From: Arenicellales bacterium
Lineage (GTDB): Bacteria > Pseudomonadota > Gammaproteobacteria > Arenicellales > JAJDZL01
Direction: 5' to 3'
DNA length: 64,000 bases
NCBI GenBank assembly: GCA_965202855.1
Contig: CBDBBP010000001.1
Span: 1,125,649-1,189,648 of the forward strand
Shown: positions 1-64,000 of the stretch, one piece after another
Numbering within the stretch: the first letter of the stretch is position 1
How the letters are laid out: every line of letters starts with the position of its first letter
Position numbers and translations under genes: made by a program
The notes under the pieces: model-generated
Databases searched by the model: none
Told to the model about the DNA's origin: nothing
What the model saw: the letters and a program-made list of their open reading frames with translations, nothing else

Positions 1-632
1 ACGGACTGTTTGGCGCTGGCGATGCTCTCGGTGGTACAGCTCACGCGTTTTCATCCGGTTCTTTTACCGAGGGCCGGCTGGCGGCGAAAGCAGCCGTGAG
101 ATTCGTTCGCGACTACGCCAATGACGATGTCAGGATTTCAAAAAGACAATACGAAGATCTCAAAACTGTCATTTACAAGCCGCTTGAGACATTTGCGGTC
201 GGACGCAACGAAATCGTTGGAGGCACTGTTTCACCTAGTTACATCCTGCCAATGCATGGTCTGCAGAGACTCGAAAAAATCATGGATGAATACGCAGGCG
301 GCATTAGCAATCACTACATGACCAACGAACCGCTTTTGCGTCGCGGCTTGCACCTGATTCATACTCTGCAGGAAGATTTCGAATGTATTGGAGCTGAAGA
401 CCTGCACCAACTACAGCGCGCATGGGAACTGTCACATCGAATCACTGCCTCTGAAAGCGTGATCCGTCATACTCTATTCCGTGAGGAAACTCGATGGCCT
501 GGATACTACTATCGTGGAGACTTCATGAAGCTGGATGACGATAACTGGCACGTGCTGACTCTGTCGCATCGGGATCCGCAATCCGGCGAGTGGACTATGG
601 AAAAAGCACCGGTCTATCATATCGTCGACTGA
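1..632 (+). CDS. aprA: adenylylsulfate (APS) reductase alpha subunit, C-terminal ~210 codons; 5' end outside window
   Basis: Frame is open from nt 3 (GLFGAGDALGGTAHAFSSGSFTEGRLAAKAAVRFVRDY...) and continuous with listed ORF 96..632. Flavoprotein motif GAGDA..H.FSSGS.TEGR.AAKAA and REETRWPGYYYR match my recollection of AprA C-termini. Stop at 630-632. Confidence 0.75.
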   Translation, partial: GLFGAGDALGGTAHAFSSGSFTEGRLAAKAAVRFVRDYANDDVRISKRQYEDLKTVIYKPLETFAVGRNEIVGGTVSPSYILPMHGLQRLEKIMDEYAGGISNHYMTNEPLLRRGLHLIHTLQEDFECIGAEDLHQLQRAWELSHRITASESVIRHTLFREETRWPGYYYRGDFMKLDDDNWHVLTLSHRDPQSGEWTMEKAPVYHIVD

Positions 633-805
633 TTCCTCGTAAAATGCGGACGGATGGGCAGCTGCCTCCGGTATTGTTGTCGAAAAATATTGCGCGCACG
701 TTTTTGAGCCTGTAACTCTACTGACACAGGTGTCAGGACGACACTGATCGAGACGTTTGCTGCTAAATTGCTTTTTCGGATCAATCTCAAATTTTATCTA
801 TATGT

Positions 806-2419
806 ATGGTTGAGTCCAATGCGTTCGGTTTCGCCGAACTAGAAGCAGTTGCCAAGGAAAGCGATGCTTTACCGGCAATATCTAACGTAATTCGCGCCAA
901 CATTACTTCAGACGTACAGCCCACTCGCTTGCAAGGTCTTGTGAAATCAGGAGCCATGCGGTTGACTTGCGTTCGAGATAATCTGGAATTGCTTTCCAGC
1001 GACCTCACAACGAACGAAAAACTAGCTAGTACTGCGAAAAATCTCAAATGCCTGCTTGAAGACGGCAAATGCAATTCATTGGATAATTTCGCGGCTCAGC
1101 TTGACGCATTGGAGCGACTCGCCACAACGAGCGAGCCTTTTGCACTTGCGACTGTGCTCAAGTGTCAAGCACTGGTAGCTGCATCAGTGCAAAATTATTT
1201 ATCAGCGGCTGACCTTTGTAAGAAAAGTGCCAGTATTCAGGGTCTTGCCATTGAGCAGAAATGGCATCTTATTCATTTACAGACTCAATTGCTGATGGAC
1301 TATGGGAGAGAGTTTAACGATGATGGGGCAGTTCTGGCATCAATCGATTTGCTGAAAAATGAGATTCTGCCGTTGGCAGAAGAGTCGGAAAGCGCCGAAT
1401 TTCTGGCAGCAAGCTTTGCCACGCTAGGGAAAGTGCTTGGCATGATCGGACAACGCCGAAGGGGCACACGCTACTTGGAAGATGCAATCAACGCTTTTCG
1501 CGAGGCATTGAGACGATTTGATCCCGAGTCGACGCCAATGCAATGGGCGAACACACAGAATGGATTCGGAAATGCACTGGGTTGGCTAGGACAGCGTTCG
1601 GCGGACAATGCCCTTCTTCAGCAATCAATCGAAGCATTCGAACAGGCGCTTACGAAACAAAATGAGGAGTTATGTGCGTATAACTGGGCATCCACTATGA
1701 ACAATATGGCTGCAGTTCTGCAAACGCTTGGTCGCAAAGAAAATAATCCGAGGATACTCAAACGTTCAGTGGAATCCTATAAAGCAGTGCTGCGAGTTTG
1801 GACCCGGGCAACTGTGCCGCTGGATTGGGCAACGACTATGGATAATCTCGGAACTGCGCTTCGCAATCTTGGGGAGCATCGTAGAGGTCCAGGCACGCTG
1901 AAGCAGGCTGTGGCAGCTTACAAAAGCGCACTGGCTGAACGTACTCGCGAACTGGTTCCGGACGAATGGGCCATGACTCACAACAATCTCGGTGCTGCAT
2001 TGCATAAACTTGCCCAACGGGAGGAAAATCCAGAAATTTTGGAAAGTGCCACTGAAGCGTACGAAAATTCCTTGGCAGAGTGGACCCGTGAGAAAGCGCC
2101 GATGACCTGGGCAATGACGATGGCGAACTTGGGAGTAGCTAGACGAGAACTTGCGGAAATGACCGGGGATATTCAAACAGCGAAAAAGGCACTCGAAGAA
2201 ATCCAATGCGCTGTCGATATTTTTCGGTCAGCCAGTCATGCGCAATATACGGAACTTGGCGAGGAGCAACATTTAAAAGCGCGTTTGCTGCTGGATTCGC
2301 TAGCTGCAGGGACCGATTGCAACAATGTCGACAGCGATTCTTCCGGTGTAGATGATTGCTCCATTGAAGGAGGAGAAAAAAGGGTTGCAGAAAAGCTTGA
2401 TGTGAATGAAGCCGGCTAA
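806..2419 (+). CDS. tetratricopeptide (TPR_12-like) repeat protein, 537 aa
   Basis: At least five ~42-aa repeats in register: PMQWANTQNGFGNALGWLG, YNWASTMNNMAAVLQTLG, PLDWATTMDNLGTALRNLG, PDEWAMTHNNLGAALHKLA, PMTWAMTMANLGVARRELA. N-terminal ~230 aa unassigned. Confidence 0.7.
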   Translation: MVESNAFGFAELEAVAKESDALPAISNVIRANITSDVQPTRLQGLVKSGAMRLTCVRDNLELLSSDLTTNEKLASTAKNLKCLLEDGKCNSLDNFAAQLDALERLATTSEPFALATVLKCQALVAASVQNYLSAADLCKKSASIQGLAIEQKWHLIHLQTQLLMDYGREFNDDGAVLASIDLLKNEILPLAEESESAEFLAASFATLGKVLGMIGQRRRGTRYLEDAINAFREALRRFDPESTPMQWANTQNGFGNALGWLGQRSADNALLQQSIEAFEQALTKQNEELCAYNWASTMNNMAAVLQTLGRKENNPRILKRSVESYKAVLRVWTRATVPLDWATTMDNLGTALRNLGEHRRGPGTLKQAVAAYKSALAERTRELVPDEWAMTHNNLGAALHKLAQREENPEILESATEAYENSLAEWTREKAPMTWAMTMANLGVARRELAEMTGDIQTAKKALEEIQCAVDIFRSASHAQYTELGEEQHLKARLLLDSLAAGTDCNNVDSDSSGVDDCSIEGGEKRVAEKLDVNEAG

Positions 2420-2703
2420 GCAGCATCTTGTCCCTAGACTTGGGGCAATTGGCGTAAATGAGGCAAAAGCAGGGTATGACATGTCATCTTGTTAGCATGC
2501 AATTTTGTAGTTCAGCGTTGTTGAACTGATTGTGATTGAATTTGAAGCGACAGGATGGGTTATCGTCAAGTCGGCGCAGTCGATGTTTTGAGCTGGCTTA
2601 TGACTGTGGCACGTAGGGAGTGTCCGGCAGTTTGAACCGATGCCCGAGATAGTGCCAGAATCAGATTTTTAGTATGTGGCAGATTTTCAGCAGTGAGAGC
2701 TCG

Positions 2704-2720
2704 CCCCCCCCCCCCCCCCC
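2704..2720. repeat. 17-nt homopolymeric C tract (poly-G on minus strand)
   Basis: Direct count: tcg + 17 C + gtgg. Lies in a ~1-kb stretch (2430-3480) with only short mutually overlapping ORFs. Confidence 0.95.
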
Positions 2721-3487
2721 GTGGTTGGCAGCTGCCAAGTCTGCAGGTGACGGCCAATACTTTGCGCCGAATGACCTGAGCGAGAATGTGATTTTCGGTC
2801 AGATTGTTGTGCAAAGGTGTATGCGGATAATCCAGACCTAGAGCAGTTCGGACTTGTTTTTGTAAAGATGTTGCAGTAGCAGGTTTAACGAGTGGCAGCA
2901 TTTTTTGTCGTTGAATATGTGATCGAACTTCTGGCGCAGCGATTCACGCCGCTCTGGGTACGGGCGTTGGCCGGACAAGTTTTGGAGCTATGGCTACGGA
3001 ATCTTTCGGCGGGAGTTATTGGACGGATGCGAAAGTGGCATGGTCTGAAGCACAAGGTGAAGACTTTGAAATCCGTACGTTTCCCAGACGGCAGATCACA
3101 TCGTGAGTATGGTCTGGAACATCAGGTGTCGAAGATGAAATACCTGCCGTGGGTGAAGGCATGTTCTCGTCGGCAAGCTGGATGCGGGAGATCCTCACGT
3201 CTGGATTGACGACCGAGGGAGAGGAAACGCGGTCTAGGAAAAGCCTTAGACACCGACTAAAGGCAAACCCTCGGCAACTGTCAATCTCTTTTCCTAAAAT
3301 CGAGAACAGCTCCCCTTGACTCCACCAGTTATGACCTAATCTCGTTGAATTAGTCTTCTGTACTATGCCATCAGAGATGAGAGGTGGCAGGTGTTGCCTT
3401 GATCAATCTAAATATCCAAATTAAGCTCAAATGAGGACTACTTCATACACCAGTAAATTTCTGACACTATGCATTCTACACTTGAAT

Positions 3488-4081
3488 TTACAATTTGAGC
3501 AGTCGGCGTAGAGTTTCTGCACGTTTTGACTTCAACTCAAGCAAACGGCGATAGACTTGATCACGAGGGTTGCTAATCGGACTGAAGTAATTCCATTGTA
3601 ATTTATCGTAACCGTTTGGCTTTTTGTCGACAGATTCTTCTTTTGGACACCAACCATACTTCGACAGTGCGTGGTATCGGAGAACTTCAGTCAGCGGTCC
3701 TTTTTTATCCGATAAACTGCCCAAACATTCCGGCATCATAACTAGGTTTGCAACATGAGTATATGCTTCTGGATCTTTCGATTTGTTCCAGACATGAGCG
3801 AATGTCCATCCACCTAGTGGAAATGTACTCCCTAAGTAACCATGAGCCCAGAGTAATGCCCACCTTGGCGCAGTGTTATCGTCGTACATAACAGGTTTTC
3901 CGTCGATTGTTCCCTCTTTGAAGCGTCTTTTGGCGTATCTGACAACCGGAAAGACCGCTCCGTTCAACTGGCTGACAACGTAAGGGTGGGGCAGTACACA
4001 GTAACGCGCAGCCACTCGAATAATTATGGCCGCATCATCTGGCTTTAAAGTTGGGTTATAGATGATCTTTTTTAATGACAT
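3488..4081 (-). CDS. hypothetical protein, 197 aa, possible divergent HNH-type nuclease motif
   Basis: Clean ORF in an AT-rich patch, divergent from the AbiE pair. Segment WTFAHVWNKSKDPEAYTHVANLVMMPECLGSLSD resembles the AH(I/V)-x(10-14)-N(G/L)L-x-L-P pattern of HNH_2-type nucleases. Weak, by eye only. Confidence 0.5.
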   Translation of the reverse strand: MSLKKIIYNPTLKPDDAAIIIRVAARYCVLPHPYVVSQLNGAVFPVVRYAKRRFKEGTIDGKPVMYDDNTAPRWALLWAHGYLGSTFPLGGWTFAHVWNKSKDPEAYTHVANLVMMPECLGSLSDKKGPLTEVLRYHALSKYGWCPKEESVDKKPNGYDKLQWNYFSPISNPRDQVYRRLLELKSKRAETLRRLLKL

Positions 4082-4315
4082 TTTTGTTTCGCTTGGAAGC
4101 CGTTGATCTAATTCCAGGCATTGGCTTGTTTTTCTTGATCGAACGACTATGGAATGAAAAAACTGCCGTTTCGAATGTTGAATTGATCGTAAAGAACCTT
4201 CGGAACAACCAAACTACTAAAGAGCAGCAGAAAACAGACGTGAAGCACTGATATCAACAGTAATATTAAATAATAATACTATTATTGTATACATATTGAA
4301 TCAAGCAACATAAAT

Positions 4316-4849
4316 ATGAATTTTGCTTCGGCTTTGAAATCCTTGCATGAATTAGATGTTAAAGGGCGGTACGTCTATACATCGAAAGACCTGGCAAAAA
4401 TTTTTTCAGACGACAGACGCCACGCGTTTCAAGCTGGATTAAAACGTCTCGTGAAAAACGGAATGCTGCAACGCGCAGCCCGAGGTGTCTACGTTTTTGC
4501 GTACTCTAGAAACATTAATGCAGACACCGTGGAGTTAATTGCAAAAACGTTGCGACGCGGTCACTACAGCTATGTCAGTTTGGAATCGGCACTGTCTTTA
4601 TACGGCGCAATTTCCCAAGTCCCAGTTGATCGTTTAACTGTCATGACTACAGGACGCGAAGGAGTATTCAAAACTCCTTTCGGTGTAATCGAGTTCACAC
4701 ATACTAAACGTTCTGTTTCAGAGATCATTGGAAATGTGATTCAAACAGACCGGCCACTTAGAATCGCGACAAGAAGAACTGCATATCGAGACCTTAAGAG
4801 AGTAGGACGTAATGTCCATCTAGTTGACGAGTCAGAGATTTATGAATAA
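4316..4849 (+). CDS. type IV toxin-antitoxin system AbiEi-family antitoxin
   Basis: 177 aa. Overlaps the downstream nucleotidyltransferase gene by 8 nt. N-terminal winged-helix-like region (LKRLVKNGMLQRAARGVYVF) and SLESALSLYG motif are typical of AbiEi. Confidence 0.75.
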   Translation: MNFASALKSLHELDVKGRYVYTSKDLAKIFSDDRRHAFQAGLKRLVKNGMLQRAARGVYVFAYSRNINADTVELIAKTLRRGHYSYVSLESALSLYGAISQVPVDRLTVMTTGREGVFKTPFGVIEFTHTKRSVSEIIGNVIQTDRPLRIATRRTAYRDLKRVGRNVHLVDESEIYE

Positions 4850-5732
4850 CCGCCAGAACGAGTTTGTTCAATTGGTTAATCGTGCTGTGAGCGATTCCAA
4901 ATTGAGCCATATGCGTAATGCGATCGAAAAAGAACTGCTGAATTACAACATCCTGTTCTGTCTCGAACAACATGGTCTATTGGATAATATTGTTTTTCAA
5001 GGTGGTACATTGCTTCGTTTGGGGCACGGTGGTGAGCGACTTAGCGAAAATTTGGATTTTGTTGCTGGAGCGAATTTTGCTCCGTCAGATCTTAGTCCGA
5101 TCAAAATTAGAATCGAGAACTTCTTATTCGAGAGATATGGGTTAGCGGTCGATGTAAAAGAGCCCCAAAAAGCGTCTAGAAATGTCGAAAGCCGAGGCAT
5201 GTCAGTAAACCGGTGGCAAGTCAATGCCGCCATAAATCCAGAGCGAAGGGATTTACCCAAACAGCGCGTCAAATTTGAAGTTGCAAATGTACCTGCACAT
5301 ACGAAGGAAATTGTCTCGATTCGTGCCCACTACGATTTTTTGCCGGATGGATACGACGATGTTTTGATCGTTTCAGAGACTTTAAATGAGGTTATGGCTG
5401 ATAAGCTAATTTCGTTGCCTGCAAGCAAACGCTATATCCGATATCGTGATATTTGGGATTTGTATTGGTTAGTTAAGCGACGAGCGAAAGTTGATACGAA
5501 ATTGGTAGAACAGAAAATTATTGACTGCCATTTGTTAGAGTATGTAGATTCACTGAACAATTTAATTGAGCGGCTTCCAGATATAGTGAACAGCTCTGAG
5601 TTTCACATTGAAATGCAAAAACTACTGCCAAGCGACGTATTTGACCGCACTTTACGTAAAGACAAATTTTGTGAGCACTTGCTTTTATCCGTTCAAAATT
5701 TATTTGAACAAATTCGGTATTCACTGCGCTAA
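4842..5732 (+). CDS. AbiEii/AbiGii-family nucleotidyltransferase toxin
   Basis: FQGGTLLRLGHGGERLSENLDF matches the GG(T)AL...RFSEDLDF signature. ATG at 4842 overlaps the AbiEi stop (4847-4849). The listed ORF starts at 4824. Confidence 0.8.
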   Translation: MNNRQNEFVQLVNRAVSDSKLSHMRNAIEKELLNYNILFCLEQHGLLDNIVFQGGTLLRLGHGGERLSENLDFVAGANFAPSDLSPIKIRIENFLFERYGLAVDVKEPQKASRNVESRGMSVNRWQVNAAINPERRDLPKQRVKFEVANVPAHTKEIVSIRAHYDFLPDGYDDVLIVSETLNEVMADKLISLPASKRYIRYRDIWDLYWLVKRRAKVDTKLVEQKIIDCHLLEYVDSLNNLIERLPDIVNSSEFHIEMQKLLPSDVFDRTLRKDKFCEHLLLSVQNLFEQIRYSLR

Positions 5733-6538
5733 TTGTGCTGGTGTTTGCGTTAAAACCCTGTGGACTCGAATGGTCACGGTAGGGAAGCAGGTAGCCGTAG
5801 AGATCCGTATGTGCGCCTTAACGCATGCGACTCCAACCAGGATCAGTCAGAAGCAAACTGAACATCAGCCCGCCGTATCTGCGCAACCGTCCGTGACGAG
5901 CGCGTACGTAAAAGAGGCAAAGCTGGGGTATGGCAAATTATCCTGAGGGGTCGCCGTAAATTAAATTGCGGGAGTGACGTTGGCGGAAGTTATCCTTACC
6001 GTAGGCGTGGAGTCAGGGGCGTTTTTTCCATTTTTGCTACACTTTCGAAAATACTGCACGGCAATCAAATAAAAGAATGGAGAGCAAATTGACAATAGAC
6101 CGCGTACCCCTTTCCTCCAACAGACGTAGATGAAGGGAGGTTTGTCAGCGTGGCTTTGTCCTGATATTCAGTCAGCTCTTCAGCCCCGCAATCTAAGCCC
6201 AATCTGGTGTCCTCGGCTGAGTTTGAATGCAGACAAAACCTGCTCAAGAGTCCCCCACCGCCTGATGTCGCCGCCATCGCCAAAGGAACACATTTATCGT
6301 TCCAGGTGAATTGACTTCATTCGTCGGCGTGAATTTCTGCTAAATTTAGAGGGTACCTGCGGGGCCGGAAGACGTTATTTTCAATGGTGATCTAAATTCC
6401 TGATCAAAAGTTTGGTCCATTCCACAAGCAACATTCTTCGCTGATGGAACATCTTTGATGTGACCTCGTTAGAGAGATTGCATGATTCAACTGTGGATTG
6501 CCCGGTACACTTTGAACAACTTCAAAAAGGAGTAAAGC

Positions 6539-7414
6539 ATGAATACAAACAGCACGGTTCAGGGTCAGTCCGATGAGGCTCGCGGTGTTCGCAGCAAGGC
6601 GACCGTCATGGAAGTGAAATATCCCCGCTGTGCCGGCATCGACATTGCCAAGAGCGAGCATTGGGTGGCGCTGCCGGCGAAGGTTGACGGCGAGCATAGA
6701 GTCCGCCGATTCAGCGGTCTCACCCAGGATCTAAAGGAATTGTCGAGTTGGCTGACGCAACATGAAATCGAGCAGGTAGCGATGGAAGCGAACGGGGTCT
6801 ACTGGATTTCGCCCTACGAACTGCTGGACCGGGACGGCTTCGAGGTGTGGCTGGTCAATCCGCTGCAGACACAGCCTCGCGATCAGCGCAAAAGTGATGC
6901 CTTGGACTGTCAGTGGATCCAGCAGATGATGAGTTACGGTCTGTTTAATGTGTCGCATCGACCGCAGGACCAGGTGTGCGTGTTGCGTGCTTATGTGAGA
7001 CTCTATCAACGTATGATGCATGATCGCAATCGTCATTTTCGGCGAATGCAGAAGTCACTGCACGATATGAATGTTCATTTGGACATGGTGCTCAGTGACA
7101 TCAGCGGCAAGACCGGAATGCGGATTATCGATGCGATCTTGGACGGCGAGCGAGACGGCGATGAGTTGGCGAAGTTGTGTGACGTTCGAGTCAAGGCCAG
7201 CGAAAAGAAGGTTTCAGCCGCGCTGCAGGGCAATTGGCGACGGGAACATTTATTCAACTTGCGCCTTGCGCTGGAAAGTTATCGTCATCTCAGTGATCAG
7301 ATGCGGCTCACCCAAATCGAGATTGATCGCACGGTACGGAAGTTGACACTCTCGAGTGACGTCGTTGACGGAGGTGTAGATTCCAATACAAAATTGACTC
7401 ACCATTCCAATTGA
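6539..7414 (+). pseudogene. IS110-family transposase, N-terminal DEDD (RuvC-like) domain only; 3' part lost
   Basis: CAGIDIAKSEHWVALP, VAMEANGVYW and KSDALDCQWIQQMM are IS110 N-domain motifs. No C-terminal PG(I/V)G...SG domain. The reading frame runs into the left end of the next IS110 copy. AAGGAG SD sits 6 nt upstream of the ATG. Confidence 0.75.
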
Positions 7415-7471
7415 AAATTGACCCTGTACCATTAGCTAAGTGATTTTCAACCAATTTCTGGCTCAATTTTA

Positions 7472-7504
7472 CTGCTGCCCCGAAGCGGAGCGCAGGGGCA
7501 GCAG
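7472..7504 (+). other. perfect 10-bp stem-loop in the IS110 left end
   Basis: CTGCTGCCCC (7472-7481), 13-nt loop, GGGGCAGCAG (7495-7504). No T-run follows. Confidence 0.8.
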
Positions 7505-7579
7505 TAGAATTTAAAATCAACAGCAGGACATTATTCATAGATGACCGAATCGCTGGTTGATTGTGAACCAAGCAGGGCA

Positions 7580-7705
7580 ATGATCGGGAGCACCAAAGTG
7601 ACCCTTGTGTCGTGAACACCCGGGGTGGACCTGTGCCCCGATCACTTGCCACGATGGAGGCCCAGTAGGATGTTTGTGCCGGAGAGCACCAGTACAGGGG
7701 AGGAT
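7580..7705 (+). ncRNA. candidate IS110 bridge-RNA-like non-coding module (copy 2)
   Basis: Conserved with 27427-27545 (GxTCGGGAGCACC...TGGACxTGTGCCCCGA...GTTTGTGCC...GAGCACC). Contains TGACCCT (7599-7605), GGGGTGGAC (7622-7630) and GTAGGATGT (7665-7673), which match the element's left flank, right flank (antisense) and right end. Confidence 0.45.
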
Positions 7706-7758
7706 CAGCATTGTGGCAGCCCGATATTTTTTAAACGACAACTGTCAGGAGGAATGAC

Positions 7759-9012
7759 ATGGAATCATTGGACTATTTTGTAGGCGTGGACTGGGGTTCG
7801 AAAGCGCACCAGCTGTGCATCGTGGATCGGACCGGTTCGATCTGTGCACAGCGCAGTTTCGAGCACAGCGGGCGCGGCCTGAACCACATGGCGACTTGGA
7901 TTTTGGACGTCACCGAGTGCCCGCGACAGCAGCTGGGCATTGCCATTGAAACCCCGCGCGGGCCGGTGGTCGAGAGTCTGTTGGGGGCGGCCTTCAAGGT
8001 CTATTCGATCCATCCGAAACAGCTGGACCGGCTGCGCGATCGCTTCAGTTTGGCCGGGGCCAAGGATGACCGGCTCGATGCCCAGGTGCTGGCCGAATCG
8101 GTGCGATTGGACCGCCACTTGCTTCGAGAGCAGCAAGTGTTCTGCAGCGAACTGGTGCAGTTGCGCGACTGCAGCCGGCTCGATGCTCAACTGAAACAGG
8201 AAAAAGTGCGTCTGATCAACCAGATGCGGGAAGTGTTGTGGAGCTATTACCCACAGTTTATCGAGCTCTACCGCGAGCTGAGCCACCCCTGGGTGCTACA
8301 GCTGTGGAAATTGGCGTCGACGCCGCAAAAGGCAAAACGACTGCGAATCAGCAGCGTGACTCGAATCCTAAAACAGCATCAGATCCGATGCATCGATGCC
8401 GTCTCTGTCAAGAAACTTCTCAGCGAACCGTCGGTGAAGGTGACCGCAGGTACCACCCAAGGTGCCGTGTTTCAACTCGAAAGCATCATCGATCGCTTGC
8501 GCCTGGTGGTACGCCAGCTCCATCGAACCCGTCATGAAATGCAACGGCTGATCAAAGCCTATGACAAGATGCTGCGAGAAGCAGAGGAGCCCGAAGATAA
8601 AATGCGCCAGCGCGACGTGGAAATCTTAGCTTCGCTGCCTGGTGTCGGCACTGTCGTCCTCGCCACGCTGCTGGCAGAAGTTCCCGATCTCCTGCAGCAA
8701 AGAGATTATAACGCGCTGCGAGCCTACTCTGGGGTGGCGCCGGTGACCAAACGTTCCGGCAAATCCCTGGTGGTGCTCCGTCGTCGATCCGTCAACACGC
8801 AGTTGCAGAACGCCATCTATCATTGGGCTCGAATCGCCTGTCAGCATGATGCGGTCAGCAAAACCAAATACGCGGCTCTTCGAGACAGGGGGCACCGACA
8901 TGCCAGAGCTTTGCGAGGTGTGGCCGATCGGCTGCTCAAGGTGGCCTGCACAATGTTGGAAAATCAAAAAATTTTCGATCCTGATTATCCGACATTCAAA
9001 CAGGATGCATGA
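7759..9012 (+). CDS. IS110-family transposase, full length (417 aa)
   Basis: FVGVDWGSKAHQLCIVD N-terminal DEDD motif. SLPGVGTVVLATLLAEVPD and YSGVAPVTKRSGKS C-terminal motifs. AGGAGG SD 7 nt upstream. Confidence 0.9.
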   Translation: MESLDYFVGVDWGSKAHQLCIVDRTGSICAQRSFEHSGRGLNHMATWILDVTECPRQQLGIAIETPRGPVVESLLGAAFKVYSIHPKQLDRLRDRFSLAGAKDDRLDAQVLAESVRLDRHLLREQQVFCSELVQLRDCSRLDAQLKQEKVRLINQMREVLWSYYPQFIELYRELSHPWVLQLWKLASTPQKAKRLRISSVTRILKQHQIRCIDAVSVKKLLSEPSVKVTAGTTQGAVFQLESIIDRLRLVVRQLHRTRHEMQRLIKAYDKMLREAEEPEDKMRQRDVEILASLPGVGTVVLATLLAEVPDLLQQRDYNALRAYSGVAPVTKRSGKSLVVLRRRSVNTQLQNAIYHWARIACQHDAVSKTKYAALRDRGHRHARALRGVADRLLKVACTMLENQKIFDPDYPTFKQDA

Positions 9013-9049
9013 CAGATCAGAAGCAGTGACTGCAAAGTCTCTGAGTCGA

Positions 9050-18772: not shown

Positions 18773-19828
18773 TTAAATGGCTTGTTCAACAAAAGCGTTT
18801 TCTAGTTCGTGTTGGTAAGCAAAGATACTGGGAGTTCCACCGGTGTGGATAAACATCACATTTTCGTCCGGTGCCGCTCGTTGGACATAATCAAGAAAAG
18901 CCGTTGCAGTTTTGCCCGTGTAGCTCGGATCCAGGACTAGTGCTTCTTGTTGTGCGCAAACTACAATTGTTTGCCACACAATGCTAGATGCCACACCATA
19001 GCCGGGTGCAAAAGATTCGTCCGATAAAATTATGTCGTCATCTGGAATTTCTAGAGGAACTCCAAGCAATTCGGCGATTTCTTGGCAGCGACTTTGAATT
19101 CGAGGTCTCTGCAATTCCTTTTTACGTCGTACGCATACGCCGACCACTTTGATACTTGAGCCTATTGCGCGCAGCCCAAAAAGAAGGCCTGCATGCGTGT
19201 TGCCACTGCCTGAACCAACGAAAATCACATCAATGTTGATTTGTTTCTGTCGAAGCTGCTGATCAATTTCGTACGCTGCAAGAACATAGCCTAGAGCGCC
19301 AAGTGGCTTGTGTCCAGGCGCTAAGGGGATGATATACGGAACACGACCTTGGTTTTTCAGCCGATTTGCAAGGACTCGAAGTCGATTGTCCGCTTCGGCT
19401 TCATTCTCGCCTTCGCTGAAATAGTGCAATTTTGCCCCAAACAATCGGTTTAATAGCACATTGCCTGAAGTCTTGTAATCTTTCGATGGGTTGGAAACTC
19501 TAGATTCAAGTTGAATGTGGCATTGCATGCCCAATCGTGCGGCATAGGCTGCAGTCAGCCGCACAAAGTTTGACTGCACTGCACCTGTGATTAAAACAGT
19601 GTCGGCTTTCTTTTCGATTGCCTCGCCAAAATAGAATTCCAACTGCCGTACTTTGTTGCCGCCGAAGCCAAGATGATTGCAGTCATCCCGCTTGACGTAC
19701 AACTGAGTGCCATTGTATTGCTTGGAAAGATTGCCGAGAAATTCAATCGACGTTGGCTCGTCGTGAAATACACAGCGAGGAAAAGCAAGCAGCTGATTTA
19801 GAACTGATTTTGGATCGACGCTGTTCAC
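18773..19828 (-). CDS. PLP-dependent D-cysteine desulfhydrase / ACC deaminase family enzyme
   Basis: LYVKRDDCNHLGFGGNKVRQLEFY (PLP lysine motif), GAVQSNFVRLTAAYAARLG, GSGSGNTHAGL. Confidence 0.8.
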   Translation of the reverse strand: MNSVDPKSVLNQLLAFPRCVFHDEPTSIEFLGNLSKQYNGTQLYVKRDDCNHLGFGGNKVRQLEFYFGEAIEKKADTVLITGAVQSNFVRLTAAYAARLGMQCHIQLESRVSNPSKDYKTSGNVLLNRLFGAKLHYFSEGENEAEADNRLRVLANRLKNQGRVPYIIPLAPGHKPLGALGYVLAAYEIDQQLRQKQINIDVIFVGSGSGNTHAGLLFGLRAIGSSIKVVGVCVRRKKELQRPRIQSRCQEIAELLGVPLEIPDDDIILSDESFAPGYGVASSIVWQTIVVCAQQEALVLDPSYTGKTATAFLDYVQRAAPDENVMFIHTGGTPSIFAYQHELENAFVEQAI

Positions 19829-19878
19829 GTCTGAAAAAATTCAATTCAGTTGTTTGCACACCGCTAGGCAGCAGCCCG

Positions 19879-22494
19879 TCAGGCAGCGGCCATCTCACGA
19901 TTTCGACGAGTTCTCTGCATCAGGATCACAAGCCCGAGAACAACCACTGCGGGAATATAGAATAGTTCTTTGGGCAGTCGATCAGTTGGCTGTTGAATAT
20001 GATCAAGGACCACCGGTTCATCACCATAGTAGTCAAACATATCACCAATTTTGTCAAATAAGTCTGTTCCAACAAATGGTTCTTCAATTTTCACTTGTCC
20101 ATCTTCCTCAATTACAGTCAGCCCTGCCGAGGACAGACGATTTGCCGCTTCACCGATGTTTCCGAGCGGTACGAGTATAGTCGTGCTTGTGATTTCGCCA
20201 GTATCAAAATCGGGACCACTTACAACAACAGTCATGACTCCGTCAGGTGGAATATCGTCGACGATTTGGTAAACTTTTGCGGGTTCTACCTGTTCATGAG
20301 GTTCTGCTACTCGGTCCAGCCAAAAGCCAGGTCGAAACAGCGTAAAAGCGACTAACAGCAGTAACGCCGACTCCCAGATTTTGTTTCTCGTAAGCATGTA
20401 ACCTTGAGTTGCTGAGGCAAACAGCATCATTGCAATGACAGCTACGACAAACACGAAAATCGCTTTGAGTGGAGCAACTTCGATTAACAGCAAGTCAGTA
20501 TTGAAGATAAATAAGAATGGTAGCAGCGCGGTTCGAATGTCATATGCAAAGCCTTGAATACCGGTTTTGATTGGATCGCCTTTCGATATCGCAGCCGCGG
20601 CGAAGGCTGCGAGTCCCACAGGTGGTGTATCGTCAGCAAGTATCCCAAAATAGAAAACAAACAAGTGTACTGCAATTACTGGCACTACCAAACCATTCTG
20701 TGCTCCGAGCAGCAAAATAACAGGAGCCATTAACGACGATACGACAATGTAATTTGCGGTTGTAGGCAAGCCCATACCCAAAATCAAGCTCATGACCGCA
20801 ACCAGCAGCAGCATGACGATTAAACTGCCACCTGAAAGGAATTCAACGAATTCACCAACGATTTGGTGTGCGCCTGTCAATGAAATGGTTCCAACGATGA
20901 TTCCGGCAGCCCCTGTAGCAACAGCGATCGCAACCATATTGGAAGAGCCTGCAATCATACCGTCCTTCCATTCAATTACACCTTTCATGATTTCGGTTTT
21001 GTAATCTCCCGATTTTCTAAAAAAAGCCTTGATCGGGTGTTGGGTAAGGGCAACGATTGTAATGGCAACCATGGCCCAAAATGCTGACAATGCTGGGGAT
21101 AATCGTTCGATCACGATACTCCAGATCAGAATGACGATAGGAATGACGTAGTACAGTCCCGTTATGGTTGTCTCTCCAGCCCTGGGCAGTTCGGTGATGG
21201 GGGCATCTGGCGCATCGACTTCAAGGTCGGGGCGTTTCGAAGCCAACCAAATGAGATATAGATAAACCGAGGCGCACAAGACAATGACAATAGGGAAGGC
21301 TGCGTCAGCAAATACATCTTTAACCCAACCTAGACCAAAATATACGAGTATCCCTAGAATTGCGATCCCAATAAAACCGCCTAGAAAACCAATGATTTTC
21401 GACATGAAGGTGAGAGACGACGGTGGTTTTGGCAGACCTTTCAAATTGAGTTTGAGAGCTTCCAAATGCACGATGTAGACCAACGCAATATAGGAAACCA
21501 GCGCAGGCACCAAGGCATGTTTGATGATGTCGGTATAGTTGATACCGGTAAATTCAGCGATTAAAAATGCTGCAGCTCCCATGACTGGCGGTGTCAGCTG
21601 GCCGTTAGTCGATGAAGCGACTTCCACTGCACCCGCTTTCTCGGCCGTTAATCCGGTACGCTTCATCAATGGAATCGTAAAAGTGCCTGTTGTCACCGTA
21701 TTCGCGATGGATGAACCAGAGTACATGCCACTCAATGCAGAAGCCATAACCGCCGCTTTCGCAGGGCCTCCCTTCAAATGACCAAGCAGCGCGAACGCGA
21801 CTTTAATGAAAAAATTACCCGCTCCAGATTTTTCCAAAATTGACCCAAACAATACGAAGAGAAAGATTAGAGATGCAGAGACTCCTAAGGCAACGCCAAA
21901 CACTCCTTCATTTTGCATCCAATAGTGCCACATGGCTTTGCCAAAAGATGCACCTTTCCACTGTACAGTTTCGGGCAAATATTCGGAGTGTCCAAAAAAT
22001 ACGTAACACACAAAAACCGATGCTACGATCAGCAGTGGCAACCCGAGTGCTCGATACACAGTAATGCCGAGAACAATCATGCCAATGGATGAAATGACCA
22101 AATCGCCCGTTGTAGGAAGACCGGCGCGTACTGCGATTTCGTTACGAAGGACCACAATGTACAAGCATGATAGAACTCCAAATGCAACAAGAAGCCAGTC
22201 ATACCAGGGAATACGGTTCTTTGGACTGGATTTGAATAGCGGAAACGACATCGTGGCTAATACGAATGCAAAAGCCAAATGAATCAAACGTGCATTCGCA
22301 CTCGTAACGACGAGGGGAATTCCGAACAACTCCGTGAAAAAGAAGGGCAAATTTGAAGATATGTAAATCTGGAATACAGCCCATAAGAATGCGATGACAA
22401 TGATCATCTGACCTTGCCAGCCAATTGGTTTTCTTGAGCCTGTATCGACGTTTGCTAATAATTCTTCAGCAGATTGTTGGGTTTTTTCATTCAT
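19879..22494 (-). CDS. TRAP transporter fused permease (TAXI-type, DctQM-like, with C-terminal DUF3394-like extension)
   Basis: ~20 hydrophobic segments and motifs typical of TAXI-associated fused permeases. Probable start MNEKTQQ at 22494; the listed ORF start at 22578 runs through the upstream terminator. Confidence 0.85.
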   Translation of the reverse strand: MNEKTQQSAEELLANVDTGSRKPIGWQGQMIIVIAFLWAVFQIYISSNLPFFFTELFGIPLVVTSANARLIHLAFAFVLATMSFPLFKSSPKNRIPWYDWLLVAFGVLSCLYIVVLRNEIAVRAGLPTTGDLVISSIGMIVLGITVYRALGLPLLIVASVFVCYVFFGHSEYLPETVQWKGASFGKAMWHYWMQNEGVFGVALGVSASLIFLFVLFGSILEKSGAGNFFIKVAFALLGHLKGGPAKAAVMASALSGMYSGSSIANTVTTGTFTIPLMKRTGLTAEKAGAVEVASSTNGQLTPPVMGAAAFLIAEFTGINYTDIIKHALVPALVSYIALVYIVHLEALKLNLKGLPKPPSSLTFMSKIIGFLGGFIGIAILGILVYFGLGWVKDVFADAAFPIVIVLCASVYLYLIWLASKRPDLEVDAPDAPITELPRAGETTITGLYYVIPIVILIWSIVIERLSPALSAFWAMVAITIVALTQHPIKAFFRKSGDYKTEIMKGVIEWKDGMIAGSSNMVAIAVATGAAGIIVGTISLTGAHQIVGEFVEFLSGGSLIVMLLLVAVMSLILGMGLPTTANYIVVSSLMAPVILLLGAQNGLVVPVIAVHLFVFYFGILADDTPPVGLAAFAAAAISKGDPIKTGIQGFAYDIRTALLPFLFIFNTDLLLIEVAPLKAIFVFVVAVIAMMLFASATQGYMLTRNKIWESALLLLVAFTLFRPGFWLDRVAEPHEQVEPAKVYQIVDDIPPDGVMTVVVSGPDFDTGEITSTTILVPLGNIGEAANRLSSAGLTVIEEDGQVKIEEPFVGTDLFDKIGDMFDYYGDEPVVLDHIQQPTDRLPKELFYIPAVVVLGLVILMQRTRRNREMAAA

Positions 22495-22544
22495 GTCCGA
22501 TGTCCTAATTTTTCTCGCACTTGGGAATAGTCTAAATTCTAAAC

Positions 22545-22570
22545 AAAAAAAGGGAGAGCGCCGCTCTCCC
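22545..22570 (-). terminator. intrinsic terminator/attenuator between the TRAP SBP and permease genes
   Basis: GGGAGAGC-GCC-GCTCTCCC stem (22552-22570), followed on the minus strand by T7 (A-run 22545-22551). Confidence 0.6.
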
Positions 22571-22588
22571 TTTTTCAATGGTTAATAA

Positions 22589-23557
22589 TTACATCCAGCC
22601 TCTTTCTTTGTAGTACCTTGCGGCACCATCATGTAATGGAGCTGACAGAGAATCGGAGATCATCTCTTCCGGTTTCAAATTGGCAAATGCCGGATGAAGT
22701 TTCTTGAAGTTATCGATATTTTCGAAAACTGCCTTGACAACGATGTAAACAACATCGGCGGGAACATCAGCGCTGGAGACAAAGGTTGCGCCTACACCGA
22801 ATGTATTGATGTCCGCTTCGTTGTTGTACATTCCAGCAGGAATGGTCGCAGTTCGATAATAGGAGTTATCTGCGACTAACTTATCAATTTCTGCGCCGGT
22901 CGCATTTACGAGATGTGACGGGCAAGTCGAAAGTGATTCTTGAGTCAATGCTGATGGATGTCCGACGAGCCAGAAATAAGCATCAATCTTACCGTCACAA
23001 ACTGCTTGTCCAGTTTCAGCTGACTTCATTTCAGCGGCGAGTTTTAAATCACTTCGCTGCCATCCCATAGCTTCTTCGATCACTTCCCAAGTACCGCGGG
23101 TGCCAGAACCTGGATTGCCGATATTGACTCTTTTGCCTTTTAAATCGGTGATATTCGAAATACCAGAGTCATCATGTGCGATGATTGTTACTGGTTCTGG
23201 GTGAACGGAGAAAACGGCTCGGAGATTTTCAAATTTTCCTTTGTCTTCAAATTTGGAAGTGCCGTGAAAGGCATGAAATTGCCAATCAGACTGTGCTACG
23301 CCAAATTCAAGCTCACCACTACGAATGGTATTGATGTTGTAGATAGAACCGCCAGTGGACTCAGCAGAACAACGAATCCCGTGCTCTTTTCTATCCTTAT
23401 TGACGAGCCGACAGATGGCTCCTCCGGTAGGATAGTACACTCCTGTCACACCACCTGTTCCTATGCTTATGAATTGTTGTTGACTTTGAGCCGGTACAAT
23501 GCCAGCTACCAAAGTAGCAAGGAATACAGAGAATATTGCTACAAAAAATTTTTTCAT
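22589..23557 (-). CDS. TAXI-family TRAP transporter solute-binding subunit
   Basis: Signal peptide MKKFFVAIFSVFLATLVAGIVPAQS, then ISIGTGGVTGVYYPTGGAICRLVN, the hallmark TAXI motif. Start chosen at 23557. Confidence 0.85.
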   Translation of the reverse strand: MKKFFVAIFSVFLATLVAGIVPAQSQQQFISIGTGGVTGVYYPTGGAICRLVNKDRKEHGIRCSAESTGGSIYNINTIRSGELEFGVAQSDWQFHAFHGTSKFEDKGKFENLRAVFSVHPEPVTIIAHDDSGISNITDLKGKRVNIGNPGSGTRGTWEVIEEAMGWQRSDLKLAAEMKSAETGQAVCDGKIDAYFWLVGHPSALTQESLSTCPSHLVNATGAEIDKLVADNSYYRTATIPAGMYNNEADINTFGVGATFVSSADVPADVVYIVVKAVFENIDNFKKLHPAFANLKPEEMISDSLSAPLHDGAARYYKERGWM

Positions 23558-23661
23558 GTTTATTTTCCTGATTAAGAAAGTTAGACTACCAAAACAATAA
23601 AATTTATACAAAGTATATAACTGAAATTTATTTCCCAAATTGAATTTCACGTATGGAATCT

Positions 23662-25326
23662 TCAGTTCGTCACATACCAATTTTCAACCCACAAAGTCGT
23701 GGTTGACGAATTTCCCGTCGGTTCAATTCCATTCAACCACTTGGGAATGATGTACGGACTAGCCCGATAATACAGGGGCAGAGCAGGTAGGTCTTCTGAA
23801 TATCGATGCTGAATTTTTGCCCAAATTTGGTCTCGCTCCTTTTCATTTAAAGTCACTTCAACGGTATCAATCAATGTGTCCATCTCATCGTTCCGATATC
23901 CTGGATAATTGCTGCCCACCCAATTGTTCGATTCCGCTGGAATTTCAGTTGAATGAAGTGTTGTTCTCGGTGAAGCATTGGGGTCGCTGACCCATGCATA
24001 CATGGCGAGACCTGAAAACAGCCGCTTGGCTACTGTTTCACCAAAGAATACGCGTGCTGGTTGATTTTGAATGATGACTTCTATTCCAACTTCGTTCCAT
24101 TGACTTTGCAGAATTTGTTGAATTGATTCTCGGATGCGTGAACCCGCAGTTGTACCAAATTCCAGACGTAAGGGCTCCCCTTGAATATTGTGTCGAACGC
24201 CATCATTGATTTCCGTCCATCCAGCAGCTTCGAGCAGTTGAATTGCTAATTCAGGATCATACTCATATTTTGGAAGATTTGGATTGTAGTACGTATTTAA
24301 AGGGACTATGAATCCGTCTGCAACGGGCTGGTGACCACCAAAAAATTGATCAGATATCAACTGTCGATCAGCTGCATGCAACAGAGCTTTGCGAACTCGA
24401 TGGTCCGCAAAAATTGGGTTGTCTAAATTTAGATCGATATGTTCATAAATTAGACCTGAACGGAATATGTAATTGTAGTCATCCGGATGTCGACTCTGAA
24501 TATTAATGGCTTGATCTATCGTTACCCCCAATAAACCCGAGATGTAGTCAATTGATCCCGACAATAGATTGGCTTCCAAAGCTGCGGTGTTTTCAATGAT
24601 ACGAAGCACTATCTTCTTGAAATGGGGGTCTTTTCCCCACCAAGTTGTATTTTTGACAAACTCGATATAAGCACCGGGTTCAATTTTGGAAATACGATAC
24701 GGACCGAAATAAAGACCCGGCAGCAAAGAATCATTGTCGTACGCATTTCGAGTTCGGTAGTTGCTGGGTTCAGAAAAATTTGGGCGATCTATATGTTCAG
24801 GAATCAGATATAGTCCGAGTTCGTTATAGTTGAATTCGACTCGGTCCAGATACAGCGTGAAAGTCTTGTCATCTATCGCCTCTACCGATAGGATTCTGCG
24901 GTAAAATTCTGCTCCGAGCACTCCGCTTTCTGGATTTTTTCCAACTTCAATTGTGTATGCCACATCTTTCGTTGTTACGGGAGTGCCATCTCCCCAACGA
25001 GCATCAGGCTGCAGCGAATAGGTAACAGCTATGCCTTGTTTACCATCGCCTAAATCGGTTAAAACAGCCCCTCCGTTTTCAATTGTCGGTAATTCAGTAC
25101 ACAACAAGCAAACAAGTTCCCAGTCTGCGTCGTATGTGGTGATTGGTCTCATTGTAAGATTCAAAGCAAAATACTTTGCCAGCATCGCCTCAAAATTGGG
25201 ATGAAACGACGCTGGATATTGTGTCATGCCAATGACTAGAGTATCTTTATCTTTTGCTAAAGTCAGATTTGAAACGAAAACAAAAATTACGATAGCAATA
25301 ATGCAGCGAGTGAGGTGGAAAAGCAT
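23662..25326 (-). CDS. ABC transporter substrate-binding protein, family 5 (peptide/nickel type), orphan
   Basis: 554 aa, signal peptide, overall OppA/DppA-like pattern (LVIGMTQYPASFHP..., YFGPYRISKIEPG...). No permease or ATPase genes adjacent. Confidence 0.75.
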   Translation of the reverse strand: MLFHLTRCIIAIVIFVFVSNLTLAKDKDTLVIGMTQYPASFHPNFEAMLAKYFALNLTMRPITTYDADWELVCLLCTELPTIENGGAVLTDLGDGKQGIAVTYSLQPDARWGDGTPVTTKDVAYTIEVGKNPESGVLGAEFYRRILSVEAIDDKTFTLYLDRVEFNYNELGLYLIPEHIDRPNFSEPSNYRTRNAYDNDSLLPGLYFGPYRISKIEPGAYIEFVKNTTWWGKDPHFKKIVLRIIENTAALEANLLSGSIDYISGLLGVTIDQAINIQSRHPDDYNYIFRSGLIYEHIDLNLDNPIFADHRVRKALLHAADRQLISDQFFGGHQPVADGFIVPLNTYYNPNLPKYEYDPELAIQLLEAAGWTEINDGVRHNIQGEPLRLEFGTTAGSRIRESIQQILQSQWNEVGIEVIIQNQPARVFFGETVAKRLFSGLAMYAWVSDPNASPRTTLHSTEIPAESNNWVGSNYPGYRNDEMDTLIDTVEVTLNEKERDQIWAKIQHRYSEDLPALPLYYRASPYIIPKWLNGIEPTGNSSTTTLWVENWYVTN

Positions 25327-25415
25327 TGCAGTTACCTTTTTGAACTAAAGTATTGGGAAATGTGTTTAGTTTCAGATTATATAGATTGGACGTTGCTTTT
25401 AACTTTGTTCGGAAG

Positions 25416-26363
25416 ATGTTGAAACCGAAAATCAAAATTGGAGTCAGTCTCTGTCTGCTAGGTGAACGCGTTCGCTACAACGGTGGACATAAATTCGACC
25501 GTCTGATCAGCGATGTTTTCGCTTCTACTTTGGACTTGTTGCCGATTTGTCCAGAAGTAGAAATTGGAATGGGAGTACCGAGACTTCCGATTCATCTCGT
25601 TCGCGATGGAGAGGAAGTGAAAGCAGTCAGCGTTGACAACGAAATCAAGGATTTCAGCGGTTCGCTTCAGTCATTTGCCATCGCAAGAAAACATCAACTG
25701 TCTTTACTTAGCGGTTATGTATTCAAAGCTAAATCTCCGAGTTGCGGACTGACGGATGTGCCCATCATCGACAGTCAGAAAAATAATGTGATGAAGTTTG
25801 GATCAGGGATTTTCGCGAAGGGCGTTCGAGATTTGGTTCCTGCTCTGCCCGTTGAAGACGAGATTCGACTGAACGACTGGAATGTATTTCACAATTTTAT
25901 GGAGCGAGTTCAGATATTTAATGATTGGCAGTCACTAGACAAGCGAAATGATCAGCATAGAGCTAAATTTCATCGAAATGCTTGTATTCATGTGCTAGCT
26001 CGAGGGCAAGACTATGTTGAAGTACTCAACGGCATGTATCTGAAGAAGCAATCTCAGTTCTCGTTAACAAATAATTGTGACTACATCGCATGGTTGATGC
26101 AAATTTTGTGCGTAATTCCGTCTCGAATGGGTCATGCGAGGGCAATGAGATACGAAATGTGTTCGGGCAAGTATCAATTGTCCCCCAAGGAGTCTGAAGA
26201 AGCATTCCAGAAAATTGAATTTTTTGAGAACCGCGATACCGAGCTGGATCAGCTCCTTGTTAGAATTTACGAAAGTCCTTGGCATAATCGGAATATTTCG
26301 AGCTACATTAATCCGTATCCGTGTAAGGTGCTGTTATCCGCAATAAAGCACTTCAACGACTAA
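25416..26363 (+). CDS. DUF523 (TudS-like) + DUF1722 two-domain protein (YbgA-like)
   Basis: IKIGVSLCLLGERVRYNGGHK...LPICPEVEIGMGVPR is the DUF523 Cys motif. The C-terminal helical half resembles DUF1722. Start chosen at MLKPKIK. Confidence 0.7.
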   Translation: MLKPKIKIGVSLCLLGERVRYNGGHKFDRLISDVFASTLDLLPICPEVEIGMGVPRLPIHLVRDGEEVKAVSVDNEIKDFSGSLQSFAIARKHQLSLLSGYVFKAKSPSCGLTDVPIIDSQKNNVMKFGSGIFAKGVRDLVPALPVEDEIRLNDWNVFHNFMERVQIFNDWQSLDKRNDQHRAKFHRNACIHVLARGQDYVEVLNGMYLKKQSQFSLTNNCDYIAWLMQILCVIPSRMGHARAMRYEMCSGKYQLSPKESEEAFQKIEFFENRDTELDQLLVRIYESPWHNRNISSYINPYPCKVLLSAIKHFND

Positions 26364-27011
26364 CCGGATAAACGAATGGTCTTGAGTGCAACCTTCTCGG
26401 GTTATACCACGATTCTATTTTACGGATAACTTGACGTCTAAGCACCTGGGCTGACTTCAACGAATCCGTCGACAACACGCTTTCGCGCTTCAACGTCGCA
26501 AACCAGGACTCCGCCTGTGCATTGTCATAATAGTCGCCGACACTGCCCATCGACTGCTTGATCTCATGCGCTCGACATAAGGCCTGAAACGCCTTCGTAC
26601 CATACTGTGTGCCTTGATCCGAATGGTGAATCACACCTTTGCAACGCCGACCTCGAAGCACCATCCGCAAGGCCTGGCTCATCAAACCGAAATCTTGGCA
26701 GGTCTTAATTGACCAACCCAAAATACGCCGACTGCAAGCGTCCTGCACCACCGCCAGATACAGCGTGCCGTCCAATGTAAACAGATAGGTCGCATCGGCT
26801 AGCCACAGCTGATCCGGCTCGGCAACGTCAAACTGATGCTAGACTTGATCCTCGATCCCATGCGCCCGAGCCCCGCGACGGGTGCTCTGCACATACATTT
26901 TCGGCACCGACGTCGACAGACAGGCTTCTCACATCAAACGCGCACTCGATTCATGCTCACCTTGACGCCAATTATGCGCAACTGAGCCGCCACGTGGGTC
27001 GCACCATAGGT
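26353..27011 (-). pseudogene. IS3-family transposase OrfB (rve integrase core) remnant, 5' end cut by IS110 insertion
   Basis: DGTLYLAVVQDACSRRILGWS...HHSDQGTQYGTKAFQALC...GDYYDNAQAESWFATLKRE...WYNPRRLHS (DDE/rve motifs). Upstream piece YGATHVAAQLRIIGVKVSMNRVRV is in another frame with stops. Confidence 0.75.
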
Positions 27012-27345
27012 CCTATACCATTTAGAGATAGCCAAATTGTCGCAATCATTGTCGACAATGATTGCGACAATTTGAAGTTGCTGGCAAGCGGTTGGGAGCG
27101 CCAACCAGATGATGTATCTTTGAATGCCGAGTATGGACTTGTGCTTCGACCGCCGACCGTCATGAAGATTTCCTGTAGTAAGTTTGTGTCGTTGAGCACC
27201 CGTATAGGTACCGAAACAACATGGCGACAGCCAGCACTTCACCATGATCATGGGTTTGAGGAGGATTGATCAAGGAACACAGACGATTTGGTTGATGGGA
27301 ATCAACTGGGGACGGCGACATCACCAGGCATATGTGATGGATGCC
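27012..27345 (+). mobile_element. truncated older IS110 copy: left end plus first ~26 transposase codons
   Basis: Alignable base-by-base, with many substitutions, to 27346-27688, including ...GGTTTGAGGAGG...TGGTTGATGGGAATCAACTGGGGACGGCGACATCACCAGGCATATGTGATGGATGCC. Confidence 0.65.
27033..27074. repeat. perfect 42-bp palindrome (21-bp arms, no spacer)
   Basis: CAAATTGTCGCAATCATTGTC|GACAATGATTGCGACAATTTG, verified by reverse-complementing. The homologous position in the neighbouring copy (about 27365-27412, centre GTTAAC) is an imperfect palindrome of different sequence. Confidence 0.95.
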
Positions 27346-27426
27346 AATATCATTAGAGATAGAGATCGCCGAATAGCCGTAGTATTTGTTAACGATTATT
27401 ACGACGATCTTCAGTTGCTGGCAGGC

Positions 27427-27545
27427 GGTCGGGAGCACCAACTAGGTAATGTATCTTTGAATACCGAAAATGGACTTGTGCCCCGACCGCCGACCGCCAC
27501 GAAAAATTCCTGTAGTAAGTTTGTGCCGTTGAGCACCCGTATAGG
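27427..27545 (+). ncRNA. candidate IS110 bridge-RNA-like non-coding module (copy 3)
   Basis: Homologous to 7580-7705. The variable positions AAATGGACTT (27468-27477) and GTAGTAAGT (27512-27520) match the orphan junction at 30368-30382. Confidence 0.4.
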
Positions 27546-27608
27546 AACTGAATTGAACATGGCGACAGCCAGCATTTGACCATTGTAATAGGTTTGAGGA
27601 GGATGAAG

Positions 27609-28889
27609 ATGATGGAATCGAAGACGACTTGGTTGATGGGAATTGACTGGGGACGGCAACATCACCAGGCATGCGTGATGGATGCCGATGGCAAGGTGGC
27701 CGACAATCAAAGTTTCGTTCACAGCGGTGACGGTCTGACGCAGATGGCGCAATGGTGCCTGCAGCTCACCGCCAGCGAGCCGAGTGCGGTGCGTGTCGGC
27801 ATTGAGACCCCGCACGGAGCAGTGGTGACGACTTTACTGAATTACGGATTCGAAGTGTATAGCATCAATCCTTTGCAGTCGAATCGATTTCGAGACCGAC
27901 ATTCACCGGCCGGGGCCAAGGATGACCGCCGCGACGCCTGGGTGCTGGCGGATGCGCTGCGAACTGATCTGAGCGCGTTTCGTCAGCTGTCGGCAAAAGA
28001 CGAGCAGCAGTCGCGTTTATTTCAATTGCTGCGTGATTACAGCCAGTTGGTCGACATGCGAATTCAGTTAAGCAATCGGATCGGCGATTTATGGTGTGAA
28101 TACTATCCGCAATTTCTGCAGGTGAGCAACACTTTGACTGCGGGATGGGCGCTGGCGCTGTGGAAGCGGGTGCCGACTCCACAGAAAGCGCAGCGCATTC
28201 ACCTTGGCAGTGTTGAAAAACTGCTGCGGCAGCATCGGGTGCGCGCGAAAAGTGCCGAGCAGATCCTTGACATTTTGCGTCAGCCGGCATTATTGGTATC
28301 GGCGGCTGAGGTCGACACTAAGACTGAATCGGTCAAAATTTGGGTGAAGATGCTCGAACAAATCCAACGAGATATCAAGCTCATCGAAAAGAAAATGGAC
28401 CGCTGTCTGCAGCAGCTGGATCAATCCGACGTGGCGGCCCTGGCGAGTGAGCCGCAGTCGCAGTCGGAAACCTCCAGACCCAGCGATATTGCCATCGTAC
28501 AGTCCATGCCGGGAGTCGGTCGCATCGTCGCCGTCACCTTGGTGGCAAAAGCCGGTGCTGCGCTGCGAGATCGGAATCATGGCGCCTTGCGCTGTCAGTG
28601 TGGCGTGGCTCCGGTGACGCAGCGCTCGGGCAAGAGCTATCGGGTGCAACGGCGACGGGCGGCTGATCGCCAGTTATGCGAAGCCGCCTATCACTGGGCG
28701 CGGGTCGCCATCCAGCACGATCCGATCAGTCGTCTCAAATACCGGAGCTTGCGCCAGAAGGGACATCGTCACGCACGAGCCCTGCGATGCGTGGCCGACC
28801 GTCTGCTGCTGGTGCTCTGTGCAATGCTGCGTGACGGCACCTTGTTTCAGAAAAGCACGGAGCAGGAGGCCGCTCTGCGCATCGCTTGA
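27609..28889 (+). CDS. IS110-family transposase, full length
   Basis: WLMGIDWGRQHHQACVMD, SMPGVGRIVAVTLVAKAG, QCGVAPVTQRSGKS. GAGGAGG SD at 27595-27601. Start could be 27603, 27609 or 27612. Confidence 0.9.
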   Translation: MMESKTTWLMGIDWGRQHHQACVMDADGKVADNQSFVHSGDGLTQMAQWCLQLTASEPSAVRVGIETPHGAVVTTLLNYGFEVYSINPLQSNRFRDRHSPAGAKDDRRDAWVLADALRTDLSAFRQLSAKDEQQSRLFQLLRDYSQLVDMRIQLSNRIGDLWCEYYPQFLQVSNTLTAGWALALWKRVPTPQKAQRIHLGSVEKLLRQHRVRAKSAEQILDILRQPALLVSAAEVDTKTESVKIWVKMLEQIQRDIKLIEKKMDRCLQQLDQSDVAALASEPQSQSETSRPSDIAIVQSMPGVGRIVAVTLVAKAGAALRDRNHGALRCQCGVAPVTQRSGKSYRVQRRRAADRQLCEAAYHWARVAIQHDPISRLKYRSLRQKGHRHARALRCVADRLLLVLCAMLRDGTLFQKSTEQEAALRIA

Positions 28890-29307
28890 AATCCAGGCTG
28901 ACGGCTGCCGAGATTGTGAAAGTTTTTATCAACGGGTCTGGATGATGTTCATTCTAAATCTAGAATCTATTGTTATTCTTGTTTATTTACAGATACGAAC
29001 TTTGAGAACTCATCGAATATTAAAATCCTGTCACAGTGTTTACTGGTTAGAGCCCTGCAGCGGTAACTTGCTTCGATCATATGACGCACGATCTGCTGAC
29101 AGCCTCGCGCGTAAGCATCAGCATAGGCACGACGAGTCGCTCGCTTGCAGTTTCACGCTATTAAGGTCTGCGCCCCAGCTCACAGCCGCAAAACAGGAAA
29201 AATATTGGAACTGCTCACCCGCCTTAAATGGTGAAAGGCGAGTTGTTGGAACTGTTGGTTGATAGGATTTTATTTGGATTGGCCGAACCTTGCCATGGCC
29301 TTGCCGT

Positions 29308-29771
29308 TCAAGGTGTTTTGCATGGCGCCGAACGAGCTGTAGCCTTGAGCAGATAGTTTAAAATTCCGCAGTAGGCTTGGGTGTGATCGGCGTTTCGATA
29401 GGTGCCTGAGATTTTTTGCCGCAGCTGGGCCATGCGGATGTCGCGCGGCTCGACTATGCCGATATCGGCATAGTTACATCGCTTCAAGGAATGCCAGCAG
29501 TCAAACCCCCTTCGGCACATCATGCGGACGGGTTCGATCCATCGCCTCTTTCTTTAATCTGCAGGTCTGCGTCTGCAACAGTCAGTCCGATCAGTTCTGA
29601 GACGCGGACACTGGTTTGCAGCAGCATGGCCCGGTCGCGTCGCCCGAAGCGTGTGGCGATATCCGGCGCGGCTGCCAGCGCCGCACATTCATCGCGCTCC
29701 AGAAAATCCACAATCCGCCGCTCAAAGCGCTTGGGCGGAAGCAAACTCTCAAACACTAACGTCTCTACCAA
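29308..29771 (-). pseudogene. tyrosine recombinase (phage-integrase family) remnant, frameshifted with an internal deletion
   Basis: FLERDECAALAAAPDIATRFGRRDRAMLLQTSVRVSELIGLTVADADL (R-box region), then after a frame change HSLKRCNYADIGIVEPRDIRMAQLRQKISGTYRNADH (degenerate HxLRH...LGH...Y region). Confidence 0.6.
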
Positions 29772-29783
29772 AACGGGGTAAGG

Positions 29784-30119
29784 CTACTCGTAGCGGTAAC
29801 GATATCGTCCCGGTGCCTCGCGCATCGTTCGCAGGTACGGCGGATCGGCGTAAATCAATTCACTGCCGTCGAATTCAAACTCCAACAGATAGTTATGGCA
29901 GCAGCCGTGCACCAATTCCACCGCATAATCGCAGCGAAACTATTCAATGGCCGCCGCATCCACATCAATGCCAATGTTGCGCTGCGCTGGCGGCTTGCGC
30001 TTCATAATGGCACCGCCGCCCAGATGAGATTCAATGTAAACGCTATGCACCGGCATCAGCGCAATGATGGCCTGACACAGCCCTGCCGTGGCTTTGGATC
30101 CCAAATATGCGTTGCCCAT
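29784..30119 (-). pseudogene. D12-class (Dam-like) N6-adenine DNA methyltransferase remnant with in-frame TAG
   Basis: Own translation: MGNAYLGSKATAGLCQAIIALMPVHSVYIESHLGGGAIMK...IE*FRCDY...LIYADPPYLR. Y-x-GSK, FxGxG-like and DPPY motifs. Internal stop at 29940-29942. Truncated at 29784-29786. Confidence 0.65.
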
Positions 30120-30355
30120 CTATGATTGGCGTAAGTGTTGGGGTGAACGATGCGCGTACTATAGCTCCTCGGCACTTTAATGTTAAGGTCAACGGCGCGT
30201 AGCTAAAATGGCTTCATCAAACGAAACACAACCCGGTCGCAATGTCTGCGTTCGTTTAGTCAGCAAAGATGCTCAGCCTGTTAACACTGAATCAGATGGG
30301 GCGAGTCGTTACAAAATATTTTAAAAATCAATTGGCAAAATTATCTACACGCAGA

Positions 30356-30386
30356 GCTTGACAAATGGTAGTAAGTCCATTTGCTG
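30356..30386 (+). repeat. orphan IS110 right-end/flank junction motif, copy C
   Basis: GCTTGACAAATGGTAG (identical to 9056-9071) followed by TAAGTCCATTTGCTG. Sits exactly where the DUF4338 reading frame is cut. Confidence 0.8.
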
Positions 30387-30436
30387 TCAACCATGACGCC
30401 ACGAATTGACGCCAGCAACTTCTCTTTTTCCTGCGA

Positions 30437-30859
30437 ATGACGACTCAGCTGGCGCTGCTCGGATTCGGTGCCGCTTGGAAGACCGCGCCGCACGACCGCT
30501 TCATCGGCTGGTCGCCCGAAGGTCGACAATGCAACCAGCAAATGGTAACGAACAATGCCCGCTTTCTGATTCTGCCGTGGATTCGCATTCCAAATCTGGC
30601 TTCGCGGATTCTGGCATGCTGCCAACGACGGCTGCCCGAGGACTGGCAGCAACGTTACGCCATCCGTCCGGTACTGCTTGAGACCTTCTGTGAAATTCCT
30701 CGTTTCCGCGGCAATTGCTATCAGGCGGCCAACTGGATCAAAGTCAGCCAGCCCCAGGGACGCGGCAAACTCGATGTTCGAAATGTACGTGCGCTGCCGA
30801 TCAAGGATATCTGGCTCAGGCCGCTTCAGCGAAACTGGAAGGTGATCTTGAATTCTTGA
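30437..30859 (+). pseudogene. DUF4338-domain protein, C-terminal fragment only
   Basis: FIGWSPEGRQCNQQMVTNNARFLILPWIRIPNLASRIL...VLLETFCEIPRFRGNCYQAANWIKVSQPQGRGKLD matches the DUF4338 C-terminal block (LLETFVD..RF.GTCYRAANW..VG.T.GRG). N-terminal half absent. Confidence 0.6.
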
Positions 30860-31211
30860 ATGGATGCAGACTGTTCGACCCCAGACGCTCTGCCCCGCAA
30901 AATTCGCTCCAAATCAAATACCGCACTGACCGAGTCTCGCTGCTGCAAACCAAGGATAACCCGCTATTGCAATTTATAATGGACCCATCCTCAACATCAT
31001 AGTGTGGTGGTCAACGCAGGTTTGAGAGAATACCTCTATCACTACACAAGTGAAAACTTACTCTTGAGTAGGTTATTCCCAAATTTTACAATCCAAAGTC
31101 AGGAACAATATAGCGTGGGGTTGTCCTGACTAAGTCGGTGCCAACTTATATTAATTGGCATAACATAAATTGAAAGATCAATATGACTTTTCCAAGTAGA
31201 GACGCTCCAAT

Positions 31212-31626
31212 GTGGCTACTGCAGTTATTGCACTCAGATTTATGATATTTATAGAGAACAGTTTAAAAGACCAAGAAAACTTCAATTTGCGCTGGAATTC
31301 GAAATTCTTCAAAACATCGTTAAGTTATGTTCCTCCTGAACCGGGATTGTATGCATTTGGGCGTAAAATATTCTATCTAGAACTCGAAGAAAAACGGGAA
31401 TATGTTTATTAAAGGACAAGCAGATAATCTCAAAAGTAAACTAAAGGACTATAGCCTGCTTAGTGAAACCAATAGCAAACTAAGAAATTATTTTTACGAT
31501 TTCTACAACGAAGTCAGATGCTGGTACTGTCCTCTAACTGAAATAAAGAATGCTGAAAGAAAAAAACTGGAAGTAGAGTTGATCCAGTTCTTCAAACCGA
31601 AGTTTAACACAAAAAGTAAAAGGTAA
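31212..31626 (+). pseudogene. GIY-YIG-type nuclease split by a +1 frameshift (ORFs 31212..31412 and 31402..31626)
   Basis: PGLYAFG ... REYVY|(I)KGQADNLKSKL ... KLEVELIQFFKPKFNTK correspond to GIY, YIG-x-A-x-NL-x-x-R(K)L and E-x-x-LI-x-x-x-x-P-x-x-N. Frames join if one T is removed in GTTTATTAAAGG (about 31404-31410). May instead be a sequencing error. Confidence 0.55.
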
Positions 31627-31631
31627 GTTTT

Positions 31632-33251
31632 ATGTCCCAAAGTTTTGAAAACAACATTGATGAAATTATTGATGTAGTTTTAAATGAAGAAGAGAGGGAA
31701 CGAATAGCGTTACAAGTTTTGCTTGACAAATTAGGTAAGCGAAAAAGTCATCTGACTGCAGTATCGGCGAAAATGGGTACAACCAATTCTTACCTAACTA
31801 CGGTACCACTCAAATGGATTGCGTCAAACGTATTGTACGCAAAAGATTTACCGGTCTTTAAGGAGCACATTACCGAAGCTGACGGTCGAATTGAAATTAA
31901 TAAAGTTACTTTAGATTTTATTCAGCAACGTGAACCCGACAGTCGACGCCAACTTCCTATGGCTTTGTATTTGGCAACGAGAAAGTATCACAAATTTGGG
32001 CCGTTGATTATTGTCGCTTACCAAGATTGGGTATATAACAAACTCGCAGACGAATGGGGTTATGATGGTAAGGCTGGATCTGATTCATTGAATTTAACGC
32101 CAATTGACAGTAGCATGTTTCTTGTCGACTTAGATGTTGAGCAGACAAAGTACTTTGCTCTTGATGGACAACATCGCCTAATGGCTATTAAGGGATTAGC
32201 ATCATTGATAGATGGTCGATTAGAAGCAAAAAGGAAAGATGGAACGTCAATACCCAAAAAAGCACTAACTAGCGACGATATTGAAAATTTCTATCTGGAA
32301 AACGAGACTCTTGGTCTGAATGTCAACGATTTTCAAAATTTACTCAACGACACTATGGGTATTGAAATTATTCCAGCCGTTCAAGGAGGTGAGACACGCG
32401 ATGAAGCAATTTCCCGGTTGCGGAACATATTTGTTGACATTAACGAAAATGCCAAGAAACTTGAAAAAGGCGAACTAATATTACTCTCCGAAAATGATGG
32501 ATATCAAATTGTTGCTCGTACCATTATTACGCTGAATGACTTGCTTATTAATCGTGTAAGCGTCGAGAGAAAGAGCCTTACTGAGGCATCCAATGAATAC
32601 ACTACACTTAAAAATGTTTTTGAAATTTGTAAGAATTATCTTGGGAAGCAGGCTGAATTTGAAAAATGGGAACAACCAATTCTAAATCTAAAAGAACTTG
32701 GTTTTCTGAGACCAGAAGACGAGGAAGTTGAGGCTGCGATTAAAAGAATGGACGAGTATTTTAAGGCACTAAAGAAAATACCTTCACACAATGATATGGT
32801 TCAGGGAACCGATGTGCAAGAACTAAGATCTAGAAAGGGGAGAGACAACATTTTATTTTGGCCTTTTGCGCAGCTTGCTTTGGCCGAGGCGATAGCGGAC
32901 CTTCAATTTAAAAAACAAAGTTCTCTCGATGTCATCGTTCGTAAGATAAAAAGTTCTGAAGAAAAAGGTCAATTGAAAATGACAGACTTAAAAGCACCTT
33001 GGTTTGGAATTGTGTGTGATGCAAATAACAAACTCCGAACAACCATAAAACAACGAGAGTTGTGTAAATGTATGTTTACATATCTTCTAGGAGATGGTTT
33101 GCCGGATGAAGGGCGTGAAAAACTTCGAAGAAGATTCTTTAACGCAAGAAAGATTACACGGATTGGAGATATTGACGAGCAGGCTTATGATTTGTCAGGA
33201 AATTTGAGTTCATTCAATGAAAATTTCCATCTTCCAGATCCATGGCATTAG
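31632..33251 (+). CDS. DGQHR-domain protein (DndB-like, ParB/Srx-fold), 539 aa
   Basis: Literal DGQHR motif in YFALDGQHRLMAIKGL, and FVDINENAKKL downstream as in DndB-family proteins. Starts 5 nt after the GIY-YIG stop. AT-rich like its partner. Confidence 0.8.
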   Translation: MSQSFENNIDEIIDVVLNEEERERIALQVLLDKLGKRKSHLTAVSAKMGTTNSYLTTVPLKWIASNVLYAKDLPVFKEHITEADGRIEINKVTLDFIQQREPDSRRQLPMALYLATRKYHKFGPLIIVAYQDWVYNKLADEWGYDGKAGSDSLNLTPIDSSMFLVDLDVEQTKYFALDGQHRLMAIKGLASLIDGRLEAKRKDGTSIPKKALTSDDIENFYLENETLGLNVNDFQNLLNDTMGIEIIPAVQGGETRDEAISRLRNIFVDINENAKKLEKGELILLSENDGYQIVARTIITLNDLLINRVSVERKSLTEASNEYTTLKNVFEICKNYLGKQAEFEKWEQPILNLKELGFLRPEDEEVEAAIKRMDEYFKALKKIPSHNDMVQGTDVQELRSRKGRDNILFWPFAQLALAEAIADLQFKKQSSLDVIVRKIKSSEEKGQLKMTDLKAPWFGIVCDANNKLRTTIKQRELCKCMFTYLLGDGLPDEGREKLRRRFFNARKITRIGDIDEQAYDLSGNLSSFNENFHLPDPWH

Positions 33252-33407
33252 TCAAGATACAAATTTTAGCATGAACTCTGATTGTCCATATATCAAGGAG
33301 AACATTCGCTCAACGAGTCTATTTGGCGGTGCGATTTTTACATCTATGGGCGATATCAGAAGAGCTACAAAAAAGCTCCGCATTAATCTAAATGACTTGC
33401 GTGCACG

Positions 33408-33442
33408 AGGGGTGGACATCCTACCATTTGTCGAGCCGGATT
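33408..33442 (-). repeat. orphan IS110 right-end/flank junction motif, copy B (inverted)
   Basis: AGGGGTGGACATCCTACCATTTGTCGAGCCGGATT is the reverse complement of 9050-9084 with one mismatch. No transposase sequence adjoins it. Confidence 0.9.
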
Positions 33443-33992
33443 GCGTGCCTGCGGCTTCGCCGTCATTGTTCCCGAATTGTTATGCAAAAAGTTCATAAGT
33501 TAAATTATCGGAGTCAAATGTCATTTGATTTTGCAATAACACACAGACAACCTTAAGCAGCTGCATGGCAACACTCCGCAAAGGGCGATGCATTGAAATT
33601 TTCACACCACCGTTAAGATTTTCGACGCTTCAGCGTTGTGTACCTTCTCGAACACCGACGGGCTGCGATGGAGAAATCGACAACTATCATTGCCGGTCTC
33701 GATGATCTCACAGAGTGCGTCGGACGACTTAGCACCGCCGTCGTCGATTTCTCGTCCTGAAAGACCTGATTCCACTCGCCGGAGTTCAGTGCACCCTCGA
33801 ATTAATATCAGCGCTCGACTCATATTGATGGCTTTTTCGAGTTACAAGGAACGAGCGCAAAAGTGTTCCGAAAATCTATTGGCGCTGTTGATCCGACTGG
33901 AAGTTACGGAGCCGGTGGAATAGCTGCAACAACGGGCGGAAGATTTCATCGAGTGGTATCTGCAATCTGGGCAAAAGGAACTGAAAGCAGGT

Positions 33993-34334
33993 TTGATGAA
34001 GTGGTTCATAACGTCGTTGGAGATTGCCGGTGACGAAGATTTTCATCGCCGGATTGAAGGGGTCGAAGACACGGGAATGTTAGTTGAGAATATCAGACAA
34101 TGGGCTGTCGATTACAAAGAAGCTGGTTTGAAGCAAGGCAAGCGCGAGCTGCTGTTGCGACAAATTGAGACGAAGTATGGAATTGGAACTGAGGCGCACG
34201 AACAATTGACAGAAAACTTGCGGCGGCACACCAAGACAGAAGCTCTGGATCGATTTGGAGAATGGATCATTGAGTGTGAATCAGCTGAGGAACTGCTCCA
34301 ACGCATTCGTGCCAGTTCCAACGGCATCAGCTGA
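33993..34334 (+). pseudogene. Rpn/YhgA-like (PD-(D/E)XK transposase-like) C-terminal DUF4351 fragment
   Basis: GLKQGKRELLLRQIETKYGIGTEAHEQLTENLRRHTKTEALDRFGEWIIECESAEELLQRI fits the DUF4351 pattern (G..eG...LLlRqL..rfG......i..L....L..l.e.ll...s..eL). No nuclease domain upstream, only broken frames at 33640-33990. Confidence 0.5.
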
Positions 34335-35496
34335 GTTCATCGAATATTGGGCCGTAAATATGGAAATTCCAGTTGAGAATAATAAAGTGATACGCAGCTG
34401 ATGCGAGACTAGCATTTTTGCCTGTTGAAAACTCTTGTAAGAAGATACGAAATGACAATGGCATCAAGCCAGAAGAAATAGTTTCGACCAAGTTCCAATA
34501 ACGAGGAATTTTGTACCTACATGCCCGCTTTAGTCCTATCGCGGCGACATGAAATGGGAAATGTCTTCAAATAATGTTAGGGAAACTGCGCTCCGCAGTG
34601 AATAGTAACGACTCTGCGGAACTGAAGTTTGCTGCGTCAAGCGGCTTTGAAATCAGCTGATGCCTTCGCACTAACAAAATTCCTTACCTCCCTCTTATGT
34701 GACGTTGCATACAGGTACAAAATCATTAGGCTAGTGTGAGCTGGCTCATGTTCCAATTGAAGAGCCCGACAACAGTCGCGATACAGCATGTCCATCAGGG
34801 CCTTCGAATCGGTTGCGATGGGTTCAATCGTTGAGGGTGATTTTGAATTGCCACTACTATGGTTCATTCCATAGACTCTATGGACCGGTTGATGATCGCA
34901 ATCTAAGGAAAAGTCAGAAAATTACACCATTTTAGGACATATTATTTTTTATTATCAGTATCTTATATAAATCAAATTTATGGTTTTGGATTCCGAAACT
35001 CGAAGAAAATATTTCTACGCAGAATCTAGCCCAGTTGTAGTCCAATCAAGAGTGATATTTTTTCATTAACTGACGGTTTGTTTGAATCAAGTCTGTTCTG
35101 CATTCATCGAACATCCCCGGTAGCGAATTAGCAAAATATGTTTGCAATTTCTTTATAATTTAGGATTAAGTGCAATCTGAACAATTATGAATGTGGACGT
35201 TGAATTTACAGTCGTTTTTAAAATTCGGGTTTAATATCTCAAAAATTACAACGATTCAGAAATTAAATTACATCAAAGAATTCATTAATAGAAAGATTTC
35301 TTATCAATTAGTAGAGTTTGAGTTAATTGCCAACTTATATAAGAACCGATTGGTGTGACGGCTGTAAAGGTCAGGACAAGACAGCCTCCATGTATATTTG
35401 GCATCTCAAGTCCTGGTTCCGCAGTGTGCGTATCTGTTATCGATTGAAATGCTTGTGTTTCGTCGCTCGCGTAAGTTTGTTTAGCGAGTTAAGGCT

Positions 35497-35853
35497 TTGG
35501 ACAGTTTAACCTTTATTATTCCGCTGGTTGTCGGACTTGTGATTGGTGGTGCGGCCGGATTTATATTTGGACATATTCGTAATGGTGATGAAGAAGCCAA
35601 AGCCAAATACGAGAAACTTCAAAACGAATTTAATGAATATCGCTCAACTGTCCGTCAACATTTCGTTGATACTGTTTCCCTGCTCAGTCAAATCGACGAG
35701 CGACAAAAACAGCTCTATCAGAATGTTTCTACCGGTGTGAGTAATCTGTGTTCTTCCAAATCTGATGAAAACAATGTCTTTTTGGAGCAGAGTGTGCAGG
35801 CTTTGGCCAAATTAGATGATGAGACTGAAACAAAAAAGTCCGAAACTTCCTGA
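35497..35853 (+). CDS. yhcB: YhcB/ZapG-family (DUF1043) inner-membrane protein
   Basis: N-terminal TM (FIIPLVVGLVIGGAAGFIFG), then KLQNEFNEYRSTVRQHFVDTVSLLSQIDERQKQLYQNV, which parallels E. coli YhcB (ELDEYREELVSHFARSAELLDTMAHDYRQLYQHM). TTG start. Confidence 0.7.
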   Translation: MDSLTFIIPLVVGLVIGGAAGFIFGHIRNGDEEAKAKYEKLQNEFNEYRSTVRQHFVDTVSLLSQIDERQKQLYQNVSTGVSNLCSSKSDENNVFLEQSVQALAKLDDETETKKSETS

Positions 35854-35904
35854 AATAATTTTGTCCTAAACTCGAAATACCAAACCGAGTTTAATCTGAA
35901 ACAC

Positions 35905-36249
35905 TTAATCGCTGGATGCGCCTTCCGGCGATCTATATGGTAGTGGAAAAGGGGTAATGACTCCTTTCCCATCGAAGGAATGCATTTTTGCTGGTCCTTC
36001 CTTTTCTACTTCGTCAACACGTACTACAGAGTGGATTGGTATGTATGTGCGACTGACCCCCTCAAATTGATTTTTTAGTTGTTCTTCACCTGGATTGACG
36101 ACTAGCTTGGAGCTGTCGCCGAAGACCAAATTTTGAACTTCCAAAAAGGCGAACATTTCGCTCTGGCAGACATTTCTTGCATATAGTTCATAGATTTTCC
36201 CTTGGTTGTGGAAAATCACACGATACATGTTAATTTTCTTTGATGGCAT
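35905..36249 (-). CDS. DUF1820-family protein
   Basis: MYRVIFHNQGKIYELYARNVCQSEMFAFLEVQNLVFGDSSKLVVNPGEEQLKNQFEGVSRTYIPIHSVVRVDEVEKEG closely follows the DUF1820 consensus as I recall it. Confidence 0.7.
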   Translation of the reverse strand: MPSKKINMYRVIFHNQGKIYELYARNVCQSEMFAFLEVQNLVFGDSSKLVVNPGEEQLKNQFEGVSRTYIPIHSVVRVDEVEKEGPAKMHSFDGKGVITPFPLPYRSPEGASSD

Positions 36250-36553
36250 TCGAAGTTTTTACCAAGTTAGAAATAATTTGGTTTGAAGAATTGGCATAAG
36301 CAAGATGCCTGAAAGAATTTTATCAGTTTTACAAGCTCTGAGTAATGATTTGACTGTAGGTTACCATTCGTATTCGACTCCAAAATATATTAGCAATGCA
36401 GGTACGATGAGCCAAAGCAAGCCCTTAATCAAGAAAAACAAAAAGCCGATCCATCCAAGCCTTTTAATCCAATTTGGCAATCTTTGACTTCGTAGGAATT
36501 TTAACTGCTTTGTCATGACCTCCTGGAAAATTTACGAAAATCAGATCTAGCCC

Positions 36554-37411
36554 TCATCTATCAATTTTATCCACAATCGAGAAAAATGAAGTTAAGTGCT
36601 TGGCAACCTGGTCAGGGGTGTCCATATGGCAATGGTGGCCACCCTTTATATCAACAATTTGTAAATGACTTATATGTTGCTCCCGTCCACTTAACCGTTC
36701 CCAGTTCATAATAATGCCTTTGGAACTTCGAATTAAGAGAGCTTCACACTCAATCTTTGAAAGATAATGAATCACATGCTCTTCAGCAAGATATATGGGT
36801 GACGCACGACGCAGACATCGGTCCGTTCGCCATACAAGGCCTCCTTCACCGTTTGGTATCAAGTTTCGGTTTGCAATCAATCGAGCAGAAGCAAAAGATA
36901 GATCTCCAGCTTCTTGTCGCGCCAGAGCAGCCTCGTCGATGCTGCGGTAAATTCGAACAGGTCTGGGTTTCTTGAGAGTCTCATCAATATGACGACGAAG
37001 CTGGTTCGTCATATTTTCGAATTTTCCCGTAAATGGCGCCAGTCCTTCTATCATCGCCAGGCGAATAACTTTTTCAGGGGTAACGGCTGCCACAAGCGCC
37101 GCGATACCACCCCCTAAAGAATGCCCTAGCAGATCAAATTTTTTCAAACCGAGCTGTTCTGTCGCAAGAATGACGTCCGCTGCGTAGTCAATAAAATGGT
37201 AGGCATTTGTACCGCGACGATGTTCGGACTTCCCATGACCAGGGAAGTCTAGGGCGATGAGGTGAATATTATTCAAGTAAGGCGAAATAGGAATAAAGCT
37301 GGCGGCATTGTCTAACCAGCCGTGGAGAGCGATCACAGGCGGTTTTGATTTTTCTCCTGAAGCGAGGCCCGTTAGTTTTAGATTCTTGGTCGAAATAGAT
37401 AATTCACGCAT
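36554..37411 (-). CDS. alpha/beta-fold hydrolase
   Basis: VIALHGWLDNAASF, nucleophile elbow GHSLGGGIA, C-terminal GGHHCHMD. Confidence 0.8.
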   Translation of the reverse strand: MRELSISTKNLKLTGLASGEKSKPPVIALHGWLDNAASFIPISPYLNNIHLIALDFPGHGKSEHRRGTNAYHFIDYAADVILATEQLGLKKFDLLGHSLGGGIAALVAAVTPEKVIRLAMIEGLAPFTGKFENMTNQLRRHIDETLKKPRPVRIYRSIDEAALARQEAGDLSFASARLIANRNLIPNGEGGLVWRTDRCLRRASPIYLAEEHVIHYLSKIECEALLIRSSKGIIMNWERLSGREQHISHLQIVDIKGGHHCHMDTPDQVAKHLTSFFSIVDKIDR

Positions 37412-37588
37412 CGCCGATTGTTTTTTTTTAGATATGAAGAACGTCTGGACAATTGATCAGAAGTCTCTAAGTGATGCTTCATTTTAGTCAATCCACTGCG
37501 CTTTACTCAACAGTAGAATCTAAAGTCGCGTGGTACAATCTATGCTACTTAGCGTATATCGATTTATCAAATAAATTATGGAGGCAGA

Positions 37589-39004
37589 ATGGCCCAAACT
37601 GCACGAGTCCGAACCGAACCTAAAGTGAAGATCGCAAGAAAGCGAGATACAGTTACTATAGTCAACAATCGAGATGGCAAAAGATACGAGTTTCCAATTG
37701 TAGACGGTTCTTTAGGCCCCAGTCTGATTAATATAGGGTCGCTTTATCGCGATTCCGGTTTGTTTACATATGATCCAGGGTTTACGTCAACTGGCTCGTG
37801 TTCTTCAGAGATCACCTTTATCGACGGAGAAAGAGGCATTCTGTTACATCGAGGCTATCCCATTGAACAATTGGTAGAAAACACTGATTACTTGGATGTT
37901 TGTTACCTTTTGCTTCATGGTGAGTTGCCATCGAAAGAAGAAAAGAGAGATTTTGATTATTCCATAACTCGCCATACCATGTTGCATGAACAGTTGGTGT
38001 CATTTTTTCGTGGATTTAAGCGATCTGCACATCCAATGGCAGTCATGGTTGGTGTTATTGGAGCGCTCTCGGCGTTTTATCACGACGATACAAACGTCCG
38101 CGATCCGATTATGCGAATGCTTGCGGCTCACCGACTCATCGCAAAAATGCCAACGATCGCCGCTTATGCATACAAGTATTCCATAGGCCAACCTTTTCTT
38201 TATCCGAAGAACGATCTAACTTATGCAGAAAATTTGTTGCGGCTTATGTTTGGCGTTCCTACCGAGGAGTACGAGGTTAGTCCTGTCATTTCGAGGGCCA
38301 TTGATCGAATCTTAATCTTACATGCCGATCATGAACAGAATGCTTCAACTTCTACTGTGCGGTTAGCTGGGTCGTCTGGAGCGAATCCATTTGCTTGTAT
38401 TGCAGCGGGCATCGCTTCGCTTTGGGGACCCGCTCACGGTGGTGCCAACGAAGCTGTGCTGCGCATGTTGAACGACATTGGGGATGTAGAAAACATTCCA
38501 AAATTTATTGCTCGAGCGAAAGATCGATCAGATAGATTTCGATTGATGGGGTTTGGTCATCGAGTTTATAAAAACCACGATCCCCGTGCTCGAATTTTGC
38601 GAGAAACCTGTCATGAAGTCCTTAACGAACTTGAATTGACCGATCCGGCACTTCCAATCGCCTTGGAATTGGAGAAAATTGCTCTACAGGATGAATATTT
38701 CATTGAAAAGAAACTCTATCCAAACGTTGACTTTTATTCAGGAATCATTCTAAGGGCGGTCGGTTTTCCAGAACAAATGTTCACTGCCATGTTTGCAATC
38801 GCTCGAACAGTTGGATGGATTGCCCATTGGAAAGAGATGTTTGGAAGTAAGGAAAACCAACGAATTGGGCGACCTCGGCAACTGTACCTCGGTCCTGCAC
38901 GAAGAGAGTTTGAAGTTCTTGAAAAAAGAAAAAGCAAAAATCCCAATTGGTTTCGTCTTTGGGGTGGAAATGGGCCTAAAGACGCAGGTAAAAAGGTTGA
39001 TTAG
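37589..39004 (+). CDS. gltA: citrate synthase, type II (GltA-like), 471 aa with N- and C-terminal extensions
   Basis: [84 protein letters not shown]. Confidence 0.9.
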
Positions 39005-39043
39005 CTACCTGTTCATTCCTGCCGTGTTTGCGTTGGAATCAAA

Positions 39044-40400
39044 TTATTTCAATTTTCGATGCAGATCTTTTTTAGCGCGGTAAATTTTAACTTCCAAGAA
39101 TCGAAATCGACCAAATAGCAAAGCTATCGCAACAATACAGGCGGCGCCAACTGACCACATAAGCGCTATTGGGCCACCGTCAAGGTAAAGGCCAAAATAC
39201 CATCCCAGTGGTACCATCACGCCCCAAAATGATGTGACTAGAGACATAGTGATATACCACATGTTCTGATATCCTCTCAGAATTCCAACTGCAACTGCCT
39301 GAATTCCGTCCAAGACCATAATGAAGGATGCTGCAAATATGACCGGCGTTGCAAGCAATAGAACGTCGGGATCGTTTGTGTAAATACGAGCTAGATATTC
39401 AGGTATAAAGAGGAACAAAATTGCAAGAAGTATGAGTGTGATCGTTGCCAGAGTGCTTGCTGTCCAGCCTGCGACAGCTGCTTGCCCCAATTTTTTTTGA
39501 CCTAAGTGGTTGGCTACGAGGACACTCGCTGCCATCGCATATCCCAGAGCAACCATAAATGCGATCGTGATCAGATTGAATCCAATCGTCCATACCGCTG
39601 TTTGCAAAACACCCATATATCCAGCAAATAGAGTCATAATTAAGAATGACGCAGATTCCATGCCGTGAGCAATTGCTGTGGGATATCCCAAGCGACGCAG
39701 TCGTTTCGAAATCGCTCGAAATCGAGTTATTGGCCCCTTAATTCCATATTTGACCAGATCAAATGTTCGCATGATGTAAATCGCTAGAACTAAAAAATGA
39801 AGTCCAACGAGTAATGCTAGTGGCTAGAGCGGCACCTTCAGCGCCCATTTCTGGTGCGCCATGATTGCCGAATATGAATACCCAGTTGAGATAGAAGTTC
39901 ACTGCATTTGAACCGAGCGTAACCACCATGGCAGGTACTGGCCGCTGTAGTCCTTCCAAAAATAGGGATGCTGCTACCATGCATAGCAGACCGCCAAGTC
40001 CCAATCCATGCATTGCGAGTACTGGACCACTTCCTTCAGACAAAGCGGCTGATTGACCTGTGAGTTGGAAGAATACCTCACCAAACTGCATCAGTATTCC
40101 CAGCAAAATTCCCAATGCGAGTGCATGGATCAGTCCGACTCGCAAAATCTGGCCACATCGCCTGTGCTTGCCGGCGCCGTCGGCACCGGCAGTTAGGATT
40201 ACGATGGGAAGAATCGAGCCAATCCCGATTAGTATCATGGATACTTGCGGACCATTGGCCAGTCCGTAGAACGCAAGCTCGTTTGAACCTGCATAACCGC
40301 ACATTGCGACATCGACAGTAACGATTAAGATGGCGCCTGCACGACTTAGTAATACTGGCCCTGCGAGTCTAAAAATTGGCCAAACTTCGCTCGTGGTCAT
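39044..40400 (-). pseudogene. MATE-family efflux transporter split by a frameshift in an A6/T6 run
   Basis: ORFs 39759..40400 (N half) and 39044..39772 (C half) together make ~455 aa with 12 TM-like segments. Removing one base of the run at 39792-39797 joins ...ITRWTSF to LVLAIYIMRTFDLVKYG. Confidence 0.8.
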
Positions 40401-40559
40401 TCGTTGGTACAGCTAGACGATTGGAACTGTCATTGAATACAACAAAAGTTACTAATTGTAAGCTGGAATGAATGAAACATTAAATATGCCTGCCGCTCCC
40501 AAGTCCGAAATCAGATTCTTCGAATCCATAAAAAAGCCTTGTATATTATGGTTTTACTT

Positions 40560-41774
40560 ATAAACACCGAAATTCCCCGATGGGTGAATTCGGTACAACC
40601 AATTCAAAGATACAAGGCTGCGGAAAAATATACCGTACACAATCGCTGAAACCAAACAGAAATCCACCGCCCGCGACGGTTTTCTGGTCGTTGCCGATCT
40701 GATGCGGTGTTTCGGTCTGGCGGGGCTGGCAAATTGTCAGTTGTCCCGCCCCGGAAGCAACCGTGGCTACCTGCCGGGAGCCTTGTCGCAGACCTTCATG
40801 CTGTGTTGCATGAAGGTGGCAGATGTTTGGATGACGCGCGTGAGCCGCACTACGAACAGCCGTTGATGAATCAGTTGGGGCTGAAGCGGATCCCCGGTGC
40901 TCGTGCGCTCGGCAATGCGCTGCGTCGGATGGGTAGCAGCCAGCCGGCGCAGCAGGCTTTTTTAGACTTAGCAAACGGGTGCTGTCGGCGAGCCGAGAAG
41001 TGTCTCGTATCGTGCATACGATAAATGAACCCACCGTGCTTTTGTGCTGCCGGTGGAACGAATCCTGATCGAAAAACCGCAGCTGGAGCTGTTCGTGAAC
41101 TGCGATGAGCAGGCCTTTTTCCGAGGTCGTTATCTTTACCGCGCCATTGCCGCAAATCTGGACGAACAGCAGTACCGCGACTTGCAAATCGCGCACTGGT
41201 GCAACCAGCGTGGCGAACATAGTGAAAACTGCGGCAATGAGTTGCTCCGAAACTTTGCCTGCGGACAGTTGCCGTGTGGAGATTTCAAAGCCAATGCGAC
41301 TTGATGGCAACCGAACATGATCGCCTGCAATCTTCTGGTGCTGCTACGTCAGGAATTGCCGCTTCGGTGGTTTCGCGACCGGACCGGAACTTTGCGCTGG
41401 CGGCTGTATGGCATCTCCGGCGAGATCCTCCATTACGCTCGGCAATGGACACTGAAAATCGACTCTAATCCGCACCTGAAAATCGAGTGGGCGCGGCGCC
41501 AAATCAGACATTTCTCCCTTCAGTCCTAACGGGGCTGTCAGCGACTGCACTTCATCACATCGGCTGCGTGGATTCGGTCACTGCGTAAGAGGCCGCCGCG
41601 ACCCGGTTGCCTGATGCGCCCTTGATAGACTGCACAGTGCGCATCTAGATGCCGACAAATTGCAACACACACTGCATGTTGCCATTGTCGATGCTATGTC
41701 AACCACAAGTCAGTGAGAACAGGCGGTAAATTCTGAATCAGCATTAATTTGGCCTGTCTATCTTCGGATTTGAG
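40560..41774 (+). mobile_element. decayed IS1380-family element (left part missing or uncertain)
   Basis: Contains the broken transposase. The right terminus is defined by where the 303/280-bp repeat shared with 45113-45392 stops (...GGCCTGTCTATCTTCGGATTTGAG). Confidence 0.6.
40660..41529 (+). pseudogene. IS1380-family DDE transposase, multiple frameshifts
   Basis: Fragments in three frames: GGRCLDDAREPHYEQPLMNQLGLKRIPGARALGNALRR; GEHSENCGNELLRNFACGQLPCGDFKANA; ACNLLVLLRQELPLRWFRDRTGTLRWRLYGISGEILHYARQWTLKI (the AEN.IKELK...lP...F.AN..W...AYNL block of IS1380). Confidence 0.65.
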
Positions 41775-41828
41775 AACAATTCTTGATCAATCTTGTTAAA
41801 CTCCGAGGCAGAGTATCGACTTGAAGTA

Positions 41829-41858
41829 CAAAAAAAAGCCACCAAAGGATTGGTGGCT
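41829..41858 (-). terminator. intrinsic terminator downstream of the DUF1127 gene
   Basis: AGCCACCAA-AGGA-TTGGTGGCT 9-bp stem (41837-41858), followed on the minus strand by a T-run (A-run 41830-41836 on plus). Confidence 0.65.
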
Positions 41859-41895
41859 AAAATGTAGGAGGATAAAGCTACTAAATGAGAATCGG

Positions 41896-42198
41896 TCAGG
41901 CAACAAGTCGGTCTGTTGGAACTGCACGTTCTTTGACCGAAGTGATGTTAGAATTCGTTTGTTCGACTACTTTGTTTGTTGCCCTAATTAAATTTACGTA
42001 AATCACATATTTTATTGAGTGTCTCGGAATGCCAATTTCGTATAGTTGAGAGTCACTTAATCTATCTAACGTTCGAATTGCTTTTCTTCGTGTTACAGAA
42101 TTTTTGTACGCAAACCAAACTCCACTGATCATTCTTCCAAATTTAAAGTATTGGTGAGCACGCCGATATGGGCGAAAATTTATGGTGTTATTTGTCAT
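41896..42198 (-). CDS. DUF1127-domain protein (100 aa)
   Basis: RRKAIRTLDRLSDSQLYEIGIPRHSI matches the DUF1127 core (R....L..LsD..L.DIGi.R..I). Confidence 0.6.
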   Translation of the reverse strand: MTNNTINFRPYRRAHQYFKFGRMISGVWFAYKNSVTRRKAIRTLDRLSDSQLYEIGIPRHSIKYVIYVNLIRATNKVVEQTNSNITSVKERAVPTDRLVA

Positions 42199-42481
42199 TT
42201 CTGTATACCCTTTTGTTTATAGAAATCTGCTGACCTAAGATAAATGTTCGTTAAGCGACGATATGGGTGAGTAAAAGTACCACGATTACCGCGCCGACAA
42301 ATGCGATTCCCACTCGATTGTGAATATTTTCAAACATTGTTCTACGCCAAGTTTCAGGAGACCAATTTATCTGTTCGTTTGAATCAGTGTTAATTTTTCA
42401 TTTCCTCAATAATTATTCAACTGACTAATTAATAATTTAATGCATTTTTCAAATTTTGCAAGTGATCAATTTTCCTTTATG

Positions 42482-42499
42482 CATGAATAGATATTCATG
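42482..42499. promoter_or_regulatory. palindromic box 1 upstream of leuC
   Basis: CATGAATA-GA-TATTCATG (8-bp arms). The same half-sites recur inverted at 42592-42611. Confidence 0.3.
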
Positions 42500-42591
42500 T
42501 ATCAAACTTAATATATTTTGTGTATATTATTGATTTATAAGAATTTATATGTTGACATGATCACATTATAAGTTTTTCATATAACAAACTC

Positions 42592-42611
42592 TATTCATAG
42601 GTTAATGAATA
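42592..42611. promoter_or_regulatory. palindromic box 2 upstream of leuC
   Basis: TATTCAT-AGGTTA-ATGAATA, ~110 nt upstream of the leuC ATG. Confidence 0.3.
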
Positions 42612-42719
42612 AATTAGCTTATCCTAATATTTCGGTTTTAAGTACAATGACGTCCTTGATCAAAGCAACATACGCGTCAAACGATTCAACAAATCCAACA
42701 AAAGCAGTCAATTAAACCC

Positions 42720-44126
42720 ATGGCAAGAGGAACGCTTTATAACAAAATCTGGGATCAGCACACTGTGTGCCAGCTCAGAACAGGACAATACCAGCTCTTT
42801 ATCGGTTTGCATCTGATTCATGAAGTAACCAGTCCGCAGGCCTGCGACATGCTGCGAGAGCGCAACCTCAAGGTGAGATTTCCAGATCGAACCATAGCGA
42901 CCATTGATCACATCATTCCAACCCAAAATTCAGCGCGGCCTTATCAAGACGTTCAGGCTGAAGCGATGGCGCAGGCTCTGCACGAGAACACATCTGAATT
43001 TAAGATCCGCTACTTCGGGCAAGGCTCTGCTGAACAGGGAATCGTACACGTCATTGGCCCAGAACTGGGAATGATCCAACCGGGCATGACTGTCGCCTGC
43101 GGCGACTCACATACCTCGACACACGGCGCCTTCGGCACACTTGCCTTTGGAATCGGCACCACTCAGGTAGGTGATGTGCTCGCCACACAGTGTTTAGCCA
43201 TGGACCCGCTGAAAGTACGCAAGATCGTCATCGATGGCGAGCTCGCAAATGGAGTTTTCGCCAAAGATGTCATCCTTCATGTGATTCGGAAGTTGGGCGT
43301 CAAAGGCGGCATCGGTTATGCCTATGAATATGCAGGCTCGACCATTGAAGGCATGACCATGGAAGAACGCATGACCGTCTGCAACATGTCCATTGAAGGC
43401 GGAGCAAGAGCCGGTTACATCAATCCAGATCAGATCACCTATGATTACCTGCGTGGACGCAGGTATGCGCCAAGTGCGGATTCGTGGGCACGAGCGGTCG
43501 AGCATTGGGAATCGGTGCGTTCCGACGCGGATGCTCAATATGATGATGTTGTAAAGCTGAATGCGCAGGACATTGCCCCCTATGTGACATGGGGCATCAA
43601 TCCAGGTCAGAGTGTCGGCATCAATGAGCATTTGCCCCATCCGAGCTCATTGTCTGCGGGCGAAGCCCAAACCGCTGAACGGGCCATCCAGCACATGAAG
43701 CTAACGCCAGGTCAGTCGATGAATGGCGTCAAAATTGACGTGGTTTTCATCGGCAGCTGCACCAACTCCCGAATTGAGGACCTGCGAGCGGCCGCCCGCA
43801 TCGTAAAGGAGCAAAAAGTCGCAAGCGGAGTTCGCGCGATTGTCGTTCCCGGATCGCAGCAGGTGGCGGCACAGTCTGTCAAAGAAGGACTGGATCAGAT
43901 TTTCGTCAAAGCCGGTCTGGAATGGCGAGAACCCGGCTGTTCGATGTGTCTTGCCATGAACAATGACCGACTTCAAGGGGATGAGATTTGCGCGAGCACC
44001 AGCAATCGAAACTTCATCGGCCGTCAAGGCAGTCCGAGCGGAAGAACATTGCTGATGTCACCGCCGATGGCGGCAGCGGCTGCCATTGCCGGTGAAGTCA
44101 CTGACATTCGAACTTTAGCAAACTGA
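42720..44126 (+). CDS. leuC: 3-isopropylmalate dehydratase large subunit
   Basis: [10 protein letters not shown] start, aconitase-family Fe-S motifs [44 protein letters not shown]. Confidence 0.95.
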
Positions 44127-44140
44127 TATGGACAATCAAC

Positions 44141-44752
44141 ATGGCAGACCTTAGAATTCAGTCCATTGCCGGCAAGGGCATTGTCGTTGGCGGAGATGAT
44201 ATTGATACGGACCGCATCATTCCCGCTCGGTTTTTGAAGGAAATCACCTTTGCCAATCTCGGTCGGTTTCCGTTTTACGATGAACGATTTAAAGCAGACT
44301 TAAGCCAAACCAATCATCCGTTTAACGATCCAAGCCGCCGCGATGCGAAAATTCTTTTTGTCAACAAGAATTTCGGCTGTGGCTCAAGTCGGGAACATGC
44401 TCCCCAGTCACTGAAACGCTGGGGGATCGATGCCATCGTCGGCGAATCATTTGCTGAAATCTTTGCCTCCAACTGCATCACTTTGGGGCTCCCCGCAGTG
44501 ACTGTCGGTGAAAATGACGCAAAGAAGGTCCAAAGCTGCGCATCGGCGAATGCAGACCTCATATGGACTGTCAACCTGAAATCTGCAACTGTATCCTGTC
44601 GGGAACTGACGGTAGAATTTCACATGCAGGATCATCACAGAAACACCCTGATTGATGGCCTCTGGGACAGTACCTCGCTGCTCTTGGAAAATATGAGCGA
44701 GGTTCAAAAAGTGTACCAAAAATTACCGTACACTCAAAACTATCAGATCTAA
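44141..44752 (+). CDS. leuD: 3-isopropylmalate dehydratase small subunit
   Basis: DDIDTDRIIPARFLK, NFGCGSSREHAPQSLKRWGIDAIVGESFAEIF. Immediately follows leuC. Confidence 0.9.
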   Translation: MADLRIQSIAGKGIVVGGDDIDTDRIIPARFLKEITFANLGRFPFYDERFKADLSQTNHPFNDPSRRDAKILFVNKNFGCGSSREHAPQSLKRWGIDAIVGESFAEIFASNCITLGLPAVTVGENDAKKVQSCASANADLIWTVNLKSATVSCRELTVEFHMQDHHRNTLIDGLWDSTSLLLENMSEVQKVYQKLPYTQNYQI

Positions 44753-44756
44753 ACTG

Positions 44757-45112
44757 CTATGGCAGGCGATGGCCTCGGCGCCAATTCCACGGTGGCATGA
44801 AACGGCCAGCCCAAATACCTCTTCTTGCAGCTCGAGCGATATGCTCTTCCAACACGTAGCGATCAGAATATTTTCTAGCAGCCACAGCATGTCCATTTTT
44901 GACCAGCCATGCGGACATATTTACGCCATCACTGAAATAGCAGGTTCCCAGTCTGCGGCTGTAACGATCGCGATCTTCCTGTAGATCGCATTTGACTGGA
45001 AGTCCATAAATTCGTTCGATTAGCGCCTGGGTGGCTGCTTGACCGCATCGGTATGGCTCACCGGCGCTTCGGCGGCGATATCGCTTCGTTTCAAGCGCAT
45101 TAATACCAAGCA
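44757..45112 (-). pseudogene. thermonuclease (SNase-like) family gene, N-terminus replaced by an IS1380 end fragment
   Basis: LLGINALETKR...CGQAATQAL...DRDRYSRRLGTCYF...WLVKNGHAVAARKYSDRY...ARAARRGIWAG.FMPPWNWRRG fits GIDAPE...DRYGR...G.A......Y...A....GlW. The first 15 codons of listed ORF 44757..45158 are the reverse complement of the IS repeat. Confidence 0.7.
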
Positions 45113-45392
45113 GCACCTGAAAATCGAGTGGGTGCGGTGCTAAATCAGACATTTCCACCTTCTGTCCTGACGGGGCTGTCAGCGACTACACTTCATCACA
45201 TCGGAAGGGGCCGCCGCGACCAGGTTGCCTGATGCATCCTTGATAGATTGCATTGCGCACCTAGATGCCGACCAATTGCAGCACACACTGCCCATTGCCA
45301 TTGTCAATGCTGATGTCAACGACAAATTAGTGGGAACAGGCTGTAAATTCTGAATCAGCGTTAAACTTGGCCTGTCTATCTTCGGATTTGAG
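45113..45392 (+). repeat. solo copy of the IS1380 right end (direct repeat of 41472-41774)
   Basis: GCACCTGAAAATCGAGTGGG...GGCCTGTCTATCTTCGGATTTGAG, alignable throughout with scattered substitutions and a ~23-nt indel. Confidence 0.85.
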
Positions 45393-45719
45393 CTGCTGCA
45401 ATCGAGTTCTTGTTTCGCCTTTTGAGAGTTGGAATTGAATTGTCAAAATGCGACTTGGCAGTCCAATAGGAGCCAGTTGATCTACAAATGGAAATTGACC
45501 CACTTCAAGTTCATGATTCCTATCAGAGTCACCAGAACTTTCCCGCTATGGAAACTATAAGTTCAAAGTCTTGTATGCGGGTCAGGTGCCTGTACTTTGT
45601 CGAGAAATCCTGACAGTCACTATTCGTATTCCTATGAAGCACCATCATCCAGTATTGTCAGAACTGAATCCAGGCAAAGAATCAGTCCTGGCAGTCTTCG
45701 GAATGAATGCTGCTTCCAC

Positions 45720-46811
45720 CTATCGTTTCTGTTCCCGATCAGGCCATTTCCCAACGTAATTTGCGGACGGTCTGATCAGCCGATTATTCTCGGATTGTTC
45801 CATGGCGTGAGCGCACCAGCCTACGATACGAGCACAACAAAATGTAGGAGTGTAGAGCTCTTTGGGCAAGTTGGCCGAGCGTAGCACCGCAGCAGCCCAA
45901 AATTCTATGTTGGGGTACAAATTTCGCCCCGGTTTGTACTCCTCCAAAATTTCAACCGCCAGGTTTTCGACATACAGACTCAGCTGAAGCAGACGGTTGG
46001 AGCCCGCATAGCGCTGGGCTATTGTCTTTAGCGCCGCGGCGCGCGGGTCCCAAGTTTTATAGATACGGTGCCCAAAACCCATAAGACGCTCGCCCGATGT
46101 AATCTTGCGGCGCATGACATCTTCAGCGCGATCTTCAGTACCAATTTCATCCAATAAGTCGTCAACTTTGGATGGTGCTCCACCATGCAGTGGCCCACTG
46201 AGCGCACCAATTGCGGCGCATATGGCGGAAACCAGGTCTGCCTGTGTCGACACTACGACGCGGGCCGCAAAGGTGGATGCGTTAATCTCGTGGTCCATGC
46301 TTAAAATCATGTAAGCAGTGAGTGCATGCACCAAGCCTTCTTCAATCTCGCGGCCGTTGAGCATGTAGAGATAATTCTCAACATAACCCAGCGAGGCATG
46401 AGGCTTGACGGGATCTATGCCGATCATACGGGCGTGTCGATATGCAAATATTGTGGGGGCAAGGGCTACCAGACGCAAAGCCAAGTCAGATGTGGGCGGG
46501 TATTCTTGGTCTTCAGGAACTGCAATAAGCGACAATACGGAACGCAGCAGTGCCATATAGGAAACGCCTGCCGGAGCATTGTGGATTACGGTCTTCATTT
46601 CAGACGACAGTCTGCGCAAAGAAATCAACTTGCTCTTCAAGTCTCTTAGCTGAGATGCGTCGGGTAAGTCTTTAAACAAAATCAAGTAAAGAACTTCTTC
46701 GAAAGACTTGCTCTGTGCGAGTTGACCCGTCCAGCGCCCTCGATATATCAACTCACCTTTTTGACCGTTTACATATGTGATTTTTGACTCTGCAATAGGG
46801 ACATCTTCCAA
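45720..46811 (-). CDS. citrate synthase family protein (short, CitZ/2-methylcitrate-synthase-like), 363 aa
   Basis: GQKGELIYRGRW, MDHEINASTFAARVVVST, GPLHGGAPSKV, MGFGHRIYKTWDPRA. Confidence 0.85.
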   Translation of the reverse strand: MEDVPIAESKITYVNGQKGELIYRGRWTGQLAQSKSFEEVLYLILFKDLPDASQLRDLKSKLISLRRLSSEMKTVIHNAPAGVSYMALLRSVLSLIAVPEDQEYPPTSDLALRLVALAPTIFAYRHARMIGIDPVKPHASLGYVENYLYMLNGREIEEGLVHALTAYMILSMDHEINASTFAARVVVSTQADLVSAICAAIGALSGPLHGGAPSKVDDLLDEIGTEDRAEDVMRRKITSGERLMGFGHRIYKTWDPRAAALKTIAQRYAGSNRLLQLSLYVENLAVEILEEYKPGRNLYPNIEFWAAAVLRSANLPKELYTPTFCCARIVGWCAHAMEQSENNRLIRPSANYVGKWPDREQKR

Positions 46812-47211
46812 TCCAAAATTTATACTCGATTCGATTCTTCATTCCTCCCGCGAAAAAATTCAAATTACAGCAAGAAACAGCAGCGACTACTTGCCAGTTG
46901 GCCTGAGTGCAATACAAGATCCTTTTTTATTAAACATACTGTGTATGCAATGTCAAGTCAGAACATTGTCCATTATTTGCTCCAATTCCAAAATCAAATA
47001 TCTCTAGATTCAAGAATAGTTCTGCATATCAACACGTTATAGGTTGAACGAGTAACGTGATGCGGATGTGGGCTATAGTAGTCAAAGAACAACACCCGCA
47101 CATCCTACAGAAGGAAACTATGCACCGGAAGAACTGATGGCTGAAGGATTTGCCGCGCAAGTGCCAGTTCGATCTCATGCCATCTTGGTCTGCCGCAAGA
47201 GATGAGTATTA

Positions 47212-48363
47212 TCAGTTATCGCTCATATAAACATCGGAATCTGGATAAAAGACCAACCAAGCGAAAGCAAAATGCAGACCGCTGTCAACAGTTGGGAGCT
47301 GTTTGCCTGCTAACTCTCCCGTAACTGCTTGTCCAAAGAGATTCCACTGAGAGCCGGTCTCACGGTCGTAGAACGAATCACCGTCCACCTCAAAGCTTAA
47401 AACAAGATCGTCAATTTCTCTCCTGTACGCGGTTGCAGACGGTATGATTTTCGACTTCGAAATATCAGCTTTGTCAAGTGCCGATGCGGCGTCGAGTTTT
47501 GAAAATACAACAACGGGCACACCGTTGAATTTATCATTGATTACAGGTTCGCTTGTGAACGCCGAAAACGGATAAACTCGATGTCGGTCATTTACCGTAA
47601 CATTCAATACACGTTCCATAGGTGGCAAGCGATCATCCTTCAAGTCCACTCGAAAAAATGGAGAATTATTGATGTCGTCGTATCCCCGATATGGATTTTG
47701 ACCATATCGACGAGAAAATCCAGTGTCTCTGGACAGTACTTCGCTGTCAGGATACGCTTCTGCAAATTCTCTAAATGAAGTGATTTGTGACGGTAAACGA
47801 GTTAATCTCACACCGGCATATTCCCCTACGATTCCTCGTCCGGTGATCTGCTGCCACCATGATTCAGTTTGTCGGTCGTACATCACCAAGTCGCTGTTTC
47901 TCAAACGTCCAGTCGTACCGAAGTCCAATATCTCGCCATCTAAATTTCTGTCAAAGACAATGGATGCATTGCACAGTGGACAAAATGTTACCGTAACTGG
48001 TTTTCTGTTCAGCACGTCGTTGACAATTTCGTGCCAAATCAAAATCTGCAATGGATAGGCTCGAGCTTTTCCGAGAATGTCTAAAACGATGACTGGCTCA
48101 TTTTCATCCAGCCACTGCATCGCGGCATCAGCAGAAACGAATTCTGGGTTGTCAATTGCAGGAATTCCGTCCTTTGGCACTCCTCCAGATTGGATGTCAC
48201 TGAGTTCTACGACTCGATTGTCGAAATCTGTGTTTGGCCATTCTCTTTTGTCTGACAGAATTTGAGCGGAGGCGCTTGTTGACGCGAATAGTCCAATACA
48301 AATAATTGTCACCAAAAGGCGTAGATTTTTTGTGATTAAAGCGAATGGATGTTTGTATTTCAT
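47212..48363 (-). CDS. DUF3179-domain protein, secreted
   Basis: Signal peptide from MKYKHPFALITKNLRLLVTIICIGLFASTSASA. GVPKDGIPAIDNPEF...ARAYPLQILIWHEIVND...VTVTFCPLCNASIVF is the DUF3179 core. Confidence 0.8.
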   Translation of the reverse strand: MKYKHPFALITKNLRLLVTIICIGLFASTSASAQILSDKREWPNTDFDNRVVELSDIQSGGVPKDGIPAIDNPEFVSADAAMQWLDENEPVIVLDILGKARAYPLQILIWHEIVNDVLNRKPVTVTFCPLCNASIVFDRNLDGEILDFGTTGRLRNSDLVMYDRQTESWWQQITGRGIVGEYAGVRLTRLPSQITSFREFAEAYPDSEVLSRDTGFSRRYGQNPYRGYDDINNSPFFRVDLKDDRLPPMERVLNVTVNDRHRVYPFSAFTSEPVINDKFNGVPVVVFSKLDAASALDKADISKSKIIPSATAYRREIDDLVLSFEVDGDSFYDRETGSQWNLFGQAVTGELAGKQLPTVDSGLHFAFAWLVFYPDSDVYMSDN

Positions 48364-48445
48364 TGCAATTTCCTGATTTTTGTGGCTAAGTAGTTCGACC
48401 AAATCAAACTTCAAAGGTTCAATTGACGATGAATTCCTTGTTTAT

Positions 48446-49666
48446 TTAGCGTTTAATGCCCGATGTTCTGAGTATTGCAATTGGGCCAATCAAAACAACA
48501 ACGGCTGTTGCGATGAATGCCCAACCCCAAGCGGCCGGTTGAGTGCCTCCACCGGCCAAATCCAATACGATTCCGAAAATGATTGGACCGATGAAGGCGC
48601 CTACAAATCCGATCAGAGTATGAAACGCCATCGTGGTTCCTCGTATCTGAACCTTTGCAGCTTTAATCACCGCAGAAGAAATCGATGCTGAATCAGAAAT
48701 TGTCAAGGTAGCATACAGAACCACTAGAACGAAGATCACAACCATTGACTGTTGACTGGAAAACCCGAGCGCGATCCCAACCGCAGCGGCGAGAGCCATG
48801 ACAATCAAAATCACTTTTACTCGATTTACTTTTTCCGCGAGTTCATTTGTAAATACGCTAAAGGGTTGTGCAAACAAAGTTGCGCAAGCCACTAAAAAAG
48901 GTGCGTTCCAATCCGAACCGAGAGAACTTGAGTCCCTTTGGCTCATCGCAAACACTAAAAATGCTACAGCCCAGGAGCGGAAAACGAACAGTTCTACATT
49001 GTGAACACTATAGGCGATGCTGAACCCAAGCGCTTTTTTATTCTCGAGGACCGGTCGAAAGTCAGGAATGATTCTAAATTTTTTCCCTGTTCCTTCCGGT
49101 TTTACGAATGGCAAATAGAAATAAGCGATTAACAATGCAATGAACGGACCAATTGAAGATACAGCGAATACCCACTGCCAAGTTAAATGCTGCATCATTA
49201 TTCCGGCAATAAAAAAGGAAACTGCCACACCCAAACCAAAGCACATGGTATATACCGCGACAGTACGGCTCTGCAATTGTTGCGAAACTGCATCAACCAG
49301 AGCTTTTAAGCCTGGCATATAGGTTCCTGCGAGTCCAATTCCCTGTAAGAATCTCCATATGCTAGCGCTCCCCACACCAGCAGTTAAAAATGCAAAAGCC
49401 AGCGGCACTATCGTCGTCAATGCAATGGAATATAGATATACAGTTCGCGCTGCGACGCGATCTGTGAACGGTACCAGAATGGCAACGGCGAGGAGATAGC
49501 CCGCAAAGTAAACCCCTGCAACCCATCCAATTTCGGTATTCGTCGCCTGCCACTCCATTTGAAGTGTTGGGATTAGAGTCGGATAGACCGAAAAAGGAAC
49601 CATCGCAAGTATGTGAGCGCAGCAGATCAGAATGATCGTCAGGCTAGGTTTTCGTGAAAGATTCAA
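48446..49666 (-). CDS. MFS transporter
   Basis: 406 aa, 12 hydrophobic segments, FTDRVAART loop 2-3-like motif. Confidence 0.8.
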   Translation of the reverse strand: MNLSRKPSLTIILICCAHILAMVPFSVYPTLIPTLQMEWQATNTEIGWVAGVYFAGYLLAVAILVPFTDRVAARTVYLYSIALTTIVPLAFAFLTAGVGSASIWRFLQGIGLAGTYMPGLKALVDAVSQQLQSRTVAVYTMCFGLGVAVSFFIAGIMMQHLTWQWVFAVSSIGPFIALLIAYFYLPFVKPEGTGKKFRIIPDFRPVLENKKALGFSIAYSVHNVELFVFRSWAVAFLVFAMSQRDSSSLGSDWNAPFLVACATLFAQPFSVFTNELAEKVNRVKVILIVMALAAAVGIALGFSSQQSMVVIFVLVVLYATLTISDSASISSAVIKAAKVQIRGTTMAFHTLIGFVGAFIGPIIFGIVLDLAGGGTQPAAWGWAFIATAVVVLIGPIAILRTSGIKR

Positions 49667-49838
49667 AACTGAGACAAAGATCGAAGGAATTGATAGAAAT
49701 CGAAATTAAATCACATAGATTTGTTAGCGAGAAGTTTGAATGTGGATGCGAAAATATTTTTTCGTAAATTATTCCTGAATCGGATTTATCATACAATTGA
49801 CAGTTGACCAACCATGTCGTCCAATCTCAGTTCGATTG

Positions 49839-50207
49839 ATGCTCACCAAACTTCTTTTCACTATCATAACGATTCTTATCGTGCTTTTGATTTATTCAGC
49901 ACGTTTTAGGCAATCTGCAAGGAAAGCCTACCAAGAGAGAGCCGTTTCCAATAAACCGAATAAAATGACACGTTGGGTGCTTTATTCATTCGCTGGCATC
50001 ATTGCACTTACTTCTTGCGCTTTTTTTATCTACAAATGGCAGTTGGACAATACTGTTGTGAGCATTAGGGTAATTAGCGGTTCTGTGGATAACACGACCA
50101 CATACAAAGCTCTGCAAAAGGACATCAAGGGGCGCACATTTACAACTTTAGACGGCCGGCTTGTAACCCTTGGAGAATCTGATCGAATTGAATTGCTGAA
50201 AGATTGA
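49839..50207 (+). CDS. hypothetical two-TM membrane protein
   Basis: MLTKLLFTIITILIVLLIY and WVLYSFAGIIALTSCAFFIY hydrophobic segments. No family recognised. ATG at 49839 preferred over the listed upstream start. Confidence 0.45.
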   Translation: MLTKLLFTIITILIVLLIYSARFRQSARKAYQERAVSNKPNKMTRWVLYSFAGIIALTSCAFFIYKWQLDNTVVSIRVISGSVDNTTTYKALQKDIKGRTFTTLDGRLVTLGESDRIELLKD

Positions 50208-50498
50208 TCAAATCAGTTCGCATAGAACATTAGCAATAAGCATGAATCATTTTCTGCTGCGATTGAAGATTCAGGCATAAGACTTGGATAATAATTTCTA
50301 GCCTCCATATAATTTTTCTTAAGTGAAAATATCTGCCGCTCGTTGCCAATTCCCCGAATGATCGCAGGACAGGCTTTGAAATTTTGGATATTCACATTCG
50401 TTCTCCTTTTGTCTGTACCAAATGAGAAAAATCATCTAGTTTCGAACTTAAATGACGTTAAACAGTCAAATTAAGCTGATGGAGCAAATCGATTCGTA

Positions 50499-51119
50499 AT
50501 GTATAGCAAGATGCTACAGCAATTGTTTTTCAAACAGCTGCCTGTTACCACTTCATTGGTCGCAGCGACTTTAGCGATTACGCTATTGACTGAGTTTGGA
50601 TCCAATTTAGACTATCTTTGGGTATTGATCATTTCAAAAACCATGATTCAAGCTCTAGAGATTCTGAATGGAGAGGTTTGGAGATTGTGGACGCCGACAT
50701 TCATTCATTTCAGTATTTATCATTTGGTGTTCAATCTACTGTGGGTTTGGATTATCGGTGGCGCCATTGAAAGAAAACAAGGCAGTATGACTTTACTGTT
50801 TTTGTACTTGGTGTCGGCTGCGATTTCAAACTATGCTGAATTCGTCTTCTCGGGGCCAATGTTCGGTGGTATGTCAGGTTATGCTTATGCTTTGTTCGGA
50901 TACCTTTGGATGCAGTCAAAATTCAATCCTGCAGAGTACCGTTCCGTCGTGCCAAGCGCGATTATTGCTCTGGCATTGGTGTGGTTTGTGGTTTGCTGGA
51001 TCGGATTGATTGGAAATGTCGCCAATTATGCGCATACCGCAGGATTGATTATTGGAATTATTTGGGGTCGATTTGACGCGAGACGACCTAATATTCAACG
51101 AAAAAGGTTTAGTGGATGA
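50499..51119 (+). CDS. rhomboid-family intramembrane serine protease
   Basis: [31 protein letters not shown] (GxSG) and [12 protein letters not shown] (catalytic His) in a 6-TM protein. Confidence 0.85.
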
Positions 51120-53530
51120 AACAAATTGCAGGTACATGGCTAATTTTCTTCAGCCTGATTGCAAGCTTAAGTTGCATTAATGCAGCGAGCGCAGGCTCAG
51201 TTGAATTTAAAAATTTACCGAACAGCGCCGCGTTGCCAGCGGAGGTTCAAAAGAAAATTCAAGAAACTTGGTTAAGCACTCCTTCTGACTATGATCCAAG
51301 ATCAAAGCATTTGCGAGAAGATGGTTCACCAATCTATGCGAATCGCCTTCTATTGAGTCTTTCCCCCTACCTAAGACAACATGCGCATACGCCGGTTAAC
51401 TGGTTTCCTTGGAGTGAGGAAGCATTTTCTGAAGCGAAGGCACGTGGTGTGCCAATTTTTCTGTCTATCGGTTATTCATCTTGTCATTGGTGTCATGTCA
51501 TGGAAGAAGAAAGCTTTGACTCCATCGAAATCGCGAATGTATTGAATCAGAATTTTGTCGCGATCAAAGTCGACCGCGAAACAAATCCTGAAGTTGACGA
51601 AATTCATCTGCTCGCTCTACAGGTGTTAGGCTTGCCGGGCGGATGGCCGCTAAACATGTTTTTAACTTCTGATGGCCACCCTTTCATGGGGGTGACATAT
51701 CTTTCGGAGCAGCAATTGGCAACAGCGTTAGCGGAAGTCAGCTATTTTTGGAAAACTCAAAAGCAGCAAGCTGTGGAATTTGGAAAACAGGTTTCTGAGA
51801 TGGTTCAGCAATTTGGATTGAGCACAGATCAGCACATTGAAATCGGGCAACAGCAAGTCGAGGAATTTATCAGTCATGTGCATGAGGAACTGAAGTCAAG
51901 GGACGAGTTCGCTCCGAATTCAAACCGTTTTCCATCCGAAGCCGAGCTCTTTCTTTTGCTCGATGCTGCGGTTCGTTACGAAAATCCGGATGCAGTTTCT
52001 ACTGCTTTGGCTCGACTCGATGGAATGGCGCGGGGCGGCATTCGAGATCATGTGGGAGGTGGATTTCATCGCTACACAGTCGACAACGAGTGGTTGATTC
52101 CTCACTTTGAAAAAATGCTCTATAACCAGGCGCTGATCTCTCGTTCGTTTCTTTACGCATATGAGCTCACGGGAACCGATCTTTATCGTCGCGTGGCAAC
52201 ACAGACATTGGACTATATCCTACGTGAAATGACGGATGAATTCGGAAGCTTCTATTCTGCTACAGATGCAGACAGTGGCGGATTGGAAGGAGAATTTTTT
52301 CTTTGGACTCTTGACGACATCCGCCAATCTACACCAGAAAATTCAGATTTTGTAATTCAACACTATGGGGTGACTGAGGAAGGAAATTTTGAGGGCAAAA
52401 ACATTCTGAACATCACGGCTACACCAGAGTCAAGAGCTGCTGATCAAAGTATCGATATTCAAGAGTATTTGCGTCGACTGGACGAGTCAACGAGAGCGAT
52501 GCGGGAGTATCGAGATCGTCGTGAGAAGCCTTTTTTGGATCGAAAGACGATAACTGCCTGGAACGGTTTGATGATCACCACATTGTCCGAAGCAAGCCGA
52601 ATATTGTCAGATGTTCGGTACTTGGAAGCCGCACAAAAGGCAGCGGAGTTTATTTGGAGTCATAGTCTCGACAAAAACGGGCAGCTATATCGAATTTATT
52701 TGGATGGTGTTGTTACTGAAAAAGGAAAACTGCGCGACTATGCATATTTCATTCAGGCGATGTTGAGTCTCTATGACCAAACCACCGAGCAAATTTGGCT
52801 GGAACGCAGTGAAACTCTGACAGAGAAAATGTTCGAGCTGTTCTGGGATGACAAAAAAGGTGGGTTCTTTTTGACAGCGAGCAATGACACGGATCAACTG
52901 TTCAGCCGGTTTAAAGATCGATTTGATGAAGCGCTTCCGTCCGGCAATTCGGTTGCGGCGCTTTCTTTGTCGAGGTTGCACTATCGTACAGGGAATGAAG
53001 TCTATGCCAGCCGATTGCAACAGCTCGTTCAAGCTTTTGCTGCTGAAATTTCCAAGTATCCAACTTCGTTCCCGTATTTGCTGGCTGCAAACGACGATTT
53101 GCAAAATGGTTCTATCGGCCCTCGAGAATTTGCGGCGTCTGGAAATGCAAAGGTATCCGTGAAGCCATACTCCGGTCAATCATCGAATCATCAAATCTTG
53201 GTGGAGCTAGACTTGGCCGATGGCTGGCATGTTCAATCAGATACCCCTGCCAGCGCCAATTTGTTTGCAACAATAGTTGATGTTTCCAATCAAGGATGGG
53301 AAATTGAAGACATTGAATATCCAGCAGAGGAAATCATACATGCCTCATTTCAATCGGCGCCTCTTTCCGTTTGGTCAAACCAAGTTACGATCCCGGTTAC
53401 CTTGCAAAAAGTCGGATCGACGACTTGGGGACCTGTTTTAGAGGTGCGCCTGCAAGCTTGTGATGACAGCTTATGTCTGTTGCCTGAATCGGTAAAGCTC
53501 GAAGTGCCGCAAAGTCTGCTTATGGATTGA
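51116..53530 (+). CDS. thioredoxin-domain (DUF255/YyaL-like) protein with glycosidase-like six-hairpin region and extra C-terminal DsbD-N-like domain, 804 aa
   Basis: [39 protein letters not shown] is the DUF255 signature. C-terminal ~120 aa ([11 protein letters not shown]...[13 protein letters not shown]) resembles the DsbD/DsbC N-terminal domain family. ATGA overlap with the rhomboid gene. Signal peptide present. Confidence 0.8.
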
Positions 53531-54299
53531 GGTGAACCAAACCTCCGTCAATCAAGATATTCTGTCCAGTGATATAGCTCGCTTGATGGCTGCATAAAAA
53601 AGCGCAGAGAGCGCCAAATTCGTCGGGCGAACCAAATCTTCCAGATGGAATTGAGCCTTTGCTGTTGTTTAAAAGCTCTTCAACGGATTGCCCTGATTTT
53701 TCTGCAGCAAAGTGCATGCTGTCGCGCAGACGGTCGGTATCGAATCGACCTGGAAGAATTGCGTTGACCGTAATGCCATAACCCGCGACTTGACGAGCAG
53801 CGCCAGCAAAATATCCTGTTAATCCGGACCGAGCGCCATTGGACAGATCCAGGTTTGAGATCGGCGCCTTCACAGATGACGAAGTGATATTTACGATTCT
53901 GCCAAATCCACGTTCTATCATTCCATCTATCACGCGTCGAAACAGTTCAATTGGAGTGAGCATATTGTTGTTTAGCGCAGAGTGCCAGTGCTCCATTTTC
54001 CAATTGCGAAAATCTCCAACAGGCGGTCCCCCCGCATTGTTCACGAGGATATCAAGATCGGGCGTAGCTGAAAGAGCTAAATTCCGGCCTTCTGCCGTGG
54101 TAATGTCACAGCAAACAACGTTGACGTCCCCGCGTGCGACGGCTTGAATTTCTCCTTTTGCTGCTTCCAGCGTCGACCGAGTTCGGCCGTTCAACCAAAC
54201 ATTCGCTCCCTCCATTGCCAGAGCTTTCGCGCATCCTTTGCCTAGTCCTTTGCTAGATGCGCAGATTAAAGCGTTTTTTCCTGCGAGTCCTAAATCCAT
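53520..54299 (-). CDS. SDR-family oxidoreductase
   Basis: [15 protein letters not shown] (TGxxxGxG variant), NNAGG, and the overall FabG-like pattern. Start at MDLGLAGK. Confidence 0.85.
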
Positions 54300-54529
54300 T
54301 CTCAACTTCCTCCTAAGCAAATCGCTATGATGTGATTGTTCAATTTTTATCGCAAATCGCCTGACGGAAATTGGATTTTCTAAAAATCCGCAGGCAAATG
54401 CTGGACGCAGTCACAAACCCCATGAAGTCCCCGTTGAAAAGAGTTGGATATACTTTGGGCTCAGCTCAAATTCAAAAAGTCAGAAAATAGACTGACGATT
54501 ACCCGAAACAATTCAAACTGACGCATTAC

Positions 54530-55669
54530 TCACGGGATGTTTCCTTTTTCGAGTTGTGACAGCACGATTTCTTGGTTTTGCACCTGTTCCTGTTCAACAC
54601 TTGCAATGTGAATGGTTGAAGTTGGGAATGCGATTTCCGCACCGTGCTCCGTAATGATTTCCATGGCCTTTATCAGCACATCCTGCTTCACGGCTTGGTA
54701 TTCAACCCAATCTTTGGTTCGTGTATAGCAATTGATCAAAATATCAAGAGAAGAGGCTGCGAATTGCACAAAATTTACAGCCAGTCGACTTGTTGTTGGA
54801 TCAATCCCGGGATGATTGCGAACCATGACATCAATGTCATGGACAATGTCCTTGAGCAGATGAGCATCGTCGTAACGAATCCCAACGTATTCTGAAATAT
54901 AGCGGTTCGCTTGTTGAGTGACATTGATGACTGAAATTTTTGCAAAAGACGAGTTTGGCACATAAAGGAGCCGCATGTCAATTCTGCGGATCTTTGTTTG
55001 CCTCCATCCAATTTCTTCGATGGTGCCCCAAATATCCATTTCCGTTGATCTGACTCTGTCACCCACCTTGAATGGACGATCCATATAGATCATTAATCCG
55101 CCAAAATAGTTTGCGATTAATTCCTGTGCTGCAAAACCGATGGCAATTCCTCCAACACCGCCAAAAGCAAGAATGCCTGCAATGCTCAAACCGAGAGTTT
55201 CCATTCCGATGAGTCCGGCGAGAACGATTGTCGCAATCATCAGAATTTTTACCACCGTGTCTGAAGTCGTCACATCATATTTGGAATCCAGTTCCTTTTG
55301 TTTGGCAACATAGTTCTTGCTGAAATTGTGAATGAACCGCAGGGCGAACCACGCAATGATTGTGATTTGCACCAAATTAGCGATGGAAGGAACAGCGTCA
55401 AACAATGCAAGATCGTATTCTTTTCGAACAATGTTCAGGGCGTAAAAAAGGCCGGAAAAGCAGATCAAAAATGTAGTGGGCCACTTGATCGATTGAATCG
55501 TCGAACGAGTCCACAAATTCTTTATTTTGGAGATTGCTTTCTCTAATCGAGAAAAAATGAAATGAAAAACAAGGCTAATGATCAGCGTGATGACTAAGGA
55601 CAGTGGAATCTGGATCAAAACCCAGTTTTCCTTGCTGATTTCATATCCAAATATGACTTGTGGTTCCAT
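54530..55669 (-). CDS. mechanosensitive ion channel (MscS-family) protein
   Basis: N-terminal TM segments, GGLMIYMDRPFKVGDRV...GTIEEIGWRQTKIRRIDMRLLYVPNSSF is the MscS beta-domain signature. Confidence 0.85.
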   Translation of the reverse strand: MEPQVIFGYEISKENWVLIQIPLSLVITLIISLVFHFIFSRLEKAISKIKNLWTRSTIQSIKWPTTFLICFSGLFYALNIVRKEYDLALFDAVPSIANLVQITIIAWFALRFIHNFSKNYVAKQKELDSKYDVTTSDTVVKILMIATIVLAGLIGMETLGLSIAGILAFGGVGGIAIGFAAQELIANYFGGLMIYMDRPFKVGDRVRSTEMDIWGTIEEIGWRQTKIRRIDMRLLYVPNSSFAKISVINVTQQANRYISEYVGIRYDDAHLLKDIVHDIDVMVRNHPGIDPTTSRLAVNFVQFAASSLDILINCYTRTKDWVEYQAVKQDVLIKAMEIITEHGAEIAFPTSTIHIASVEQEQVQNQEIVLSQLEKGNIP

Positions 55670-55766
55670 CGTTCTAGCCCAATGGTTGTGCAGTTGAGAT
55701 GATTTTGATCAATTTGAACTCTGATTTCATTTATTCACCCAATTTTTGAATGCCATCCGCGATACG

Positions 55767-56558
55767 CTACACAATTTGGATCAGAGCGTCCAACAGCGCA
55801 TCCGGTTTTTCGGACATGATGGTGTGTCCGGTGCGGTTTAGCAGCACAGTGCGTGAGTTCTCGATTTGACTCGCTAACTTCTTTGCAAATCGCGCGGGAG
55901 TCAAAAGGTCGTATTCACCTAAAATCAACATGGTTGGACATTTGACATTCCCAGCAGCTGACAAACCGGTTTTGTATTCGTTGCACGCCTTGAGATCATT
56001 GAACAAGGCTCCAGGTTTGCCTCTTTCAAACAATCGCAACGAGCCACCGATCATCCACATTCCCGGAGTCTCGTTTCCACCAAAGTGCGCATCTGTACTA
56101 TGGCCCCAGGCAGTGAGCATTTCGATGGCAGATTGAGGGTTCTTGTTGGCCGCGTTGAGCAGCTGCTCCGTTACAGGCATGGGTACCGCAGTTCCAACCA
56201 TTGCCAAAGCTCGGATACGATCAGGGTATCTTGCGGCGCAATCCAAGGTGACAAGAGATCCCATGCTATGTCCGACAAGCGCTGTTTCAGAAATGTCGAG
56301 AGCATCAAGAACCTCAATTAGCCAATCCGCATACTGGCCGATTTGCGGCAGGTAAGGCCCTTCTGACAGTCCATGCCCAGGCAGGTCAACAGCAAGTACG
56401 TTGCGACCATGTCGAGCAAAATGACGAGCCGGTAAAGTCCAAACAGTATGATCAAGCGAAGCCCCATGGACGAACATCACAGAAGGTTTCGTCAGGTCAA
56501 TTTCATGCCCGCTTGTAAATGCGTATGCTAGATGTTGTGAAAGTGGAATTTTCATCAC
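55767..56558 (-). CDS. alpha/beta-fold hydrolase
   Basis: VMFVHGASLDHTVW, GHSMGSLV nucleophile elbow, C-terminal GHTIMSEKPD. Confidence 0.8.
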   Translation of the reverse strand: MMKIPLSQHLAYAFTSGHEIDLTKPSVMFVHGASLDHTVWTLPARHFARHGRNVLAVDLPGHGLSEGPYLPQIGQYADWLIEVLDALDISETALVGHSMGSLVTLDCAARYPDRIRALAMVGTAVPMPVTEQLLNAANKNPQSAIEMLTAWGHSTDAHFGGNETPGMWMIGGSLRLFERGKPGALFNDLKACNEYKTGLSAAGNVKCPTMLILGEYDLLTPARFAKKLASQIENSRTVLLNRTGHTIMSEKPDALLDALIQIV

Positions 56559-56586
56559 TGGATTCTATTGGCTTTTGCTTGCAGCA

Positions 56587-57885
56587 TCAACGTCTTCTTT
56601 GGGAAGCTCTCAGCGCTTGATTCATATCTGAAATCAGATCATCGGGGTCCTCCAGGCCGACAGACAAGCGCACTAGCCCTTCCGATATGCCAGCGGCTGC
56701 CAGCGCTCGGGCATCCATGCGATGATGGGTTGTCGAAGCTGGGTGAGTAATCAATGATTTTGCGTCACCAACATTGGCTAAGTGAGAGAACAGACTCAAT
56801 TTTTCAATCAGGCGATGTCCCGCTTTACGACCTCCTTTGATACCGAAAGAAAAAACTGCTCCGGCACCTTTAGGCAGCAGCTGTTTGGCGAGCTCATAGT
56901 CTGGATGTTCGGGCAACTCTGGGTAGTTGACCCACTCTACCGCAGCATGAGATTGGAGAAAGTCGATAAGAGTACGGGTATTGGATACATGACGGTCCAT
57001 GCGAAGTGAAAGTGTTTCCAATCCTTGTAAGACGAGAAACGCTGTAGTTGGACTCATGCAGGCTCCAAAATCCCGCGCACCTTCTTTCCTAGCCCGCGTG
57101 ATATAGGCGGCGGGTCCAAATTCTTCAGCGAAAACAAGATTGTGAAACCCTTCATAAGGTTCACTGAGAGTTGGAAATTTGCCCGACTCAATCCAATCAA
57201 ATTTTCCACTATCCACAAGAACGCCTCCAATCACCACGCCGTGTCCGCTCAGAAACTTTGTTGCTGAATGAAACACGAGGTCGGCGCCATGATCAAATGG
57301 TTTAAACAGGTAGGGAGTGGTAAATGTGGAGTCAATCAACAACGGAATTTGGTGAGAATGAGCGATATCAGCGACTTTTTGGATATCCATCACCTCGCTG
57401 CCTGGGTTGCCTATTACTTCACCGAATATCAGGCGTGTATTAGGACGGATGGCCCGTTGAATTGCGTCCAGGTCCCGCGGATGAACAAAGGTCGTTTCAA
57501 TGCCAAATCTGGGAAGTGTGTAAGACATCAAATTGTGCGAGCCGCCGTAGATTGACTGCGAAGAGACGATGTGATTTCCAGCCCCTAAAATGGTTGTAAT
57601 CGCCAGATGCAATGCCGCTTGTCCACTGGCAGTCGCGATCGCACCCACTCCTCCTTCCAGCGCGGATATCCTCTCTTCAAAAACCGCATTTGTAGGGTTT
57701 GAAATTCGTGAGTAAACATGCCCGGTTCGTTCAATGTTAAATATGGAGGCTGCATGCTCTACATCGCGGAACACATAGGATGCGGTCTGATAGATTGGAG
57801 TTGCGCGTGCGCGGGTCGCAGGATCGGGACGTTGGCCCGCGTGCAAGGTCATCGTGTCAAATTTCAGAAATTTGGAAATTGCCAT
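56587..57885 (-). CDS. metY: O-acetylhomoserine aminocarboxypropyltransferase (sulfhydrylase)
   Basis: FDTMTLHAGQRPD, YSRISNPT, HSATKFLSGHG (PLP lysine), RLSVGLEDPDDLI. Confidence 0.9.
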   Translation of the reverse strand: MAISKFLKFDTMTLHAGQRPDPATRARATPIYQTASYVFRDVEHAASIFNIERTGHVYSRISNPTNAVFEERISALEGGVGAIATASGQAALHLAITTILGAGNHIVSSQSIYGGSHNLMSYTLPRFGIETTFVHPRDLDAIQRAIRPNTRLIFGEVIGNPGSEVMDIQKVADIAHSHQIPLLIDSTFTTPYLFKPFDHGADLVFHSATKFLSGHGVVIGGVLVDSGKFDWIESGKFPTLSEPYEGFHNLVFAEEFGPAAYITRARKEGARDFGACMSPTTAFLVLQGLETLSLRMDRHVSNTRTLIDFLQSHAAVEWVNYPELPEHPDYELAKQLLPKGAGAVFSFGIKGGRKAGHRLIEKLSLFSHLANVGDAKSLITHPASTTHHRMDARALAAAGISEGLVRLSVGLEDPDDLISDMNQALRASQRRR

Positions 57886-58837
57886 AAAAATTCAGTGGTC
57901 GATCGAATGTTGGAAGCGAATGAATAGCAGCTTGTGTAAATCAGTTCATATTTTAAATTCAACGAAAGCGGTTCACAGCAGGAAAGCATTGAGATGTTAT
58001 TTCTCAAGTGCTAATTTTGACACATTTGCAGAATTAAGGACACCTCTATCAACCCTGGATGACCAAGGTTACGGAGTACCGCGTGAATAGTGAATATTAT
58101 TTTAGAATTATTGCAATTAGTGAGTGCCGAATCTGAAAATTTTGGACTAAATTTACTGCTTGCTACCAATTTTTAGTTGATTTGGCCTTGAATTCGCCGT
58201 TTAAGGCGCAATCATCCCTATATAGCCGCAAACAGTCGCACCAAAAATCTCAACCGCTTCATTACGGTAATTTTAAAATTCATTTTTCCCTGATGTAGAT
58301 GGTCAGCAATTTTCCGCTTGACTAGGATTTTTCAACCGTCTTTGATGAAGTCGCTCTACTCGCTGTCATTTTCCAACTCGAACATGAAGCTGCGCTACTT
58401 TTCAGTGAAGATAATTTTACTTGTCACGATGCGTTTAGTTTGACCCACTTGTAGATAAGAAATACGATGCATTCTCAAATTTTCTCAAGTTTCTACACTA
58501 TTGATCGATATCCTTGCTTGAGTTATCTTTTTGCAGCAGCTAAGTTTAGCACCCGATAGCAAACTGGAGAATAAATTGTTGCTATTCTCGGTGCGGTCGG
58601 AGGGAAAGAGTTCGAACTCGAATGCCATTCATCTTTCGATCGTGGCTGCTTGAAACAAATGAATGAAATTGACTCATTCTTTCGGTCAAGACGAAACCAA
58701 ATTCAACGATGACAACGGTTTCTACGAGATAAATGACATGATCCACGCTTGTGCGAATTTCGTCTGTTGAGAGAGGCAGGTTACTTCCTCTAGTTCAGCA
58801 GCTCACAGCTCACGTGCCAGCTCGGATCTCCGGCTGA

Positions 58838-59314
58838 TTATCCCCGGTAGTAGTAATACTTGACTGGACGTCTACGTGTTTTTTTCGTTCGGCTTGATGG
58901 TTCTGTATGTCTGGAAGGGTTCTGGTATCTTTCTAAATTTTCTTCATCAAATTCTAATCGCGCTCCTTCTGGAAAATACACGTTAATACGAACACCTATG
59001 GTTGATTTGTAACCATCACCTAGAACAACTTTATAGATGTCTGCATCAATAATGTGTCCTTTATCCAGCTGAAGAGCAAACCACTCGTTGTCTTTGCGAG
59101 GTATGTAACCAATGTGGGACCCTCCAGCGAATACCATTATCGCGTTCGAATCGTAAATATTTTCCGATTCACGCACCAGGACTAAAGGTTGACTTTCATA
59201 GCAGTGTGATACAGCATCTTGATAATGGCTGACACCGGCAACCCTGGTAGGAACAAAATATCTACCGTCGTCTATTCGCTGTCTTACGTTTGGGAAATAA
59301 AACCGTTTTGACAA
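58838..59314 (-). CDS. HIRAN-domain protein with basic Tyr-rich tail
   Basis: VAGVSHYQDAV...PLVLVRESENIYDSNAIMVFAGGSHIGYIPRKDNEWFALQLDKG matches the HIRAN pattern (VaG..y......L.ReP.N.yD.nAi.V....iGYiPr). Tail is RTKKTRRRPVKYYYYRG. Confidence 0.7.
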   Translation of the reverse strand: MSKRFYFPNVRQRIDDGRYFVPTRVAGVSHYQDAVSHCYESQPLVLVRESENIYDSNAIMVFAGGSHIGYIPRKDNEWFALQLDKGHIIDADIYKVVLGDGYKSTIGVRINVYFPEGARLEFDEENLERYQNPSRHTEPSSRTKKTRRRPVKYYYYRG

Positions 59315-59421
59315 AATTCAACACCTACTTGATCATCAGTCAGACTTGGGTTTTTAATTCATGCCTGCGGTTTGATAAAAATTTTAGCCTTGGATAAATT
59401 AATTCGACGTTGATGGCTTTA

Positions 59422-59793
59422 TTATGCTTCAGCTAGCTTGGGGAACTCTTGGTTTAAGGAGAAGATTGCGGCGTGTGAAATGCGCTCCTCAAATTCCAAG
59501 CGAATTCCATCATTAGAGCTTTTCGATTTCTCGTTTTTGGTGGCAAGACAAAATTTTGGCAGATATCTGCGTGAGCGTTGTTGCTCAAGGTGGCCGAGTC
59601 GTAGACACAGAACAATCTTTGTTTGTCGTCGTTTTGCAAGCAACGCATATCTTTCGTACAGGCTAAGATGAATTTCAGAAAACCATTGAACCATTGTATC
59701 GGGATTCTTTGCGCTTGCTAACCGACTTACGTTCGCATATGCAATCTGGAAATTGTTCGCGGTAGTGTGTGCATTTGCAGTCACTCTGACCAA
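59422..59793 (-). CDS. hypothetical protein (123 aa), uncertain
   Basis: Co-directional with its neighbours. A similarly sized ORF exists on the opposite strand, so coding status is unresolved. Confidence 0.3.
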   Translation of the reverse strand: MVRVTANAHTTANNFQIAYANVSRLASAKNPDTMVQWFSEIHLSLYERYALLAKRRQTKIVLCLRLGHLEQQRSRRYLPKFCLATKNEKSKSSNDGIRLEFEERISHAAIFSLNQEFPKLAEA

Positions 59794-59850
59794 ACTTTGC
59801 CTCCAATTCCGTACATCTACATGACATACAGCAACGAAACTCAGACGAAA

Positions 59851-60498
59851 TTAAATTTTCTTAATTCTTAAGATTTCGAGCATCTTGCTTGGCCATGGTT
59901 CCGTGACATCTAAGCCATCGACACCATATTTCTCCACGATGTCTCCGGGAACACCATGTACGGTGAAGTAAGCATATGTGCCATCGCCTTCGAAAGACAC
60001 TTCTGTGAAAACATCTTGATGACCGTAGTCCCAGTACAATCCAATGTCGCCAGCAGTGCCGAATTCGGGAAACGGTAACGGAATGTCGATAGGTTTATTG
60101 GCCAAAAATGATAACGCGTCATCTGCGGCGTGTGATGACGGTGCCTTTTTTCCATAATCGTCCCAATTGTCGTCCAATTCCTTATTTGACAGAATTTTTT
60201 GACAAAGCCTGCTTTCGGCTTCGGAAAAGAGTTCAAACCAAGACTCAGAGTCTTTGCCAATTGAAATGTACATTGATGCTTGAAAAGTGGCAGAAGCGGA
60301 CCATGGACAGCGTTTGCTAGATCGGTGCATGGGCAAAAATTTCCTCAATCTTTGATTTTCCTGACTGAGGATTCTTGGACAACTATTTGATGCTGGCGCT
60401 ACCGCAAAAATTTGAATTTTGTCAGAAAAGTCACCAACCGACCCTGGGATTAATTCTATCTTTGGCGAAGATGGCGGAAGATTTTCTGAACTACACAT
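59851..60498 (-). CDS. hypothetical protein; true start probably internal
   Basis: C-terminal part (DDNWDDYGKKAPSSHAADDALSFL...GDIGLYWDYGHQDVFTEVSFEGDGTYAYF) looks like a real globular domain. The N-terminal ~70 codons are low-complexity. Confidence 0.45.
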   Translation of the reverse strand: MCSSENLPPSSPKIELIPGSVGDFSDKIQIFAVAPASNSCPRILSQENQRLRKFLPMHRSSKRCPWSASATFQASMYISIGKDSESWFELFSEAESRLCQKILSNKELDDNWDDYGKKAPSSHAADDALSFLANKPIDIPLPFPEFGTAGDIGLYWDYGHQDVFTEVSFEGDGTYAYFTVHGVPGDIVEKYGVDGLDVTEPWPSKMLEILRIKKI

Positions 60499-61201
60499 GA
60501 CGGACCAACTATTAGGAATTCGGTGCAGAATGCACCGCTGAAATTGCTGGCTTGCTTTCAGCGGCTTTGTTTTTATGTGTCAATTTCAATTTGTACTTTG
60601 TGTCTGGAGCAAGATCAACAAACATATATATACTGAAAGGCGTTTCGAGACCAGGGCTCTAGGTGTTCGAACCTGCTTCTCGAATACGGATCACACCCGT
60701 AACGCTAGTTCGCTATTTTGCATCAAGCGTTTCACCCTGAAACGAAAGCGAGACCTTGAACTTTCCATCGTTCCATTCAATCGTAGGGGTATCGGATTGC
60801 GTGGTCATGCACAACTTCCGCAAGGGGTACCTTAGTAAAATTTCAATGCCGTCGGAAAGATGAAATTTGGAATCGCTTTGAAGAGAAAGACAAACTTTCA
60901 GTCTGAATTGCGGTCGAATTCATTATCTTCGTTTTCACAAGAAACAAGCAAATTTACCTACGATCACATTTGATGGGACATTTCTCTTTAGTCTCGACCC
61001 AGTTGACATAAGCCATTATTGCGTTTGCTCGGAATACGATTCACACCGTTCTCCCAGGTGAATTGATCGGAGTTCAAAAAGTGCGAATATAATCTAATAT
61101 ATTGTTCATATATACGCTGGCAGTTTATGAACACTGGCTCGACTTCTTAGCACACTGCATTCAAAACAACGCTTTCATCCTCTCGGCAATAAATTTTTTA
61201 C

Positions 61202-62425
61202 ATGCATTCCGATAAATCTCAATTCAGTTGGCGGCATCCTCTGATTATCGTTATCTGTGGCAGCTTGGTCATTTTGATTGGATTTGGCACACGGTCTACC
61301 ATGGGAATTTTCCTAGTGCCGATCACTGAAGAGTTCGAGTGGGGTCGAAGTGTTTTTGCATTTGCGGCTGCGATTCAGAATTTGTTCTGGGGCTTTTCAC
61401 AGCCTATATTCGGAGGAATCGCAGATCGTTATGGTTCAGGTCGAGTAATTCTGGTCGGTGGTCTGTGTTACATCGCTGGACTCGGCTTGATGATTTTTTC
61501 ATCTACTCCACTGGGGCTTTATTTGTCCAATGGAGTTCTCATCGGGTTTGGACTTTCTGGTACCACGTTTGCTGTAGTGTTGGCCGTGATAGCACGCGCG
61601 GTTCCAGAAAAACACCGTTCAATGGCATTAGGTTTGGGGTCTGCTGCCGGTTCCTTGGGGCAATTCCTTCTGGTGCCAATTGGGCAGTCATTCGTGACCT
61701 CCTACGGTTGGTCGTTCACTCTGATGATTTTAGCTTGCTTGATGCTGCTTGTCATTCCACTTGCTTCAGTCTTATCTGGCAAACCTGAAGTCAAAGGTCC
61801 AGAGCAAACTCTGAAAGAAGCATTAGTCCAAGCGTCGAGACATTCAGGATACATATATTTAACGTCTGGTTTTTTTGTATGCGGTTTTCAAGTTACATTC
61901 ATCGGCATACACTTGCCGGCATATTTGACTGATGTCGGACTTCCAAGTGGAGTTGGAGCGTGGGCGCTTTCTCTCGTTGGGTTGTTTAATCTGATCGGTA
62001 CTTTAATCGCTGGTTATTTGGGGAGCAGATACACAAAGAAGAGTGTATTGTCATTTATCTATTTAGGCAGAGCTATTGCCATTGCCATCTTTATTACATT
62101 GCCAATTACTGTGGTCAGTGCGTTGGTATTCGCTGCTTCCATGGGAATATTGTGGTTGGCCACAGTTCCTCTGACCTCTGGAATTGTGGGGCAGATTTTC
62201 GGCCCTCGATATCTGGGAACTTTATTTGGATTTGTCTTTTTCAGTCATCAGTTAGGCAGCTTTATTGGAGTATGGCTAGGCGGTGTATTACACGATACAA
62301 CCCATTCCTATGATGTAGTTTGGTGGATCTGCGTTGCACTTGGAGTCATTGCCGCGATACTGCACTGGCCGATTAACGAACGTCCAATCTTTAAAGAGGG
62401 CGGCTGGGTCACGGATTCAACTTAA
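61202..62425 (+). CDS. MFS transporter
   Basis: 407 aa, 12 TM-like segments, GGIADRYGSGRV loop motif. Confidence 0.85.
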   Translation: MHSDKSQFSWRHPLIIVICGSLVILIGFGTRSTMGIFLVPITEEFEWGRSVFAFAAAIQNLFWGFSQPIFGGIADRYGSGRVILVGGLCYIAGLGLMIFSSTPLGLYLSNGVLIGFGLSGTTFAVVLAVIARAVPEKHRSMALGLGSAAGSLGQFLLVPIGQSFVTSYGWSFTLMILACLMLLVIPLASVLSGKPEVKGPEQTLKEALVQASRHSGYIYLTSGFFVCGFQVTFIGIHLPAYLTDVGLPSGVGAWALSLVGLFNLIGTLIAGYLGSRYTKKSVLSFIYLGRAIAIAIFITLPITVVSALVFAASMGILWLATVPLTSGIVGQIFGPRYLGTLFGFVFFSHQLGSFIGVWLGGVLHDTTHSYDVVWWICVALGVIAAILHWPINERPIFKEGGWVTDST

Positions 62426-62466
62426 GTTTGCACCGAAATAATTTAAGTTATCAATGAGGTAAAAAA

Positions 62467-63777
62467 TTGAGTAATCGAATAATTAAATCTGTCGCTGTTT
62501 TAGGTGCTGGAACGATGGGTACAGGCATCGCAGCAGCTTGCGCATCTGCGGGGTGCAAGACAGTGATGCTTGATGTCACTGAAGAACTTGCGCAAAGCGG
62601 CAAAGAAAGAATGTTATTGGGTCGATTTCCTATGCTGGACGATCCCAGCGCAGCTGATCTGATCACGGTCGGAAGTTTTGATGGATCTTTTGAGCTTGCT
62701 GGACAAGCAGATTGGATCTGTGAAGCGGTCATCGAAGATTTAGAAATTAAACGATCCGTCTTTTCACGGCTGGAACAGGTTCGTAAATCAGGCTCGGTTG
62801 TCTCGACAAATACGTCGGGAATTCCTTTGCGTTCTATTTATTCCGGTATGCCAAGCCGATTCAGAAAGGATGTCGTAGTAACTCACTTTTTTAATCCGGT
62901 CAAGGCCATGCGATTGCTTGAGATTGTGCCGGGCGAGGATACAACTTCAGATGTGGTCGAATCACTCGTAGATTTTTGTCGGAAAACTTTAGGAAAAGGA
63001 GTTGTTATCGCAAAGGATACAGTCAATTTTATTGGCAACAGAATTGGCTGTTTTTGGATGTTGGCCGGATTGCATAAAGGGGGTCAAGCGCGCAAAAACG
63101 GAATTACGGTCGATCGCATGGACGCGCTGTTGAGTGCCTCTATGGAAATCCCTCCAACTGGTTTGTATGGATTGATTGACTTGGTTGGTCTGGACGTTAT
63201 GAATCTGGTCGCTGACAACCTAGACCAAAATCTGCCACAAAATGATGTTGGGCGCTTTTATGTGCAGCTGCCAGAGCAAGAAAAGGCGATGCTGGCATCG
63301 GGTCAGCTCGGCCGAAAAACCGGCGGTGGTTTCTATCGGATGCTGAAAAACAAAGATGGCAGTCGACTAAAGGAAAGATTTGATCCCGAAAGCAGGGATT
63401 GGAGCCCAGCACAAAAGTTTAATATTGAAAAAGACCCGCGCAGTTTAATGATTGAATCCAGTATTGAGGGACGGTATGTCTGGGAGTTGGTTTCGGAAAC
63501 TCTTTGCTACGCTGCCGATCTGATTCCAGAAATTTCGGATGACATCGTCAATATTGACCGTGCGATGAGGTGGGGTTTCAACTGGCGAAAAGGCCCTTTT
63601 CAATTGTTGGACTCATTCGGAAACGAAGCGGTCATTCAAAGATTGCAGTCTGAAGGGAGAGCGGTGCCTCGGATGCTGCAATTGCTTCAAGCCAGCGGAA
63701 ATTCAAGTTTTTACGATCAAGAGAACAATCGTTTTTTCGGCGATGATGGTCAATTCCAAGAAATGCCAGAAGAGTAA
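62467..63777 (+). CDS. 3-hydroxyacyl-CoA dehydrogenase family protein
   Basis: VAVLGAGTMGTGIAAACASAGCKTVMLDV Rossmann motif, EAVIEDLEIKRSVF, NTSGIP, HFFNPV. TTG start after a GAGG SD. Confidence 0.85.
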   Translation: MSNRIIKSVAVLGAGTMGTGIAAACASAGCKTVMLDVTEELAQSGKERMLLGRFPMLDDPSAADLITVGSFDGSFELAGQADWICEAVIEDLEIKRSVFSRLEQVRKSGSVVSTNTSGIPLRSIYSGMPSRFRKDVVVTHFFNPVKAMRLLEIVPGEDTTSDVVESLVDFCRKTLGKGVVIAKDTVNFIGNRIGCFWMLAGLHKGGQARKNGITVDRMDALLSASMEIPPTGLYGLIDLVGLDVMNLVADNLDQNLPQNDVGRFYVQLPEQEKAMLASGQLGRKTGGGFYRMLKNKDGSRLKERFDPESRDWSPAQKFNIEKDPRSLMIESSIEGRYVWELVSETLCYAADLIPEISDDIVNIDRAMRWGFNWRKGPFQLLDSFGNEAVIQRLQSEGRAVPRMLQLLQASGNSSFYDQENNRFFGDDGQFQEMPEE

Positions 63778-63814
63778 TTGAGATTTAGTGTCGGAAACCT
63801 GAATTTTGTGCAGT

Positions 63815-64000
63815 TCAAATCCAATAACTTGAGCGTGTCATAAATTTAGACATCAGCTTCATCAATCCTTTGACAGGGTCGGGCAACTCTTTCGTCCCGG
63901 CATGTTCTGCGGTCTTGGCGTGCTTCAGTTCATCTTCTTGCATCTGCGTTAAAATTTTGCTGCTTTTTTTGTCAGTAACCGGCAGGCGATTCAAATGATC
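63815..64000 (-). CDS. coq7: demethoxyubiquinone hydroxylase Coq7, C-terminal 61 codons (5' end outside window)
   Basis: Own translation of the minus strand: DHLNRLPVTDKKSSKILTQMQEDELKHAKTAEHAGTKELPDPVKGLMKLMSKFMTRSSYWI*. The DE..H diiron motif and LP.PVK..M..SK.MT tail are typical of bacterial Coq7. Not in the ORF track because it has no in-window start. Confidence 0.75.
   Translation of the reverse strand, partial: DHLNRLPVTDKKSSKILTQMQEDELKHAKTAEHAGTKELPDPVKGLMKLMSKFMTRSSYWI

Follow-up and report, generated by a model that had tools for sequence, protein, structure and literature searches.

DndI and SspE, the PT-sensing partners of dndBCDE and sspABCD, each fuse a DUF262 NTPase bearing a DGQQR motif to a DUF1524 HNH nuclease (PMC11662687). 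The classical restriction partner DndFGH is missing from most dnd clusters, and small standalone URI/GIY-YIG nucleases that lie at the boundaries of the Dnd core, sometimes on the opposite strand, have been proposed to act as back-up suicide effectors (PMC10853773). Among toxSAS enzymes, CapRel (SJ46) is an anti-phage toxin (PMC9712102). PANGU type I pairs the nucleoid-associated DNA clamp Pag1A with the GRel toxSAS Pag1B, the DNA-clamping protein activating the toxSAS and reporting the state of the genome (bioRxiv 10.64898/2026.04.06.716658).

The stretch of DNA analysed here (64 kb; hereafter, the window) contains a locus that had been read from its sequence as a self-contained defence module of two genes, a GIY-YIG nuclease and a 539-aa DGQHR protein. 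We find that the locus is very probably a decayed three-gene operon, comprising a GIY-YIG nuclease, a long DGQHR paralogue of DndB and a CapRel-like gene of the RelA/SpoT type (RSH), that is linked to dnd genes in relatives. The window copy is not a working defence module, because the DGQHR gene is its sole intact member, its partners are dead and the window holds no dnd genes. As the original prediction stated, no named defence system fits the locus.

A dead nuclease gene precedes the DGQHR gene

The first gene is a GIY-YIG (URI) nuclease pseudogene (31242..31626, + strand), in which a +1 frameshift near 31409-31414, between YVY and KGQADNL, leaves the reading frame split over two ORFs, 31212..31412 and 31402..31626; intact orthologues match both pieces by tblastn. 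It had been described as one of two co-directional genes 5 nt apart, and that spacing stands, with the second piece ending 5 nt (GTTTT) ahead of the DGQHR ATG, but the gene itself is frameshifted. In the NLxRRL motif, Lys (KSKL) replaces the catalytic Arg at +10 from the YIG Tyr, and Tyr replaces the His at +14, with Glu and Asn retained; we take the roles of this Arg and His to be those of R27 and H31 in I-TevI. The window has no intact GIY-YIG frame that encodes the full catalytic set of Tyr, Tyr, Arg, Glu and Asn. The frame-repaired product matched nothing in Pfam, falling short of the PF01541 cut-off, and gave only a weak match to the UvrC N-terminal model (25 bits, E=5.9e-6). The identity of the gene follows from intact orthologues in two relatives (L001 and L082), which reach PF01541 with 29.8 bits against a cut-off of 22.6.

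The same frameshift is common to the window and L081, L085, L086, L087 and L088, six independent assemblies, and those copies carry further lesions. A programmed frameshift or a sequencing error was ruled out by the sharing of the shift among the six assemblies, the extra independent lesions and the loss of catalytic residues. A working nuclease gene is left neither in the window nor in any of the five near-identical copies elsewhere.

The DGQHR protein is a long paralogue of DndB

The second gene (31632..33251, + strand) is intact and encodes a long DGQHR-domain protein of 539 aa, a DndB paralogue. Both motifs originally picked out are present, YFALDGQHRLMAIKGL from residue 174 (with DGQHR itself at residues 178-182) and FVDINENAKKL from residue 267 (FVDINENA 267-274). 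The protein passes the cut-offs of TIGR03187 (DGQHR; 102.7 bits against 58.85) and of Pfam DndB PF14072 (52.3 bits against 29.1), so that, with PF01541 reached by the intact nuclease orthologues, both domain calls in the original prediction were correct. The window copy keeps every residue that is invariant in the family, of which we collected 320 full-length homologues.

Like DndB, whose setting at dnd clusters its family shares, the protein has the DGQHR domain with its motif and an FVDxN motif. It is, however, about 160 aa longer than DndB and fails the DndB equivalog model TIGR03233 by a wide margin (about 31.1 bits against a cut-off of 328). The PADLOC DndB model scores 27.5 bits, covering just 92 residues, and a profile built on the canonical DndB proteins of the loci that carry the family scores 18.6 bits. 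A predicted helix at the N-terminus is followed by a DGQHR/ParB-like domain and then by a helical C-terminal domain that is a distant homologue of the C-terminal half of DndB; hhalign aligns residues 261-499 to canonical DndB with a probability of 95% and 18% identity.

Profile HMMs alone suggest a ParB fold for the DGQHR protein. The fold is not structurally confirmed, because Foldseek searches of the PDB returned nothing significant either for the whole AF2 model (pLDDT 83.6; best E=0.82) or for a model of the DGQHR domain only (residues 38-312, pTM 0.82), for which BrxU was the top match (E=0.59, TM 0.27). The DGQHR family profile matched no chain among PDB sequences and thus, in a difference from DndI and SspE, recovers neither 9JFL (DndI) nor 7DRS (SspE). 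No HNH or DUF1524 domain was found in the protein with Pfam, NCBIfam or PADLOC, and DUF262 (PF03235)/GmrSD_N scored 11.7 bits against a cut-off of 33.2. DndI and SspE nevertheless offer the best functional analogy for the GIY-YIG and DGQHR part of the operon, each joining a ParB-superfamily D-G-Q-x-R NTPase to a nuclease at a PT cluster, whereas the nuclease of this operon is a small GIY-YIG protein encoded separately, in place of a fused HNH domain, and the main partner is a toxSAS gene. The locus also differs from that of DpdB: it has no dpd-type setting, TGT-like proteins are not among the recurrent neighbour clusters of the family (80+ loci), and no dedicated DpdB model was seen to match.

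A truncated RSH gene lies downstream

A third gene, missed in the original prediction, follows as a 5′ stump of 45 codons from a RelA/SpoT-type (CapRel-like toxSAS) gene (33271..33407, + strand), recognized by an RSH profile, alignment and blastp. Its ATG lies 20 nt past the DGQHR stop, as it does in L001 and L082. The RSH profile matches the stump at positions 16-42, and blastp aligns it to the N-terminus of the L083 RSH protein (E=1e-8), with about 46% identity to RSH N-termini. Codons 1-45 correspond to the part upstream of the catalytic domain, and the G-loop and ExQxRT region are absent in the window. Same-species contigs L086-L088 carry an intact 329-aa RSH gene downstream of the DGQHR gene (same ≥90% cluster), with the GIY-YIG frameshift also present; collinearity between the window and this intact gene (97% nt) stops at 33407-33424.

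Directly abutting the stump, at the truncation point, is an IS110-family right-terminus remnant (33408..33490, - strand). Positions 33408-33442 are a 35-nt, 97% match to 9050-9084, that is, to the sequence 38-72 nt beyond the stop of the IS110 transposase 7759..9012; weaker similarity goes on for about 80 nt. These comparisons show that the nuclease gene died first, through a shared frameshift and loss of catalytic residues, and that an IS110-family element later cut the toxSAS gene after codon 45.

In relatives, the intact RSH protein reaches 54-58 bits with PF04607 and has invariant GYR (the GY G-loop) and E.Q.R (ExQxRT) motifs. A profile of the RSH family, which has about 158 members, ranked CapRel (7ztb/9erv) top against the PDB (E=6e-20), ahead of RelP/RelQ, and also matched FaRel2; the intact protein matches the PADLOC candidate PDC-S33 with 108 bits. 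The third gene is therefore predicted to encode a RelA/SpoT-type pyrophosphokinase closest to the CapRel-type toxSAS toxins. Like CapRel(SJ46), FaRel2 and PhRel, it keeps the G-loop and ExQxRT, matches CapRel from the N-terminus and has an extra C-terminal region, but the antitoxin/sensor domain of CapRel finds no match in this extension of about 110 aa. It is further set apart from those toxSAS by being always preceded by a DGQHR gene, and the window retains 45 codons only.

The arrangement resembles PANGU in consisting of two genes, for a DNA-binding protein and a toxSAS, and the PANGU toxSAS likewise has a C-terminal domain, which binds its partner. Here, however, the sensor would be a DGQHR/ParB-fold protein and not a NAP, the C-terminus of RSH is not consistently acidic, and only here is there linkage to dnd. 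We considered whether the C-terminal domain could be an acidic DNA mimic, as in PANGU, and ruled this out as a family trait given its inconsistent pI, 4.6-9.6 across the family.

Composition and flanks of the locus

The module (31000-33407) has 37.5% G+C, compared with 53% at 27-31 kb and 46% in the whole window, bearing out the AT-richness on which the original prediction remarked, as do its counts of 19 G+C in 31441-31500 and 40 in 8041-8100, which are exact. IS110 scars bracket the module as claimed, the right-hand one being the 35-nt, 97% match at 33408-33442. The left-hand scar (30356..30371, + strand) reproduces exactly 16 nt from the right end of the IS110 copy 7759-9084 (positions 9056-9071; blastn-short, E=1.7e-4). 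It forms the edge of a 3.36-kb insertion specific to the window (27012-30371) and missing in the sister genome L081, which is collinear with the window again from 30372. Within this insertion, to the left of the module and likewise missing at the sister locus, lies an IS110-family transposase gene (27576..28889, + strand; PF01548 118 bits, PF02371 57 bits).

The surroundings had been described as a patch of dead mobile and defence-type genes. This holds for the DUF4338 call, a DruA/DUF4338-domain gene fragment (30437..30859, + strand; PF14236 91.7 bits, profile positions 99-227 of 297); in a relative (L084) the DruA domain is fused to a DDE transposase in one gene (DruA+DDE_Tnp_1). The DUF4351 fragment (18.5 bits, cut-off 25) and the integrase fragment (16.6 bits, cut-off 27.1) fall below their Pfam cut-offs, and the 'Dam-like' fragments found no match in Pfam, although a DPPY motif is visible. 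A promoter and terminator scan gave 7 promoters against 7.2 expected, with no enrichment, and 0 terminators. In agreement with the statement that dnd genes are absent, six-frame profile searches of the 64-kb window recovered no remnant of DndA, DndB, DndC, DndD, DndE, PbeA or PbeC.

Gene neighbourhood in relatives

Context was counted over 80 loci, and partners over the 24 closest loci and 56 cyanobacterial ones. An RSH gene lies directly downstream of the DGQHR gene in 18 of the 24, the gap being mostly -10 nt (a 10-nt overlap in 9 of the 18 RSH-bearing loci). A GIY-YIG gene lies upstream in 10 of the 24, at gaps of 5-17 nt, and is absent in the remaining 14; relatives with this adjacency include L001-L004, L016, L017, L019-L021, L082 and L083. 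The nuclease neighbour is thus syntenic in relatives, as the original prediction would have it, but in a minority of the closest loci, with RSH the more frequent partner. In the cyanobacterial branch of the DGQHR family, both RSH and GIY-YIG are absent (GIY-YIG in 0 of 56 loci). The DGQHR–RelA/SpoT pair is the conserved core, and the GIY-YIG gene is optional. Consistent with this pairing, the RSH family numbers only 158 proteins, yet for at least 33 of the 50 closest DGQHR homologues one of them is encoded on the same contig; Mantel r is 0.91-0.93 for DGQHR versus RSH and 0.86 for DGQHR versus DndC.

DndC is encoded within 8 kb of the long DGQHR gene in 68 of the 80 loci. Among relatives outside the species cluster of the window, the three closest (56-60% identity) have the operon abutting dndB-C-D-E and a cysteine desulfurase gene; in the closest relatives P0002, P0004 and P0005 the (GIY)-DGQHR-RSH genes are convergent with dndB-C-D-E-Aminotran_5. 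The intact operon in related bacteria is adjacent to, and co-inherited with, a complete dndBCDE and cysteine-desulfurase cluster. A canonical 380-aa DndB (PF14072, 448 bits; size range 365-387 aa) is additionally present in 12 of the 24 closest loci. Because the dnd clusters of relatives have their own canonical DndB, the window protein is a second, long paralogue, and unlike canonical DndB, which is the first gene of dndBCDE there, it belongs to a separate convergent operon with RSH and with or without GIY-YIG. The possibility raised earlier that it is a displaced dnd member accordingly holds at the level of the family, which sits beside dnd clusters, but not in the sense that it is the DndB of a cluster. 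Carriers of the module with dndBCDE-iscS clusters are mostly marine and sponge-associated MAGs.

Linkage to dnd is not universal. The DGQHR gene lacks nearby dnd genes in 5 of the 24 closest loci (L012, L018, L020, L021 and L023) and apparently in L086, and RSH is present beside it in L012, L018, L021 and L086; PT dependence is therefore not obligatory or is provided in trans. Recurrent neighbours over 80+ loci comprise dnd, pbe, RSH, GIY-YIG, HNH, methyltransferase, MFS transporter and LexA-like genes. PbeABCD, a PT-linked module of a CxC-ABC ATPase and an HKD-helicase, co-occurs with the DGQHR paralogue in most cyanobacterial loci and in several proteobacterial ones (PbeA 842 bits, PbeC 76 bits); its proteins are different from those of the operon, and none is in the window. 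The GIY-YIG gene occupies the same border position as the standalone URI nucleases surveyed at Dnd cores, in a survey whose text mentions neither a second DndB paralogue nor a RelA/SpoT-type partner (PMC10853773).

Purifying selection on the DGQHR gene

Six alleles of the species cluster, differing by up to 2% in the DGQHR ORF, were compared: the initial pair of the window and L081, and four more. The ORF (1620 nt at 38% GC) is open in all six. Between the groups with intact RSH and without RSH, 16 synonymous and 17 nonsynonymous changes were counted (omega about 0.28, P about 5e-4), and within the RSH-less trio 7.5 and 8 (P 0.01-0.025). Divergence is 3.3-3.9% in the GIY-YIG remnant and 5.1% in the RSH stump, compared with a dS of 4.8%, and the pseudogene flanks diverge 1.7-2.5 times faster than the DGQHR gene. 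The window and L081 alone differ by 12 changes only, giving a dN/dS that is not significant (P=0.09), and their flanks are equally similar. In relative-rate comparisons the window lineage has more private amino-acid changes than its relatives in 16 of 16, significantly so in 10; this acceleration is modest. The orphan DGQHR gene is under purifying selection, and the GIY-YIG and RSH remnants drift at about the neutral rate.

Alternative explanations

That the nuclease and the DGQHR protein form a self-contained module needing no other partners, as originally proposed, is barely credible. The two lie side by side, 5-17 nt apart, in the window and about a dozen relatives, and DndI and SspE prove that a ParB-like NTPase and a nuclease can work as a fusion (PMC11662687). 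But the nuclease, without its catalytic Arg and His, is frameshifted in every one of the six alleles of the species cluster, it is missing from 14 of the 24 closest and all 56 cyanobacterial loci, the constant partner is RSH (18 of 24), a truncated third gene is present in the window and the family sits beside dnd clusters. We consider it rather unlikely that the DGQHR protein still works in trans with a dnd, pbe or ssp system elsewhere in the genome, as a displaced DndB-like regulator or sensor and not a relic. DndB is a transcriptional regulator that binds DNA (PMC4507180), members of the family nearly always lie at dnd or pbe clusters, and the window gene is intact, retains the family-invariant residues and is constrained even within the RSH-less trio. 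Against this, dnd genes are absent from the window and from 10 kb on either side of the locus in the sister genome, and the dnd clusters of relatives, having their own canonical DndB, would not need the paralogue as a regulator. The 4.38-Mb sister contig is likewise not among the 120 best matches to the closest DndC, although all of those listed are at least 70% identical to the query and a more divergent copy on the contig could therefore be missed.

Two further explanations differ on whether the surviving gene has a function. It is improbable that the whole locus is dead and that the DGQHR ORF is the last piece to have escaped a disabling mutation so far: none of the six alleles, which are up to 2% divergent, interrupts the 1620-nt ORF at 38% GC, the gene is significantly constrained (omega about 0.3) both between groups and within the RSH-less trio, and the pseudogene flanks diverge faster, even though both neighbours are pseudogenes, the region is full of IS and gene fragments, the window lineage is accelerated and the comparison with L081 alone is not significant. 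A toxin–antitoxin-like pair of DGQHR and RSH, in which the orphan neutraliser was kept after toxin loss, for example against related incoming toxins, is also unlikely. We know of no toxSAS antitoxin that is a DGQHR or ParB-fold protein, and literature searches found none; RSH has its own C-terminal extension, as does fused CapRel, and may be self-inhibited; and in PANGU, the one studied pair of a DNA-binding protein and a toxSAS, the partner is an activator and not an antitoxin. Such a pair would nonetheless explain the tight translational coupling (the 10-nt overlap), it agrees with the similarity of RSH to CapRel and FaRel2, both toxSAS of toxin–antitoxin systems (PMC9712102), and toxin loss with retention of a constrained partner is an order that a toxin–antitoxin pair permits.

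Proposed mechanism and implications

We thus favour a decayed, dnd-linked three-gene operon whose intact form is most plausibly a sensor–effector accessory of PT systems. The ParB-fold DGQHR protein, as a putative NTPase, would sit on DNA and read its state, whether that is PT marking, its absence or damage done by phage, and would then control the downstream toxSAS, which could arrest growth through tRNA pyrophosphorylation or alarmone synthesis and so bring about abortive infection. The standalone GIY-YIG nuclease would be an optional second effector. That a DGQHR sensor gates the toxSAS in this way, as gene order and analogy with the PT-sensing, nuclease-gating DndI and SspE and with PANGU suggest, we hold to be possible, if somewhat short of probable. 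The loss of the effectors and the retention of the DGQHR protein fit a role as controller or neutraliser, and the purifying selection that persists on the orphan gene means that the word 'remnant' may understate its present role. In a bolder and distinctly tentative reading, the intact operon would be an undescribed PT-linked immune module in which the ParB-fold NTPase licenses the toxSAS, and the DGQHR gene of the window would have been kept for an independent role as neutraliser or regulator. The intact module appears to be undescribed in the searchable literature, searches on PDC-S33, toxSAS with DndB, and DndB-like with RelA/SpoT having found nothing relevant.

For the window, the result is corrective: the supposed orphan defence cassette is one living gene between two dead ones. 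Comparison of relatives reveals a compact, recurrent gene set in which translational coupling ties a second, long paralogue of DndB to a toxSAS resembling CapRel, often with a GIY-YIG gene upstream, making the DGQHR–RSH module a concrete candidate substitute for DndFGH in dnd clusters. If this is true, toxSAS effectors would for the first time be linked to PT modification, and a modification of the DNA backbone would be coupled to abortive infection. The window itself is a small natural experiment: its effectors disappeared in a definite order and selection on the DGQHR gene continued, which hints at the component that is dispensable.

A three-gene unit associated with dnd clusters

The DGQHR-domain ORF (31632..33251, forward strand) encodes a protein of 539 aa with a literal DGQHR at residues 178–182 and FVDINENAKKL at residue 267. 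It scores above the curated cut-offs of TIGR03187 (DGQHR domain; 102.7 versus 58.85 bits) and Pfam DndB (52.3 versus 29.1 bits) and falls well under that of the TIGR03233 DndB equivalog (31 versus 328). Nearly all of its 320 detectable homologues are ~540 aa long and align end to end, and the family alignment shows every family-invariant residue retained in the window's protein. Profile–profile alignment with DndB is confined to the C-terminal half (18% identity, 95% probability), and structure-based comparison (Foldseek, profile versus PDB) gave no confirmation of a ParB-like fold. Upstream on the same strand, the GIY-YIG-like 'gene' is split between two reading frames, with ORFs at 31212..31412 and 31402..31626; their joined product has no Pfam match and resembles the UvrC N-terminus only weakly. 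Alignment with intact orthologues showed that the catalytic Arg (NLxRRL) is replaced by Lys and the next His by Tyr.

The original prediction had read these two genes as a candidate self-contained defence cassette. Its observation is in part confirmed and its interpretation in part supported: both domains were correctly identified, the genes do belong together, and the 5-nt spacer, the AT-richness and the G+C counts (19 versus 40 per 60 nt) are all accurate, the module having 37.5% G+C against 53% directly upstream. A promoter scan was uninformative. The unit itself proved to be three genes rather than two, associated with dnd clusters and two-thirds dead in the window.

This arrangement emerged when we clustered all neighbouring ORFs across 80 genomic loci. 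The 24 closest are from proteobacterial and other MAGs, many sponge-associated lineages among them. An RSH gene (~320 aa, RelA_SpoT domain) lies directly downstream of the DGQHR gene in 18 of these 24, its start mostly overlapping the DGQHR stop by 10 nt, and a GIY-YIG gene (~130 aa) lies upstream in 10, across a gap of 5–17 nt. At least one of DndC, DndD and DndE is encoded within 8 kb in 19 of the 24, and DndC was found in 68 of all 80 loci. Because a canonical 380-aa DndB (PF14072, 448 bits) is also present in 12 of the 24, the long DGQHR protein is a second paralogue and not the cluster's own DndB. All three closest relatives outside the species cluster (56–60% identity) carry the order (GIY-YIG)>DGQHR>RSH convergent with dndB-dndC-dndD-dndE-Aminotran_5. 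In L083 the GIY gene is intact although annotation did not call it. The 56 cyanobacterial loci (34–36% identity) place the DGQHR gene (~8001–9520 of each locus) beside a phosphorothioation (PT)-linked Pbe module: it is divergent from dndC in 52, and its other flank holds a module of PbeA (HKD-helicase), PbeC (CxC ABC ATPase) and a small protein, in many cases together with a LexA-like gene. Canonical DndB is also present in 19 of these 56 loci, and no RSH or GIY partner was found in any.

Where the GIY-YIG gene is missing, its place 5′ of the DGQHR gene is taken by other, unannotated genes of 222, 99, 188, 570 and 565 aa (L005 7333–8001; L006/L009 ~7627–8017; L012 7109–7675; L018 4328–7959). 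Those of 222, 570 and 565 aa have no PADLOC match, and that of 222 aa has no Pfam match either. These replacements may be alternative effectors.

The RSH family is small (158 matches). Among the 50 closest DGQHR homologues, at least 33 are encoded on a contig that also carries an RSH-family gene. The family profile best matches CapRel(SJ46) (7ztb/9erv, E=6e-20) from the N-terminus onwards, ahead of RelP/RelQ, with FaRel2 also detected; 7ZTB was confirmed to be CapRel, a tRNA-pyrophosphorylating anti-phage toxSAS. Neither the GY G-loop nor the E.Q.R motif varies within the family, which also matches the PADLOC candidate PDC-S33 (108 bits).

Decay of the module in the window's species

In a six-frame search of the window, the RSH profile matched the frame immediately past the DGQHR stop. 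The stump, on the forward strand, begins at ATG 33271 and retains homology to ~33407 (MNSDCPYIKEN...FTSMGDIRRATKKLRINLNDLRA). Its product is 46% identical to RSH N-termini (E=1e-8), and its ATG lies 20 nt past the DGQHR stop, a spacing identical in L001 and L082, two relatives' loci with intact modules (7603–10633 and 9606–12621, respectively). From 33408, on the reverse strand, the sequence is a copy of an IS110 terminus (35 nt, 97%), matching the stretch 38–72 nt downstream of the stop codon of the transposase gene 7759..9012 of an IS110 element, and weaker similarity runs ~80 nt further. A second, 16-nt copy of the same terminus (30356–30371) sits exactly at the end of a window-specific 3.36-kb insertion (27012–30371), absent from the sister genome L081, that contains an IS110 transposase (27576–28889), a phage-integrase fragment (29520–29771) and short DPPY-motif methylase-like fragments without a Pfam match (29784–30119). 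Searches of the 64-kb window by tblastn and profiles in all six frames found no DndA-E or Pbe remnants.

At the insertion point (window 33407–33426), the IS110 terminus (AGGGGTGGACATCCTACCAT; compare window 9066–9085) resembles the native RSH sequence that it replaced (CGGGTGGTCAATTCCTACAG, ~2790–2812 of L086, another allele), the two agreeing at ~14 of 17 positions once a gap of 2 nt is allowed. The likeness could reflect chance, a microhomology junction or IS110 target preference.

Clustering at 90% identity groups the window's exact protein with four others. The arrangement in the window recurs in L081 and L085 (96–98% nucleotide identity), and none of the 158 RSH-family matches lies on the 4.38-Mb contig of L081. 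In L086, L087 and L088 (97%) the DGQHR gene is followed by an RSH gene that is intact (329 aa), and the collinearity of these alleles with the window ends at 33407–33424. Since all six alleles share the GIY frameshift, with further lesions in L081 (2-bp deletion) and L086–L088 (5′ truncation), and RSH is intact in the last three, comparison of the alleles shows that the GIY gene was lost first and that RSH was truncated afterwards, in the sub-lineage to which the window belongs. No DndA-like gene follows the RSH gene of L086 within 600 nt, and it may therefore be that in this species the dnd cluster was already no longer adjacent.

Between the RSH-intact and RSH-less groups the DGQHR gene shows 16 synonymous and 17 nonsynonymous differences (dS 0.048; omega 0.28; P ~5e-4), and inside the RSH-less trio 7.5 and 8 (P 0.01–0.025). 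The GIY remnant (3.3–3.9% divergence) and the RSH stump (5.1%) diverge at approximately the synonymous rate. A relative-rate test showed modest acceleration of the DGQHR protein on the window's lineage.

L081 carries a 5.8-kb OpuAC/ABC-transporter block between two copies of a 384-bp repeat encoding a DUF4351-like ORF (12428–12811 and 18597–18980); the window's single copy (34067–34450) fits a deletion in which the two repeats recombined. In the matching region, L085 carries an IS66 transposase. The window also holds two direct-repeat pairs (~300 bp, 82% identity), one in tandem, starting shortly before the IS110 ORF and reaching into it (27023–27345/27360–27686), and one 3.3 kb apart (41472–41774/45113–45392). 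A DUF4338/DruA-domain fragment (30437–30859) adjoins the module. An association with a transposase is more likely for this fragment than an origin as a Druantia remnant; the same domain in L084 (3543–5261, a 572-aa gene) is fused to DDE_Tnp_1.

Discussion

Neither nuclease- nor toxSAS-based defence is possible at the window's locus. Of the models for the intact module, a sensor with effectors has the best support. The DGQHR protein would be the sensor, a ParB-superfamily D-G-Q-x-R NTPase; in DndI and SspE this motif drives NTP hydrolysis and PT sensing (PMC11662687), and DndB-like proteins bind ATP and GTP (bioRxiv 10.1101/2025.10.10.680097). The RSH toxSAS would be under the control of this sensor, as in PANGU, where the DNA-clamping Pag1A controls a toxSAS (bioRxiv 10.64898/2026.04.06.716658). 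A back-up effector role would fall to the standalone URI/GIY-YIG nuclease, in line with a proposal made for nucleases of this kind at the edges of Dnd systems (PMC10853773).

Evolutionary distances correlate strongly between the DGQHR and RSH proteins (Mantel r 0.91–0.93). Both track DndC (r ~0.85) and evolve faster than it, with mean p-distances in L001–L024 and L082–L084 of 0.51 for DGQHR and 0.57 for RSH against 0.36 for DndC, the pattern expected of a sensor and effector versus core enzymes. A live rival is that DGQHR and RSH form a toxin–antitoxin pair, which would neatly account for the DGQHR gene outliving RSH.

In the open-access literature we found no account of a DndB paralogue that has a RelA/SpoT gene as its partner. 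The window's copy is chiefly of evolutionary interest; the intact module would be a new variation on PT-associated and toxSAS defences, and merits experiment.
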